64,000 nucleotides of DNA from an uncultured Methanosarcinaceae archaeon (GTDB lineage: Archaea; Halobacteriota; Methanosarcinia; Methanosarcinales; Methanosarcinaceae): the NCBI GenBank assembly GCA_963727895.1, contig CAVSHT010000004.1, positions 427,473 to 491,472 of the forward strand. Reading direction: 5' to 3'. The notes below the pieces were generated by a model, which had not been told where the DNA came from, made no database searches, and saw only the letters and a list, made by a program, of their open reading frames with translations. The translations under genes and the position numbers were made by a program. Positions 1-64,000 of the stretch are shown one piece after another; within the stretch, counting starts at the first letter, position 1; each line of letters opens with the position of its first letter.

Positions 1-395
1 GAAGGGTAGTTCTTGGGGCAGTTTGCGATAGGATAGGTTTAAAAAAGACAATGACTATAATCAATGCAACTTATATCACAGCTATAGTGATATTAATCGC
101 TGCAGCCGTTTCAAAGAACATTTCTCTTCTTCTTCTAGGATTTGCGCTTACAGGTCTTTCTTATGGTGGAGTTCCCACAATGAATACCGTTTTTGCAAGT
201 GTCTTTTATGGGAAAAAATATTTTGCCCAGAATTTGGGGATAGTAAATACCAGCCTTATTGGTGCTGCACTTATTGGTCCTTATGTAGCTGGTACGCTCC
301 GTACCGCTACAGGTTCATATTTATCAACCCTCTATGCTATGGCCGTTCTCGCAGTCGTCGCCTTTATTGCAAACGTTCTTATCAAAAGGCCTTAA
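1..395 (+). CDS. MFS transporter, C-terminal part (OFA/oxalate-formate antiporter-like); begins before the window
   Basis: Hydrophobic helices; GRVVLGAVCDRIG-type MFS loop motif at window start; ends ..YG.KYF..N.G and ..LIKRP. Confidence 0.75.
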   Translation, partial: RVVLGAVCDRIGLKKTMTIINATYITAIVILIAAAVSKNISLLLLGFALTGLSYGGVPTMNTVFASVFYGKKYFAQNLGIVNTSLIGAALIGPYVAGTLRTATGSYLSTLYAMAVLAVVAFIANVLIKRP

Positions 396-573
396 TTTTA
401 TATAAAAAATGCAAAGTGGAAACTTATCGAAACCTTAGGTTTCGGTTTCCTCTTTATATGTATCTATTTATATTTAATTTATTTTTTAATTTATATTTTA
501 AGATATTATTTTAATAGATGAGCTAGTTTTTTAAAATCTATAGTTCAATTAAAAATAAGCTCATAAAGAGTTA

Positions 574-1836
574 TCAATTGTTATCTTTTCTGACCGGCAG
601 AGTCTGCCCTCCATGAGGCATAAGGTGAATTTTTGCATCAGGATTTTCTGAGAGCACTTCAGATAAGGCATCTTCTACACTTGCCATCGGAGTAAAGAAT
701 GCATTTCTTGTTTGCTCGTCTGAAAGCTTTGAGACCAGATAAAGCTTAAATTTCTTTGAGGTTTTTGCAATGATTGCCGTTTTGTGCCCACCAAACTCAA
801 AACATTTTTTGAAACGTTCAATTGCATCATCAGGGCTCTGGCACTCTCTGTTCCAGCATTCATATACCTGATTTCCTATCCCTTCTGCACATTCGGCTAC
901 AAGGATAATGGAGCCTCCTTCTTTCACAGCCTGAGTTGCATTGTCAAGCGACTTATTTGCCTGGAAAAGATTGATATCTTTAGGGAAACCTCCACAGGAA
1001 ACGATTACAGCATCTGCAGGTTCTACGGGCACTTTGTACATAGAGTCAACAGCTTTTACGCCTTGCCTATGCGCCCCTATAAAATCCCCTGCAACAGCCG
1101 CAACAATCTCTTTTTTGCTATCAAGAACCACATTCAAGATAAAATCAAGACCGAGAATTTTTGCAGCTTCTTCCATATCCTGTCTGACAGGACCATCAAC
1201 CCTTCCGGAAACAGCTTTTTCATCAATCATCATTTTATGGTTTGTGATAACTGTTTCTCTCGAACTTACGCCGGGCAGAACTGACTTTGCTCCACCACTG
1301 TACCCTGCGTAGTAATGGAATTCGATGCTTCCGGTTCCTATGATAACATCGGAGTTGATTACTTCTTCAAAAACCTCAATTGGAGTTCCTCGAGATGTTA
1401 TACCGATACGCCTGCACCTCTGAGTATCATGCTGAATACACCTCCTTTTTTCGAAGATCTCATCTCCAACCAGTTTTCGGGATTCCTCTTCAGTCTGGTT
1501 TCTATGGAGTCCGAGAGCAAAGAAAATAGTGATGTTTTCGTCCTTTGCCCCTCCAAGATGAAGCTCTTCAAACAGAGGCAGGAGAAGCTTTGCAGTAGGA
1601 GTTGGCCGCGTAACATCGCTAACTATGATTGCAATCTTCGAATCAGGGTTTACAAATTCAGAAAGCCTTCGACTGTTTATGGGTTTTTCAAGGGCTTTTT
1701 TAATTAGAGAAAACCCATCTTCCTTTTTCTCAGGTTCTGAAGGCAGAATAATACTGGATACATTTTTTTCCGGAATTTCAAACTCAATTCCAGAGCTTCC
1801 AAGAGCAAGTGATATTATTTTTGTATTTGCAGTCAT
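574..1836 (-). CDS. larA: Nickel-pincer-dependent lactate racemase/epimerase (LarA family), paralog 1
   Basis: Motifs SDVTRPTP, ALGLHR, FHYYAGYSGGAKS, GGFPKDINLFQ, AECAEG. Confidence 0.9.
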   Translation of the reverse strand: MTANTKIISLALGSSGIEFEIPEKNVSSIILPSEPEKKEDGFSLIKKALEKPINSRRLSEFVNPDSKIAIIVSDVTRPTPTAKLLLPLFEELHLGGAKDENITIFFALGLHRNQTEEESRKLVGDEIFEKRRCIQHDTQRCRRIGITSRGTPIEVFEEVINSDVIIGTGSIEFHYYAGYSGGAKSVLPGVSSRETVITNHKMMIDEKAVSGRVDGPVRQDMEEAAKILGLDFILNVVLDSKKEIVAAVAGDFIGAHRQGVKAVDSMYKVPVEPADAVIVSCGGFPKDINLFQANKSLDNATQAVKEGGSIILVAECAEGIGNQVYECWNRECQSPDDAIERFKKCFEFGGHKTAIIAKTSKKFKLYLVSKLSDEQTRNAFFTPMASVEDALSEVLSENPDAKIHLMPHGGQTLPVRKDNN

Positions 1837-1979
1837 GTTTATGCCGACATTTTAATCCTGGGACTATTTTTCTTTATTTGTAAAATAATAAGAATAAACA
1901 AGTATAAAAAGAACTAGAAGGTGATTTTAAAGAAAAAGTAATAAAGGTAGTTAAAACCTTTTTCTTTGTATGTACTTCT

Positions 1980-3248
1980 TTATAGTTTTACAGGCAAGGT
2001 CCATCCACCATCTGGCATAATATGAATTTTAGCATCAGGATTTTCGGAAAGAACCTTTTCGAGAGCTTCATCTATGCTTTTTGCTGGAATAAAAAAAGCA
2101 TTTTTACTTTCGGTCTCTGGAAGCTTCGATACCAGATAAAGTTTGAATTCTTTTGCAGCCCTTCCAACGATAGCAGCTTTATGCCCGCCGAACTCAAAAC
2201 AATTTTTGAAACGTTCAATCGCATCTTCAGGATCTCTGCATTCTCTGCTCCAGCATTCGTAGACTTTGTTTCCTATTCCTTCGGCACATTCGGCTACAAG
2301 GACAATGGAACCTCCTCTTTTTACAGCAGCGGTGGCGTTTTCAAGGGATTTAGTTGCCTGATAAAGGTTTATATCCTTTGGAAAACCCCCACAGGAAACA
2401 ACTACAGCGTCTGCAGGTTCTACTGGAATCTTATACATGGAATCGACATACTCTGTCCCTTTCCTGTGAGCTTCAATAAAATTCCCTGCAACGGCTGCAA
2501 CTATCTCTTTTTTGTTGTTGATCACAACATTAAGGATAAAGTTAAGACCTGCAATTTTTGCAGCTTCTTCAATATTCTTTCTTGCCGGACTATCGACTCT
2601 ACCTGAGAGAGGATCACCTTCAAAGAGCTTGCTATAAGAGCTATGGAATGAAAGAATGGATTTCTCAGAACTAACCCCAGGAAGAATAGACTTTCCTCCT
2701 CCTCCATATCCCGCATAATAGTGAAATTCCACAGTACCTGTGCTTATGATGACATCGGAATCAATGACTTCTTCAAAAATCTCAACTGGAGTCCCAAAGC
2801 TAGTCTCTCCAAGCAATTTACACCTATTTCTGTCATGCTGGATGCACCTTATTTTTTCGAATATCTCATCTCCTACAATCTGGCGGCATTCTTCTTCAGT
2901 CTGTAAACGGTGAAGTCCGAGGGCAAAAACAATAGTAATATTCTTATTCTTTGCTCCTCCAAGATAAAGTTCTTCAAGCAGAAGAGGAAGAATTTTTGCA
3001 GTAGGAGTTGGCCGCGTAATATCACTTACGATAATTGCAATTTTTGAATTGGGGTTTACAATCTCAGAAAGCTGTCGGCTCTTGATGGGATTTTGAAGCG
3101 CTTTTCTCATCAGAGAAGACCCTTCTTCCTTTATTTCCAATTCGGAAGGTAAGATGATGCTGGATATGTTTTTCTCAGGAATATTCAGCTCAGAAATCCC
3201 GCTTCCAAACGCTAATGGAATCGTTTTTACATTCGTAGTCATGGTCAT
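1980..3248 (-). CDS. larA: LarA-family racemase/epimerase, paralog 2
   Basis: Same motifs (SDITRPTP, ALGLHR, FHYYAGYGGGGKS); clearly homologous to neighbour. Confidence 0.9.
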   Translation of the reverse strand: MTMTTNVKTIPLAFGSGISELNIPEKNISSIILPSELEIKEEGSSLMRKALQNPIKSRQLSEIVNPNSKIAIIVSDITRPTPTAKILPLLLEELYLGGAKNKNITIVFALGLHRLQTEEECRQIVGDEIFEKIRCIQHDRNRCKLLGETSFGTPVEIFEEVIDSDVIISTGTVEFHYYAGYGGGGKSILPGVSSEKSILSFHSSYSKLFEGDPLSGRVDSPARKNIEEAAKIAGLNFILNVVINNKKEIVAAVAGNFIEAHRKGTEYVDSMYKIPVEPADAVVVSCGGFPKDINLYQATKSLENATAAVKRGGSIVLVAECAEGIGNKVYECWSRECRDPEDAIERFKNCFEFGGHKAAIVGRAAKEFKLYLVSKLPETESKNAFFIPAKSIDEALEKVLSENPDAKIHIMPDGGWTLPVKL

Positions 3249-3319
3249 TTCGCTGTCATAGTATTAATTGTATAAAATCGTATAGGTAAACAATAAAGAA
3301 TTCAATTATAAATATTTGT

Positions 3320-4135
3320 GGTTCCGTTGCAAAAAATCTTAGAATAAGCCTGTAAATCTATGAATAATGAATAAAAGTTAAAATATTCAAAAAGATATGT
3401 CAATATTATAGAACTATTCCAAATAATTGATTAATATATTTAGCTTCATTAAAGCCAGAGTAATTTAAGTTCTTGATTTGTCCTTTTTTAATCATATTCA
3501 TAGCTTCAATTCCTTTTAAAGTTTTAATGGCTGTATGAAAAGACTGAAATCCTAACATTGGATTAACTATTCGTTTAATGGATCTATGATCCTGTTCTAT
3601 AATGTTATTCAAATATTTGATTTGTCGAATGCCTACGTTTATAGGTAGTATTTTATCATTTTTCAGTTTATCTATAGCAGGTGGATAAGCTGGATTTTTG
3701 TCAACTGTGATTACTCTTGGAATTTGATTATGATTAGAGTTCAAAGCTTTCTTAAAGAAACGTTTTGCTGCTTTTTTATTTCGTTTTGCACTTAACATGA
3801 AATCAATTGTATCTCCATTTGAGTCAACTGCTCGGTAAAAATATTTCCATTCACCTTTAACTCTGATATAAGTTTCATCAACTCTCCAAGAGTCGTTTGT
3901 TGGTCTTAAATGCCTTCTGACCTTCTTTTCGATTTCAGGTGAATATTGATGTACCCATCTCATAATGGTTGTATGGTTGACTATTATCCCTCTTTCTGCC
4001 ATCATTTCCTTTAAACTTCTATAACTAAGTGGGTATTTTAAGTACCATCTAACATTCAATAAAATAATTTCACCAACAAAGTGCTTCCATTTAAAGGAAT
4101 TAGATAGCATATCACTATCTTTGATTTCATTTTTT
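3320..4135 (-). mobile_element. IS6-family element, left end removed by the adjacent IS1
   Basis: Terminal IR GGTTCCGTTGCAAA at 3320; near-identical to 61637-62493 up to 4135, where IS1 begins. Confidence 0.9.
3406..4110 (-). CDS. IS6-family DDE transposase
   Basis: FKWKHF, WRVDETYIRVKG, YLNNIIEQDHR; start set at MLSN by comparison with the second copy. Confidence 0.9.
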   Translation of the reverse strand: MLSNSFKWKHFVGEIILLNVRWYLKYPLSYRSLKEMMAERGIIVNHTTIMRWVHQYSPEIEKKVRRHLRPTNDSWRVDETYIRVKGEWKYFYRAVDSNGDTIDFMLSAKRNKKAAKRFFKKALNSNHNQIPRVITVDKNPAYPPAIDKLKNDKILPINVGIRQIKYLNNIIEQDHRSIKRIVNPMLGFQSFHTAIKTLKGIEAMNMIKKGQIKNLNYSGFNEAKYINQLFGIVL

Positions 4136-4874
4136 GGCATTGTTAATTAAACATAGTTAACTCTTTATTTCTGTATTTCATCAATAGAATAACCGAGTAC
4201 TTTAGCATTTCAAGACTTTTTTATAACACTTTGTCTTTCTTCTCAATCTTGCTAGAAAATGCCTCAATATGCTGTTATATCCCTCAACTGTAAATGTTTC
4301 TGCTTTTGATTGAGTATGGATCTTTTTTGGAATAAACTCTGCATATGCTCTCCAGTGATCTGTCATTACTTCTCCAATCTCTTTTTTCTTCACTTTTTCC
4401 CAGAGTAGTTTTCCAGTTTCTGTTCCTCTGCTACCAAAAGAGCAATTGATGAACTTTTTCCCAACTCTATCAACAGCAATCCAGATCCAGCAATATTTTT
4501 TTTGTTACCGATGTAAGTGTGCATTTCATCCATTTCAACAATAGATATCTCATTTTCACTTTTTAGGTCCTCTAACTCCTGACCAAATTTCTTTATCCAT
4601 CTTTGGACAGAAACATGACTCACCCCTAAAAATCGTCCTATTGAACGAAAGCCCAATCCTTCAAGATAGAGTTGTAAAGCCTGTCTTTTTACAAAAGCGG
4701 AAAAAGCAGTTGATTTTAGCTCTACTGTATAGTTATAGCCACAATCAGAGCATTTGTACCGTTGACGCCCGCCAACTATACCGTTCTTTTTGTGACTGGA
4801 ACTATTGCATCTGGGGCAGTTCATGAAGAAATATACTTTCTAATAGTATATAACTATGTTTAAGTATCAAAGCC
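4136..4874 (-). mobile_element. IS1-family element (InsA/InsB-type with A8 frameshift site); 3' frameshift
   Basis: IRs GGCATTGTT../..TATCAAAGCC; CPRC..C..C zinc ribbon plus HTH ORF 4390-4824 and DDE part 4202-4393; no target duplication visible. Confidence 0.9.
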
Positions 4875-4911
4875 AAAATTTAATATTCTGTAAATTTCCT
4901 TAATCTATTTC

Positions 4912-5633
4912 ATGTATAGTGGGTTGAAGAGAGATGTAATAAGACTTCAAAATATACTGGTTTCGCGCGCAACTGGTCGTATAGATCCCGATGAAAATAA
5001 GTTTCAAGAACTCAGAAAAAAAATAATTTTGCAAAAAGAATTTGATGACTATATCCCTGATTTTATTGTTAGTTGTAGGACTTTAGATCAATTCTGGTAT
5101 TATATAAAACCTAAATTCAGTCATTATGATGAGCGTCAAAAATATTTGCAGGATGAATTCAATCCTCTTTTAAGTTACATTGAGGAAAAGCAGCGTTCTA
5201 GAGCACAAGAACAGCTATTTGAATATGATGTGGCTCTCTCTTTTGCAGGTGAAGAAAGAATATACGTTGAAAAAGTTGCTAAATACCTTAAAGATAATGG
5301 TGTCAAAGTTTTCTATGATAAGAATGAAGAGGAACAAGCAAAGCTATGGGGCGTGGATTTAACTGAATACTTATATAGAATTTATGCAAAGGAAGCTCTC
5401 TACTGTGTGATGTTCATATCAAAAAATTACTCTGACAAAATATGGACTAGACATGAAAAAAGAAGTGCTTTAGAAAGAGTAATTAAAGAAAAACGAGAAT
5501 ATATATTGCCTGCGCGTTCTGATGATATAGAAATAGAAGGATTACCATCGACTCTTGGATATATTGACTTAAGAGTAAAAACACCTGAAGAGTAGGGAAA
5601 ATAATTCTAATAAAACTACGAAATCACAGTTAA
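4912..5633 (+). CDS. TIR-domain protein with N-terminal helical domain (probable antiviral defence); likely 1-nt frameshift in the last codons
   Basis: YDVALSFAGE..VFYD..FISKNY..WTRHE TIR motifs. ORF stops at TAG 5593-5595; a shifted frame continues GKIILIKLRNHS to TAA at 5633. Confidence 0.8.
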
Positions 5634-5759
5634 AAACTCTAAGTAAAATAATGAAAGATGAAAAACTAGCTACTGACTATATAGATACAAAAGCACCATA
5701 AGAACACAAGTTTATAAAAGTTCTCTTGAGCTTAATTCAGCATCTTTTTTATAAATTCG

Positions 5760-5865
5760 TCCGCTTGAACGAGCAAAGCGAGTGAAACGGACAGCGCACT
5801 GCAGAGCCGCAACTCTGCCGAAAAGTGCACCGTCCTCCCGAGACGGGACTCGGGCGATGGAAACG
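5760..5865. repeat. REP-like palindromic element, copy A
   Basis: CGTCCTCCCGAGACGGGACTCGGG at 5831-5854, shared with 8433-8456 and (reverse complement) 12605-12628. Confidence 0.8.
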
Positions 5866-5871
5866 CAGCTT

Positions 5872-6855
5872 TTAACTCTCATCGTGAGTTTCTCTACGTT
5901 CTTCTATGAAATTAAGGAGTTCCTGAGAATCACTTATTTTGTCAAGTTCCTTTTTCTCGATCATAACCGTGTTTTCTACGGATTTTATTTTAGAGTGTCC
6001 ATTGATTATAAATACAGATTGGGTCTCTGTTATGCAGGAGATACTGCTCATCAAATGAGCCCTTTTGACCACGGTCGTATTGAATTCACTGACTCCTGTA
6101 AGGATAACTGAGGATTTATCCCGTGAAATAGCCTTGAAAGGAGCCTGTAAAGTAGGAAGTACGTCATAACCAAGCATGGAAATGGTATTGAGGATCAAAT
6201 CTTCCGGCAAGAGCGTACAGGTTTTTTTCTGGTTTTCAGCTTCGGATTCTGCCTTTTTCCGGGGTTTTCGGCTGCCACAGGATTTCAAGATATCAATAGG
6301 TTTTGCTAGTTCAACTCCAAAGATGTCTTCAAGCTGGATTACAACGTCTATCGATGCATCCATACCTTCTTCTTCATACTTGCTAATTGTTCTCCTTGAA
6401 ACTCCTACCATTGAAGCAAGAGTACCAAGAGACATTGACTGATCCATCCGGGATTTTTTTAGAATTTCTCCTTCTATTGAGATATATAGCCCACCTGGAG
6501 CTGCTGATACCAGAGGAGGAACATTTTCAATAAAGTAGTCATAGAGAGTCTGCACGTTCAGGGCCAGAATATCATAACGCATATATACAACGCTATCTTC
6601 AAGCATCTGATCTCTGGTTTTTGCCCCCACGACAATGGCAGAACCTCCAAGATATTCGGCCAGATACTTCATTTCCCTGGCAGTTTCTTCATTCAAGCCG
6701 TCAATATTAAATAAAACCTTGCAAAGTAATAATGTTTCATTTTTCCGTGCTGCAACGTCAAAACTCCTCGGACGAATATTGCAGCGATCAGAAAGTGCAA
6801 AACCTGCACGTGCCAATACATCAATAATTTGATGTATAAGAACTTCTTTTGTCAT
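5872..6855 (-). CDS. Archaeal Cro/C1-type HTH transcriptional regulator (MJ1164-like)
   Basis: RSFDVAAR..KVL.NID, central HTH SLGTLASMVGVSRRTISKYEE; divergent from tiaS. Confidence 0.85.
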   Translation of the reverse strand: MTKEVLIHQIIDVLARAGFALSDRCNIRPRSFDVAARKNETLLLCKVLFNIDGLNEETAREMKYLAEYLGGSAIVVGAKTRDQMLEDSVVYMRYDILALNVQTLYDYFIENVPPLVSAAPGGLYISIEGEILKKSRMDQSMSLGTLASMVGVSRRTISKYEEEGMDASIDVVIQLEDIFGVELAKPIDILKSCGSRKPRKKAESEAENQKKTCTLLPEDLILNTISMLGYDVLPTLQAPFKAISRDKSSVILTGVSEFNTTVVKRAHLMSSISCITETQSVFIINGHSKIKSVENTVMIEKKELDKISDSQELLNFIEERRETHDES

Positions 6856-7005
6856 TCCAGTATTAATTTCTGTTTGAACATCTATATATATGTTTCTTCA
6901 CTTTTGACAATCCAAAAGTGTAAAAATACGTCGGAGAATAGCGAAAAATGTAATTATATGAAAATACATCTGGGAAATTAAAAAGCAATAACTGGAATCG
7001 AAAAA

Positions 7006-8292
7006 ATGATTATTGGAATCGATGATACGGATTCAAACGAAGGAATGTGTACGACATATCTGGGAGCTCTGCTGCTGGAAGAACTTCAAGTCTATGGAAA
7101 AGTGAAAACTCTTCCACTCCTTATACGCCTTAATCCTACAATTCCCTACAAAACAAGAGGAAATGCTTCAGTAGCACTGAAACTCAAGACTAACTACCCA
7201 GAAAAAGTAATTGATCACGTTGTGTCCAGAATAGAAAAATTTGCACGTATGGAGTGCGAAAAAACCAATCCTGGCACGGTTTTTATCCTGGAAAATGATT
7301 ACGAGAAACTCAAACCTATCCTTATGAGCTTTCTGGAAAAAGCAGTAAGGGATGTGATCGAAATAGAGGAGGCAAAAAACCTTATCTCAAAATATGGAAT
7401 TTCCTCAAGAGGATTCAAAAACGGAAGGGGATTAATAGGTGCCCTTGCAGCTTGTGGAGCCATGCTTAACTCCGAAAAATGGGATCATACTTTCGAATAC
7501 CTGGCATACCGTCAAAAGGAAAAATGGGGAACCCTTCGCGAGATTGAAAAAGGAAGCTTCTTTGAAGCTGACAGAGAGACTTATCCAGAAACCTGGGACA
7601 CAGTGGATCTCAAAAATAGACTCATTGTTTGTGTACCTCATTCTGCCGATCCTGTGCTTTTCGGGATCAGAGGAAAAAATCCGGCAATAGTTACTAAAGC
7701 TGCATCCTTGATAAGCACTGAGCCTATTGAACGCTTTGCCATATACAAAACTAATCAGGGTACTGATATGCACCTGCTTTCTGCAGAAAGTCTTGCAGAA
7801 ATAAAGGATATGCACTCTTACAAGCTAGAAGGCACAGTCTCAGCAATTCCAGAAACCATTAACGGAGGACATGTTATATTTTTCATCCAAGATCAGGAAG
7901 GAAACAAAATTGACTGTGCAGCCTTCGAACCCACAAAGAACTTTCGGCTGCTTATAAGGAAACTGAGAACAGGAGATAGAGTTATACTATCTGGAAGTGT
8001 AAATTCCCAAACATTAAACATTGAAAAAATAGAGATCAAAAATCTTGTAACTCTTTACAGAGAAGAAAACCCGGTATGTCCTACCTGTAGAAAACATATG
8101 AAATCATCAGGTCAATCCCAGGGCTTCCGCTGTAAAAAATGTGGAACCCAAGCCACCTCAAAAATAAGATCTGAAATAAAAAGAAACCTTACAGCAGGAT
8201 TATATGAAGTCCCTCCCTGCGCCCGCAGACATCTTGCAAAACCCCTAGTAAGAGAACAAAGATCTGATATAGAGATTCACCCTTCTCGCTAA
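7006..8292 (+). CDS. tiaS: tRNA(Ile2) agmatinylcytidine synthetase
   Basis: IGIDDTDS..GMCTTY, RLNPTIPYKTRGN, OB-fold AAFEPTK, zinc ribbon CPTC..CKKC, RRHLAKP. Confidence 0.95.
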   Translation: MIIGIDDTDSNEGMCTTYLGALLLEELQVYGKVKTLPLLIRLNPTIPYKTRGNASVALKLKTNYPEKVIDHVVSRIEKFARMECEKTNPGTVFILENDYEKLKPILMSFLEKAVRDVIEIEEAKNLISKYGISSRGFKNGRGLIGALAACGAMLNSEKWDHTFEYLAYRQKEKWGTLREIEKGSFFEADRETYPETWDTVDLKNRLIVCVPHSADPVLFGIRGKNPAIVTKAASLISTEPIERFAIYKTNQGTDMHLLSAESLAEIKDMHSYKLEGTVSAIPETINGGHVIFFIQDQEGNKIDCAAFEPTKNFRLLIRKLRTGDRVILSGSVNSQTLNIEKIEIKNLVTLYREENPVCPTCRKHMKSSGQSQGFRCKKCGTQATSKIRSEIKRNLTAGLYEVPPCARRHLAKPLVREQRSDIEIHPSR

Positions 8293-8393
8293 AGAAAATT
8301 CACGTGAGCAAAGAAAAAATGAAGCTTGTTTCCAACTCAGAATTCGTATAAATTATGCATTTCAATGTTGGAAAACAATTCCTTTTACCCCTA

Positions 8394-8480
8394 TTCAGCT
8401 CTCTTGAGCGAACAAAGTGAGCGAAAAGGGCACGTCCTCCCGAGACGGGACTCGGGTGATGGAACTCGGGTGACGGAACT
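8394..8480. repeat. REP-like palindromic element, copy B
   Basis: CTCTTGAGCGAA..GCGAAAAGGG module plus the 24-bp core at 8433-8456. Confidence 0.8.
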
Positions 8481-8502
8481 ATAGAGAATGAATTAAGGAA
8501 GT

Positions 8503-9270
8503 TCAAATGGATGGTGCAGGAGGAGCATATCTTTTATGCTTGCTTCTCTCTATACGGCTCATAACTGAGTTCATCTGTTCTGCAGAAATCCCGAGAGTTT
8601 TCATAATAGTTTCGGGATCTTCTTTCTGTTCAAGCTTTTTGAGTACTTCGTCTACTTTTAAGTAAGAGATTCCAAGTTCAGCTTCATCTGTCTGACCTGC
8701 CCAAAGGCCTGCTGAGGGTTTTTTCGTGATAAGAGTCTCCGGAACCCCAAGCATGCGTGAGAGTTCCCATACCTCGGTCTTGTAAAGCCCCCCAATAGGT
8801 TCGATATCAACGCCTCCATCTCCATATTTAGTGAAATAACCAAGCAAGAGCTCAGTTTTATTACCGGTTCCTATAACCATACGATTCATCTGGTTTGCGT
8901 GGAAATAGAGAAGAGACATTCTGATTCTTGCCTTCAGGTTACCCATAGTGAGTCTGTCTGCAGATTCTTTTTCCGGAACTGCAGACATGAAAACCGAAAT
9001 AATTCCTGAAATATCAATAGTCTTAAATTCGATTCCCAGCCAGTCTGCAAGAGCTTTTGCATCGTTGCTATCTTCAGAAAGAGTAAGCCCAGATTCCGGC
9101 ATGTGAATTCCAAGCACTTTATCCCTTCCCAGAGCTTCTACTGTGAGAGTTGCGGCAAGGGCTGAGTCTACTCCTCCGCTTATACCTACAACAGCTCCAT
9201 TTACACCTGCTTTAAGGGTTTCGTTCCTAATAAAATCAATAATTCTGTTCTTCGTGATTTCAAGGCTCAT
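8503..9270 (-). CDS. nadE: NH3-dependent NAD+ synthetase
   Basis: GISGGVDS, NLKARIRM, GTGNKTE, GYFTKYGDG, PSAGLW..QTDE; start moved to MSLEITKNR. Confidence 0.95.
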   Translation of the reverse strand: MSLEITKNRIIDFIRNETLKAGVNGAVVGISGGVDSALAATLTVEALGRDKVLGIHMPESGLTLSEDSNDAKALADWLGIEFKTIDISGIISVFMSAVPEKESADRLTMGNLKARIRMSLLYFHANQMNRMVIGTGNKTELLLGYFTKYGDGGVDIEPIGGLYKTEVWELSRMLGVPETLITKKPSAGLWAGQTDEAELGISYLKVDEVLKKLEQKEDPETIMKTLGISAEQMNSVMSRIERSKHKRYAPPAPSI

Positions 9271-9859
9271 AATATCAGTTCCTAGGTACCCGTAAGGATA
9301 TAATTCAAAATGACCTGAAAAACCTGAATTCAGGATAGAATTCAAGATCATAAAGATAGGAAATTCAAAAGATATCAAGTTTAAGTGATTATTTTGAGGA
9401 TTAAATAATTTTATACACAGAAGTTAGAGATATATAAATATTCAGAGGAAATACGGAGTTGTGGTAAACTTATTTAATAAATGGAAGATATAGGGAGTAA
9501 GATATGTCTGGTAATATAATATAAATAAATAATTATTAAATACACTCTAACCAATAACGAATTATCAAATATGCCTTTAACCGACAAATTATTATCAGGA
9601 CAATGCTACAGTTATAAAGGGGTTTCTTTGGATCGGAAAACTGAATAGAATATTCAAGGCGTAGCAGTTCCATTACAAACTCTCATGGATGAAAATCTAC
9701 CTGATCAAAGGTATTGAAATAAAAAGACATCTAATATAGAAAACAGGTAGTTCCATAATATGTATTCCGGAAAAACCGGAAAGAGACGTTGCCTGTTTAT
9801 GTTATGTAATTATTAAATAAAGGTTACAATCAAAAAGACAACTATTTTCGGGATGATCT

Positions 9860-12186
9860 ATGGAAGAAATACAGTTGAAGGTTGAAAAAGCATATCCTAT
9901 CGACCTTGGAAGAGGAATTATCCGACTGGACCCTACAACTTTGTTGAAGCTTCAGCTCTCACCAGGCGACATCGTGGAAATTAGAGGTAAGAAAAAGACC
10001 ACGGCAAAGGTTTGGAGAGCTGATCGGCAGGACTGGGATCAGGGACTCGTGAGAATTGATAACTTCATCCGGCAAAATGCAAGTGTTTCCATAGGAGAGA
10101 AGGTAACCATCAAAAAGGTTGAAGCCCCTGAGGCGAAAAAACTTGTTCTGGCACTTCCGGAAAGCATGATGCAGGGAGGTCCTGAACTTCAGTTTGGGGA
10201 ACATGCAAATGAAATTATAAAGCGACACATTCTCAAAAGGCCGGTTTTTAGGGGAGACATAATTCCTATAATAAATTCAATGTCTCAACCAATGACGGAA
10301 TCTCTGACTACAAGCCAGGTAATTCCTCTTGTTGCTGTCGAGACTGAGCCTTCAAATACTATCGTTCTTGTTACAGAAACTACGCTTATCGAACTTCGAA
10401 AAAAGCCGGTACAAGGATACGAAAAAGCAACCCGAGGCGTAACTACCTATGAAGACATAGGAGGTCTCGGGAATGAAATCATGCGTGTCCGAGAAATTAT
10501 AGAGATGCCTATGAAGCATCCTGAGCTTTTCGCCCACCTTAATATCGAGCCTCCAAAAGGAGTCATTCTCTATGGCCCACCCGGAACCGGAAAAACTCTG
10601 ATTGCAAAAGCCGTAGCTAATGAATCTGGGGCAAGTTTCCATTACATTGCTGGTCCTGAGATTGTAGGAAAATTCTATGGAGAAAGTGAAGAAAGGCTCA
10701 GGAAGATCTTTGAAGAGGCAACTCAGGATGCGCCGTCGGTCATTTTTATTGATGAAATCGACTCCATTGCTCCAAAAAGAGAGAATGTAACAGGAGAAGT
10801 GGAAAGACGAGTGGTCGCCCAACTTCTGACTCTTCTTGATGGAATGGAAGAAAGAGGACAGGTTGTGGTTATCGGAGCCACAAACCGTGTGGATGCTATT
10901 GACCCCGCACTCAGGAGACCAGGTCGCTTTGATAGAGAAATCCATATAGGCGTGCCTGATACAAAAGATAGATATGAGATCCTCCAGATCCATACAAGGG
11001 GTATGCCCATAGAAAGAGACGAGGAAAAGAGGAAATCGAAAAAGCTGAAAATGAAGTTGATGAAGCTACTCTGGAGAGAGAAAGGAAAGAAAAGGCAGAT
11101 AAATACCTGATGTATCTGGCTGAAAGAACCCAGGGGTTTGTAGGCGCAGATTTGCTGGCCCTTGTGCAGGAAGCCGCTATGCGGTGTCTCAGAGAAAATC
11201 TGCCGGATCTTGACCTTGAAAAGGAAGCAATTCCACCAGAAAGACTGGAAAAAATCGTTGTAACCAAGAAAAACTTTGAAGATGCCCTGATTGAGGCAGA
11301 ACCCTCAGCTCTTAGAGAAATTTATGTAGAGATGCCCACAGTTAGCTGGAATGATGTGGGAGGGCTCGATGAAGCAAAGCAGTCCATTATTGAGGCTGTG
11401 GAATGGCCCATTAAAAGTCCGGAAAAGTTCACTAAGATGGGTATAAAAGCTCCTAGAGGAATCCTACTTTACGGCCCACCAGGGACTGGAAAAACCCTGA
11501 TAGCAAAGGCTGTTTCCCATGAGTCAAATGCGAACTTCATAAGCGTAAAAGGACCTGAGATTTTTTCAAAGTGGCTTGGAGAATCGGAAAAAGCCATCCG
11601 AGAAATATTCAAGAAAGCTCGGCAAGTTTCCCCATGTGTGGTATTCTTTGACGAAATAGATTCGATTGCTTCGATGCCAGGAATGGAATCTACGGATAGT
11701 CGAACTTCAGAAAGAGTACTCAATCAGCTCCTGACAGAGATGGACGGACTTGAATCTCTCAAAGATGTAGTGGTAATTGCCGCAACCAATCGCCCTAACC
11801 TTCTGGATCCTGCAATTATCCGCCCTGGACGTTTTGACAGATTGGTTTACATAGGTTCTCCTGACCGAAAAGGCAGACTCAAGATATTCAACATTCATAC
11901 AAACGATACACCTCTTGCTGATGATGTGGCTCTTGAAAACCTTGCTGATATTACTGAGGGATACGTGGGTGCTGATATAGAGTCAGTGTGCAGAGAAGCT
12001 GTAATGATTGCGCTCAGGGAGAACTTCGATGTAGAAAGCATAGAAATGAGACACTTTAAGGAAGCTCTGAAAAAGGTAAAACCAACAATTACGGAAGATA
12101 TTGCTCAGTTCTACGAGAAGATCGAAGCTCATTTCAAAGGAGGCCAGAGACTCACAAATACAGCTGGTTATATTGGTTACAGGTAA
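9860..12186 (+). CDS. cdc48: CDC48/VCP-family AAA ATPase, split by a frameshift near 11025 (pseudogene or sequencing error)
   Basis: N-domain plus two AAA modules (YGPPGTGKT twice, FIDEID/FFDEID); the two ORFs join across the A-run GAGGAAAAGAGG. Confidence 0.9.
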
Positions 12187-12196
12187 AATTTAAATG

Positions 12197-12219
12197 AGTT
12201 GCTCCTTTAAGGAGCAACT
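12197..12219 (+). terminator. Hairpin downstream of cdc48
   Basis: Palindrome AGTTGCTCCTT-T-AAGGAGCAACT 10 nt after the stop. Confidence 0.45.
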
Positions 12220-12331
12220 TATAAAAGGAAAAAGTTTTAAGGAACCTAGTTTCAAATGGAATAAAATATTCGAAGTGAAAAGCCAACTTTACCCAGACCG
12301 TATAACACGCTGTGAACGGAGATAAGATAAA

Positions 12332-12586
12332 ATGTCAAAGGAATTTGCAAAGAACCTCTTTAACAAACAGATAATGGCTACCGACGGAACAGAAATAGGA
12401 ATACTGAGCAATATTATAGTCGAGATTAAAGGGGGAAACATTATTGACATGGTAGTGGCCCCAAATGTCAATTTTGATACTTCCAGATACAGAAAAGCAG
12501 ACAACTTTATTCTCATTCCTTTTGATTCCGTAAGTGCTATCAAAGATTACATAATAATAGACAAAATGAAAGCAAAGGCAAACTAA
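12332..12586 (+). CDS. PRC-barrel domain protein
   Basis: K.IMATDGTEIG.L.NI..IPFDSV.AIKDYIII pattern. Confidence 0.85.
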   Translation: MSKEFAKNLFNKQIMATDGTEIGILSNIIVEIKGGNIIDMVVAPNVNFDTSRYRKADNFILIPFDSVSAIKDYIIIDKMKAKAN

Positions 12587-12593
12587 AATAAAT

Positions 12594-12700
12594 GAGTTCC
12601 ATTGCCCGAGTCCCGTCTCGGGAGGACGGTGCTTTTTTCGCTACCCGAATTTCGCTTCGGGAGCACGGAAGCCCTTTTCGCTTCGCTCAAGAGGGCTGAA
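12594..12700. repeat. REP-like palindromic element, copy C (three hairpin modules)
   Basis: Reverse-complement core at 12605-12628, CCCGAATTTCGCTTCGGG, and CCCTTTTCGCTTCGCTCAAGAGGG. Confidence 0.8.
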
Positions 12701-13280
12701 TTAGGGACGTGAGAAAGTGTTTTTCAACTTGCTGAAGAGGGCCTGATTTGTCTGAACTCCGCTTGGGGAGTAGGGACCCCCTTTTCGTTGAACTCAGGGA
12801 AGTAGATTTCTCCAAAACTATAGCTTTCCTGTTCTAGCTATGTTTCCTGAATATTCCGCCTTTTTTTGGTTTCTAAAAAATCAATTCTTTAATTAATTAG
12901 AATACAGAACGTCTTGATGTATATAATGAGCTATTACTCATTCCAAATCTCGATAGTGCTTTTGATTATGGTTACATTAGTTTTGATAATATAGGAAAAA
13001 TAATCATTAGTAGTTCACTTAAAGAAAATAACAAGATTAAGCTTGGTATTCATTCTGAACTGAGAATAAGAAAGGTAGAACAGGACCATCCCAATTATTT
13101 AGAATAACACAGACAAAATATTTTTATAAAGTTAAAATACAATGAATATAAGTAAGACTCTATAAGGCTTTTGCCAGTAAGTCTTCTGTGGAAGATTTCA
13201 CGGCGAGGCTGGAGTATATAATACTATGAAGGGACTATAAAGATTAAACTAAATAAAATAAGTGGAAAAATAAATGAAAA

Positions 13281-13700
13281 GTGATCAAACAGTGCTTAAA
13301 AAGAACCCAAGCAGTATTTAAAAAGAGCCTCAAATATGATGCTGATTTTCTTAAAGAAAACATGATGGGTCCAAATTCAATGAAAATAAGTTCGGAACTT
13401 GCGGAGTCTTTGAAACTTGAAAAAGGCATGCGAGTGCTTGATCTGGGCTGCGGGCGAGGGCTAACATCAATTTTCTTGGCAACAGAGTATGATGTTGCTG
13501 TTTTTGCAACTGATCTATGGATAAATGCAACAGATAACTAGGAAAGAATCAAGTCAATTGGACTGGAAGATCAGATAATTTCAATCCATGCTGAAGCCGA
13601 TGATTTACCATTTACTTATGAGTTTTTGACCTTGCGATATATGTTTGCCTATAATTATTTTGGAGTTAAAGAAGACTATTTGGCAAAGTATCTTTTCTGA
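13281..13700 (+). pseudogene. Class I SAM-dependent methyltransferase remnant
   Basis: MMGPN, VLDLGCGRG; in-frame TAG at 13539, then IHAEADDLPF, a frameshift and truncation. Confidence 0.8.
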
Positions 13701-14096
13701 ACATAGGTTCAGAATAGGAAATCGAGGCGCAAAACCAAGTTTAATGACATTTTTTTCCTAAATAATATTGTAAACTTTAGGGGGTTTTGGGGAAAAAAGC
13801 AAGATTATATAAAGATATGAGAATAATATATCTTTCGATAATTCGAAAAAAGATAAGGTTAAGTAAAGCCAGATGTTACAAAACAAATAAAACTATCCAG
13901 TAAAAATTCTGGCTTATTATAGTCTTTTAAGCTTGCCTATAGGCTTGATTTTTACGCTTTTTATTATATAATGAATAAACGCCTTACGAAAAAAGAAAGA
14001 TGAAACCTTAAAAAACTGAAAAGAGGGTAATTTTACCAAACTGAGTATTGGTAACAACACTAATAATTTTAAAGGCAGTATTAATCAAAAATAAAA

Positions 14097-15825
14097 ATGG
14101 GGGTTAAATTTCTGGAGTATACGCTTAGAATAGGAGGAGAAGCTGGACAGGGACTTCAGACGATAGGAGGAGCTCTTGCAAAAGTATTTTCTCGCATAGG
14201 TTATCATGTTTTTACTCATCAGGACTACATGTCCAGGATACGAGGAGGACATAATTTTTACCAAATCCGGTTTTCTAACCAGGAAATAATGTCTTCCAGA
14301 GAGACGCCTGATATTCTTCTGGCTCTTGATCGGAATACCATTGAAGTTCACAGGAAAAGTGTTAGTGATGGAGGATTTATTCTCTATGATTCTGAAATTG
14401 CCAAAGTGAAATATGAGGAACCTGAGTTCATAGATATTCCTTTCAAGAAGATAGCTCTTGATGTAGGGAAAAATAGCGTTATGGCAAATACCGCAGCAAC
14501 TGGAGCTGCACTTGGAATACTTGGTATTGGACTCGATGCACTTAAAAAAATATTAAGAGAAACATTTGAGAAAAAAGGAAATGAAATAGTCCAAAATAAT
14601 ATTGCCTGTGCAGAAGCTGGGTACAATTATGCCGTTAAGAATTGTCCTCGCTGTGAAGCTTTTGGAATCCGTGAACCTGAGAACAAAAAAAGGCTTATGC
14701 TTATAACCGGAATTCAAGCAATCGGGATGGGAGCAATTATGTCCGGCTGTAAGTTCTATTCGGCATATCCGATGTCACCTTCAACAGGGATTATGAATTA
14801 CCTTGCTTCAAGAGAAGAAGAATATAATCTCGTTGTTGAACAGGCTGAAGACGAAATTTCAGCCATCAATATGGCTATAGGAGCCTCTTTTGCAGGTGTA
14901 AGGTCTATGACTGGAACTTCTGGTGGAGGATTTGCCCTGATGGTAGAAGGTCTTTCCCTTGCAGGAATAACCGAAACCCCTCTTGTGATCGCAGAAATGC
15001 AACGCCCTGGGCCGGCTACGGGATTGCCCACACGTACAGAACAGGGAGATCTCCTTTTTATTCTGCATGCAGGCCACGGAGAATTTCCAAGAGTAATTTT
15101 TGAGCCCGGAACCCCAGAGCAAGCTTTTTACCTGACTAATAAGGCTTTCGAATTTGCGGAAAAATATCAAATACCTGTTTTCATTCAGTCAGATCAATAT
15201 CTTGCAGAGTCCGAGTGGACTTTTGAAGGCTTCGACCTGGACAACTTGGTTTATGATGATTATCGGATGAGAGAAAAAGATCTTGAAGGCGTTGAAGTTT
15301 ATAAACGCTATGAATATTTTAGCACAGGAATTTCTCCTCTTGCCATTCCTGGAGAAGCAGGAAAACACCTTGTCGTAGCGGATAGCGATGAACATGACGA
15401 GGAGGGGCATATTATAGAAGATTCTGAGACCCGAATTACAATGGTTCAGAAAAGGTTGCTAAAGAAAATGCCGCTTATAATGGAAGAGATAGATGCTCCG
15501 CTTTTATATGGAGATTCTTCTCCAAAAATAGTGCTTGTAGGACATGGTTCTACCTACGGTGTAATAAAAGAAGTCATAGATACAATTCCAAAGGACAAAA
15601 AAGTCGCAATGGTTCACTTCAGCCAGATTTATCCTCTTTCAGAGAGGGACAGATTTGATTATATTGAGCTTTTTGAGAATGCAGACTTTACGATTTGCAT
15701 AGAAAATAATGCTAGCGGACAATTTGCAAAAATCATTCGGGCAGAAACAGGATTTGAGTTTTCCCACTTGATCTGCAAATATGATGGTAGACCTTTTACA
15801 ATCGAAAACCTAAAGGAGGAGCTGC

Positions 15826-15839
<14 letters not shown>
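14097..15839 (+). CDS. 2-oxoacid:ferredoxin oxidoreductase alpha subunit (gamma-alpha fusion, KorA-like)
   Basis: GGEAGQG, SRIRGGHN, YPMSPS, QAEDEI, TSGGGF, QRPGPATGLPT. Confidence 0.9.
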
Positions 15840-16678
<839 letters not shown>

Positions 16679-17045
16679 AATCTTCTCTTTCTATTTTTAT
16701 TTAAAATAATTTCTTGAAATATTGGCTTTTTTAGGATAATTTCAGAATTGAGAATAGCTCTCGAATCATTGGAAACTATTTTATCGGTTCTTGATTAAAT
16801 TTCCACCATATAACTTGTCATTTTTTCAGAAAAGTTAATAAATTAAAAGATGTTAGTTATCTATTGTAAATTTATTGGTATGTGTATGGGGGTTATTAAT
16901 AGGGAACCATGTAGATCAGCTCCTGAATATCTCAACTTTCATAAAAAATTCCAGTCAAAAATTAAAAAATGCAGGCGCTGAGAACTTGACCCTTTAATTT
17001 CTCTATATACTTTCATTCAAAAATAATATGTAGGAGTGAAATCGA

Positions 17046-17642
17046 ATGAAAGGGATTTTTAGCATTTTTAGAAAAGACGATAAAGCCTTTACAGGGCTCG
17101 AATCAGCAATTGTGCTGACCGCTTTCGTAGTTGTGGCAGCAGTGTTTTCTTATGTGGTGCTCGGGGCAGGGTTTACAACCTCCGATACCGCCAAGAAAAC
17201 CATCGATGAAGGTGTCAAACAGACTACTTCTTCAGTTGAACTTGCAGGCGATGTGATCGCAAAAAGTAACGATGCAAAGACTACGGTAACTAATATTCTT
17301 GTCACCCTTCAGCTTACAGCAGGGCAGTCTCCTGTAGATATAGGAGAAAATAATGGTACGGGAATGATGGTGGTAACTTATGCAGACAATAATACATACA
17401 ACCAAAGCGTGACTTGGACTAAGAAGTTTGTAGGGGACAGCGATGGAGACTCGATTTTAGAACAGCATGAAAAAGTTGAATTAAATCTCAGTGTTCCTAG
17501 TGACTCAATGCTTCAGAGTAACACCGCTTCTAATGTTGTAAACAGAGAATTCAGGATGGAGATAAAACCGAAGGTAGGCGCAATTGTTCCAATAACAAGA
17601 GTGACTCCGGCACAGCTCGATGGGGTTATGGTTCTGAAGTAA
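17046..17642 (+). CDS. flaB: Archaellin
   Basis: Class III signal peptide KDDKA|FTGLESAIVLTAFVVVAAVFS; GDSDGDSILEQHEK; RBS GGAGTGA. Confidence 0.95.
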   Translation: MKGIFSIFRKDDKAFTGLESAIVLTAFVVVAAVFSYVVLGAGFTTSDTAKKTIDEGVKQTTSSVELAGDVIAKSNDAKTTVTNILVTLQLTAGQSPVDIGENNGTGMMVVTYADNNTYNQSVTWTKKFVGDSDGDSILEQHEKVELNLSVPSDSMLQSNTASNVVNREFRMEIKPKVGAIVPITRVTPAQLDGVMVLK

Positions 17643-17672
17643 CCCCTTGAGATTTCAAGGGGAACTTCCCCC
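17643..17672 (+). terminator. Hairpin after flaB
   Basis: CCCCTTGA-GATT-TCAAGGGG immediately after the stop. Confidence 0.45.
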
Positions 17673-17722
17673 TTCTCTTATTTAAAAATTGGAAAATTAG
17701 TTTTTTTCAATTGGTGGTTAAT

Positions 17723-18458
17723 ATGGAACTGGAGAAAAGAGTAGCAGATATGGAAACGGAACTTAAAGTAGTAAAAGGGGAAATCAAAGATTTACTTGTG
17801 GATATAAGGGACCTGTAAACAAAAGTGAAAATCCCTTCTATAACAGCCAGAAAAATGGAATCTCCAGGTCCTGAAACTAAAGAAAAGGAGACAGAAAATA
17901 AAAATCAAACACTTGATTCTGATAAAGAAAAAACGGATTTAAAGAAATCTGAAGGTGTTTCGGAAACTGGGGTCGAAAGATGAAAAAAATAAAGAATATC
18001 GCCCAGGAACCGGTTAGAACCAGTTCAAGGCTCCTTCATATGAGGTTCCGGAGCAAAATATATCACGACAGAAAAATACGATAAGTGAAACGCAGACGAT
18101 TGAGCCTGAAAATCAAGTCCGAAAAATTGATACGTTCACCCTTGTTGAACTCATGCGCTGGGTGGATTACGCTGTCAGGACAATTGGGCACAGCAACCTC
18201 GAAGTCCTGCTTGACCTTTATTCACTTACCGGACAGCTTCCTGAAGAAACAAAATACATTATAAAAAATATTGCAAACCTTTCCATTGAAGAACCTGCAT
18301 GTGAAGACAGGGTTAGCATGAAAGATAATATCACAGTACTTTCACAATTGAATGCAATCCTCAACCCAGAAGAATTCAAAAATAGAATCCAGCCTCTTTA
18401 TGAAGATTCAGGCTGGAGAGAAGATACAAAAGGAAAAAACAGGCTTGCCTTCAATTAA
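17723..18458 (+). pseudogene. FlaD/E-like archaellum accessory protein, frameshifted
   Basis: N-terminal coiled coil MELEKRVADMETELK..DIRD then stop; C-terminal LMRWVDY..IG....EVLLDLY..G. Confidence 0.65.
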
Positions 18459-18719
18459 ATGTACGAACTGATGAATCAACTGAAAAACAGAATTAATTGT
18501 TCCAACTAATATCAACTAATTGTTATCAGTATCAATCAAATCAATGATTGTCTAGATTAATAATTATTGTCTGGTATGATCAATAATACCTTGATCTGAC
18601 ATAATATGTATCATTACATATAATCATTTATCTTATATTGATCACTTATTATCTTGAACTGGGTATCAACTTGTTCAAATCGATAAGGAAAAGCCGGAAA
18701 GTGAGGCGGGGGCTGAAAA

Positions 18720-19214
18720 ATGAGTGGGGAAGCGATAAGCTCTGCAATTCTAACAATAGCATCCATTATCTGTGTATTTTCATTTGTTTCAGTTGTATAC
18801 CCGTCTGTAATTTCTGCAGGAGACCCTATAATCAGCCGTACCAACGCAATGGGAGACCAGATACTGACAGATGTGGAAATTTTGCATGAAACGACTGCTG
18901 CTGAAGGTTCTGAGGTAAATATATGGGTCAAAAACGTGGGACCTAAGGGAATATCTTCTGGTTTGATTTCAGAATCTGACCTTTTTTTTGGAAAGTCCGG
19001 AAACTTTGAACGGATACCATATGATGAGAATGGAAGTCTGGCTCCTTGCTGGAATTATTCAATAGAGCAAAGTAAAGACGATAACTGGGACAAAGGGGAA
19101 ACACTGCAGATCAAAATAAAACCGACTGATGTACCTGTCAGTGGAGAGAAATATTTCATTAAATTCAGTGCATACAACGGGGTTTCGAAAGAAACCTATT
19201 TTACGGTGTCATGA
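18720..19214 (+). CDS. flaG: Archaellum protein FlaG/ArlG
   Basis: N-terminal TM MSGEAISSAILTIASI, WVKNVG, W..GETL, NGV; operon position. Confidence 0.8.
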   Translation: MSGEAISSAILTIASIICVFSFVSVVYPSVISAGDPIISRTNAMGDQILTDVEILHETTAAEGSEVNIWVKNVGPKGISSGLISESDLFFGKSGNFERIPYDENGSLAPCWNYSIEQSKDDNWDKGETLQIKIKPTDVPVSGEKYFIKFSAYNGVSKETYFTVS

Positions 19215-19723
19215 TGGGATTCGGAACAGTTATTGCAGCAATGGTTTCGGTTGCAATTATCCTCCTGGCATCTTATGTCTGCTCAAACGGGGGGTTTTAC
19301 ATGGCAGATGTAATTACAGATTCAGTAATGGAAATGCAGGAAAATGAGAATGAGATTCTGAAAACAGAGATCGAGATTACAGGCATCTACGCAGATGAAG
19401 CCGACGTTTTCGTATCCCTGCATAATACGGGCTCCACAAAGATAGGAGACTTCGATTATATGGATGTAATCGTTAATTACTCCAATACATCCGGCAATGC
19501 AAAGACAATATGGATTCCCTACCAGGAAGATGCAGGCAATTAGAAAACAGATGGATTGTAAGAAGTATCAGTCCAGATCTGATAAATCCCGGGATTCTTG
19601 ACCCAGATGAGAAGATGGAATTACAGATTATACTTGAAGATTCCCTGGAAAACGAGAAGTGTAGACTGGTTGATGGTAGCTGCTCCAAATGGAGTAAAAG
19701 CTTCAGGATACTTCGATACATGA
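19211..19723 (+). pseudogene. flaF: Archaellum protein FlaF/ArlF, two frameshifts
   Basis: MGFGTVI TM, NTGSTKI, DVIV.Y; then INPGILDPDE; then APNGVK in shifted frames. Confidence 0.75.
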
Positions 19724-19840
19724 ATTTAATGACTGATTCAGATAGTCAAGAATTATGCAGGCAGAATCAGTTTAGCTAAATTAGATGAACTACTAAGTAA
19801 AAGATAATGAAATCTTTGAAAAAATAAAGAGGGGGAGAAA

Positions 19841-21385
19841 ATGGGAGAAAATGTGGGAGAAGAGATTATTTCTTGAAAAAGAATCATTTCTGTGAAGAGA
19901 TAGCAAATAATTCGGAAACTGAGAAGAGAAAAAATCTTTAGAATTTATATCATCAGGAAATATGGAAATTGATAAGAAGACTGGACGGAGGCATCCCTAC
20001 TAGGTTCTCTATGTCTTCTCGAAGGTGCAAATGATAGTGGAAAATCAATTTTCATGCAGCAGATTATGTGGGGAGCCCTTAACCAGGACAAAAAAGTTTT
20101 AGCTATAACAACTGAGAAAAACATCCAGAGAATCTGTTGAAGAATATGGAAAACCTGAAACAGGGCATTTCAGACTACTTCATAATAGGAAGATCTAGAA
20201 TATTTGAAATAAATCCGGATTCAATTGAAGAAAATCCCAAGCTAAGCGAAAGTATGCTCCAGACACTTCTAGAATGTATAAAGGAATGTGAAGAGGAATT
20301 AATCTTAATTGATTCACTGACTCTCTTTGCAGTGAATACTTCTGAAAGTATACTATTAAATTTTTTGGCATTGATACTTAAACATAGTTGTATACTATTA
20401 GAAAGTATATTTCTTCATGAACTGCCCCAGATGCAATAGTTCTAATCACAAAAAGAACGGTATAGTTGGTGGTAGTCAACGGTACAAATGCTCTGATTGT
20501 GGATATAACTATACAGTAGAGCTAAAATCAACTGCTTTTTCCACTTATGTCAAAAAACAGGCTTTACAACTCTATCTTGAAGGATTGGGCTTTCGCTCAA
20601 TAGGAAGAGTTTTAGGGGTAAGTCATGTTTCTGTCCAAAAATGGATAACGAAATTTGGTCAGGAGTTAGAGAACCTAAAAAGTGAAAGTGAGATATCTAT
20701 TGTTGAAATGGATGAAATGCACACTTACATCGGTAACAAAAAAAATATTGCTGTATCTGGATTGCTGTTGATAGAGTTGGGAAAAAGTTCATCAACTGCT
20801 CTTTTGGCAGCAGAGGAACGGAAACTGGAAAACTACTCTGGGAAAAAGTGAAGAAAAAAGAGATTGGAGAAGTGATGACAGATCACTGGAGAGCATATGC
20901 AGAGTTTCGTCCAGAAAAGATCCATACTCAATCAAAAGCAGAAACATTTACAGTTGAAGGATATAACAGCATATTGAGGCACTTTTTGGCAAGGTTGAGA
21001 AGAAAGACAAAGTGTTATACAAAAAGTCTTGAAATGCTAAAGTACTCGGTTATTCTATTGATGAAATACAGAAATAAAGAGTTAACTATGTTTAGTTAAC
21101 AATACCAATTTTTTACTGAATGTGTAAAACTTTGCGATAATGGAAAGACCATTTTTATAAGTGTTCATAGGTACGCTTTCTCCCAGGAAGTTCTTTACAG
21201 GCTAAGATCAGTTTGCGACTCCTGTATTGAACTAAGAATAGAACAGGTTGGAGACAAGCGGATAAAGACCATGGAAATTCAGAAGCTGAGAGGTGCCATA
21301 AAAACTATTGGAAATATGTTAAGTTTTAATGTGGACAGCGAATACTGGGCTGAAAATAATTCCAGTTTCAAAAGTCAAAGCCTGA
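19841..21385 (+). pseudogene. flaH: FlaH/ArlH KaiC-like ATPase, interrupted by IS1 and frameshifted
   Basis: GGIPT..LEGANDSGKS Walker A near 20021, LIDSLT; continues after the IS with RLRSVCD..KLRGA..GLKIIPVSKVKA. Confidence 0.85.
20367..21106 (+). mobile_element. IS1-family element, apparently intact, inserted in flaH
   Basis: IRs GGCATTGATACT../..AACAATACC; 8-bp target duplication AATTTTTT (20359-20366 and 21107-21114); A8 slippage site near 20740. Confidence 0.95.
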
Positions 21386-21442
21386 AAAAAAAAGTAAATC
21401 GGAAATTGTAATGCTGTTAAAAAACCCGAATGAGGATTCAAG

Positions 21443-23255
21443 ATGGAAGGTCTACCGTTTAACCCGCTGCCTGCACCGATAAATGGAAGGCGTTCCAGAG
21501 AAGAAGTACGTTCCAGACTTTCTTCAGAAATGCAGGATTTTGTGGGCAGGGAAGAAAATCGTCATATTCTCGATTATATCTGCAGACTTCCCTTAGAAGA
21601 AATAGCAATTCCGGAATTTCACCTGAAAATTTCACGAGCTATGAAAAGCATCAAGCACCCTAACCTTATCTATCCTGTAGGAAAAGGAGTTGCTGTTCAC
21701 ATTTACCCTGATAGAGAGGATATAAGAAATTATTACATTCCCATAGAGCCCTGTCTATTTCAGAATATGGACAGTACTCTTGAGGCTGTAGAAAAACTGC
21801 TTATTGATGTTATACATAATCAGGATATCAACACAAAAGATCCTGAAGAAAAGAAAAAACTCCTGGAAAAGGCACTTGAAAAGGTTTGCACTATAGATGA
21901 AAACGCAAAAGAAAACGCAGAAAAAAAAAGTAAAGATATTAAGAAAAAACTGCCCAAGATCGAGCTAAAACGGTAAGCTCCAGGTGGGGATTTTAGGAAA
22001 TATAAAGGAAGTTGGAAAAGTCTTTAAAATGGAAAAATATGAGACTATTCACGTAACTTCCGAGGAATTTAATGCTATCAAATATCTTATGATTAGGGAT
22101 AAGATCGGAATGGGACTTATTGAACCTTTACTGATGGATTCAAATATAGAAGATATAAGTTGCAGTGGACTTGGAAGGGTTTTTGTCGAACATAAGGTAT
22201 TTTCGTCCCTTAAAACATCAATCTCGTTTCAGGAGACAGAAGAACTCAACTCTTTTGTAATTCAGATGTCCGAAAAGGTAGGAAAACCGATAACCTACAG
22301 GGATCCTATAGTTGATACAGCTCTTTCTGATGGGTCAAGGATTAATATAGTTTTTGGAGAAGACGTGTCCAAGCAGGGAGCAATTTTACCATTAGGAAAT
22401 TTATGGGCACTCCTATTTCAATCCTCGAACTTATTGATTTTGGAACAATTGACTATACAATGGCTGCATATATGTGGATGATGCTGAGAGCAGGTATGAA
22501 CTGCTTTGTTTCAGGGGAAACAGCTTCGGGAAAGACCACTATGATGAACGCCATAACTACTTTTCTCCCGCCTGAATCCAAAATAGTTTCTATTGAAGAT
22601 ACTCCGGAACTACAGGTTCCACACAAGAACTGGACTAGGGAAGTTACCAGGACTACAAGGGATGATAGTGGTTCTGATGTCTCAATGTTTGACCTGTTAA
22701 AGGCAGCCCTTCGACAGCGTCCAAATGAGATTATGATTGGAGAAATCCGTGGGGTGGAAGGCAATATTGCTTTTCAGGCTATGCAGACAGGACACCCTGT
22801 TATGTCTACATTCCATGCAGCATCAGTCGAAAAGCTTATTCAGAGGCTTACAGGAGATCCAATAAATGTACCAAAGAATTATGTGGATAACCTGAATGTA
22901 GTAATAATCCAAAGTGCAGTGAATGTTCCAGGAAAAGGTATGGGACGAAGAGTTCTTAGCATAAACGAGATAATAGGCTATGATTCAATAAATCAGGCCT
23001 TCAATTTTATGGATATATTCAAGTGGGATCCTGCTACAGATACATTCAAGTTTACGGGAAAGAACAATTCATATTTGCTGGAACAAAAGATTGCTCCACG
23101 TCTCGAAATTCCGGAAAACCATGTAAGGAAAATAGATCTAGAACTTGACAAGAAGAGCAAAGATTCTCAGAAAGATCCATCAGGCAAAAATTACTAACTT
23201 TTATGAGATTTTCAATACATTAATCCAGATTGAAGAGGCTGGAATAACATCATGA
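21443..23255 (+). pseudogene. flaI: FlaI/ArlI secretion ATPase, fragmented
   Basis: IEDISCSG, GETASGKTT, IEDTPEL, LRQRPNEIMIGEIRG, QTGH..TFHA; stop at 21974 plus frameshifts. Confidence 0.9.
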
Positions 23256-24808
23256 ATCCTGAGGATAAGATTGAGTATTTGAAATTAGAAGCTTCAAAGC
23301 ACAGGTTTGAAGGATACTTTAATCTTGCTCGGAAATTAAAAAACACTAAAATTGTTGAGAGGATTAGTGACGATATTCTCTTCCTGCTTACATATATGGC
23401 AGCAATCTCAACAGCAGATATTCAAAGAGACCGAATCTTTGATTATGCAGGATTACAAAAAGAGTACGAAGCTTCAAAATATTTTAAACAAATTCATATA
23501 CTGGCTTCAAAATGGGGATATGCATATGCAAAAGCCTGTAAATATATATCTCAGAGACTTAAGGATGAAAATCTGTCAAAATTCTTTGGGCGAATGTCAA
23601 ATATTCTTTCATCTGGAGAACCGGAAAAAAACTTTCTGAAACAGGAAAAACTAACAAGGGAAGAAATTTATTCTGACGAATATGAAAGAAGTATCGAATC
23701 TCTGAAAAAATGGACTGATGGGTAATACTGCCCTTATGGTATCCGTCACCCTTGTTGTTACGATAATTCTTGTTTCAGTTATGATCTACAATATAGAGAA
23801 TATAGAAACTATTGCTTCTCCTTATCTGTATTATTAACCGTTTTTATATGTGGGATTGCTCTTTTCATTATATACAAGGCAGCTCCTGCTAAAAAGAAAA
23901 TTCATACACTGAGCAGACGATCAAAAGAACAGAAAAAAATAAGGTTCTTGAGCCGAATTTTGCTTCCAATGGGTGCGATTTCAGTCACTGCTTTAATTCT
24001 GATGGGAGAAAAGCTACAGTTTATCTTGCTTGCAGTTACTCTCTTTACACTTCCAATCGGCTTCTTTGCTATGGTAGACGACAAAAATATTGATGAAAGA
24101 GACAATAGCTTTCCTGCATTTATAAAGACTCTGGGTACTCTTGCGGGTACAACAGGAATTACTGTCAGAAGTTCAATGGAAAATCTTGATATGGAGACTT
24201 TAGGCTGTCTCAGGCCTGGAGTTGAAGAACTACATGCAGGTCTTTCGATGGGATTTAAGTCGAAGCTTTGCTGGGAAAAATTTATCGGAGAAACAGGTTC
24301 TGAACTGATAAACAGGTGTTCAAGAATCTTTACAGACGCAGTAGAACTTGGAGGAGATCCTGCCGAAATAGAAGATATAGTCTCAGCTTCAAGCCTCGCA
24401 ATTGTTCTTCTCAGGATGAAACGAAAATTTGTCAGTTCCGGTTTTCGTGGCCTTGCCATAATTCTCCATGCTGTTATGATTGGGCTTCTGATATTTATCA
24501 TGGAAATAATTGCTAAATTTAGCGGGCTTGTTTCTGAAATGAGTGAATCTTATAATTCTACGCAGGGAGGCGCTTCAGGAATTGGAATGAGCATGTTCAA
24601 CGTTGCTGAAAGTGTACCCCTACTGTATAAATTTACCTTTTCAGTAATAATTATCCTCACAATTTGAAACACTCTCGTGGTAAAGATTGTAGAAGGTGGA
24701 GGAAATTGGAAACTTTTATTTTATGGAGGATTAACGTCAGGACTTTCTGCACTTTGCATAATACTTATACCACCCGTAGTGGCAAAAGTATTTACATTTC
24801 AAACTTGA
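23252..24808 (+). pseudogene. flaJ: FlaJ/ArlJ membrane platform protein, fragmented
   Basis: LTYMAAISTA..R..IF, YERSIESLKKWTD, ETGSELI, ELGGDP; stops at 23723 and 24665 plus indels. Confidence 0.85.
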
Positions 24809-24827
24809 AAAAAGTTAAACTGAAATA

Positions 24828-25643
24828 ATGAGTTATATTTCCTGTATATATAAGAACAGAAAAGGTTTGTGGGGCAGTAAGATGAATTTACTGAAAAATC
24901 TAAAGATTAATGGATCAAAAAATCTAGAAGGGATCGGATTAAAAAATCTGATAATTGATAGATTAAAGAATATGATACATAAACTACGACATTCTAAAGA
25001 TACGGACATTAAGAATTTGACAAAAAACAGAGATGAGATTCAAGAAAAGATAAAAAACTTGGTTAGAGAGAAAAAAGAAATTGAATCCAGGATTGTTCAG
25101 CTCCAGAATACAGAAGAAGAAAAAGCCGAAAAAATATCTGAGTCCAGGCTGCAAGAGAAAAAAAGAGAAGAGAGAACTGATAATTTAGAGGAATTGAAAA
25201 AAACAGGTGAGGAAGAAAAGAGAGAAAACATAGGGGCTATAGATAACATAGGGACAAAAGATGAAGTGATAGAGGCAAAACCTGATAGTAGAAATAATGC
25301 CGTAGAAAGCAGTGGAACAGTAGATCTTGATAACAGTGCCAGCAAAGTTGGAAAAGTTGTTATTTCTATAGAGGAAGAAAATACAAAAGATGAAGAAAAA
25401 ATAAAAATTGCGAACTCAATCTTACAGGAAAATAGAGAGAACAGTACACCTGAAAAGATTAAAACTGAAAATGAAAAATTTCAGTCTAACACATTTAGAA
25501 ATAGCCTTATTGAAGAGCTAATGGAAAGCGAGGATTTGTATCAGGAAGAAGAACCAAATTTTATGAAGTATATAGAAGAATCAAGCGTTACAGAGATAGT
25601 TGCAAATTTAAAAGAAGTTAAAAAACTCCTTGCCCAAACATAA
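24828..25643 (+). CDS. Hypothetical charged coiled-coil protein downstream of the fla cluster
   Basis: 271-aa E/K-rich ORF; start may be MNLLK at 24882. Confidence 0.6.
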   Translation: MSYISCIYKNRKGLWGSKMNLLKNLKINGSKNLEGIGLKNLIIDRLKNMIHKLRHSKDTDIKNLTKNRDEIQEKIKNLVREKKEIESRIVQLQNTEEEKAEKISESRLQEKKREERTDNLEELKKTGEEEKRENIGAIDNIGTKDEVIEAKPDSRNNAVESSGTVDLDNSASKVGKVVISIEEENTKDEEKIKIANSILQENRENSTPEKIKTENEKFQSNTFRNSLIEELMESEDLYQEEEPNFMKYIEESSVTEIVANLKEVKKLLAQT

Positions 25644-25687
25644 CTTTAGAAATGTAATTCACAAACAAATAACTTTAGAAAAATAGC

Positions 25688-25760
25688 TCACAAAAAGAAA
25701 ATGTAATGATTGTAAAAATCCAACTCACAAAAAAGAAAAAGTAATGATTGTAAAATCCAA
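25688..25760. repeat. Imperfect ~37-bp tandem duplication
   Basis: CTCACAAAAAGAAAATGTAATGATTGTAAAAATCCAA occurs twice with A-run variation. Confidence 0.7.
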
Positions 25761-25798
25761 AGTAGAAATAGAAAAAATCAGGTTTTAAGTTTTAGCTT

Positions 25799-26014
25799 TC
25801 ACTTATGGAAAAGTCCTTCTTTTGCCTTAGAAAGATACTCATTTGATTCCTCTACTTTACTGGCAGCTTCTAAGATATCCTCTGCAGCTTCAAGAAAACC
25901 ATCTTTTTTGGCTTTTTCAGCCCATTCCTTGAAACTCTTTATGTGACTGTCGTTGTGCTCGATCCAGTGCTCAATCAAATGTGAAAGGTTTTCGTGACTG
26001 AGTTCTTCAGTAAT
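25799..26014 (-). CDS. Small His-motif helical protein (HWIEHN..H), 71 aa, ATT at the start position
   Basis: GGAGG RBS then ATT-ACT-GAA; reads TEELSHENLSHLIEHWIEHNDSHIKSFKEWAEKAKKDG..GLFHK*; absent from the ORF track. Confidence 0.7.
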   Translation of the reverse strand: MTEELSHENLSHLIEHWIEHNDSHIKSFKEWAEKAKKDGFLEAAEDILEAASKVEESNEYLSKAKEGLFHK

Positions 26015-26260
26015 AATTGTCCCTCCTATTCAAATATATGAGATTCATTGTATAAATGACCGCTGGCTATAATTAAAACTTTTGTAAGGATACAAGAAAA
26101 ATATAGAAAATACAGAAAAAGGAGAATATATTGAAAGCCTGGAGAATAATAAAAGTTAAATGAACAGATCAATTTGAAATTTAGAGGGAAAAAGACCAGT
26201 TTTCAAACGATGTTGCCCAAATGCTAACATTAAAAACTAATCGGCTTTCAGTTCTCAGCT

Positions 26261-27502
26261 TCAAATTGTCCTTGGATCAGTGATTTCACCTGACAGTGCC
26301 GAAGCTGCTGCGGTTGCAGGAGATGCAAGGTAGATAAAACCACCTTTTCCCATTCTGCCCTTAAAGTTTCGGTTTGCAGTTGAAACACAAACTTCTCCTT
26401 CCCCAATCACTCCCTGATGGGCTCCAAGGCAAGGGCCGCAGCCAGGAGTTGCAAGAGTTACGCCTGCTTTGAGCAAAGTTTCCATTGTTCCATTCTCAAT
26501 TGCTGAAAGAAGAGTCGTGCGAGATGCTGGAATTACGATAGTCCTGACAGAAACTTTTTTTCCTTTAAGAATTGATGCTGCAACCTCAAGGTCTTCAAGT
26601 CTTCCATTCGTACATGTCCCTATAAAAACCTGGTCTACGGGAGTACCTGCAACCTCTCCTACAGGTTTTACGTTGTCTACCTGATGCGGACAGGCTACCT
26701 GAGGTTCGATATCGTCGGCTGAATAAGTTAATTCTTTTGCATAGACTGCATCTTTATCGGCATAAACCGACTCATAAGGAGCAGCTGCCCTATTCTTCAG
26801 AAAATCAAAGGTCTTTTCGTCCGGTGGGACAATTCCGGTTTTTGCTCCCATTTCTATTGCCATATTGCAGAGAGTCATTCTGCCTGAAACCGATAGTTCG
26901 GAGATAGCCTGTCCATAAAATTCTACAGCTTTATAAGTGGCACCGTCAATTCCAGTCTTCCCGATCAGGTAAAGAGTAAGGTCTTTTGCATAAACCCCAT
27001 TCCCAAGACTTCCTTCAACAGTGAACCTTAAACTCTCAGGAACCTTAAACCAGAGCTTACCTGTAGCAAAAATCTCAGCCATGTCCGTAGCTCCTACGCC
27101 TGTGGCAAAAGCTCCAAAAGCCCCATAGGTGCAGGAATGTGAATCTGCTCCCACAACCAATTTTCCAGGTAAAGCAAATCCATTTTCAGGAAGTACCTGG
27201 TGACAGATTCCTTCTCCAAGCTCATAAAAGTTAGGAATCCCCTGCTCCTTTACCCATTCCCTTATTTCTTTTTGCAAGGTAGCTGAAGTCTCATTATTTG
27301 CAGGTGCGATGTGGTCAAACGGGATTATGATCCTTGAAGGGTCCCAGACTTTTTTCATCTCCATTTCTTCAAAAGCATTAACTGTAAGTACTGAGGTACC
27401 GTCATGTGCCATTGCATAATCAATATCTGCCAGGACAAAATCATTTGCCTTCGCATCTGCTCCCGCTGCTCGAGATAAAATCTTTTCGCTAATTGTTCCC
27501 AA
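26261..27502 (-). CDS. 3-isopropylmalate dehydratase/homoaconitase large subunit (LeuC/HacA family)
   Basis: [40 protein letters not shown]. Confidence 0.92.
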
Positions 27503-27734
27503 AAGTAAGTCTCCTGTCTAATAATCAATAATAATGAAGTATGAGAAATTCAGATTTCGGAATTCAATATTAAATTGTTGCATATGTATGACAATATTAA
27601 AGAATTAGGAATCCGAATATACAAATCGAAATTATACTAACAAAAAAACCTATATTTATTTTCTCCATTTTTTTAGATAATTCATTTAAGTTTCTTTCAG
27701 AAAATTCACATTTTTGAACTGAGCGAATATTATG

Positions 27735-27840
27735 TCGTATTAAGTATTCATTTTAAATCCATCGTATTAAGTACTTATTTTAACCCATCATCTCAGATAT
27801 TCATTTTGAATTTATTGTATCAAATATTCACTCTTAACCT
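27735..27840. repeat. Four degenerate 26-27-bp tandem units
   Basis: TCGTATTAAGTATTCATTTTAAATCCA and three diverged copies. Confidence 0.6.
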
Positions 27841-27906
27841 TTTGAAACTGATTAGATAGATCTTTTACAAAGCGAAATAAACACTACATTTTATATAATT
27901 ATATAT

Positions 27907-28036
27907 GAGCTCATCCCAAAAGTAGTTTTTATTCAACATCTCCAATAATTTCAAAACCATTTTCCGCATCATAAGGTTTATTGATTATTTCAAATTCCAG
28001 ATATGGTGACATAACTCTAAGTTTTGGGATAGGCTC
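27907..28036. mobile_element. MITE-like element
   Basis: Terminal IRs GAGCTCATCCCAAAA / TTTTGGGATAGGCTC (13 of 15 match); 130 bp, no ORF, TA-rich flanks. Confidence 0.55.
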
Positions 28037-28041
28037 TATAA

Positions 28042-29931
28042 TTAATCGTAGCGATGAGACAATGCATGACCGTCATTTTCTACCACAGTGAACCTAATAA
28101 TGAATTTTGTCCCATTGTCTTTTTTCAGCTCAAGTTCTCCATCTAACTGGTCGACAAGAAAAGTTACAAGCTGAAGTCCAAGACTATCAAGTTCTTTGAG
28201 ATCAAGGTCTTTAGAAATTCCCACACCATTATCGGAAATGGTCAATGAATAATGCGTATATTTATAGTCTTCACTTTTTCTTTTATCAATACTGTTTTTA
28301 TATTTTACATTTTCATCTTTATGGAGCTTGATTTGGATTTCTCCGTCATCAGTATCTGGAAACGCATATTTAAAAGAATTGGAAACGAGCTCATTTATAA
28401 TAATTCCTAAAGGAACTGCTATGTCCATATCGAGTAATATATTTTCTTCCAGATCCATATTTAACCTGACATTAGCATTACCGACCTTGTAAGTCAAGAA
28501 AAGAGCATTAGCAAGTTCCTTAATATACAGCGAAAAATTAATTTTATCGAACTTTTTGCCTTTATATAATTCCTCATGAATAAGAGCCATTGATATTACG
28601 CGGTCCTGACTTTCTCTGAAGGCTTCCAGGACTTCCGATTCATTGATATTTTTTCTGTTTCTGAACTTTTCAGCTTGAAGGTCTAATAGTGATGAGATTA
28701 CCTGAAGATTATTCTTTATTCTATGATGAAGTTCCTTTTTACGAACAGTTTCAATATTAATAAGAGCTTCTTCAGCCTCTTTTCGCGGGGTTATGTCACT
28801 ATGAAGATTCAGAGTTCCCAAAAAATTACCATCCTTATCAAAAAGAGATTTGGAATTTGTATGCGTCCATAGAGGAGACCCATCTTTACGTATAAATTTA
28901 AGTTCAAGGCTTTCATTAATATTTTTTCCCTTTTTGCTAAAAATAGATTTAATAATAGCTTTACTTTCCTCACTGAGAAAATCCCACATTGGTCTTCCAA
29001 GTAGTTCTTCTGAACTGTAACCAAACATATCTTCAATCTGATTATTAAAGAAAGTAATTCTTTCTTCAGCATCAATTATGCTTATACCTTCGTTTGCGGT
29101 CTCTACAATGTTTCGGTACCTTTCTTCACTTTCTTGAAGTCTTTCCTCTGCCTTTTTTTGGTCGGTAACATCAATGTCCATCTCGAGAATCATGGAGGAA
29201 CCGTCAACATCAGTAAACGGTAAATTATAGGCATCATAAACGCTTCCGTCCGGACCGCTTACTTCCCAGTGATGAGGTTGACCGGTTTCAAGTACTTTAT
29301 GTGATTCGCAGAATTCACACGGCTGGGTAAATCCAAAATAATATTCATAACAATGACGACCACCAGGATCTCCAAATTTTTTACGGAATCTACGGTTGGC
29401 AAAGGCGATATGATAGTCAGGTGTTAATAGAATTATCATTGCCGGGAGCGTATCCATAACATTATATAGACGTTGACGTTCATTTATTGTTTCCTGGTTA
29501 CGTTTCTCCAATTCATTACTCGTTCTTTTAAGCTCTTCTTCAGCCTTTTTGCGCTTATTAATCACAATCGCCTTATAGTTACTTATATCAAATCCATAAA
29601 TATCGACGCATCCTTCGTCCAGTAAAGGATAAAAAGTTATCAGATATACCTTATTTCCAACTCCAATTTCTTTTTTTTCAGGAATATTTCGATAAATTGT
29701 TTTTGACACTAAATCCTGGATAGAAGAAGGAAATTTTTCCCCTACTCTCGTGCCCCACTCCTGCAATAAAGGTTCACCTGCCTCGTTTGAGTAAAGAACA
29801 GTACTTTCCTTATCGGCACTAAGTACAGGATTCGGATTATTTACTAGAAATTTTTCAATTTCTGATTTCATGCTCCCCTTCATACTCCACTTTGTGACAG
29901 CAATATGATTACTGTCTAGATTCATTAACAT
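28042..29931 (-). CDS. PAS-domain sensor histidine kinase (HisKA_2 type)
   Basis: PAS repeats, ELHHRIKNNLQVISSLL, NELVSNSFKYAF, SDNGVG, SLGLQLV; true start probably ~29871. Confidence 0.92.
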   Translation of the reverse strand: MLMNLDSNHIAVTKWSMKGSMKSEIEKFLVNNPNPVLSADKESTVLYSNEAGEPLLQEWGTRVGEKFPSSIQDLVSKTIYRNIPEKKEIGVGNKVYLITFYPLLDEGCVDIYGFDISNYKAIVINKRKKAEEELKRTSNELEKRNQETINERQRLYNVMDTLPAMIILLTPDYHIAFANRRFRKKFGDPGGRHCYEYYFGFTQPCEFCESHKVLETGQPHHWEVSGPDGSVYDAYNLPFTDVDGSSMILEMDIDVTDQKKAEERLQESEERYRNIVETANEGISIIDAEERITFFNNQIEDMFGYSSEELLGRPMWDFLSEESKAIIKSIFSKKGKNINESLELKFIRKDGSPLWTHTNSKSLFDKDGNFLGTLNLHSDITPRKEAEEALINIETVRKKELHHRIKNNLQVISSLLDLQAEKFRNRKNINESEVLEAFRESQDRVISMALIHEELYKGKKFDKINFSLYIKELANALFLTYKVGNANVRLNMDLEENILLDMDIAVPLGIIINELVSNSFKYAFPDTDDGEIQIKLHKDENVKYKNSIDKRKSEDYKYTHYSLTISDNGVGISKDLDLKELDSLGLQLVTFLVDQLDGELELKKDNGTKFIIRFTVVENDGHALSHRYD

Positions 29932-30183
29932 TAAGTGTTTGCTACAACTATATAAATATATAATATTGTTTAGATATAATCCATTTAACTTGACTTTGCA
30001 TCCAGATAATGTTTATAAAAATAACTCTTTAAAATGTGATTATTTAAAATATTATTTTTTTGTCTGTGAGATAATGAAAAGGTAGTAAAAGCAACTTTCA
30101 TAAATTAAGAATTATTAAATCCAAATTTTGTTACTCATTTAATATGTAATAAAAAACAGAGGAAAGTAATAAGATATAAGTCT

Positions 30184-30675
30184 TTATGTATATTCGTTGT
30201 AAGCTACTATTTCTTCAAGAGATTTCCTTGATCTGGCAGCGGGAGATTCAGCTGGAATTCCGACAGTAAGTAAAGCGACCACTTTTTTGTCCTGCGAAAT
30301 CTTGAGCAGTTTTTTGACATCATCTTCGTTGAAAGCACCAATCCAGCAGGTGCCCAGTCCTAGCTCAACAGCTTCCAGAACGATATGTTCAAGAGCAATA
30401 GAAAGGTCGACCTGATGCCATTTTTGGGCAGGATCTCCAATGCCTGCGATGACGTGAGAGGCCGTGCCTACGAATGCCTGATTATTGCAAGCAGTAACAA
30501 GCTGTTTTTTTACTTCTTCATCTTCAACAACAATGAATTTCCAGTTCTGCCTGTTTGCTGCCGATGGTGCAAGCCTTGCAACCTCCAGTAATTTCTCTAG
30601 CTTGTCCTTTGATATGCGTTCGTCTTTGTAAGCCCTTATGCTTCTTCTGTCTTTGATTATATCAAATACACCCAT
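30184..30675 (-). CDS. Nitroreductase family protein
   Basis: RRSIRAY, APSAANRQNW, LGLGTCWIGAF, RSRK. Confidence 0.9.
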   Translation of the reverse strand: MGVFDIIKDRRSIRAYKDERISKDKLEKLLEVARLAPSAANRQNWKFIVVEDEEVKKQLVTACNNQAFVGTASHVIAGIGDPAQKWHQVDLSIALEHIVLEAVELGLGTCWIGAFNEDDVKKLLKISQDKKVVALLTVGIPAESPAARSRKSLEEIVAYNEYT

Positions 30676-31125
30676 ATTAGATTCACCTGCGATTATAAGA
30701 GAATTAGCTATTTCTAGAATATCACTTAATCCTATAGAAATATAATACTATAGATATCTGCAATATACGATTTGCGAATTCTCTGAAAATATCAATGGAA
30801 TAGTAAATGGAAATATTGTTCCAAGTGTTATAGAAACATGATCTGTTCCCAACATACAAAAAATATATGCACCCCCCTACTTAAATTTAGTTAGATTGTA
30901 TTTAGAAAACTCTCAAATGAATATTCTGAGATAAAAAAATCCTCAGTGAATTCAGAATGAAATTTTCATTCTTCAAGCGAAGTTTTAAGCCTACTCACGA
31001 CTCATATTTACTGCAGTTTAAAGATGTGATTAAGCTCTATTCCTAGCAGTACTTTAGGATCAAGCAGCTTGATCATTCAAGATTACAAGGAAAGAGAGAG
31101 AAATAAGTGGTAGAAGGGATTTGAT

Positions 31126-31545
31126 ATGACATCAAAATTGATGGACTACTTTAACAAGCAACCGAGAATTGGAGTTCTCAGCACATCGAGTAAAGACGGA
31201 AAAGTAGATTCGGCTGTTTTCGGCTCACCTCAGATGACCGATGAAAAGACCGTTGTAGTTGCAACAGGTAAGAACCGTACATTCTCAAATCTTCAGGAAA
31301 ACCCTTATGCAATGTTCCTGATTATGGAACCAGGAGCAGATATTATGGCATGGAAAGGGATCAGGGTTTATCTAAAACTGAAAGAACTTGCAACTTCCGG
31401 AGAGATGCTTGATATGATCAAAAGTCAGATCGCAAAAATGGCCGGTGAGGAAGCGGTAAAGATGATATATGCAACTGCCACCTTCGAGATTATTGAGCTG
31501 AGACCTCTCGTTGATATGGGACAGGACTGGGAGAAATCGATATAA
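31126..31545 (+). CDS. Pyridoxamine 5'-phosphate oxidase-like FMN-binding protein
   Basis: GVLSTSSKDGKVD.A, RTFSNLQENPYA, GIRVYL. Confidence 0.8.
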   Translation: MTSKLMDYFNKQPRIGVLSTSSKDGKVDSAVFGSPQMTDEKTVVVATGKNRTFSNLQENPYAMFLIMEPGADIMAWKGIRVYLKLKELATSGEMLDMIKSQIAKMAGEEAVKMIYATATFEIIELRPLVDMGQDWEKSI

Positions 31546-31597
31546 GTGTTAAAAGTTTAAATTTTTAAAGTTATGGGAAAATTAAAATAAAAAATCA

Positions 31598-32336
31598 GGA
31601 ATTGATACTTAAACATAGTTATATATTATTAGAAAGTATATTTCTGCATGAACTGTCCAAAATGTAATAGTTCCAGTCACAAAAAGAATGGTATAGTTGG
31701 CGGACGTCAACGGTACAAATGCTCTGATTGTGGCTATAACTATACAGTAGAGCTAAAATCAACTGCTTTTTCCGCTTCTGTAAAAAGACAGGCTTTACAA
31801 CTCTATCTTGAAGGATTAGGCTTTCGCTCAATAGGAAGATTTTAGGGGTGAGTCATGTTTCTGTCCAAAAACGGATCAAGAAATTTGGTCAAGAGTGAGA
31901 GAATCTAAAAAGTGAAAGTGAGATATCTATTGTTGAAATGGATGAGATGCACACTTACATCGGTAACAAAAAAAATATTGCTGGATCTGGATTGCTGTTG
32001 ATAGAGTTGGGAAAAAGTTCATCAACTGCTCTTTTGGTAGCAGAGGAACGGAAACTGGAAAACTACTCTGAAAAAAATTGAAGAAAAAAGAGATTGGAGA
32101 AGTGATGACCGATCACTGGAGGGCATATGCAGAGTTTATTTCAGAAAAGATCCATACTCAATCCAAAGCAGAAACGTATACTGTTGAAGGATATAACAGC
32201 ATATTGAGGCACTTTTTGGCAAGGTTGAGAAGAAAGACAAAGTGTTATAAAAAAAGTCTTGAAATGCTAAAGTACTCGGTTATTCTATTGATGAAATACA
32301 GAAATAAAGAACTAGATATATTTAAGTAACAATACC
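31598..32336 (+). mobile_element. IS1-family element, inactivated
   Basis: IRs present; 8-bp target duplication AAAAATCA (31590-31597 and 32337-32344); frameshift and stops. Confidence 0.93.
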
Positions 32337-32422
32337 AAAAATCAAAATAGAAAATTAGAATTAAAAAGATCAAAATAAAGAAGAAAACCGGCTAAAACTA
32401 TAGAATGGGATAAACTCAGATT

Positions 32423-33382
32423 TCATATTATCCCATTCTTTTCCAGAAACCCTTCAAGTGGCACCGAGTGGGTCTGGAAGCCGCAGACTTTGTAGGGATC
32501 AGCGCCCATTGAAAGGGCTACGAACTGGGCAATATTCATGTGCACCATATCATATTTTACACCAAAATCTTTTTCGATAACCGGCTGGTAGCGATCATAC
32601 TGGATCTGGCAGTTCGGGCACATATGGAGCATAAGTTTCACACCTGCTCTTTGAAGGCTGTCGAGTTTAGTCTTAGTCACCTGAAATGAGGTATCTTTGT
32701 TAAGATGAAGCTGGGAAAAACCCATTCCACATGTAAGAGTTCGGTCCTCGTACCAGCGAACAGGATCAGCTCCGCAGGCTGCAGCTATATTATCTATTAA
32801 CTGGGGATTTTCAGGGTTTCCGAGGACATCGAGATACTTAGCCTTATAGTAATGGCAGGCGTGATGAGATGCCGTCTTGATTCCTGAAAAATCGAATTTT
32901 TTCAGTTCCTGAATCTTATCGACCTTGCTTAAGAGAATCTCTACCGCATGATAGAAGTTTGTTCTCGGATTCATATCATCTTTTTCGTAAACAAGGTTAT
33001 CAAAGCCCTTTTCCCGAAAGATGGAATTGACTTTTTCCCGAACCTCGATATTGTTATTAAGGACATCACAGGCTTCTTTATTTATAGCATAACAGGTTGA
33101 GCAGAGGCAGGTTATATTGGGATAGCCGCATCTTTTTGCAATTGCAAAATTCCGAGCTGCAATAGCTGCGGTTGTCAGTCCTTCAAAGATATCAGTATAA
33201 TGTCCTATTCCTGTACAGCAGGACTGCTCATCGTTTATATAGTAGTCAATTCCAAGCCTGTCATAGACATAACAAGTGGAGGTTTCCACTCCAGGGTACT
33301 CCTGTCCAACCATGCAACTTTTAAATAATAAAAGCTGGCTGTCTGGAATATCTTCTATCGCTTTCAAAGCCGAACTCTCCAC
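32423..33382 (-). CDS. hdrB: Heterodisulfide reductase subunit B (HdrB1-type)
   Basis: CCG domains FKSC, SCCTG, CSTC, HACH, TCGMG, CPNC. Confidence 0.92.
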   Translation of the reverse strand: MESSALKAIEDIPDSQLLLFKSCMVGQEYPGVETSTCYVYDRLGIDYYINDEQSCCTGIGHYTDIFEGLTTAAIAARNFAIAKRCGYPNITCLCSTCYAINKEACDVLNNNIEVREKVNSIFREKGFDNLVYEKDDMNPRTNFYHAVEILLSKVDKIQELKKFDFSGIKTASHHACHYYKAKYLDVLGNPENPQLIDNIAAACGADPVRWYEDRTLTCGMGFSQLHLNKDTSFQVTKTKLDSLQRAGVKLMLHMCPNCQIQYDRYQPVIEKDFGVKYDMVHMNIAQFVALSMGADPYKVCGFQTHSVPLEGFLEKNGII

Positions 33383-34031
33383 TCTTATTTTCTTTCTTTA
33401 TGCACTGGTTTTCCAGGAGCTGATGCAGAAGTTTTTCCTGTATTCTTGCCTTGAGCCATTTTTCTCTTTCAAAATAACCTGTGGCTTCAAGTATGGTCTG
33501 AACCTCTCCGTGTGTGTTTCTGATATCTTTGAAGCTCAGCCCCAGTTCATTACGAATTGACTCAAGGTTCTTTTTAAAATTGATCCAGCGATCTCCGAGG
33601 TCTCGTTCCATATTTTTAGCTCCAGGACCAGATATCTTGCTGGCTCCGTTTTCTGCAAGATATTCTCCGATCTCAAGGAAATAAGCAAGCTTTTCAACCC
33701 CTATGCCTTCATTAACTGCCATCTGTCTAAGTACCTGTACAATTGTCACAGGGCTATTATTCCTAGGACAACGAACATTGCAAGAATAGCAGTAGAAGCA
33801 GGACCAAATCATCTCAGACTCAAGTACACTGCGGTCATTTTCGAGCACTTTTTTCACAATCTGACGAGGGCTGTAATCTGTAAAGCGAGCTGCTGGACAG
33901 GAAGCCGTACAGGCTCCGCACTGAATGCAGCGGTCAAGCCCCAGAGAGGCAGGTGTCCGCATACTTTTCTTTGCGGTTTCTGCAAGGGTTTTACATTCCG
34001 GGGTATCGTATTCGTTTACATATGGAATCAT
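33321..34031 (-). CDS. hdrC: Heterodisulfide reductase subunit C (HdrC1-type)
   Basis: CIQCGACTASCP and CFYCYSCNVRCP. Confidence 0.92.
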   Translation of the reverse strand: MIPYVNEYDTPECKTLAETAKKSMRTPASLGLDRCIQCGACTASCPAARFTDYSPRQIVKKVLENDRSVLESEMIWSCFYCYSCNVRCPRNNSPVTIVQVLRQMAVNEGIGVEKLAYFLEIGEYLAENGASKISGPGAKNMERDLGDRWINFKKNLESIRNELGLSFKDIRNTHGEVQTILEATGYFEREKWLKARIQEKLLHQLLENQCIKKENKSGEFGFESDRRYSRQPAFII

Positions 34032-36445
34032 TCTATCATCTCTTTTTCCAGGGCAAGGCTGGTAAAAGTGCCTGCGAGCCCTCTTGTATTTGGAACGTAA
34101 GCTTTTTTGAAATAGAGTCGATTTTCTGAATCTTCAATTTCTTGTTTTAATTTCTCGAAATGTCTAACAGTTAGAGGATATATAATCTCAGCTTTCGGAC
34201 TGTCTGGAGGATCTTCTATAAAAAGGACTGAGGCTGCCCCACATTTAAAGGCTTGAAGTAACAGGTCTTCATCTACCACCAAATTTGTTGGCACCTTGAT
34301 TAACTTGACATTTGAAGGATAGGTCAGTGCACTATTCCCAATATTATCGCAGGTTAAGGATGCAATCCCGCTGTTTACAAAGCCCAGAACATCTCCTTCT
34401 TTGACAACTCCTTCAATTTCAGCCCTTAGCTGACTTTTCGTGAAACTTTCAATCTGGATAGCGCCGTTTTGACAGAGTTCAGTGCAATATCCACACCCTG
34501 TACAGACAAGCGGATCTACAGCAATCTTTCCGTCTTCATTTAAGGAAAAAGCTTCAAATGGACATTTGAGACATTCATTACACTGATTACAAAGAAGCTG
34601 GTTGAGCGTTGGAATTTCGTTTACCAGGGCTTTGGGACTGTCCGCAATAAATGCTCTTGCTCTCACAGCTGCAAGTCCTGCCTGTGAAATAGTGTCCGTA
34701 ACATCCTTAGGACTCTGAGCAGTACCGCAGACAAAAATTCCATCCAGTGAACTGTCTACAGGTTTCAATTTAGAGTGTCTTTCTTTGATAAAGCCACTTT
34801 CTTCCTGGCTGAGATTCAGTGTACTGGCAATTTTTCGGGTTCCTTTGGAAGGAACCATGGCCGCAGAGAGTACAACGAGATCAGCAGGAAGCTCTTTTAT
34901 TTTCTGGTTAAGGGTATCTTCGAGTCTGACAACAAGGCTCTTATCAGGTTTCTCCACAATTTCGGCTGGTCTTCCTCTTACAAATTTGACCCCCATATCT
35001 TGAACCGCTCGATAGTAGTTTTCGTAAAAACCAAGAGCTCGCAAATCGACATAGCAAATCGTGATTTCTGTACCCGGATATTTTTTCATTATCAGATTAG
35101 AGTGTTTCAAAGCCGCCATGCAACAATATCTAGAACAGTAACGGTTCCCACTTTCTTTTTCGTCCCTTGAACCCACACATTGGATCATAACTATTCTTTT
35201 AGGTGTTTCAGGTGTCTCCGAATAATCAATAGAAGAATTTTTAGAGGAAACTTTACTCCCACAATTGACTGTTGAATTAACAATATTGTTGTCTATGTGG
35301 AAATCCGAAGGTCTGATCAATGTTCCTTTTGTAGGACCGTTGATACCAAGCATTCTTGCAAGTTCCATCTGGGTCATTACGTTTTTGAAAATCCCGTACC
35401 CATACTGCGGTTTCTGAGACGCATCATACTCATCAAACCCGGTAGCAACAACAACTGCACCGACATTGAGATCAATAATTTCTTCTTTTTGAGAAAAGTC
35501 AATTGCTCCAGAGCTGCAGACTTCTGCACATTTTCCACATGCTTCGCCCTTAAACTGCAGACAATGATCAGGATCTATGCAGTATATTTTTGGAACAGAT
35601 TGAGAAAAACGCAGAGAAATTGCCTTTTTGTCCGTGTACCCACAATTGAACTCATTTTCAACAATAACAGGACAGATACGGCTGCATCGGCCACACCCTG
35701 TACAGTTATCATGTACATATCTTGGTTTTTTTCTTAGTCTGACTGTGAAATTACCTGCACTTCCGCTTAATCGTTCCACTTCAGTCCAGGTTAGAAGAGT
35801 AATCTTAGGATTAGCCATGACTTCATTCATCAATGGACTTAATGAGCACATCGCGCACTCTTCAGCAAGCTTGTCAGGAGAAAAAACCTTACCTATTTTT
35901 GCCATATTTCCACCTATACTGGAATCCTTCTCAACAAGATAGGTAGAAATTCCATTATCTGCAAGGTTCACTGCTGCAGTTATCCCTGCAATTCCTCCAC
36001 CAATAACGAGAGCCTGTGGAACAATGTTTACTTTTATTTCTTCAAGGGATTCGTGATTATTCAGGCGTCCAAGCTTTCCATGAATAAGTGAAAGCGCTTT
36101 TTCAGTCGCTTCAGCTTTATCCGGGTGTACCCAGGCACAGTGCTCTCTAAGGTTTGCAATTTCAAGCATTGCCCGATTCAATCCAGCTTCTTGAATACAT
36201 TTTTTAAAGAGAGTGCCGTGTTTTGAAGGAGTGCATGAACCTATTACTATCCGGTCTAGATTCTTTTCAGAAATTTTATTTTTGATAAGAATCTGTCCCT
36301 CTCTAGAACATAGATACTCATAATCGAAAACCGGAATCCCTTCTACCTTAAGGGTTTTCTTAAGAATATTAATATCAATATGTTCGGAAATATTCCCACT
36401 GCAATGGCAGATAAATACAGCAGTTTTGTCCAGAGAAGCGTTCAT
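34028..36445 (-). CDS. hdrA: Heterodisulfide reductase subunit A (HdrA1-type)
   Basis: FICHC, NLREHCAWVH, GGGIAG, QCVGSRD, CSRYCC, ferredoxin motifs, C-terminal MvhD-like extension. Confidence 0.95.
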   Translation of the reverse strand: MNASLDKTAVFICHCSGNISEHIDINILKKTLKVEGIPVFDYEYLCSREGQILIKNKISEKNLDRIVIGSCTPSKHGTLFKKCIQEAGLNRAMLEIANLREHCAWVHPDKAEATEKALSLIHGKLGRLNNHESLEEIKVNIVPQALVIGGGIAGITAAVNLADNGISTYLVEKDSSIGGNMAKIGKVFSPDKLAEECAMCSLSPLMNEVMANPKITLLTWTEVERLSGSAGNFTVRLRKKPRYVHDNCTGCGRCSRICPVIVENEFNCGYTDKKAISLRFSQSVPKIYCIDPDHCLQFKGEACGKCAEVCSSGAIDFSQKEEIIDLNVGAVVVATGFDEYDASQKPQYGYGIFKNVMTQMELARMLGINGPTKGTLIRPSDFHIDNNIVNSTVNCGSKVSSKNSSIDYSETPETPKRIVMIQCVGSRDEKESGNRYCSRYCCMAALKHSNLIMKKYPGTEITICYVDLRALGFYENYYRAVQDMGVKFVRGRPAEIVEKPDKSLVVRLEDTLNQKIKELPADLVVLSAAMVPSKGTRKIASTLNLSQEESGFIKERHSKLKPVDSSLDGIFVCGTAQSPKDVTDTISQAGLAAVRARAFIADSPKALVNEIPTLNQLLCNQCNECLKCPFEAFSLNEDGKIAVDPLVCTGCGYCTELCQNGAIQIESFTKSQLRAEIEGVVKEGDVLGFVNSGIASLTCDNIGNSALTYPSNVKLIKVPTNLVVDEDLLLQAFKCGAASVLFIEDPPDSPKAEIIYPLTVRHFEKLKQEIEDSENRLYFKKAYVPNTRGLAGTFTSLALEKEMIE

Positions 36446-36892
36446 TATACTAACTCTTTCGAGGATTTATATTTAAGACTTGCCTAATCTAGCAAGTTTA
36501 CTATCCCAAAAAGGTTAAAAAATTAACAATATATGCAAAATAAGGATAATTTTTAAGGAAAAAAGTGAATTATAAATTTTTATTTGATCTCTTGTACTGC
36601 AATTCACTTTCTGAAAAAAGGAAATACAATAAAAAGACATTTTGATCTATTATGTCTTCACTATATATAGATAAGACCTGTAAAAACCAGAATAACACTT
36701 GTCATTTTTTTGCAAATAAAGGATTTCAACGCATAAAATTAAAATGTTGAAGTGTAGAAAAGGTATTATATACATATAATTATATATATTAAGAGAGTAT
36801 TATTATTTAGATAAACTGTGAAAAACAGACTTTGTGAGATACTCAACAGTCTCGAAAATTTTCCCCAACTGAGATCTCGATATAAATGGTAG

Positions 36893-37294
36893 ATGATCGT
36901 TGTGGCAGATAATGATTTTACATCCAAAGACAACGAATTTAAGATAGGAGAGGTTGAATATGAAATGGTAGAGCTTTTAAGAAGGCTGAATATTAACAGG
37001 CCAGTTGCTCTCACCCTTGCTTGCCTCTCCAAAGGAGAGGAAATTTCTTCCCAATGTATCGAAATGGTATCAGGGTTAAGGCAGCCAGAAGTTAGCATTG
37101 CAATGAGGTATCTTCTAGAAAATGATTGGATAGACATGAGGGAAGAAAAGAAAAATCAGGGCAAAGGTCGACCAGTTAAATTGTATAAATTAACGGTGCA
37201 GATGGAAACAATCATTAACTCAATAGAAGAAGACATAATGGCCGAAAGCAAAACTGTGCTTCAGAACATAGAGCGCTTAAAAAATATTTCCTGA
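36893..37294 (+). CDS. Winged-HTH transcriptional regulator, divergent from hdrA (probable MreC-like)
   Basis: IE..SGLRQPEVS.AM, GKGRPVKLY; position resembles the Methanosarcina regulators next to hdrA1C1B1 (from memory). Confidence 0.8.
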   Translation: MIVVADNDFTSKDNEFKIGEVEYEMVELLRRLNINRPVALTLACLSKGEEISSQCIEMVSGLRQPEVSIAMRYLLENDWIDMREEKKNQGKGRPVKLYKLTVQMETIINSIEEDIMAESKTVLQNIERLKNIS

Positions 37295-38095
37295 TATTGA
37301 CTTAAATTCCAGAATCATCAAGAAATAATCCAAATATCCTATTATAAAATATGAGTCTGGATTAATAACTTTAGATAAAACTTAAAAAATAATATATAAG
37401 AACTAGAACTTTTAATAGAATTGTAGTACTATTTTAAAAGTTATACGATCTCTTAATTCTATTCCTGACATCTCTTTTTTCATAGAATCAAAGTTTCAAA
37501 AAAGTCAAACTAAGAATATTTCAGGGACAGAATATATATTCAAAAATTATCGAAAAGAAACATCTCAATAGAGATAAAGAGTTCATCTCATAAACAGAAT
37601 AAACTTTTATAGTAATAAGGACCTAGAACTCTTTCATACAATCCATATAAGTTTAGAGATTTAAGGGTAGAAAATAATCACGTTTATCCCAGGTCATCCA
37701 GAAGATGAAATATTTCTTATTTCAATGTTAAATATTAGACTTACTTTATGATCAAAATAATTCAACAACCCATAACATAGAAAGCACATGATACTTTAGA
37801 ATATAGTTCGAGTTTAAAGCAGCTTTTGAATTTCAAACAAACCTTAAATTGAGATACGGACTTATTCGTGGAGATTGTTTTAAAAAATAGTTTAAATGTA
37901 GTGATTATAAAACTTTAAAAGAATAAACTTTACAAATTTGATTATAAACGATAAACAGCATCATCTGAACTCTTTTTGAGTTAGCAAATCTCAAAATCAC
38001 TCAAAAACTTAGATATAAATCAACAAATATAAAAAATGATAGAATAAGTAAATATTTATATTAATCGACTCTATAATGGTCCTTTGGGTGATTAA

Positions 38096-38509
38096 ATGGT
38101 AGATGAAAGTGGTTCAATCATGGAACTTTCTGACACAAATGACCAGAGTCCTATAGTAATAGGATCAAATGAATACGAAATGATAGAATTACTTAGAAAA
38201 ATAAATGTCAGTAGACCAATTGCTCTTACACTTGCATGCCTTGCTAAAGGAAGAGAAATTTCATCTCAGAGTATTGAAATAATATCAGGATTAAGACAGC
38301 CTGAAGTCAGTGTTGCAATGCGGTATCTTCGAGAAAACAACTGGATAGATATCCGTGAAGAAAAAAAATCAAAAGGAAAAGGCAGGCCGATAAAGCTATA
38401 CAGGCTTACAGTCCCAATGGAATGCATCGTTAGCAAGATAGAAGAAGAGATAATAGCTGAAAGCAAAATTGTGCTTAGAAATATAGAACGTCTGAAACAC
38501 CTTGCCTAA
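38096..38509 (+). CDS. Winged-HTH regulator, paralog of the previous gene (probable MreD-like)
   Basis: Same motifs SGLRQPEVS, GKGRPIKLY. Confidence 0.8.
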   Translation: MVDESGSIMELSDTNDQSPIVIGSNEYEMIELLRKINVSRPIALTLACLAKGREISSQSIEIISGLRQPEVSVAMRYLRENNWIDIREEKKSKGKGRPIKLYRLTVPMECIVSKIEEEIIAESKIVLRNIERLKHLA

Positions 38510-38805
38510 ATTATTCATTAGAATTATATTTCAGGCATTGATACTTAAACATAGTTATATACTGTTAGAAAGTATATTTCTTCATGAACTGCCCAAAATG
38601 CAATAGTTCCAGTCACAAAAAATGGTATAGTTGATGGGCGTCAACGGTACAAATGCCATGATTGTGGATATAACTATACAGTATAGCTAAAATCAACTGC
38701 TTTTTCCGCTTCTGTAAAAAGACAGGCTTTACAACTCTATCTTGAAGGATTGGGCTTTCGCTCAATAGGAAGAGTTTAGCATGAAAGTACATGAGGAGAT
38801 TATCC

Positions 38806-40070
38806 TCACGTGCTCTCTTGATCCTTTTTCCCCATAATCGCAAATATTTCACTAATTATTTTAATCCGTTCATCAACCGAAAAAATCTCAGTCTCAATAA
38901 TCTTTCTCTTTTGGATTTCTCCCTTTTGATATCCGGTTTCATCTTCGTCCATCTCATCGTTTGTAATAAGATGCCATAGTATCGTTGCAATTTTCCTTGC
39001 TAAGGCAATAATTGCTTTTGCATGTCCAATCGACTTCTTTTTTCTGTTAAAAAACTCTTTTAACCTGCTATTCTTCTTTCTTGCTGCTGCTTGAGCAATC
39101 TGTGTCAGAATCCACCTTGCTACTTTTGATCCCCTCTTTGTGATTCTGCCGTTATAGTATTTAACTGCAGATTGATACACATTAGAAACTAGACCAAGCC
39201 AAGAAGCAAGCTTATTTCCAGAAGAAAAATCCTTAAAGTTGCCTATTTCAGCAAGTAAAATTGCCGCACCAAGTTCCCCTATACCTGGAACTGACATTAA
39301 AATCTCCATTTCTCGCTTATGATTTCGAGAAGCATAATTGAAAATTTCTGTTTCTAAAGCTTCGAGTTCATCATCAAGACTTTTTATGAGTTTCAGACAG
39401 ATCTGAAGTCTGAATGCAGCACTTTGAGAAATTTCTCGATCAAGAATTTCTCTTATCTGAGCAGCTTTTTTCCGAACATTTGGAGAGAGGCTTGCAATAA
39501 TCTGATCAACACTCTTACCTGAAGAGATTCCTAATAAGATCATTCTGCCATTCTTGCCAAAAACGTCTGTCAGCACATTATTCAGGTGTAGCATTTCAGA
39601 TGCAAGAATTGAATTTCAGATGCAAGAATTGAGTGAGCTTTATTTTTTAAATCTGTTCTTTTTTGTACAAGTGTTAACCGAAGTCGAACATATGATCTAA
39701 AATCTATATGATCCTTTGGAAAAACTCTTGATGGCTGAATCATATTATTAAGTGCAAGTTGTGCAATGACTTCTGAGTCAATCTTATCTGTTTTTGTATG
39801 GGTAAATACCTTCATATCTCGCGCATTTCCAACTATCACAGTTAGATGCTTTACCAATGAATCATGAATCGGAACCCAAAAGTAGCTGGTTGATTCATAT
39901 GCAACAACATCACATTTTTCTGATATTACCCAATTTTTAAGGGCTAAAATTCCTTCATCATCTCTGTTGAAACGTTGCTGTTGTTTTTCACCAGATCTAC
40001 TGAAAATTGTAGCAATGAAAAAGAGTTTGTGAATGTCTAAACCACAAGCTTTGTTTATGACTTAAATCAA
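38806..40070 (-). pseudogene. IS110 DEDD recombinase/transposase, inactivated
   Basis: GLDIH, YEST, KTDKIDS, SVPGIG, QSA, ITKRGS, ALARK; TAA at codon 3 and a 20-bp duplication at 39593-39632. Confidence 0.9.
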
Positions 40071-40089
40071 ATTAGATCACCAAATTTAT

Positions 40090-40223
40090 TTGGGCAGTGG
40101 AATTGCCTAAAAGGCCAATTTAGCATCCGTGATCAAAGTCACACTTGAGCCTTCGATGGCAATTCACTGATTAGTTTTAGAACGGTTTTGAAAAACCAAA
40201 ATCAAGACAACCTTACTGCCCAA
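40090..40223 (-). ncRNA. Candidate IS110 bridge RNA (structured non-coding leader)
   Basis: Nested stems with loops containing TTTAGCAT (element end junction) and AGTTTTAG (target site); see findings. Confidence 0.5.
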
Positions 40224-40832
40224 GGTAATGAGGGCTTAATAGTCAAAAAAAAGAACGGAGAGTACTTTCATTAGTTGTGCTTGTTATTCGAAGAATATCA
40301 TGTGCGTTTTAGGGGTAAGTCATGTTTCTGTCCAAAAATGGATAAAGAAATTTGGTCAGGAGTTAGAGAACCTAAAAAGTGAAAGTGAGATATCTATTGT
40401 TGAAATGGATGAAATGCACACTTACATCGGTAACAAAAAAAATATTGCTGGATCTAGATTGCTGTTGATAGAGTTGGGAAAAAGTTCATCAACTGCTCTT
40501 TTGGCAGCAGAGGAACGGAAACTGGAAAACTACTCTGGGAAAAAGTGAAGAAAAAAGAGATTGGAGAAGTGATGACAGATCACTGGAGGGCATATGCAGA
40601 GTTTCTTCCAGAAAAGAGTCATACTCAATCAAAAGCAGAAACATTTACAGTTGAGGGATATAACAGCATATTGAGGTATTTTCTGGCAAGGTTGAGAAGA
40701 AAGACAAAGTGTTATACAAAAAGTCTTGAAATGCTAAAGTACTCGGTTATTATATTGATGAAATAAAGAAATAAAGAACTAGATATATTTAAGTAACAAT
40801 GTCATATTTCATAAAGAACTTTATTTTTTAGA

Positions 40833-40922
40833 ATGAACCTATCATAAAGTCCATTCAAATATCCTATTGATGACTTAAATATGAGATTCAAAACTCAAAT
40901 TTTGAGTTTTGGATAGGTTCAT
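40833..40922. mobile_element. MITE-like element related to 27907-28036
   Basis: IRs ATGAACCTATC / GATAGGTTCAT, 90 bp. Confidence 0.45.
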
Positions 40923-40927
40923 AGCTT

Positions 40928-41569
40928 TTACAGCATTATAACGGCTTTTACAACAATATATCCAAATATTATGAAGCCTGCTATGTATAATGCATCTGTT
41001 TCTGTGTTTGGCATTTCATAATATTCACATTGAATAGATTTAGAGTTTGTTTTATTCAATTCGTTTTTTAACCAGTATAAAGTCAAAATAACTACTACTC
41101 CAAATCCTAAAATTTCAGGAACATAACTTTCCGATAACTGAAAATTAAATGACCTATTGAACAGTACTAATAAATATTCTAATCCCGTACGATCCACAGA
41201 ATTTTTGGGAAAACTCCATCCTAAAAGAGGCCAGAATAAAGTTCGAGGATTTCCCCACATCTGGTCTTCCATAAGATGGAAAAATGAGCCTGAAGCAAGA
41301 GAAAGAATTCTAATGTCCCTTCTTTTATCATACAAGTGCAAACCGATAAACAAAAGAGAAATAGATAATATTAGAGTGTGACCTATAATGCGTCCATTTG
41401 CCAGAGTCGAAGAAAAAATAACCATACCTAGAGGTTTGTCTAGAATGTCAGGAAATAGGGCTCCAAGGACAAGATACTTAGGATCTATGATAGTTTTTAT
41501 TTGATGGGTAAAGACACAAAGAACAATAAATACTCCAAGTGTAATACCAATATGTCCAAACAGAAGCAT
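40928..41569 (-). CDS. Membrane-bound metal-dependent hydrolase (YdjM-like)
   Basis: GH.G, GALFPDILDKP, GHTL, HLMED, LFWPL. Confidence 0.85.
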   Translation of the reverse strand: MLLFGHIGITLGVFIVLCVFTHQIKTIIDPKYLVLGALFPDILDKPLGMVIFSSTLANGRIIGHTLILSISLLFIGLHLYDKRRDIRILSLASGSFFHLMEDQMWGNPRTLFWPLLGWSFPKNSVDRTGLEYLLVLFNRSFNFQLSESYVPEILGFGVVVILTLYWLKNELNKTNSKSIQCEYYEMPNTETDALYIAGFIIFGYIVVKAVIML

Positions 41570-41785
41570 AGTAAACAAAACAAATCTTTATTTATATAAA
41601 ATAACTGTATTCAGAACAGGATTAAAAGTCCAAATTAGAATATAAAGTGAGAATTGAACAGGTTTTAAGGAGCTCAATTAATTAAAAATTCAGAATTTTG
41701 AGAAAATCAATTAATTAAAAACTCAGAAAATATATTCAAAGTTCAGTATTAATAATAAAAAAACAAAACGAAAATATTTAGTGTG

Positions 41786-41862
41786 TGGTGGGCCCGCTGC
41801 GATTCGAACGCAGGACCTCACGGTTATCAGCCGTGCGCTCCACCAAGCTAAGCTACGGGCCC
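41786..41862 (-). tRNA. tRNA-Ile(GAT), CCA encoded
   Basis: Cloverleaf; anticodon arm CACGG-CT-GAT-AA-CCGTG; GTTCGAATC T-loop. Confidence 0.97.
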
Positions 41863-41921
41863 AGGTAAGTCAGATATTTATAAAAAACCTGTAAAGATCT
41901 CCTGAAAAATGATGAGAATTC

Positions 41922-41998
41922 TGGTGGGCCCGCTGCGATTCGAACGCAGGACCTCACGGTTATCAGCCGTGCGCTCCACCAGGCTAAGCTACGGGCCC
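41922..41998 (-). tRNA. tRNA-Ile(GAT), CCA encoded, second copy
   Basis: Identical to the neighbour except one D-loop base. Confidence 0.97.
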
Positions 41999-42177
41999 AA
42001 ATATCAGGTTTTTTAGAATTATCGAAGTTGAAAGGCTTTTTTGGGAAAGCATCCCATTTCGACAACACTTCTAATACTCAATTTACTACTTATATCTTTT
42101 GCTTGAATAATTTAAAATTTTAAAATTTGAAATTTCAAAAGTATATTTACAGGGAGCAGAAACAGAGTGGCGACAGA

Positions 42178-42187
42178 TTTATATAAT
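42178..42187 (+). promoter_or_regulatory. Probable TATA box for tRNA-Ala
   Basis: TTTATATAAT ~45 nt upstream of the tRNA. Confidence 0.5.
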
Positions 42188-42230
42188 ATCCCGAGTGTAT
42201 GAGGGATGCTGGCAAAGTAAAGCCTTATAA

Positions 42231-42302
42231 GGGCCGGTAGATCAGGGGAAGATCGCTACCTTGGCATGGTAGAGGCCTCGGGTTCAATTCCCGACCGGTC
42301 CA
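42231..42302 (+). tRNA. tRNA-Ala(GGC), no encoded CCA
   Basis: Acceptor GGGCCGG/CCGGTCC with G3:U70; anticodon arm CTACC-TT-GGC-AT-GGTAG. Confidence 0.96.
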
Positions 42303-42791
42303 CTAAAAGATAGTTAATGGTTCTAATCAGTACTACTATTTTTCAAACGTTTTTTACACTTATGTTACTTCAGGGATCGGCAACACCCAGAAGCTTTCAT
42401 TTCTCCTTTAGAATATCTTTTCGCTTAATAACATAACACATTTTAAAACTGTTGAAATTTGAAATGGAACAGGGAGAAACACATAGCAAAAGAACTGGCG
42501 TATTCTCAACCACGCTGTTGAGTTTTTAGAGTAGCACTGGTTAAAATTGCATTAGACTGGTTTTGGAAGTCCCTTAAATCACCTCTGAATAGCTCAATTT
42601 TTGCCCTTGAAGGCGGCAGTTTGAGACTCTGGATCACACCCGAAGTTTTAAAGATAAAAACAAGCTTAGTGAGACACATTAAAGACAACTATTGAGGTTC
42701 CAATGTTTTTGTATTCGCCTATTTTTTTCCGGCTTTTATTTGGAGTCTTTTTAATATTCCTTCCGAACCTTTCAATTTCCTTTAATTTCCC

Positions 42792-43889
42792 TTAAACATC
42801 TTTTTTGTTCCCATAATCTTTTTTTGAAACTTTTTTGCTGCTTTTGCGTGTCTGTTTACTTTTTTTGGTCTCAATAGCTTTTTCCTCAACTTCTTCAGCG
42901 GGTTCTTCAAAGAGGAGGTTTGTTAGATAGTTAATCTGATTTCTCAGTTCCTCTTTTATTTCTTCAGGGACCTCTTTTGATTCTTGTATGGATCTTAGGG
43001 CTTCCTTAAAATAAAATTCTGCGAGAACAGGATCTTTCTCAGCATAGATGGTTCCAACCATAACCTGAAGGGGAGAAAAGTTTCTATGCTTTTCATTGAA
43101 TTTCGTGTAAAATTCCTGGATTTTATCAAAGTCTTCTTTCTCCATAAGATCCAGAAAATAATCCTGCATAAGTTCCATATAATCCGGACCTTTTTCCAGA
43201 AGAAAATCGAATTTATCGTCATTATTCATTAAAAAGAAACCGGTTTCAAGGTAGTCTGCCGTCCTGTCTTCTCCAAAAATATCTTCCGGGCTTAGACCTT
43301 CGAATAAGCCCCCTTCTTCAGAAAAATTCTCCTCACCGAAAAGATCTTTAGCCTCTTTTTTCATGAGGAGCATATCAACCTGAGCCCCGGATACGCCCAT
43401 TTTGTGTGCAAATTTTTTGAACTGCCTTTCGTACTTTTTCTCTTTTTCCTCTGAAAAAAAGCCGAGCACGTACGTGATCCACTTTACATAGGCCTGTTTG
43501 TCCTCAAGCCAGGATCTGTTGTCAATCATCCACAAAACATAGTCAAGAACAAGGGTGAATTCATGGTAGTAGAGCAGATTTTCCTCAAGAGGTTCAATCA
43601 GACTTTTCACAATTTCTTTTTCAAGGGGTTTTTCAAAGAAACTGATCGGTTTGTCACGATTCTCCTTTATGTTCTTTAATGCCCTGATGACATATTTATC
43701 CGTTACTTTCCGGTTCTCGTTGTAGTAATAGTCGGCAATTGAAAACTCGATTTCACTCAGATATTCGCTGTACTCGTATTCTTTATTGTAAATGCTTTTT
43801 ATTTCCTTTATCTCCGGAGTGTCCGGCACGAGAAATTCAGACAAGGATAAATCGTTTTCAATTAATTCATTGTTTTCATCGGGACTCAT
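42792..43889 (-). CDS. Hypothetical acidic protein with possible TPR-like C-terminus
   Basis: 365-aa ORF, very E/D-rich, basic tail. Confidence 0.7.
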   Translation of the reverse strand: MSPDENNELIENDLSLSEFLVPDTPEIKEIKSIYNKEYEYSEYLSEIEFSIADYYYNENRKVTDKYVIRALKNIKENRDKPISFFEKPLEKEIVKSLIEPLEENLLYYHEFTLVLDYVLWMIDNRSWLEDKQAYVKWITYVLGFFSEEKEKKYERQFKKFAHKMGVSGAQVDMLLMKKEAKDLFGEENFSEEGGLFEGLSPEDIFGEDRTADYLETGFFLMNNDDKFDFLLEKGPDYMELMQDYFLDLMEKEDFDKIQEFYTKFNEKHRNFSPLQVMVGTIYAEKDPVLAEFYFKEALRSIQESKEVPEEIKEELRNQINYLTNLLFEEPAEEVEEKAIETKKSKQTRKSSKKVSKKDYGNKKDV

Positions 43890-44188
43890 AAATACTTCTC
43901 TATGATTATTGGTTTATATCAATTTCTAATGGCCGGGCAGGATGAATGCAAATTATTTCTACCTGGTTGAACTGGTTATTTTTCCCTTCAACTAGAGTCT
44001 TTTCAACTTTAAACAGGGTCAAAAAGGACCAGACAGAGTCAATTTTGTGTTCACATCAAGAAATAAAGATTGGAAAGCATAGTGTTTTTGATAGTTTTGA
44101 CAGGGACACAATTGAACTTGAAACGCCATGCTAAATAAAAGCGCTACTCGCAAACAATTTACGAGCTCATATTGTTAATTCCCTTACT

Positions 44189-44340
44189 TCAGAGTTCATA
44201 CCCAAGCCCTGCCAGATTTTTCCTAATCTTCCTCTCAAAATCCTCTAATTTCCTGAACTGCTCCGAAAGTTTTGTATTTACATTTTCCATGTATTTCTTC
44301 AACTCTAATCATTGTTTTCGGTTTTTTCAAGTCCAAATGT
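44189..44340 (-). pseudogene. Remnant resembling the C-terminus of type I R-M HsdM
   Basis: FGLEKTENND then, after a shift, MENVNTKLSEQFRKLEDFERKIRKNLAGLGYEL*. Confidence 0.6.
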
Positions 44341-44399
44341 CCTTCTTAGATTTCATTGACAAGGTCGCTCTCCTTCGTCGAGCGTAACAAGAAATACTC

Positions 44400-44543
44400 C
44401 ATTTGTATTCGGTTAAGATACGATCTATAAAAAATGTGTTATCTTTGTTGCCATTTCTGTAAACCTATAAATGTAAATAGAGATGCATAGATTATTACAG
44501 TAGTCATTATAACGTTAACAGATTCCTTAACCGAATACAAATG
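44400..44543. mobile_element. MITE-like element with perfect 18-bp terminal IRs
   Basis: CATTTGTATTCGGTTAAG (44400-44417) and CTTAACCGAATACAAATG (44526-44543). Confidence 0.65.
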
Positions 44544-44597
44544 AGAAAGACTCAGTATGATGAATAATGGTTGTAAAGGTACAGCTGTAAAGGTCTC

Positions 44598-45000
44598 TCA
44601 TTTCTCCAGAATTTTCCAGTGGCCGCCTTTCGCAGGGCCGACTCTTTTGATAATACATTTTTTCTTTAATACATCCATATGTTTTTGAATTGCAGATTGA
44701 TTTATGTTCAATTTTTCAGAAATTTCCTTTCTTGAGATAGTAGAGTTTTCATCGATCAAAAGGAGGATCTTACGCTGGTTCTCGTTAAGTTCGGGCCATT
44801 TTTCAGACCACTTTTCTGACACTTTTCTGACACTTTTCTGACCACTCTTTGCTTTCCTTTTCAGCTTTCTTTTCTTCTTCCTTTACTCCAGCTTTTTCTT
44901 CTGCTTCCATCTGTTTTCTCTTAAATGTAACAATAAATTGAGTCCCGACCTCTTTAAAATCAGTTTCAGGCTCTTTTAAAAGAATCAGACTAATGATCCC
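44598..45000 (-). pseudogene. C-terminal remnant of an ATP-binding/RecG-C-type protein with wHTH
   Basis: EPETDFKEVGTQFIVTFKR, (W)SEK repeats, LNENQRKIL..ISRKEISEKL..RVGPAKGGHW. Confidence 0.7.
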
Positions 45001-45219
45001 GTTTCAAGTTAAAAATAAAGTGTTTATAATAGATACATCCTTGCAGATATACTCAATTTTGGCTTTGAAAAAATCGCTAAAAATCATCTCCAAGAAACTG
45101 TCATATGACTTGGCAACTAATGCCCATACTTAGGAGAAATTCAAGGAGGAAAATAAGAAAAAATAAGAGAGTTGGAACATTTTATATATTTAGACAATGT
45201 ATATGATAATTGGGAAGAC

Positions 45220-45366
45220 ATGAAAATAGGTATACTCTCTTTTATAACACAAAATAAATGTAAATACCGTACTTCATGCCCAAATTTTCAGAAAGGGGGA
45301 AAATATTGTGAGGGATTGGACTACTGTAAATGTGGATTGTTCTTAAAAAGGAAACGAGGGATATAA
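45220..45366 (+). CDS. Small Cys-rich hypothetical protein (48 aa)
   Basis: ATG 45220, five Cys; TTTATATA at 45181. Confidence 0.4.
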   Translation: MKIGILSFITQNKCKYRTSCPNFQKGGKYCEGLDYCKCGLFLKRKRGI

Positions 45367-45576
45367 ATATATTTGACTCTATTTTGGAAGTACTTTATTT
45401 ATTTAATCATACTTTTTTAAGAATACGTTCTTAATTATGCTACAGATTAAATAGTTTTACGTATATAGCAAAAAAGGTGTGTTTATACACAGAAATAATC
45501 ATTACATAGTAAAACTTATAATTATTTTACATAGATTTGTTTTTTAAATTTTGAGGCTTAAAAATATATACTTTGC

Positions 45577-46518
45577 ATGGTTATAACTTTCGGACTTATA
45601 TATAAATTAAAAATTTGTTTATTCGATAGCCAGGGAGTTGACAGCTTGGTTAATAAAAAACTTATTAAGTTTTTAACTATTTTTCTTATATTTGCATTTA
45701 CCGCTGAATGTATATATACTGTCCTTGTCGACAAAATCCCTGCTTCATATATGAATTCCGAAGATATGGTAACAGATATGCACGCATTAATATTCAATGA
45801 AGAGAATAGTTCCCTACATTCCGAAACAGTATTAGGAGAACAAAACAAGGTCAAAGAGAATCAGAGCGCTGAAAACTCAAATGATTCTATAAATTATGAT
45901 ATCCCAAAAGTACCGACATACTCTGAAGAAAAATCAAATATTGTTTATCCAGAAGAATACCGGAAATTATCCCTGAATTTCCAAAGAGGCATTGGATCAG
46001 GGAATGAAATAATTTCATCTGAAGTTTTTAATATAACCAGAAAGACATCAGGGTACAATATTAATGACGCCTGTAAAGTATTTGATTATGTAAACCGTCA
46101 CTGGAAGTATCGTTCTGAAGGTAATGCTGACTTTTTCTTTGGAGCCTCTCAGACTATAAGTGAGGGTTATAAAGGTGACTGTGACGACTACTCTATAGTC
46201 ATAGCAGCACTTTTAAAAAATATGGGATTCAATACAAGGATCGTTACTGTAACAAATGAGACCTATGGACATGCCTATCCAGAACTTTACATAGGAAACA
46301 ATAATGAAACAGCGTATCAAATTCTCAGGTATGTACAGATGAGATATCCCTATGCTGAAAACATCTGGTACTCAAACAGAGATCTTAAAGATGGAGAAAT
46401 TCAATACTGGTTGAACTTCGACTGGAGCGGGTCAAATGGGTATATGCATCCTGGAGGAGTATATTATCTTGAAGGAGCGCAAGTAATTTACTATCCTTCT
46501 GGAATAGTTGAGTACTGA
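45577..46518 (+). CDS. Membrane-anchored transglutaminase-like protein
   Basis: N-terminal TM; GDCDDYS, GHAYPE, LNFDW catalytic-triad pattern; start may be ~45646. Confidence 0.8.
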   Translation: MVITFGLIYKLKICLFDSQGVDSLVNKKLIKFLTIFLIFAFTAECIYTVLVDKIPASYMNSEDMVTDMHALIFNEENSSLHSETVLGEQNKVKENQSAENSNDSINYDIPKVPTYSEEKSNIVYPEEYRKLSLNFQRGIGSGNEIISSEVFNITRKTSGYNINDACKVFDYVNRHWKYRSEGNADFFFGASQTISEGYKGDCDDYSIVIAALLKNMGFNTRIVTVTNETYGHAYPELYIGNNNETAYQILRYVQMRYPYAENIWYSNRDLKDGEIQYWLNFDWSGSNGYMHPGGVYYLEGAQVIYYPSGIVEY

Positions 46519-46735
46519 ACTAGAGTTAACTTGGAACCTACTTCCGTAATACAATTTTTATGTAGTATAGTAAATTTGCTGCAAATTATAGTCAATTTTT
46601 TTGTGTGTTATGGAAACAATTGCGTTCCATACATGAAATTTGCTATCCAAAAACTTTTTAAGATTTACAATTTACAGAAATTGTCACACTGCCAATAGAC
46701 TTGAACTATTAAAAACTGCAAGCATAAAAAGCTTA

Positions 46736-47266
46736 TTATATTTTTTTCATTTGAGTTCCTCTTTCCAATAATTCCCTTTTTCCAATATTATCTTCTCCCC
46801 ACTTTTGTTTAACCTCTTCACTCCACTGTAACTTACCATCTCCAATCATAGACTTTGGAATTGCAAAAATGTTTGCTCTCGTGTATCTGGAAAAACCAGA
46901 ATTGGATAACTTATATTGACTTGATTTCGCATCATATACCATCTGGTAATCAAGTTTAAATGCGCGAACTGCATCTGAAAATGTACAACTTTCCTGTGAT
47001 TCTTCTTTTTGTTCTTTTCCTTTCTTTCGCGTCTTTTTTTCGATCTCAATCTCTTCTTTTCTTATATCTTCCAAATACCATAAGCTTTTATCAATTTCAC
47101 TTTTAAACACAATCATATGCCATTTCAGAGATCGAGAATAAGGTTTTCTTAAAAGTTCATGCAACTCAGTAATTAGATTAGAATCATTTGTTGTACATTC
47201 AATCTCTTCCATTACTCTTTTAATTCTAGCCAAATTCACCTTTTGTCTTTCCTGACTTGTTGCCAT
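46736..47266 (-). CDS. Hypothetical protein
   Basis: 176-aa ORF with ATG, no recognised motif. Confidence 0.55.
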   Translation of the reverse strand: MATSQERQKVNLARIKRVMEEIECTTNDSNLITELHELLRKPYSRSLKWHMIVFKSEIDKSLWYLEDIRKEEIEIEKKTRKKGKEQKEESQESCTFSDAVRAFKLDYQMVYDAKSSQYKLSNSGFSRYTRANIFAIPKSMIGDGKLQWSEEVKQKWGEDNIGKRELLERGTQMKKI

Positions 47267-47547
47267 AACTACTCACTACATTATACATTAAATAATACAG
47301 TTATGTATGAAAATTATATTTTAAACCTTCGTTAATAGAGAATAAAGGATAAAAACGGTCAAAAATAAGACCAAACATTCTAAAATATGTCAAAAATAAA
47401 AGAGATTAAATTTTAAATTAATGCTTAAAAACAGAAATTTCAGGAATTCCTGTGATTATGAGACGTAAAACTCTTGTTTAACTGGTTTTCAGTATTTATT
47501 TATCAGCACTTTTATCTAACATGTTCTCATTTGTTTTATTGATTTTT

Positions 47548-48039
47548 ATGTCCGAAAATATAACAGAAAGTACCAGTAAAAAAGTTGAGAATGGGGATAC
47601 CATCTCAGTCGATTACGCAGGCAGACTTGAAGACGGCACAATTTTTGACACTTCCATAAAAGAGACAGCTATTCAGGCAGGGCTATACAATCAAATGAGA
47701 GATTACAAACCTCTTACATTTAATGTTGGCGCAGGACAAATGATAAAAGGGTTTGATGAAGGCGTTGTTGGAATGCAAATTGGAGAAGAAAAAATCCTTA
47801 CAATCCCACCTGAAGAAGCATATGGAGAGTACAACGAAGAATTAGCAAGAGAGTTGCCTATTAATTCTGTAGATTTCACTCCTGAAGTTGGAATGCGCTT
47901 GGCTACAGAAACTGGTCTAACAGGTATTATCACAAAGGTAAATGAAAATAGTTTTGTTATAGATTTTAACCACAATCTTGCAGGAAAAACTCTGACTTTT
48001 GTAGTGAAAATAGTTTCTATGGAGGAACACAAAGGATGA
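47548..48039 (+). CDS. FKBP-type peptidyl-prolyl isomerase (SlyD-like)
   Basis: VDYAGRLEDGTIFDTS, IKGFDEG, PEEAYG, DFNHNLAGKTL. Confidence 0.92.
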   Translation: MSENITESTSKKVENGDTISVDYAGRLEDGTIFDTSIKETAIQAGLYNQMRDYKPLTFNVGAGQMIKGFDEGVVGMQIGEEKILTIPPEEAYGEYNEELARELPINSVDFTPEVGMRLATETGLTGIITKVNENSFVIDFNHNLAGKTLTFVVKIVSMEEHKG

Positions 48040-48605
48040 ACACCAGAAAAGGATCAATTTTTTTCATAACGATTCTGCTCCTGATAAGTATAACTCTTGT
48101 CAGCGGATGCATGGATAATGGAAATAAAGGAGAAAATAGTAGAACAGTAAAATCAGGAGATACAGTCCAGGTGGACTATACAGGAATGTTTGAGAACGGA
48201 ACTGTTTTTGACACATCAAAAAAAGAAGTTGCGAAAAAAGCGGGATTATACGTTGATGAAAAGAATTATACTCCTCTAACATTCGTAGTTGGTTCAGGTC
48301 AGGTAATCCAGGGCTTTGACGAAGGCATAGTTGGAATGAAAGTCGGAGAAGAAAAAACATTGAAAATTTCTCCAGAAAAAGCTTATGGAAAATATGACGA
48401 AACAAAGATCCTGGCTATTCCCATAAAAGAGTTAAATCTAACGAATCTCTCCGAACTTCCTAAAGCAGGACAAACTATTAGCGACACATACGGAAATCGG
48501 TTCAAGGTAAAGGCAGTAAACAATACACATATCATTATTGATGCCAACAATGGGCTTGCAGGTAAGACTTTGATTTTTGATATAAAGCTCGTTTCTATAA
48601 AATAA
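48036..48605 (+). CDS. FKBP-type PPIase with lipoprotein-like signal peptide
   Basis: MNTRK-hydrophobic-VSGC lipobox; FKBP motifs. Confidence 0.9.
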   Translation: MNTRKGSIFFITILLLISITLVSGCMDNGNKGENSRTVKSGDTVQVDYTGMFENGTVFDTSKKEVAKKAGLYVDEKNYTPLTFVVGSGQVIQGFDEGIVGMKVGEEKTLKISPEKAYGKYDETKILAIPIKELNLTNLSELPKAGQTISDTYGNRFKVKAVNNTHIIIDANNGLAGKTLIFDIKLVSIK

Positions 48606-48730
48606 ATTTAAGTTCCTGAAAATCAAAATGATGGTTGTAGAATTTCTTTGAAATGTACATATTTTTGATATCCTGAGAAACATATAGATGACCTGGATAC
48701 TGAAAGAAAAATGTACAGGAGAAAGGGATA

Positions 48731-49203
48731 ATGGAACATTCTCGCATTGTGAATAAAGGAGATTACGTCCTTATTGATTACACCGGAAAATTAGAGGATG
48801 GAACAGTCTTTGATACCACTTTGAAGAAAAAAGCCTTAGAAGCAGGGATATATGACAAAGAAAAAGAATATAGAGCCTTTGTTTATTCAGAGTAGATACG
48901 GGTCAGATAATAAAAGGAATGGACAGGGGCATCCTTGGAATGAGAGAGGAAGAAGAAAAAACCTTTATAATTCTTCCTCAAGACGCTTATGGGGAATATA
49001 AGAATTATCTTGTCCAGGAGATTCCCCTCTCAAGACTTGAACTCCAGACTCCTCCTGAAACAGGAAAGAAAATTGTAACACCCGGCGGAAGTGAAGTTAC
49101 AGTACTTAGTTCCACGGAAACTTCTGCTACCCTGGATTTTAACCATGAACTTGCAGGCAAAACTCTGATCCTTGAGATAAAACTTGTCTCAATTATAAAT
49201 TGA
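48731..49203 (+). pseudogene. Third FKBP-type PPIase, frameshifted near 48875
   Basis: IDYTGKLEDGTVFDT in one frame, DFNHELAGKTL in another. Confidence 0.85.
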
Positions 49204-49234
49204 TTCCAGACTCTGCAAATGAAGGAGGCAAAGT

Positions 49235-49649
49235 ATGGAAAAAGAAGAAAAAGTCATGGTATTGCTGTTATTTATGACATTAACTTCTCTTATGGCAGCC
49301 TATCTTTGCTTTGGATCAGAACTTACAGCTGGGCAGGAGACAGGAAAAGAAGTAAAAACCGTACACTCCGGAATCCGCTGAAGGGGAAAAAGTGTTTATT
49401 CAAGCCGAAGTTTTGAGTAAACAGCTCACCTATAAAGGCGGACACCTGCTTTTACAGGTAGACTGCAACTCTGAAGTCCTGAGTATTTTTATTCCAAAAA
49501 CTGCAGGAGCTGAGGCTTTTAATGCATCAATCAAGAAAGGGGATTATATCAGTGTAACAGGTACAGTTTCGGAGTATGAAGGGAAAAAAGAAATCAAAGT
49601 GGAAAGAAAAGAAGATGTTCTTCTGAATGATCACAGCTCTTCTGAATAA
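49235..49649 (+). pseudogene. Membrane-anchored OB-fold protein, frameshifted near 49355
   Basis: GGAGG RBS, MEKEEKV plus TM; C-terminal KGDYISVTGTVSEYEGKKEI; extra A in GTAAAAACC. Confidence 0.7.
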
Positions 49650-49743
49650 ATATCATTTATCTGAGATACCATAATCAATAATCTTTCAAATAAAAGAAAA
49701 AGATCGTTAACAATATATTCATATAAGAACATCTTGGAAAAAT

Positions 49744-50922
49744 ATGAAAGCGTGTATCATGTGCGGAGGAACAGGGACAAGGCTCAGGCCGCTAACTTTC
49801 AAGCATCCTAAACCCAGCATACCGATTCTTAATAAACCTTCAGTCCTACATCTGATAGAGCATCTTTCAAGAGAAGGATTTAACGAAATAGTCATGACCC
49901 TCGGGTACATGGGAGAGCGAATAGAAGAGCAGCTTGGAAATGGACACATATTTGGGGTACATATCGATTATGTATATGAGAAAGAAAAACTTGGAACCGC
50001 AGGTGGGGTTAAAAATGCTGAGGAATACCTGAAAGACGAGCCATTTATTGTGCTTGGAGGAGATCACGTCCTGAATCTCGATTTGAGAGAGATGTATCGT
50101 TTCCATGAAACAAGTGATGCCTCTGTAACTATGGGACTTATTTCAATTGACGACCCAAGAGAGTTTGGAATTGCAGATATGGATATAAATAACAAGATCC
50201 ATCGCTTTCTTGAAAAACCGAAGGCAGGCCAGATATTCAGCAATCTTGCAAGTACAGGCATTTATGTTTGCGACCCTTCTATATTTGAATGGATACCTGA
50301 ACATAAAAAATACGATTTTGCGAAAGACCTGTTCCCCTTCATGCTTGAAGAAAACAAGGAAATAAACGGTGTTCTTGTGAGGGGACAATGGACTGATGTC
50401 GGAAGTTCAGCAGCTTACAGACAGGCACAACGCTGGATGCTCGATGCACTTCCTGGAACGACAATAGAAGGGAACTTCACAACTCGAAACGCCAGAATAA
50501 GAGGTCCTTTATCCATAGGGAACAACGTGTGCATAGGCTCTAATTCTTCTCTTGTAGGACCAATAGTAATTGGAGAAAATACAATCATAGGTGATAACGT
50601 CCTTATCGGTCCTTACAGTGTGATAGGCTCTAACTGTACTATAGAGGAAAATGCAAAGATCCTTTCATCTTATCTTTTCGATAATGTGTCCATAGGAAAG
50701 AATTCCAATATCTCAGGCGGAGTGGTTGCAGATGAAACAACCATAGAAGACCACTGTTTCCTTGAAAATGGAACTGTTATTGGACATAGAGTAGCTATAG
50801 GAAGTAATTCAACAGTACATTCTGGGGTTAAAATCTGGCCTGAAGTAGTCATAGATAAAAACTCAAGCATAAAAGATACCTTAATGAACCCTGATTACGA
50901 CATTGAACACGAAGGCTCGTGA
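49744..50922 (+). CDS. NDP-sugar synthase (mannose-1-phosphate guanylyltransferase-like) with hexapeptide repeats
   Basis: GGTGTRLRPLT..PKP, LGTAG, FLEKP, WTDVG, left-handed beta-helix tail. Confidence 0.92.
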   Translation: MKACIMCGGTGTRLRPLTFKHPKPSIPILNKPSVLHLIEHLSREGFNEIVMTLGYMGERIEEQLGNGHIFGVHIDYVYEKEKLGTAGGVKNAEEYLKDEPFIVLGGDHVLNLDLREMYRFHETSDASVTMGLISIDDPREFGIADMDINNKIHRFLEKPKAGQIFSNLASTGIYVCDPSIFEWIPEHKKYDFAKDLFPFMLEENKEINGVLVRGQWTDVGSSAAYRQAQRWMLDALPGTTIEGNFTTRNARIRGPLSIGNNVCIGSNSSLVGPIVIGENTIIGDNVLIGPYSVIGSNCTIEENAKILSSYLFDNVSIGKNSNISGGVVADETTIEDHCFLENGTVIGHRVAIGSNSTVHSGVKIWPEVVIDKNSSIKDTLMNPDYDIEHEGS

Positions 50923-51137
50923 ATTTAGTTAAAAAGTATAAAAAAGATAATTAAAATAAGTTTGTAGGTTTTCTACAAGACCAAAATTTATTATTGGTTT
51001 CTGTAAGTGGTTACTGGCTCAGGAAATCCAATTATTTTCCTTAAAGATTTTTATTACAATTCTTACAGAAACCTTATAATAAAAATTGATGATTACCTGA
51101 AAGTACCAATTTTCTTGTTCTTAGAATCCTGCCTCAA

Positions 51138-53636
51138 TTAGACTTTTGCCTCAACCTGTGAATTTTGGAATTTTCTCATTTCTTTTAGACGTCTGGCAAT
51201 GATTTCACCCAGGTAGAGTAAAAGCGCAGCAAGAAGCACATACACTTTCAGACTTACTTCCTCGTTAGATTGCTTTACTGAATTCTGCTTGGCATCCTTT
51301 AAGAGAAAAGCCCTTGCCTCCTTCTCACTATAAATTTTCCCTCCAGTTGCAAGAATGAGAGGTTCTATGTCTTTATTGATCCCAACATCCCTATATTCAA
51401 GCTGATAATTTACTGCAACTGGATAACCGGAAATGTCATGAATCCCAATACTTTCCGGGTTAACAGTTGCTTCATAAGTATTTCTTCCTGTAAGAGAAAG
51501 ATCAAGTGGGCTTCCATCCATATTTAACTGTGGGATTCCTTCGTCATAAATTGTAAGTGTTAGATTGGAAGGAGTACCAAGCCATGTATCAGGACTATCC
51601 AGAACAACTCCTTCTTTAGCTCTCGGATTTCCTATTGCCCAGTTAACCATTCTTGAAATTAATTTAGAATTATTTGATCCGGCATAAATATTAGTAGCCC
51701 AACGGGAACCTTCACCTGCTCCATTGTCTGTGGTAAAAGCTGCAACCCTTCCTAATCCGAAGCGCCAGGTAGTAATTACAGGTTTTCCATTTGGATCAGT
51801 TATAACCAGGCGCTCAGCTCCGGCTTTTGGAGTTACGTCATTATATCCGGTGATACTAGTATTATTATCAAGGGTAATACCTTTTGTAATGAAGCTATCT
51901 TGAGAATAGGCATAGAGAGAATAGTCTGACGTAGTATTCTCGTTTTCTTTTTGATTATCTTCTTCCTGAGACTTATCAGTTGACTCCAAGCCTATATTTG
52001 CTCTTTCTCCCATATTTATACGCATATAATTGTTTTCAAGTCCCAGACTCTGCATTAAAGTCTCAGCATAATATTTTCTGGTATTTTTATCAATTTGTGA
52101 AGATGTAGCAGGTGAAAGAACATGAACAAAATAAAGATTTACTTTCATATTCTTCAATTCTTTAGCGACCTCGAGACTCTTATCGTAAGATTCCTCAATT
52201 CCTCCATCAGAGATGATAATCGCATCACGTTCACCTGTTTCTCCTGTAAGCATCGTTTTTGCAAATGTAAGACCATCATTAAGAGAAGTCTTGGTTTGTT
52301 CATCAGGGACTAATTCTTTGATTCTAGTTTCCAGCATAGCCCGATTCTGGGAAAGCCCCAGGAATACAAGTCCTCCTGAAACGTCATATCCCTGACTTCC
52401 AAATGCTATAACCCCTGCATTTGCATCTCTTATATTTTTGTTCTCAAGAATAGATATAGCATTTCCAAGAATGTCATCGAGAGTTTTTTTGTCTCCCGTT
52501 TGTGTACTTGGTGAGATATCAAGAATCAGGACAACGTCCCGTCCTCCTTTATAATCCGAAGGCTTTGAAAGTACAGGCAGAATTTTTTCAAATGAAGAAT
52601 TAAGATAATTGCCGTAATTATACGCTCTTTCTCCTCCTACAACTACCAACCCGCCTCCATTATTAACATACTTACTAATTTCCTTTACCTGATCTTCCGA
52701 AAGATTACTAACAAACTGGTTATCGAGCACCAGAGCTTTGCTGCTATTCAGAGCGGTTGCTCCAGGATAAGTAGTGAAAACCGAAGTATTGTAAAGGCTA
52801 TTAAGTGTCTGAGCAAGAGGAGAATTAGGCTCATTGGTAACAAGAGTAAGTTTCGGTTTGGGGATTACATAAAGGGATTTTTGATATACGTTATTTATGC
52901 TATTCAGATCCTCTCCGGAAGGACTTATCTTTACACTGATATTGTGGGCTCCAAGAGTGCTAAAAGTCTCAGGAATTGGAATTGTGTAATTTCTAGTATT
53001 TTGAGAATAAGGACCACTCTGAGAAAGCTGTCCATCAACATATACTTCAAGGGAATAGCTAACATTTTGCTCGGAAGCCTGACGGACAACTACATCAAAC
53101 TCGTTCTGGTTGTCTACAACTACATCCTTATCTCCAAGAAGTTCGACACTTAGGTCATTTTTCTGAAGTTCAGGTTCGACAAGGTAAACTGAAGTGTTGG
53201 TTTCTTTTGCAAATCCCAAAGCATCAACAAGACTTTTTCCAGAGTTGTTGTTACCATCAGTAGTAAGAACAATCTGATTACCATTACCAGAATACTGGGT
53301 CACAGCATCCCCAAGATTTGTTTTATCGCCTGTAAGCTGAACTAAAGATGTGGGGGTATTAGCTGCAAGGGCTTTATACAAATCATTACCAGTTTCATTT
53401 GGAAAAATCCCCATACTTGCGGTTTTATCCTGAATCAGCACAAGTGAAGGATTACTTTCATTAACAGTTTGTGTAACCGTTGTAATTGGAGCAGCCAGAG
53501 CAAGTATAAGGAGGAAAGCTACAAGCATTCTCCATTCAACAATCTTCGTTTTTGTTTTCCGCAGGAGATAGAATCCGACAATTATCAAAGGGATAATAAG
53601 TAAAAGCATCTCCGGGTGTTCAAGAGATAAATTCAT
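51138..53636 (-). CDS. Membrane vWA-domain protein with glutamine-amidotransferase-like domain
   Basis: DKTAS, TDGN, GGGLVVVGG, LDISPS, ISDG, GLGRV; N- and C-terminal TMs. Confidence 0.8.
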   Translation of the reverse strand: MNLSLEHPEMLLLIIPLIIVGFYLLRKTKTKIVEWRMLVAFLLILALAAPITTVTQTVNESNPSLVLIQDKTASMGIFPNETGNDLYKALAANTPTSLVQLTGDKTNLGDAVTQYSGNGNQIVLTTDGNNNSGKSLVDALGFAKETNTSVYLVEPELQKNDLSVELLGDKDVVVDNQNEFDVVVRQASEQNVSYSLEVYVDGQLSQSGPYSQNTRNYTIPIPETFSTLGAHNISVKISPSGEDLNSINNVYQKSLYVIPKPKLTLVTNEPNSPLAQTLNSLYNTSVFTTYPGATALNSSKALVLDNQFVSNLSEDQVKEISKYVNNGGGLVVVGGERAYNYGNYLNSSFEKILPVLSKPSDYKGGRDVVLILDISPSTQTGDKKTLDDILGNAISILENKNIRDANAGVIAFGSQGYDVSGGLVFLGLSQNRAMLETRIKELVPDEQTKTSLNDGLTFAKTMLTGETGERDAIIISDGGIEESYDKSLEVAKELKNMKVNLYFVHVLSPATSSQIDKNTRKYYAETLMQSLGLENNYMRINMGERANIGLESTDKSQEEDNQKENENTTSDYSLYAYSQDSFITKGITLDNNTSITGYNDVTPKAGAERLVITDPNGKPVITTWRFGLGRVAAFTTDNGAGEGSRWATNIYAGSNNSKLISRMVNWAIGNPRAKEGVVLDSPDTWLGTPSNLTLTIYDEGIPQLNMDGSPLDLSLTGRNTYEATVNPESIGIHDISGYPVAVNYQLEYRDVGINKDIEPLILATGGKIYSEKEARAFLLKDAKQNSVKQSNEEVSLKVYVLLAALLLYLGEIIARRLKEMRKFQNSQVEAKV

Positions 53637-55516
53637 AGTTCACCCCGCCGGCGCACAATCAGGATTTCACCTAGCATGAGCAGGAACAGAATTCCTATCA
53701 GGTAATCGATAATGTCATTTTTGACAGTATAGGAATCAGACCTCACAAGTTTGGACTTATCTTCCGCAACAGCTCTCTGAATTACGTCAGATGCATCAAC
53801 TGTTGTATTCGATTCTTTGTCATTATAAAGGTTGACTGCAATCTTTTTACCTAATATTTCGTAAATTCCAGCTTCATCAAATAGGACATGGTTTGAAGTG
53901 AAGGTTTTCGTGGGAGTCTTGATTTCTTCAGTCTTTGAAAGGGAAGTCAAAGTGCCTGTGTTCAGGTTGTATTCGGAAATATCACCTGTACCTCCAAGCC
54001 ATTCAACAAGTTTGATCCAGAATACAGGGTACTCAGGCAAGTTATGGAAATTATTCCAGGCGTTGTCTCCTAATTCATCATCTAGTCCCATATAGAAAAC
54101 AGTTCCTTTACCTACCTGCCAGTAACTCAATATAGGAACTCCATTATCAAGAGTTGCAAGAGTTGTCGAGCCAGTTCTTTCAGTTGCGTTAAGATATTTG
54201 TAAACTGATATCTCATAACTACTAATGTCCTCTGTACTACTACTCTGCTGTGATTCCTGAACTCCAAGGTCGACTTCATTTGTTTCGTTCTCAATTCCTG
54301 TAGGTTTCACAGGCAGGATCTTGACAAGACCAACCTCAGTTTTATTGGGAGCTAAGGCGCCGCTTGCAATGAAAACTGCATTGCCTCCGTTTCTGACATA
54401 ATTTTCAATTCTTGTTATCGAATCATTAGCAATTGGATTTTCTTTCTGCGCAAGCACTACAAGCGTGTAACCATCAAGGGAAGAAGGCACGGAATTTACT
54501 ACACTGAGATTACTGTTTGGGATCAGTGAAAGTGCAGTTTTCGAAGGCAATTTTCCATTATCAGTAACATAGAGTATACGCTGCCCGGATGTATCTGGAA
54601 TGGAAATGTAAGCTTTGTTGTCAACAGATAAACTATCTTTCACATTAAGCTGAACTGTCGTTATTCCAGGTCCAAGGTTTCCAATAGTGAACTGGTTTGT
54701 CCCACCTGCTGGTACATTAATGGAAAAGGACGTTGAATTTTCGAAAGTTCCTCTTCCGGTCTCGATTTCAACATTTTCGTTTTGGTTTTTATAATTTTTA
54801 ATTACACCTGTGTAGCTATAATTTCCATTATTGGCTTCGATCCAGCCATTTATAATTCCAATGTTATCCACAGGCTTTCCAACTTTTACGAAATTAACTG
54901 AAATACCATAAGATTCAGCCAGATTTTTGGAACTAACAGGGTCGTCTCCTTTCGAATTAGTGAAATCCGAAATAACCATGATTTTTCCTCCTCCTTCCTG
55001 AGATAGAAGACGCATACCTGTGGTAATGGCTGCAGACAGGTCGGCAGTGCCAGCTCCGGGTTTAACCTTGCTGAGAATATCTTTTGCATTGGACGCATCT
55101 CCTCCGTCAAGAGCAAGAAGAGGAGTGTCTGAAGCTAGAATTATACTGTTTTTCTTGCTCACATACTCATCAGCAATCTTAACAGCATCGGCAAATCGGG
55201 AATCAACCTGCATACTTGCAGAAGTATCAAGAACCAGTACTGTATGTTCTCCGCTCAACGGTTCCTGTGAAGTATAATAGTAGCCTGCTGCTGCAGTGGA
55301 AAGAAGAATCAGCATAAGGAGCTGGATTAAGAAAAGTGGATCCCTTACAATCTTGGTTATCGAAGCGTATATCCGTTTTCGTTCTCTCTCAAGCTTCAGG
55401 ACAAACATCAGTGAAGGAATTGAAAGTACCGCCGGCTTCGGACGGAGCATGTAAATGATAATAAGAGGGATAACACTCAGGAGAGCAATAAGAGCCAGGG
55501 GATTTTCAAAAGGCAT
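53633..55516 (-). CDS. BatA/vWA-domain membrane protein
   Basis: MPFENP..L..IP..IIY BatA N-terminus; LDTSASM MIDAS; ISDF. Confidence 0.85.
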   Translation of the reverse strand: MPFENPLALIALLSVIPLIIIYMLRPKPAVLSIPSLMFVLKLERERKRIYASITKIVRDPLFLIQLLMLILLSTAAAGYYYTSQEPLSGEHTVLVLDTSASMQVDSRFADAVKIADEYVSKKNSIILASDTPLLALDGGDASNAKDILSKVKPGAGTADLSAAITTGMRLLSQEGGGKIMVISDFTNSKGDDPVSSKNLAESYGISVNFVKVGKPVDNIGIINGWIEANNGNYSYTGVIKNYKNQNENVEIETGRGTFENSTSFSINVPAGGTNQFTIGNLGPGITTVQLNVKDSLSVDNKAYISIPDTSGQRILYVTDNGKLPSKTALSLIPNSNLSVVNSVPSSLDGYTLVVLAQKENPIANDSITRIENYVRNGGNAVFIASGALAPNKTEVGLVKILPVKPTGIENETNEVDLGVQESQQSSSTEDISSYEISVYKYLNATERTGSTTLATLDNGVPILSYWQVGKGTVFYMGLDDELGDNAWNNFHNLPEYPVFWIKLVEWLGGTGDISEYNLNTGTLTSLSKTEEIKTPTKTFTSNHVLFDEAGIYEILGKKIAVNLYNDKESNTTVDASDVIQRAVAEDKSKLVRSDSYTVKNDIIDYLIGILFLLMLGEILIVRRRGEL

Positions 55517-55518
55517 TT

Positions 55519-56400
55519 TTAGCGCCTCCTTCTCCTGATTGTATGATAGAAAGCATCAAAAATAGGGGTGTCAGTTGTAAAAGTATAGAAGTCAGCTCCT
55601 GTTTTCATACAGGCTTTTTTAATCCTTGCGCTGTGATCATCGAGCTTTTTAAGATAGCGTTCTTTAAACTTCTCACTGACATAAGTCCTGATTTCTTCTC
55701 CGGTTTCAAGATCTATAAGCTTGCTATTACCCTGGAGGGGAAGCACTTTTTCCGTAGAGTCGAGCACCTGGATCAAAATCAAATCATGGTCCGATAACCT
55801 GGAAACTGCAGTCTCTATCGCTTCAGGTTCCTGGAGAAAATCAGATATAAGGATTACAAGAGATCTGGATTTGATTTCCCGACTATATTTTATGACAGCC
55901 TCCCCTATAGAAGTTTCTCCAGAAAGTTCAAGTTCTGTTAGCCTATCAATTGTCCGCAAAAGATTTTTTCTTCCACGGCTAGGTTTGTTTATATCGATTT
56001 CCTGTGAGAAAGTTGAGATTGCAAACCTATCGTTATATTTTGTTACCATATAGGCATAGCCTGCAGCAAGCATAGCAGCATATTCGAACTTAGAAGTTCC
56101 TTTTTCAGGATAATCCATACTTTTGCTGGCATCAAGAATGATATGGGTCGTAAGAGTTTTTTCTTCCTCAAACTGCCGTACATAAAGTTTTTCAGTCCTC
56201 GCATAGGCTTTCCAGTCAATATCTTTCAGGCTGTCATTAAAGTCGTACTCCCTGAACCCAATGGTATCGATACCGCGTCCGCTTCTGGTGGATGGACGGT
56301 TCCCAGCGTAGACTGTTGAGACCCTTTTCCTGACAGAAAATGTAAAGCGGTCAAGCTGCCTGAAAAAATCTGTTTCAATGTTTTGTTTTATGCGAGTCAT
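55519..56400 (-). CDS. DUF58 family protein
   Basis: FREY..DSLKDIDWKAYAR..LYVRQFEEE, LDASKSM, ISDFL. Confidence 0.9.
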   Translation of the reverse strand: MTRIKQNIETDFFRQLDRFTFSVRKRVSTVYAGNRPSTRSGRGIDTIGFREYDFNDSLKDIDWKAYARTEKLYVRQFEEEKTLTTHIILDASKSMDYPEKGTSKFEYAAMLAAGYAYMVTKYNDRFAISTFSQEIDINKPSRGRKNLLRTIDRLTELELSGETSIGEAVIKYSREIKSRSLVILISDFLQEPEAIETAVSRLSDHDLILIQVLDSTEKVLPLQGNSKLIDLETGEEIRTYVSEKFKERYLKKLDDHSARIKKACMKTGADFYTFTTDTPIFDAFYHTIRRRRR

Positions 56401-56510
56401 TCTGGATCGTCAATAAAAATCCGGTTATTCCGGACCCGGAAAATCCTTCAGGATTTTAAACTTATTCTGCATTCCCTTCTATGGATTGGCAAGCGATCAG
56501 AGCTCAGGTT

Positions 56511-57485
56511 TTACTTTACTTTCTTGAGAATATTCTCAATAGCCTGGTCAGGGGTCATTCCGCTTCTTTCAGCTTCAAAGGTCAAGATAAGTCTGTGGCG
56601 GAGAACAGGATATGCCATGTAGTCAATATCCTCTTTACTTACAAAGTTCCTGCCTTCTATAAGAGCTCTGGCTTTTGCGGCAAGAATAAGACCTATGGAT
56701 GCTCGCGGAGACGCTCCATACTCGATATGTTCTTTTTCCTGTCTTGTCATGCCTACAATAGAAAGAACGCGCTGTTTAAGTTCCTCAGAAATTGGAACCT
56801 GCCTTGTAAGTTTCTGCAAATCTAAAAGTGTTGATTTATCAATGCCCCTGGAAATTTTCGGGATTTCGGATTTCGTATACCTGTTTATTATTTCCATTTC
56901 CTCATCATGAGATGGATAATCTACAAGAACCTTTAAGAGAAAACGGTCAAGCTGAGCCTCAGGCAGCGGATATGTACCTTCCATTTCTATGGGATTCTGG
57001 GTAGCAAGAATGAAAAATGGTCGGTCAAGCAGGAAGGTATCATTTCCAACTGTAACCTGCTTTTCCTGCATAGCTTCCAAAAGGGCTGATTGAGTTTTAG
57101 GGGATGCTCTATTAATTTCATCTGCAAGAACGACGTTTGAAAAAACCGGCCCTGGCTGAAATCTGAATTCTTTTTTGTTGTCTGTTTCTTCAATAACGTT
57201 TGTCCCTGTAATGTCAGAAGGCATAAGGTCAGGAGTACACTGGATTCTGCTGAATTTCAGGTTCATTGCATTTGAAACTGTAGAGATCATCAGTGTTTTT
57301 CCAAGTCCTGGATTACTTTCAACAAGAGCATGACCTTCACAGAGTATTGCAATAATGATTTGCTCCACTACTTTATTTTGGCCTACCACAACATTTCCAA
57401 TTTCTTCAAAAAATGTTTTGAAAATACGGCCTGCATTCTGATAGGTCGTTGCTGCCTGTCCGGAGTCGGAATTAGTCTCATTCAT
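56511..57485 (-). CDS. moxR: MoxR-family AAA+ ATPase
   Basis: GHAL.E..PGLGKT, RIQCTPDLMPSDITG, DEINRA, ATQNPIE.EGTYPLPEAQLDRF. Confidence 0.93.
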   Translation of the reverse strand: MNETNSDSGQAATTYQNAGRIFKTFFEEIGNVVVGQNKVVEQIIIAILCEGHALVESNPGLGKTLMISTVSNAMNLKFSRIQCTPDLMPSDITGTNVIEETDNKKEFRFQPGPVFSNVVLADEINRASPKTQSALLEAMQEKQVTVGNDTFLLDRPFFILATQNPIEMEGTYPLPEAQLDRFLLKVLVDYPSHDEEMEIINRYTKSEIPKISRGIDKSTLLDLQKLTRQVPISEELKQRVLSIVGMTRQEKEHIEYGASPRASIGLILAAKARALIEGRNFVSKEDIDYMAYPVLRHRLILTFEAERSGMTPDQAIENILKKVK

Positions 57486-57666
57486 ATCTGCTTCACCCTT
57501 AATTTCTGTTTTATAGAGCTTTAAGCCCGCTTTCTCTGGATAGTATATTACCTGTTCCTGCAGCATTGTGCCTTCAGAATACTGCCTGGTTATTCAAAAA
57601 TGGCTTTTAGACAACTTTTGATAAGACTGAGTGCAGGTAAATCCAGCTTTCTATAAATTTTCCAAA

Positions 57667-58566
57667 TTATTCTTCTGAAAGTTTTTCAAAATAACTCTGG
57701 ATAACGTTCTCGTATCCTTCCGGTAGATTGTCAGAATAACTATCTGAAGCATTTACGTCAGTGCTCACAAGATCTGACTGAGTAAATGATTGATTAGTCT
57801 GGTTTCCAGTTTTCTGGTTTGTGAAGCCCTGTCCTGAACCTGGAGGAATCTTCAGATCAACCTGTTTTCCTTCCACCACCACAACAGCAGGTTTTCCAAA
57901 AAGACTGTCCTGACTACTATTGTTCGAAGTCCCGCCATTTTCTTCCACAGAGTAAAGGTTATTATTCGAATTTGAAAGGGGGACCTTTTCTATCACTTGG
58001 GAGATATATTTAGGAGTTATGTCTGTATGATAATCTGTAACTGCTATATAAGTAGAACCTGCACCTGTGAGTAACATCGACCCAATTCCTATAATTAACA
58101 ATTTTTGGTTCAGTAGTGAGGAGGGTTTTATTGGTATTAAATCGGCAACTACTCCACCTATTAGATCCTTAACAATTATATTTTCTGTGTTCCTATTGTC
58201 ATATGCTGCTCTTAGCCTTTCTTTAAGTGCTGGATGATTTTCCTCTATAAGTTTTATAGCATCTTTTTTTTCTTTATTTGTATATCTAATGGCAGTAATT
58301 ATTACAGAAAGGAGGATTTCAATCAATATAATTCCTAAAGTCTCAAATAGAACATTAAAGCCTAAAATATTATATTTTATACCTGTATAGGGTTCAAAAG
58401 CGCTTATTGTCGAAAAGATATCTTCCATATTAGTTAGTGAAAAGATTATATATAAAGTAAAAAATGTTGTAGCAAAATCAAATACATTATATATTAATCT
58501 GTAAACTCGGACTGTAGATTCGTACTTGTTAATTGATGTTTCAAGATCCAAATCATCACATCGCAC
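57667..58566 (-). CDS. Hypothetical membrane protein, first gene of the MoxR operon
   Basis: TMs, L.ERLRAAYDN, C-terminal LPEGYENVIQSYFE. Confidence 0.75.
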   Translation of the reverse strand: MRCDDLDLETSINKYESTVRVYRLIYNVFDFATTFFTLYIIFSLTNMEDIFSTISAFEPYTGIKYNILGFNVLFETLGIILIEILLSVIITAIRYTNKEKKDAIKLIEENHPALKERLRAAYDNRNTENIIVKDLIGGVVADLIPIKPSSLLNQKLLIIGIGSMLLTGAGSTYIAVTDYHTDITPKYISQVIEKVPLSNSNNNLYSVEENGGTSNNSSQDSLFGKPAVVVVEGKQVDLKIPPGSGQGFTNQKTGNQTNQSFTQSDLVSTDVNASDSYSDNLPEGYENVIQSYFEKLSEE

Positions 58567-58612
58567 AGACTTGATTACTTTTTTGGCTTTTGGACCACTT
58601 TAATTTTTCTGT

Positions 58613-59561
58613 TCACTTTTTGAAAGCTGGATATGAACCCAGTATCCTTAGAGTATCAGTTTTACTTTCTACTTCTGTTAAGGCATCTGTTATAATTGCT
58701 TCGCTTGTGTGACCTTTAAAATCAATATAGAAATAGTAATCACCAAGTTCCTTTTTTGAAGGTCTGGACTCAATCTTTGTAAGGTTAATTTTATGCTTTG
58801 CAAAAGCTCCGAGAATTCCGTATAACGCCCCTGGCCTGTCTTTTTCCAGATATAATATAATAGAGGTCTTGAAAACTGAATGACTAGAATCTTCATTCTT
58901 ACTTTCTAGTTCAGAGAGGGATTCATAACCGGATTTCTGTCCAGCATCTGGTTGTGATTTAACTAGATCTTGCTGGTCTTCCGCAGTGCACAAAATTTGC
59001 TCAACCGAACTTTTTTCTGCTACTTTCAAGACAATGAAACGGGTATAATTTTCTTTTAGGTCCTGGACGTTTGATAGAAGAACTTTTAATCCATAGCATT
59101 CGGCAGCTTCAGGGGAAGCTATTGCTGCCATCTCTTCAAATTCTCCTGCAAGTCTTGCTGCATGGGAAGTGCTGCCCGTACTTCTCAGTTCAGCGTCAGG
59201 AAAATTCTTTTTTAAGAAGTGTCTGCACTGTGCAAGTCCCTGCGGATGTGAGAGTATGACTCTTTATCTTCTCAGGACTGCCTTTAGCAAGAAGGCAGTG
59301 TTCAACTTTGACAACTATTTCTCCGACTATCTCAACCCCATTCTCAAGAAGCAAATCAAGAGTAACGCCTACTGAACCTTCAATAGAATTTTCTATAGGG
59401 ACTATTGATATATCGGATTTTTTCTGCACTATCGCCAGAAAAGCATCTTCTATATCTGCAAAATACTGAATTTCTGCATTGTTCAACCCTTTTTTCGTGA
59501 TCCAGAATTTTGCAGCTTTTTCTGAGTATGAGCCTTCTGGTCCCATTACACCTACGATCAT
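58613..59561 (-). pseudogene. pheA: Prephenate dehydratase with ACT domain, one frameshift near 59262 (or sequencing error)
   Basis: GPEGSYSE, VPIENSIEGSV, SHPQGLAQC (shifted frame), NYTRF, DRPGAL, INLTKIESRP, LGSYP. Confidence 0.9.
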
Positions 59562-59619
59562 CTGAGTGGTTAATTGGAGTGATAGTAATAATATGTTTTG
59601 TCCAGCAGAGTGATCCACT

Positions 59620-59830
59620 CGAATTGCGCTTCGGGAGCACGAAGCCCTTTTCGCTTCGCTCAAGAGGGCTAATTTTCAACAGACATTTTAATAAAAAAAG
59701 CTTAACCACAAGCCTTTTCAAAAAAAGCTTGAGCGCAAACCCCGGCAACGTTTGGATTTGATAATCTTATCCCCAAACCCTATCGGCGTGATCAACCGAC
59801 GCAACGGTTGCGGCTCAAAGGTTGCGCTTA
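59620..59830. repeat. Cluster of palindromic repeats; REP-like copy D at 59620-59672
   Basis: CGCTTCGGGAGCACG(G)AAGCCCTTTTCGCTTCGCTCAAGAGGGCT shared with copy C; further GC-rich hairpins to 59830. Confidence 0.7.
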
Positions 59831-59869
59831 AGAAATTTGGCTTTAAACAATATTATTGCCGATTTTGTT

Positions 59870-61309
59870 TTAAGAACTTCTTTCTACTGTGTAGGAAACT
59901 TTCTTTGAGCTGTTAGCTGGGACTTTTATTTTCCATTCAGCGCTAAAGGCGTCTTTTTTCTCGTATGTATCAGAGCTAGAGGTTATTTCCCAGTCACCGT
60001 AGAAATGTTCTACAATTCTTACTTCCTGAGCTTCAGATTTGTGGTTTTTAATTTCGGTTTCATAACTCTCTTTCCAGACATCCGAGCTCACTTTATTGTA
60101 ATTTGTCTGAGTTCTTGTGCCTGTAATATCAAAGGCGTCTCCGACAACAACATTAATTTCTTCGTCTTTTGGTGTATGGTCTATAGAATCTTCTCCAAGA
60201 AACTGGAGTTGACCCTGAGAATCGGCTTTGTAAACTCTTACCGTCCCTGCAGGAAGAGGCATTCCAAGACCTTTTTCTTTTGAATTGTTGAATTTTAAAG
60301 CAACTTGCACATTACTGCTTTTTGAAGTATCGAAAACAAGTTCCTTTTCTACAGGTACGGAATCTACAGAAAGCAGAGAAAGCTGTTTTGTCTGGTTATT
60401 CTTCAGGGTAGCCGGTATTTCAAGGGTATAGAGATGATATTCAAAGAGAGATTCCTCAGCAAAACCTGCCTTTGTTCCTGAGTACGCTGTTTCTGCCTCT
60501 GTCACAGTAACATCTGCAGCCCCCATTGTTGGCGTGACTACACGATGAACTTCCCCTGCAACTAACTTGAGTCTGGCATCCTTATAGGTCGTTCCGGCAT
60601 TATTATCAACACTAACCTAGCCCTGGATATCGGCTTTCTTATCATCTGCACTTTCTTTTACGATATAGTTTGCCTTCCAGCTCATACCACTCGTAAGATA
60701 GGAAGTAAGAACATCACGCTCTCCCGCTACAGGTGAGTATATTTGCCAGACCAGAGTAGGTTTTGTAAGTAAATCTGCCGAATCTGGGAACTCAAGCTTT
60801 GAAACTTCGGAAACTGTTACGACTTTGCCATCGTTCAATCTGAGCACTACACCATTGTCGTAACTTAGTAGTGTCCCTGTGTATGTGCCTCCTTCTTTTT
60901 CTGTTACAGTAATTTCTTTGTTCAGGAATTTCTCAAGAAGTTTTGAGCTACTTACCAGGTCATATTCGTAATTTTGCTCCAGCACAGCAGTATTCTTATT
61001 TTTTGTGTCTTCAAACATTACTGATGTAGGGTCAATAAGAGAAGCAACATCGGTATATTCTATCTTGTTGACCCCGGAATTGAGATCAAGTTCCCTCTTT
61101 TCCTTTACAAGAGCAAGATTATTGATATAAACAGTAACCTCAGTGCCTGAGTCTGTTGGCACAGCACCTGCTGTAAGAATTTCCAGAGGATTTGAAAGTT
61201 GTACTTTAGTAGCAATGCTCGAACTGGACTCAATACCGTTAATTGCAGTCTCGAACTTATCTGCCTGAACTTTGTTTTCCGTAAAATCAGGTCGTAAAGT
61301 AAAATCAGG
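59870..61309 (-). pseudogene. DUF4139-domain protein; in-frame TAG at 60617-60619, 5' end cut by IS1
   Basis: VTVY..NLALVKE, SYLTSGMSW.A.Y, LVAG, FEYHLY, PLPAG, GED.IDHTP. Confidence 0.85.
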
Positions 61310-61636
61310 GGCATTGTTACTTAACTATATCTAGTTCTTTATTTCTTTATTTCATCAATAGAATAACCGAGTACTTTAGCATTTCAAGACTCTTCGTATA
61401 ACACTTTGTCTTTCTTCTTAATCTTGCTAGAAAATGCCTCAATATGCTGTTATATCCTTCAACAGTATACGTTTCTGCTTTTGATTGAGTATGGATCTTT
61501 TCTGGAAGAAACTCTGCATATGCTCTCCAGTGATCTGTCATCACTTCTCCAATCTCTTTTTTCTTCAATTTTTCCCAGAGTAGTTTTCCAGTTTCCGTTC
61601 CTCTGCTGCCTAAAGAGCAGTTGATGAACTTTTTCC
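61310..61636 (-). mobile_element. IS1-family fragment (3' half only), truncated by IS6
   Basis: IR GGCATTGTTAC at 61310; InsB-like sequence ends exactly at the IS6 IR. Confidence 0.9.
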
Positions 61637-62493
61637 GGTTCCGTTGCAAAAAATATCTGCTAAGGATATAATTAAAATAAAAATGAAATCAAAGATAGTG
61701 ATATGCTATCTAATTCCTTTAAATGGAAGCACTTTGTTGGTGAAATTATTTTATTGAATGTTAGATGGTACTTAAAATACCCACTTAGTTCTAGAAATTT
61801 AAAGGAAATGATGGCAGAAAGAGGGATAATAGTCAACCATACAACCATTATGAGATGGGTACATCAATATTCACCTGAAATCGAAAAGAAGGTCAGAAGG
61901 CATTTAAGACCAACAAACGACTCTTGGAGAGTTGATGAAACTTATATCAGAGTTAAAGGTGAATGGAAATATTTTTACCGAGCAGTTGACTCAAATGGAG
62001 ATACAATTGATTTCATGTTAAGTGCAAAACGAGACCAAAAAGCAGCAAAACGTTTCTTTAAGAAAGCTTTGAACTCTAATCATAATCAAATTCCAAGAGT
62101 AATCACAGTTGACAAAAATCCAGCTTATCCACCTGCTATAGATAAACTGAAAAATGATAAAATACTACCTATAAACGTAGGCATTCGACAAATCAAATAT
62201 TTGAATAACATTATAGAACAGGATCATAGATCCATTAAACGAATAGTTAATCCAATGTTAGGATTTCAGTCTTTTCATACAGCCATTAAAACTTTAAAAG
62301 GAATTGAAGCTATGAATATGATTAAAAAAGGACAAATCAAGAACTTAAATTACTCTGGCTTTAATGAAGCTAAATATATTAATCAATTATTTGGAATAGT
62401 TCTATAATATTGACATATCTTTTTGAATATTTTAACTTTTATTCATTATTCATAGATTTACAGGCTTATTCTAAGATTTTTTGCAACGGAACC
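61637..62493 (+). mobile_element. Complete IS6-family element
   Basis: IRs GGTTCCGTTGCAAAAAAT at both ends, 857 bp; no flanking direct repeat. Confidence 0.95.
61703..62407 (+). CDS. IS6-family transposase
   Basis: Near-identical to 3406-4110. Confidence 0.93.
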   Translation: MLSNSFKWKHFVGEIILLNVRWYLKYPLSSRNLKEMMAERGIIVNHTTIMRWVHQYSPEIEKKVRRHLRPTNDSWRVDETYIRVKGEWKYFYRAVDSNGDTIDFMLSAKRDQKAAKRFFKKALNSNHNQIPRVITVDKNPAYPPAIDKLKNDKILPINVGIRQIKYLNNIIEQDHRSIKRIVNPMLGFQSFHTAIKTLKGIEAMNMIKKGQIKNLNYSGFNEAKYINQLFGIVL

Positions 62494-63607
62494 GTTTCAA
62501 CTATTACTGAGCCTCTTCGATTGTCATATGCACTTGGAATATTTTTACCCTCTGTGAAATGGTTGTATTCTAAAGGTCTATTTTACTGATTTATTCTTAT
62601 TAATTGAAATTTTTGTGGAAATATTTATACATTTAGGGTGGTTATTAGCTCTCTTCCCATGGTCCAAATTTCATTACTTGTATATTATTTTACTATTTTT
62701 TAGAGTGTAATTCCTTTAAATAATTGATCCATTATTTCAATGAAATAAACATTCAATCAATAAACTAATGTTAAAAAGATACATTAAAAAAGAGAAATTA
62801 AACAACATTAACTGTTAAAAATATTATATACAATAAGCCCCTAGTATAACTTGCGTTCTCATCTCTTTAACACCCCACTAGCAAAGAACACCTACTCGAG
62901 AACATTACTCCACAGCAAAGGGATAAAAAGAAACTCGCAACCTATAAGTCAAAGTACCTCAAATAAATCTCTTCCCAAAATATAATAAAGTGAGTCTCTT
63001 AAATGCCGTTCGGAACTCCCAGGTTTTTGGATGAGAACGCTACCTAATTTTATAAGTTTCATGAACTCTATTTCATAATGAGCCTATCCCAAATAGAACA
63101 TTTTTAGCTAATGATACCATCAAAATTGAAAAGGAATTCACATGTATAAATAATTTAAGATAATATAGATTTATTCATAGGGAAAAATATGATTCTTGAA
63201 AATTAACGATATTAATAAATAATTTAAATGATAACTAAATATATTAATAATTATTTACATTCATTATTTATATTGATTCTATATAATGCTAAAATAAAAT
63301 CATTAAAATTTAATTAATAAAACTTTTTAGAGGTGCAAATGTTATTTAAATAATATATATCTATATAAATTATTTATTTTAATCTTTTATTAATTAAGAT
63401 TAATTATTTAAATTATTAAATTAATTTGCAAATATAAATTATTTATAATTTACAAAATAAATATGTAAATAATTTTTTAACCTTTATTATATATATTCAC
63501 TTATTACTACTGTATTTGCTAATTTTATTAGTAATATTTATATTATTTAATGTTTGGCATTTTCTAATATTCATACATATAATATTAATACAACATCTTT
63601 CAAATTC

Positions 63608-63663
63608 ATGCAACATTATGCAACACTATGTAGCATCATCCAACATTGTGTAATACCATGTAA
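63608..63663. repeat. Degenerate 10-bp tandem repeat, about 5.5 units
   Basis: ATGCAACATT ATGCAACACT ATGTAGCATC ATCCAACATT GTGTAATACC ATGTAA. Confidence 0.65.
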
Positions 63664-63743
63664 AAGAAGCCTATAACAACATACTATAATTAACGATAGG
63701 TGCTGCAGCAGGTAAGTTAGTTAATATAGTATGTAATATAATG

Positions 63744-63999
63744 TTAAACATGCAATTTCAAACAAAATACCACATATGCTATCATTTAACATCATGTCAA
63801 TATAACTTAAAGTGAAATTCCCTTTAACTAAATAAAGAATAAAAAAATATAGGATTCTTGTTAAAAAGTTATTTATTTTTAACAAGAATCCTATATTTTT
63901 TTATTCTTTATTTAGTTAAAGGGAATTTCACTTTAAGTTATATTGACATGATGTTAAATGATAGCATATGTGGTATTTCTTTTGAAATTGCATGTTTAA
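63744..63999. repeat. Long inverted repeat: 124-bp arms, 8-nt spacer
   Basis: 63744-63867 is the reverse complement of 63876-63999 apart from two adjacent mismatches; spacer GTTATTTA. Confidence 0.95.
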
Positions 64000-64000
64000 T

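Follow-up and report, generated by a model that had tools for sequence, protein, structure and literature searches.

The minus strand of positions 40071-40230 in the window, the whole 64,000-nucleotide stretch of an uncultured Methanosarcinaceae genome that was analyzed in the present study, is very probably the guide ('bridge') RNA of a methanogen IS110-family element. It folds into a three-way junction that is conserved in four methanogen genera, and three segments in its two internal loops change together with the DNA that they match, namely, both flanks of the insertion site and one end of the element itself. Bridge RNAs have been known since 2024. In the available passages of the paper that described them, the bridge RNA of IS110 elements carries a target loop and a donor loop; one was predicted for 85.7% of the ISfinder elements in the IS110 group, and the structures were diverse (PMC11208160). 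An initial annotation of this DNA had proposed an RNA-guided recombinase system in a methanogen; this proposal is now supported by the conserved fold, three guide-DNA covariations, and an IS110-family enzyme, with recombination itself being predicted from sequence.

The source genome (3.67 Mb in 19 contigs, 63% A+T) is represented by an 84%-complete assembly and contains 20 full-length copies of the IS110 element, which are 93-100% identical, in addition to fragments. The ends of the element were set using 24 left and 24 right junctions of these same-genome copies together with 223 uninterrupted IS1-type target sites in the genome. The element, its gene, and its surroundings are laid out as follows:

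38778..40309, minus strand: IS110-family insertion sequence, 1532 bp including one copy of the shared core
38774-38777: second core copy, GTTT on the plus strand, in the flank of the IS110 element
38806..40070, minus strand: broken coding sequence of the DEDD/Ser recombinase, with a TTG start at 40070-40068
40262..40271: 10-bp inverted repeat in a sub-terminal position, left copy (ATGAAAGTAC as read on the transposase strand), 38 bp from the left end
38781-38790: partner of this repeat, 3 bp from the right end
38584..38777, plus strand: left part of an IS1-family element, interrupted by the IS110 element
40310-40766: right part of the IS1-family element, which resumes after the IS110 insertion

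Read on the transposase strand, the junctions are ...CCTA-AAAC-GCACATG... (left) and ...TTTCATGCT-AAA(N)... (right); therefore, the circle junction must be CATGCT-AAAC-GCACATG. The circle junction (TGTGC-GTTT-AGCATG on the plus strand) and insertion site (GAAGAGTTTTAGGGG) that had been predicted in the initial annotation both fit this junction arithmetic. No match to the circle junction was present in the assembly. AAA(C) stands at both junctions in all clear copies, and the same short core occurs in the donor and target. The base following AAA at the right junction varies with the target (C, A, or T), which limits the shared core to the A-run and assigns the C of AAAC to the left end of the element. 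The sub-terminal repeat covaries between the two ends in relatives (ATGAAAGTCC/GGACTTTCAT and ATGAAAGTGC/GCACTTTCAT). A small hairpin is also found at the extreme left end of the element (40283-40298; AUAUUC UUC GAAUAA on the transposase strand), and Methanoregula elements have GACCU GA AGGUC at the same position.

Regarding the recombinase, the sister copy L018 matched Pfam PF01548 (DEDD_Tnp_IS110; 2.4e-17) and PF02371 (Transposase_20; 3.6e-26), and an intact relative of 411 aa (L033) matched NCBIfam NF033542, 'IS110 family RNA-guided transposase', with 263 bits (cut-off, 140). In this sister copy and intact relative, the recombinase has a DEDD (RuvC-like) domain and, after it, a Tnp domain with the catalytic Ser, while the window's own gene is broken. 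The alignment of L033 with IS621 (PDB 8wt6) was distant (E 4.8e-9) and limited to the Tnp domain, in which the Ser of YxS was aligned. The coding sequence starts with TTG or ATG in relatives. The enzyme of the window copy had been considered dead, and an inspection of its open reading frames and a read-through of sister copies confirmed this: codon 3 is TAA (40064-40062), and a tandem duplication of 20 bp (39592-39611 and 39612-39631) puts the gene out of frame. The frameshifting duplication is found in 16 of the 20 full-length copies and the codon-3 TAA in five, and, therefore, copies with a dead gene have multiplied, either by mobilization in trans or by conversion between copies. Three of the four duplication-free copies have a stop in the read-through, and the fourth (93% identity) is devoid of any open reading frame longer than 222 aa; no intact recombinase copy was seen in the 84%-complete assembly.

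The RNA that lies upstream of this gene has the following parts, all of which are on the minus strand and are written as RNA from its 5' side:

40086..40226: bridge RNA core of 141 nt, a three-way junction closed by P1 in both the MFE and centroid structures
40215..40223: P1 5' strand, UUGGGCAGU, partner of 40090-40098
40208..40212: P2 5' strand, GGUUG, partner of 40169-40173 (UAAUC); this helix closes the target-binding loop
40198..40207: right-target guide, UCUUGAUUUU, on the 5' side of the target-binding loop
40184..40197: P3 hairpin, GGUUUU UC AAAACC, at the tip of the target arm
40174..40183: left-target guide, GUUCUAAAAC, on the 3' side of the target-binding loop, with four variable bases and AAAC
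40100..40165: donor arm, consisting of P4 (40100-07/40158-65), P5 (40110-15/40148-53), an internal loop, and the P6 tip (40129-32/40139-42)
40144..40148: 5' side of the donor-binding loop, UCAAG, the expected place of the right-donor guide
40116..40127: left-donor guide, GAUGCUAAAUUG, on the 3' side of the donor-binding loop
40090..40098: P1 3' strand, ACUGCCCAA, partner of 40215-40223
40076..40093: alternative hairpin P7, CCAAA UAAA UUUGG, formed by the P1 3' strand with the start of GGUGAU

P1 encloses a target arm (P2, an internal loop, and P3) and a donor arm (P4/P5, an internal loop, and P6). When read against the sequence, the stems of the initial annotation were found exactly where it had placed them, i.e., TTGGGCAGT (40090-98) with ACTGCCCAA (40215-23), GAATTGCC (40100-07) with GGCAATTC (40158-65), AAGGC (40111-15) with GCCTT (40149-53), the GTGA/TCAC tip (40129-32/40139-42), and the GGTTTT/AAAACC hairpin (40184-97), as were its two 8-nt loop matches, TTTAGCAT (40119-26) and AGTTTTAG (40173-80). 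It had overlooked helix P2 (40208-12/40169-73) and left the right-target guide at 40198-40207 unplaced. The order that it had given for the loops on the transposase strand, target and then donor, is the order in which both loops were mapped.

That short A+T-rich matches would arise by chance in an A+T-rich genome had been a concern, and it draws some support from the 63% A+T content of this genome and from the whole 253-nt leader, which folds unremarkably on its own (z -1.66; 11 of 200 shuffles were as good). The 141-nt core has a z of -3.63, which was reached by none of 200 shuffles, and its MFE and centroid structures are both the three-way junction. This core fold, the comparative pairing, and the permutation tests of the guides, both of which are presented below, contradict a chance origin, the probability of which we consider to be next to nil. 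In a scan of 38000-41500 against Rfam 15, which may hold no bridge-RNA model, no match to the leader was obtained at E <= 10; the scan yielded just two matches, both at a chance level (E 0.43 and 2.5).

Relatives from the genomes of the family, 13 of 61 of which had a match, were supplemented by a scan of species genomes, in which 86 out of 127 candidate stretches passed confirmation, with 80 loci being retained. These 80 loci belong to Methanosarcina, Methanolobus, Methanoregula, and Methanospirillum, with recombinase identities of 42-94%. RNAalifold on a plain MAFFT alignment of 22 leaders independently recovered P2-P6, and a covariance model built from 22 sequences, to which P1 was added, gave 100 matches at E <= 0.001 over 100 sources, located upstream of recombinases in four methanogen genera. 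The comparison of homologous leaders by RNAalifold, which the initial annotation had suggested, thus revealed a fold that is conserved in these four genera. The window copy scored 180.7 bits (40071-40230; E 1.1e-46), and its RNA accordingly scores as intact.

Across 62 distinct rows of the alignment used for pair counts (A3), 91.8% of the cells pair, versus 28.4-48.1% after a shift of the partners by 1-3 columns, 21 of the 38 pairs are altered on both sides, and none of 500 shuffles reached any of the measures; the pair counts lean towards the structure because this alignment was fitted to the covariance model, and, since the sequences are related, the pairing figures and the permutation counts of the guide tests are not true probabilities. 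Both-side changes occur in seven of the nine pairs of P1 (e.g., GGACAG/CUGUCC and GAGCAG/CUGCUC) and in three of the five pairs of P3, while 95.4% of the cells are paired in P2 and 93.5-97.1% in the helices of the donor arm (P4-P6). P6 passes through a compensatory series from GUGA/UCAC to GCGA/UCGC and GUGU/ACAC. Furthermore, G-U outnumbers every other pair at three positions (in 58, 45, and 58 of approximately 61 rows) and is frequent at a fourth. These pairs would be A-C mismatches if the other strand were the RNA, which places it on the transposase strand. A structured RNA on this strand, upstream of the gene, had been proposed from the single copy in the window, and the 100 model matches, pairing statistics, and G-U strand signal now argue for it.

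The same pairs bear on an explanation at the level of DNA, in which the matches act as double-stranded motifs bound by the recombinase, similar to sub-terminal repeats, and RNA is uninvolved. The covariation of the 10-bp sub-terminal inverted repeat between the element ends would be in keeping with this explanation, as would the failure to find a right-donor guide (see below) and the fact that transcription of the leader is only predicted. On the other hand, the helices keep pairing via G-U pairs, which exist on one strand only, and via compensatory changes, a pattern that points to an RNA under selection. RNA guidance has been demonstrated for this enzyme family, and the target motifs lie in single-stranded loops framed by helices, as they do in the bridge RNAs described in the available passages of PMC11208160 and PMC11208158. 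We consider the DNA-level explanation to be very unlikely and retain a guide RNA as the preferred reading.

Some of the collected loci are of interest in their own right. The locus of Methanosarcina sp. KYL-1 (L085) has approximately 100 nt inserted in the P3 loop of an otherwise conserved RNA, with a model score of 91.8 bits. Six elements with 70-84% protein identity are located on contigs of 1.5-3.7 kb in genomes labeled Cloacimonadales, Oricola, Ignavibacteriaceae, Bacteroidales, Clostridiales, and Cloacimonadota (L073, L078, L080, L081, L084, and L133); mis-binned methanogen contigs are a more likely source for these elements than transfer to bacteria.

The relationship between the loops and DNA was examined at each model match after locating the left junction as AAA-N, four bases, and ATG at 60-115 nt upstream, and the right end as TTTCAT followed by three bases and AA. 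Fifteen of the 100 rows without a recognizable left junction and one guide string shorter than 10 nt were left out, as were, from the right-side tests, rows with a contig that stopped before the right end. Permutation tests were performed by shuffling guides among distinct guide strings ('families'). The left-target guide has the sequence of the left flank and core: identity over five positions was 0.775 versus 0.499 when permuted (0 of 5000; 28 families, 78 distinct targets), with values of 0.89, 0.80, 0.67, and 0.55 for the four bases that precede AAAC and a background level further out. Examples of a loop and its flank are UUCCAAAAC/TTCCAAAAC and UUGUCAAAC/TTGUCAAAC (as DNA, TTGTCAAAC). The loop CAGAAAAC is accompanied by eleven different flanks, all of which end in (A/T/C)AGAAAAC, and GAAAAAAAC by 20 Methanoregula flanks that end in an A-run.

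The right-target guide complements the A-run and the first 3-4 bases of the right flank. Complementarity over the first five bases after the A-run was 0.515 versus 0.358 when permuted (0 of 5000; 28 families, 66 targets), and this signal peaks at base 2 (0.64 versus 0.28), is modest beyond it, and fades after base 4; predicted and observed flanks are exemplified by AAAATAAGTA/AAAATAAGTG and AAAATCTGCA/AAAATCGGCA. Regarding the donor loop, the sequence of the left-donor guide (AUGCUAAA) is that of the right element end and the core, and identity at its three variable bases was 0.868 versus 0.526 when permuted (0 of 5000; 12 families), with the matched states GCT, GCC, GCA, GTT, GAC, and AGG. 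The covariation of loops with insertion-site flanks that the initial annotation had proposed to look for was thus found for both sides of the target loop, and its two 8-nt matches, taken as target and donor guides, both covary with DNA across many independent elements. Its own caveat that these matches are short and A+T-rich is removed by the conservation and covariation tests.

Three of the four expected guides were found, and the number of programmable bases is small (approximately 4 plus 3-4 around the A-run). Therefore, the earlier description of a target- and a donor-binding loop holds for both guides of the target loop and for the left guide of the donor loop, but not for the right-donor guide. 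The 5' side of the donor loop did not covary with the four variable bases of the left end. The mutual information of all model columns with left-end positions was dominated by a lineage signal, and neither this analysis nor an inspection of 44 distinct combinations disclosed a right-donor guide. In a scan of the whole leader for 4-5-mer complements with G-U allowed, no column fit more than five of 18 left-end types. These searches would miss a guide that is confined to the invariant core. We also considered pairing between the left end and AUGUG..UUU, which overlaps P6, and rejected it, since the covariation of P6 is with its own partner strand rather than the left end.

The fit between a guide and its site is not perfect in every copy. 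The window copy matches its own left flank at seven of eight bases and its right flank partially, five elements (L109, L064, L086, L134, and L087) disagree with the flanks at which they are located, and two subfamilies are combined in the chimeric L020. Since the guide RNA of any copy could act on others, agreement between a copy and its own site is not required.

The leader is predicted to be transcribed as a minus-strand RNA. A possible TATA box, a T-rich/TATTAA stretch, lies 23-30 nt upstream of P1 and is not conserved in Methanoregula. Contigs that are 85-99% alike, from four RNA libraries of relatives (90-95% alike), cover the leader and coding sequence, with DNA possibly being present in these libraries, and some of them stop at 40231, where relatives diverge; since these contigs come without a strand, start, or end, they were not used as evidence of expression. 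A search of sequencing runs for the element listed 22 runs, none of which had half of the query words.

A Shine-Dalgarno-like GGUGAU (40076-40081) lies between the RNA core and TTG start. At least three bases of the P1 3' strand pair downstream, forming P7, in 33 of 40 distinct tails, with the compensatory changes CCCAU/AUGGG, CUGCU/AGCAG, and CUCACA/UGUGAG; P7 is absent in Methanoregula and Methanospirillum. Based on these sequence features, P7 may be a switch between guide folding and recombinase translation. The position of the structure directly upstream of GGUGAU and the start codon, together with P7, makes some regulatory role plausible alongside guiding. It would also suit a leader that is solely a cis-acting 5' untranslated region, controlling the translation or stability of the recombinase mRNA, in which any likeness to the element end and target is incidental. 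This explanation offers no account of why three loop segments change together with the flanks and the element end (12-28 families, 0 of 5000 each), and we regard it as highly improbable. A guide RNA, possibly with an added regulatory function, is the reading that we continue to favor.

Considering the genomic context, the IS110 target site in the window lies within the helix-turn-helix (HTH)-coding segment of an IS1-family element, and most of the IS110 insertions in this genome are in such an element. The IS1 identity was obtained from an uninterrupted copy (Pfam DDE_Tnp_IS1, E 5.9e-15), and matches to an N-terminal Zn-ribbon and HTH were all under the Pfam cut-offs. The 223 uninterrupted IS1-type target sites comprise 136 with CCTAAAACTCTT, 46 with CCTAAAAATCGT, and 41 others. 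The best-matching target in the genome is CCTAAAAATCG, in the HTH-coding part of this IS1-family element of approximately 220 copies; this 11-mer occurs 48 times versus 2.6 times expected from base composition. Most of the sister copies carry the guides CCUAAAAC and CGAUUUU, which fit this IS1 variant exactly. Just upstream of the IS1-type element in the window are two paralogous small open reading frames, 36893-37294 and 38096-38509 (133 and 137 aa), which are very similar to each other.

The flanks of eight of the 20 full-length copies are discordant: four have an IS1-type left flank and a non-IS1 right flank, and four the reverse (L007, L010, L011, and L014 versus L013, L016, L018, and L020). 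The equal numbers of the two types suggest reciprocal exchanges between copies, i.e., inversions or translocations.

Many features of the methanogen element are shared with IS621, as described in the available passages of PMC11208160 and PMC11208158. In both, a recombinase with DEDD and Tnp(Ser) domains is accompanied by a guide RNA that is specified by the left end, on the same strand as the gene and upstream of it; the target loop of this RNA precedes the donor loop, and each is an internal loop with a stem-loop as its cap. In each loop, one guide reads as the top strand does; in the target loop, the other guide complements the top strand. The guides overlap on a core that is common to the donor and target. 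In IS621, handshake guides follow the 3'-side guides (PMC11208158); the methanogen RNA has an invariant base at this place (C in the target loop, U in the donor loop) that matches the other DNA partner and may have a corresponding role.

There are also clear differences. In the IS621 target loop, a stem is followed by the left-target guide (LTG; A50-U58), a stem-loop, and the right-target guide (RTG; G77-G80), and the donor loop likewise has the left guide (LDG) before the right guide (RDG) (PMC11208158, in the passages available). LTG is thus on the 5' side and RTG on the 3' side in IS621, whereas the left guides of the methanogen RNA are on the 3' sides of the loops; therefore, as seen from the RNA, the methanogen element is flipped relative to IS621. 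The arms of the methanogen RNA are closed by P1 into a three-way junction, in contrast to the tandem stem-loops with a linker of IS621, the core is an A-run (AAA) instead of CT, the guides are shorter with the right-donor guide not being detected, and the element has a 10-bp sub-terminal inverted repeat. The proteins are distantly related, as noted above for the Tnp domain.

A sub-terminal inverted repeat is instead reminiscent of the IS1111 group, in which such repeats measure 7-17 bp and the RNA is in the right end, downstream of the gene (PMC11208160, in the passages available). The methanogen element shares with this group an IS110-family recombinase and its 10-bp repeat, a comparison made at the level of element features, but its RNA is upstream of the gene. 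Beyond insertion sequences, Nop5/box C/D systems have been proposed to be relatives of IS110 recombinases (10.1101/2024.06.21.599552, in the part available). By description only, a box C/D sRNA with Nop5 is similarly a structured archaeal RNA with two bulged guide regions and a protein with a Nop/Tnp-like domain; it guides RNA methylation and not DNA recombination, unlike the proposed role of the methanogen RNA.

In terms of earlier records, 662 archaeal IS110 recombinases have been reported (10.1101/2024.06.21.599552), and 32,190 bridge RNAs under 86 models, many of which deviate from IS621, have been mined from bacterial and archaeal intergenic DNA (10.64898/2026.10.21.760802), according to the passages available from these two sources. 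Since bridge RNAs are being mined at this scale, the methanogen family may already be catalogued without a name in bridge-RNA sets, such as Supplementary Table 5 and Data 2 of Durrant or the bioRxiv supplements. The passages of papers on bridge RNAs, IS110, and archaea that were available describe no archaeal bridge RNA, and a search of the text of the literature, as distinct from figures and supplements, found no paper that names a bridge RNA and Methanosarcina together.

Based on the covariations and the likeness to IS621, the following mechanism may be envisaged. The 3' side of the target loop (NNNN-AAAC), which has the sequence of the left flank and core, would pair with the target's bottom strand, while the 5' side (NNN-UUUU) complements the top strand across the core and right flank. 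In the donor loop, the sequence of the element's right end and core is found on the 3' side (AUGNNNAAA), which would engage the donor. Strand exchange by the DEDD/Ser recombinase would follow inside the shared A-run, between the circle junction CATGCT-AAA-CGCACATG on one side and NNNN-AAA(A)-TNN targets on the other. The window copy has an intact RNA and cannot make recombinase; therefore, it would move, or supply its guide RNA, in trans only.

These elements may be combined into a joint reading, which is possible, yet on balance doubtful as a whole. The polarity of the bridge RNA would be flipped relative to the recombinase gene, such that the strand exchanged first would be opposite to that in IS621, and both loops would be held in one closed three-way junction. 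Only three guides would be encoded by the RNA, with the left end being recognized in another manner, e.g., through the 10-bp sub-terminal repeat or the terminal hairpin. P1 would compete with a hairpin over the ribosome-binding site and thereby couple guide folding to recombinase translation, and dead copies that keep their RNA would multiply via an enzyme made elsewhere.

Taken together, these results describe, in concrete terms and with comparative support, a bridge RNA of an archaeal IS110 lineage, for which the guides, core, ends, and natural targets have been mapped. The inverted guide order, closed junction, and missing right-donor guide bear on the generality of the mechanism described for IS621, and archaeal members matter for the proposed descent of Nop5/box C/D systems from IS110 recombinases. 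Methanosarcina species are genetically tractable; therefore, a native RNA-guided recombinase of this type would be a candidate genome-writing tool for methanogens.
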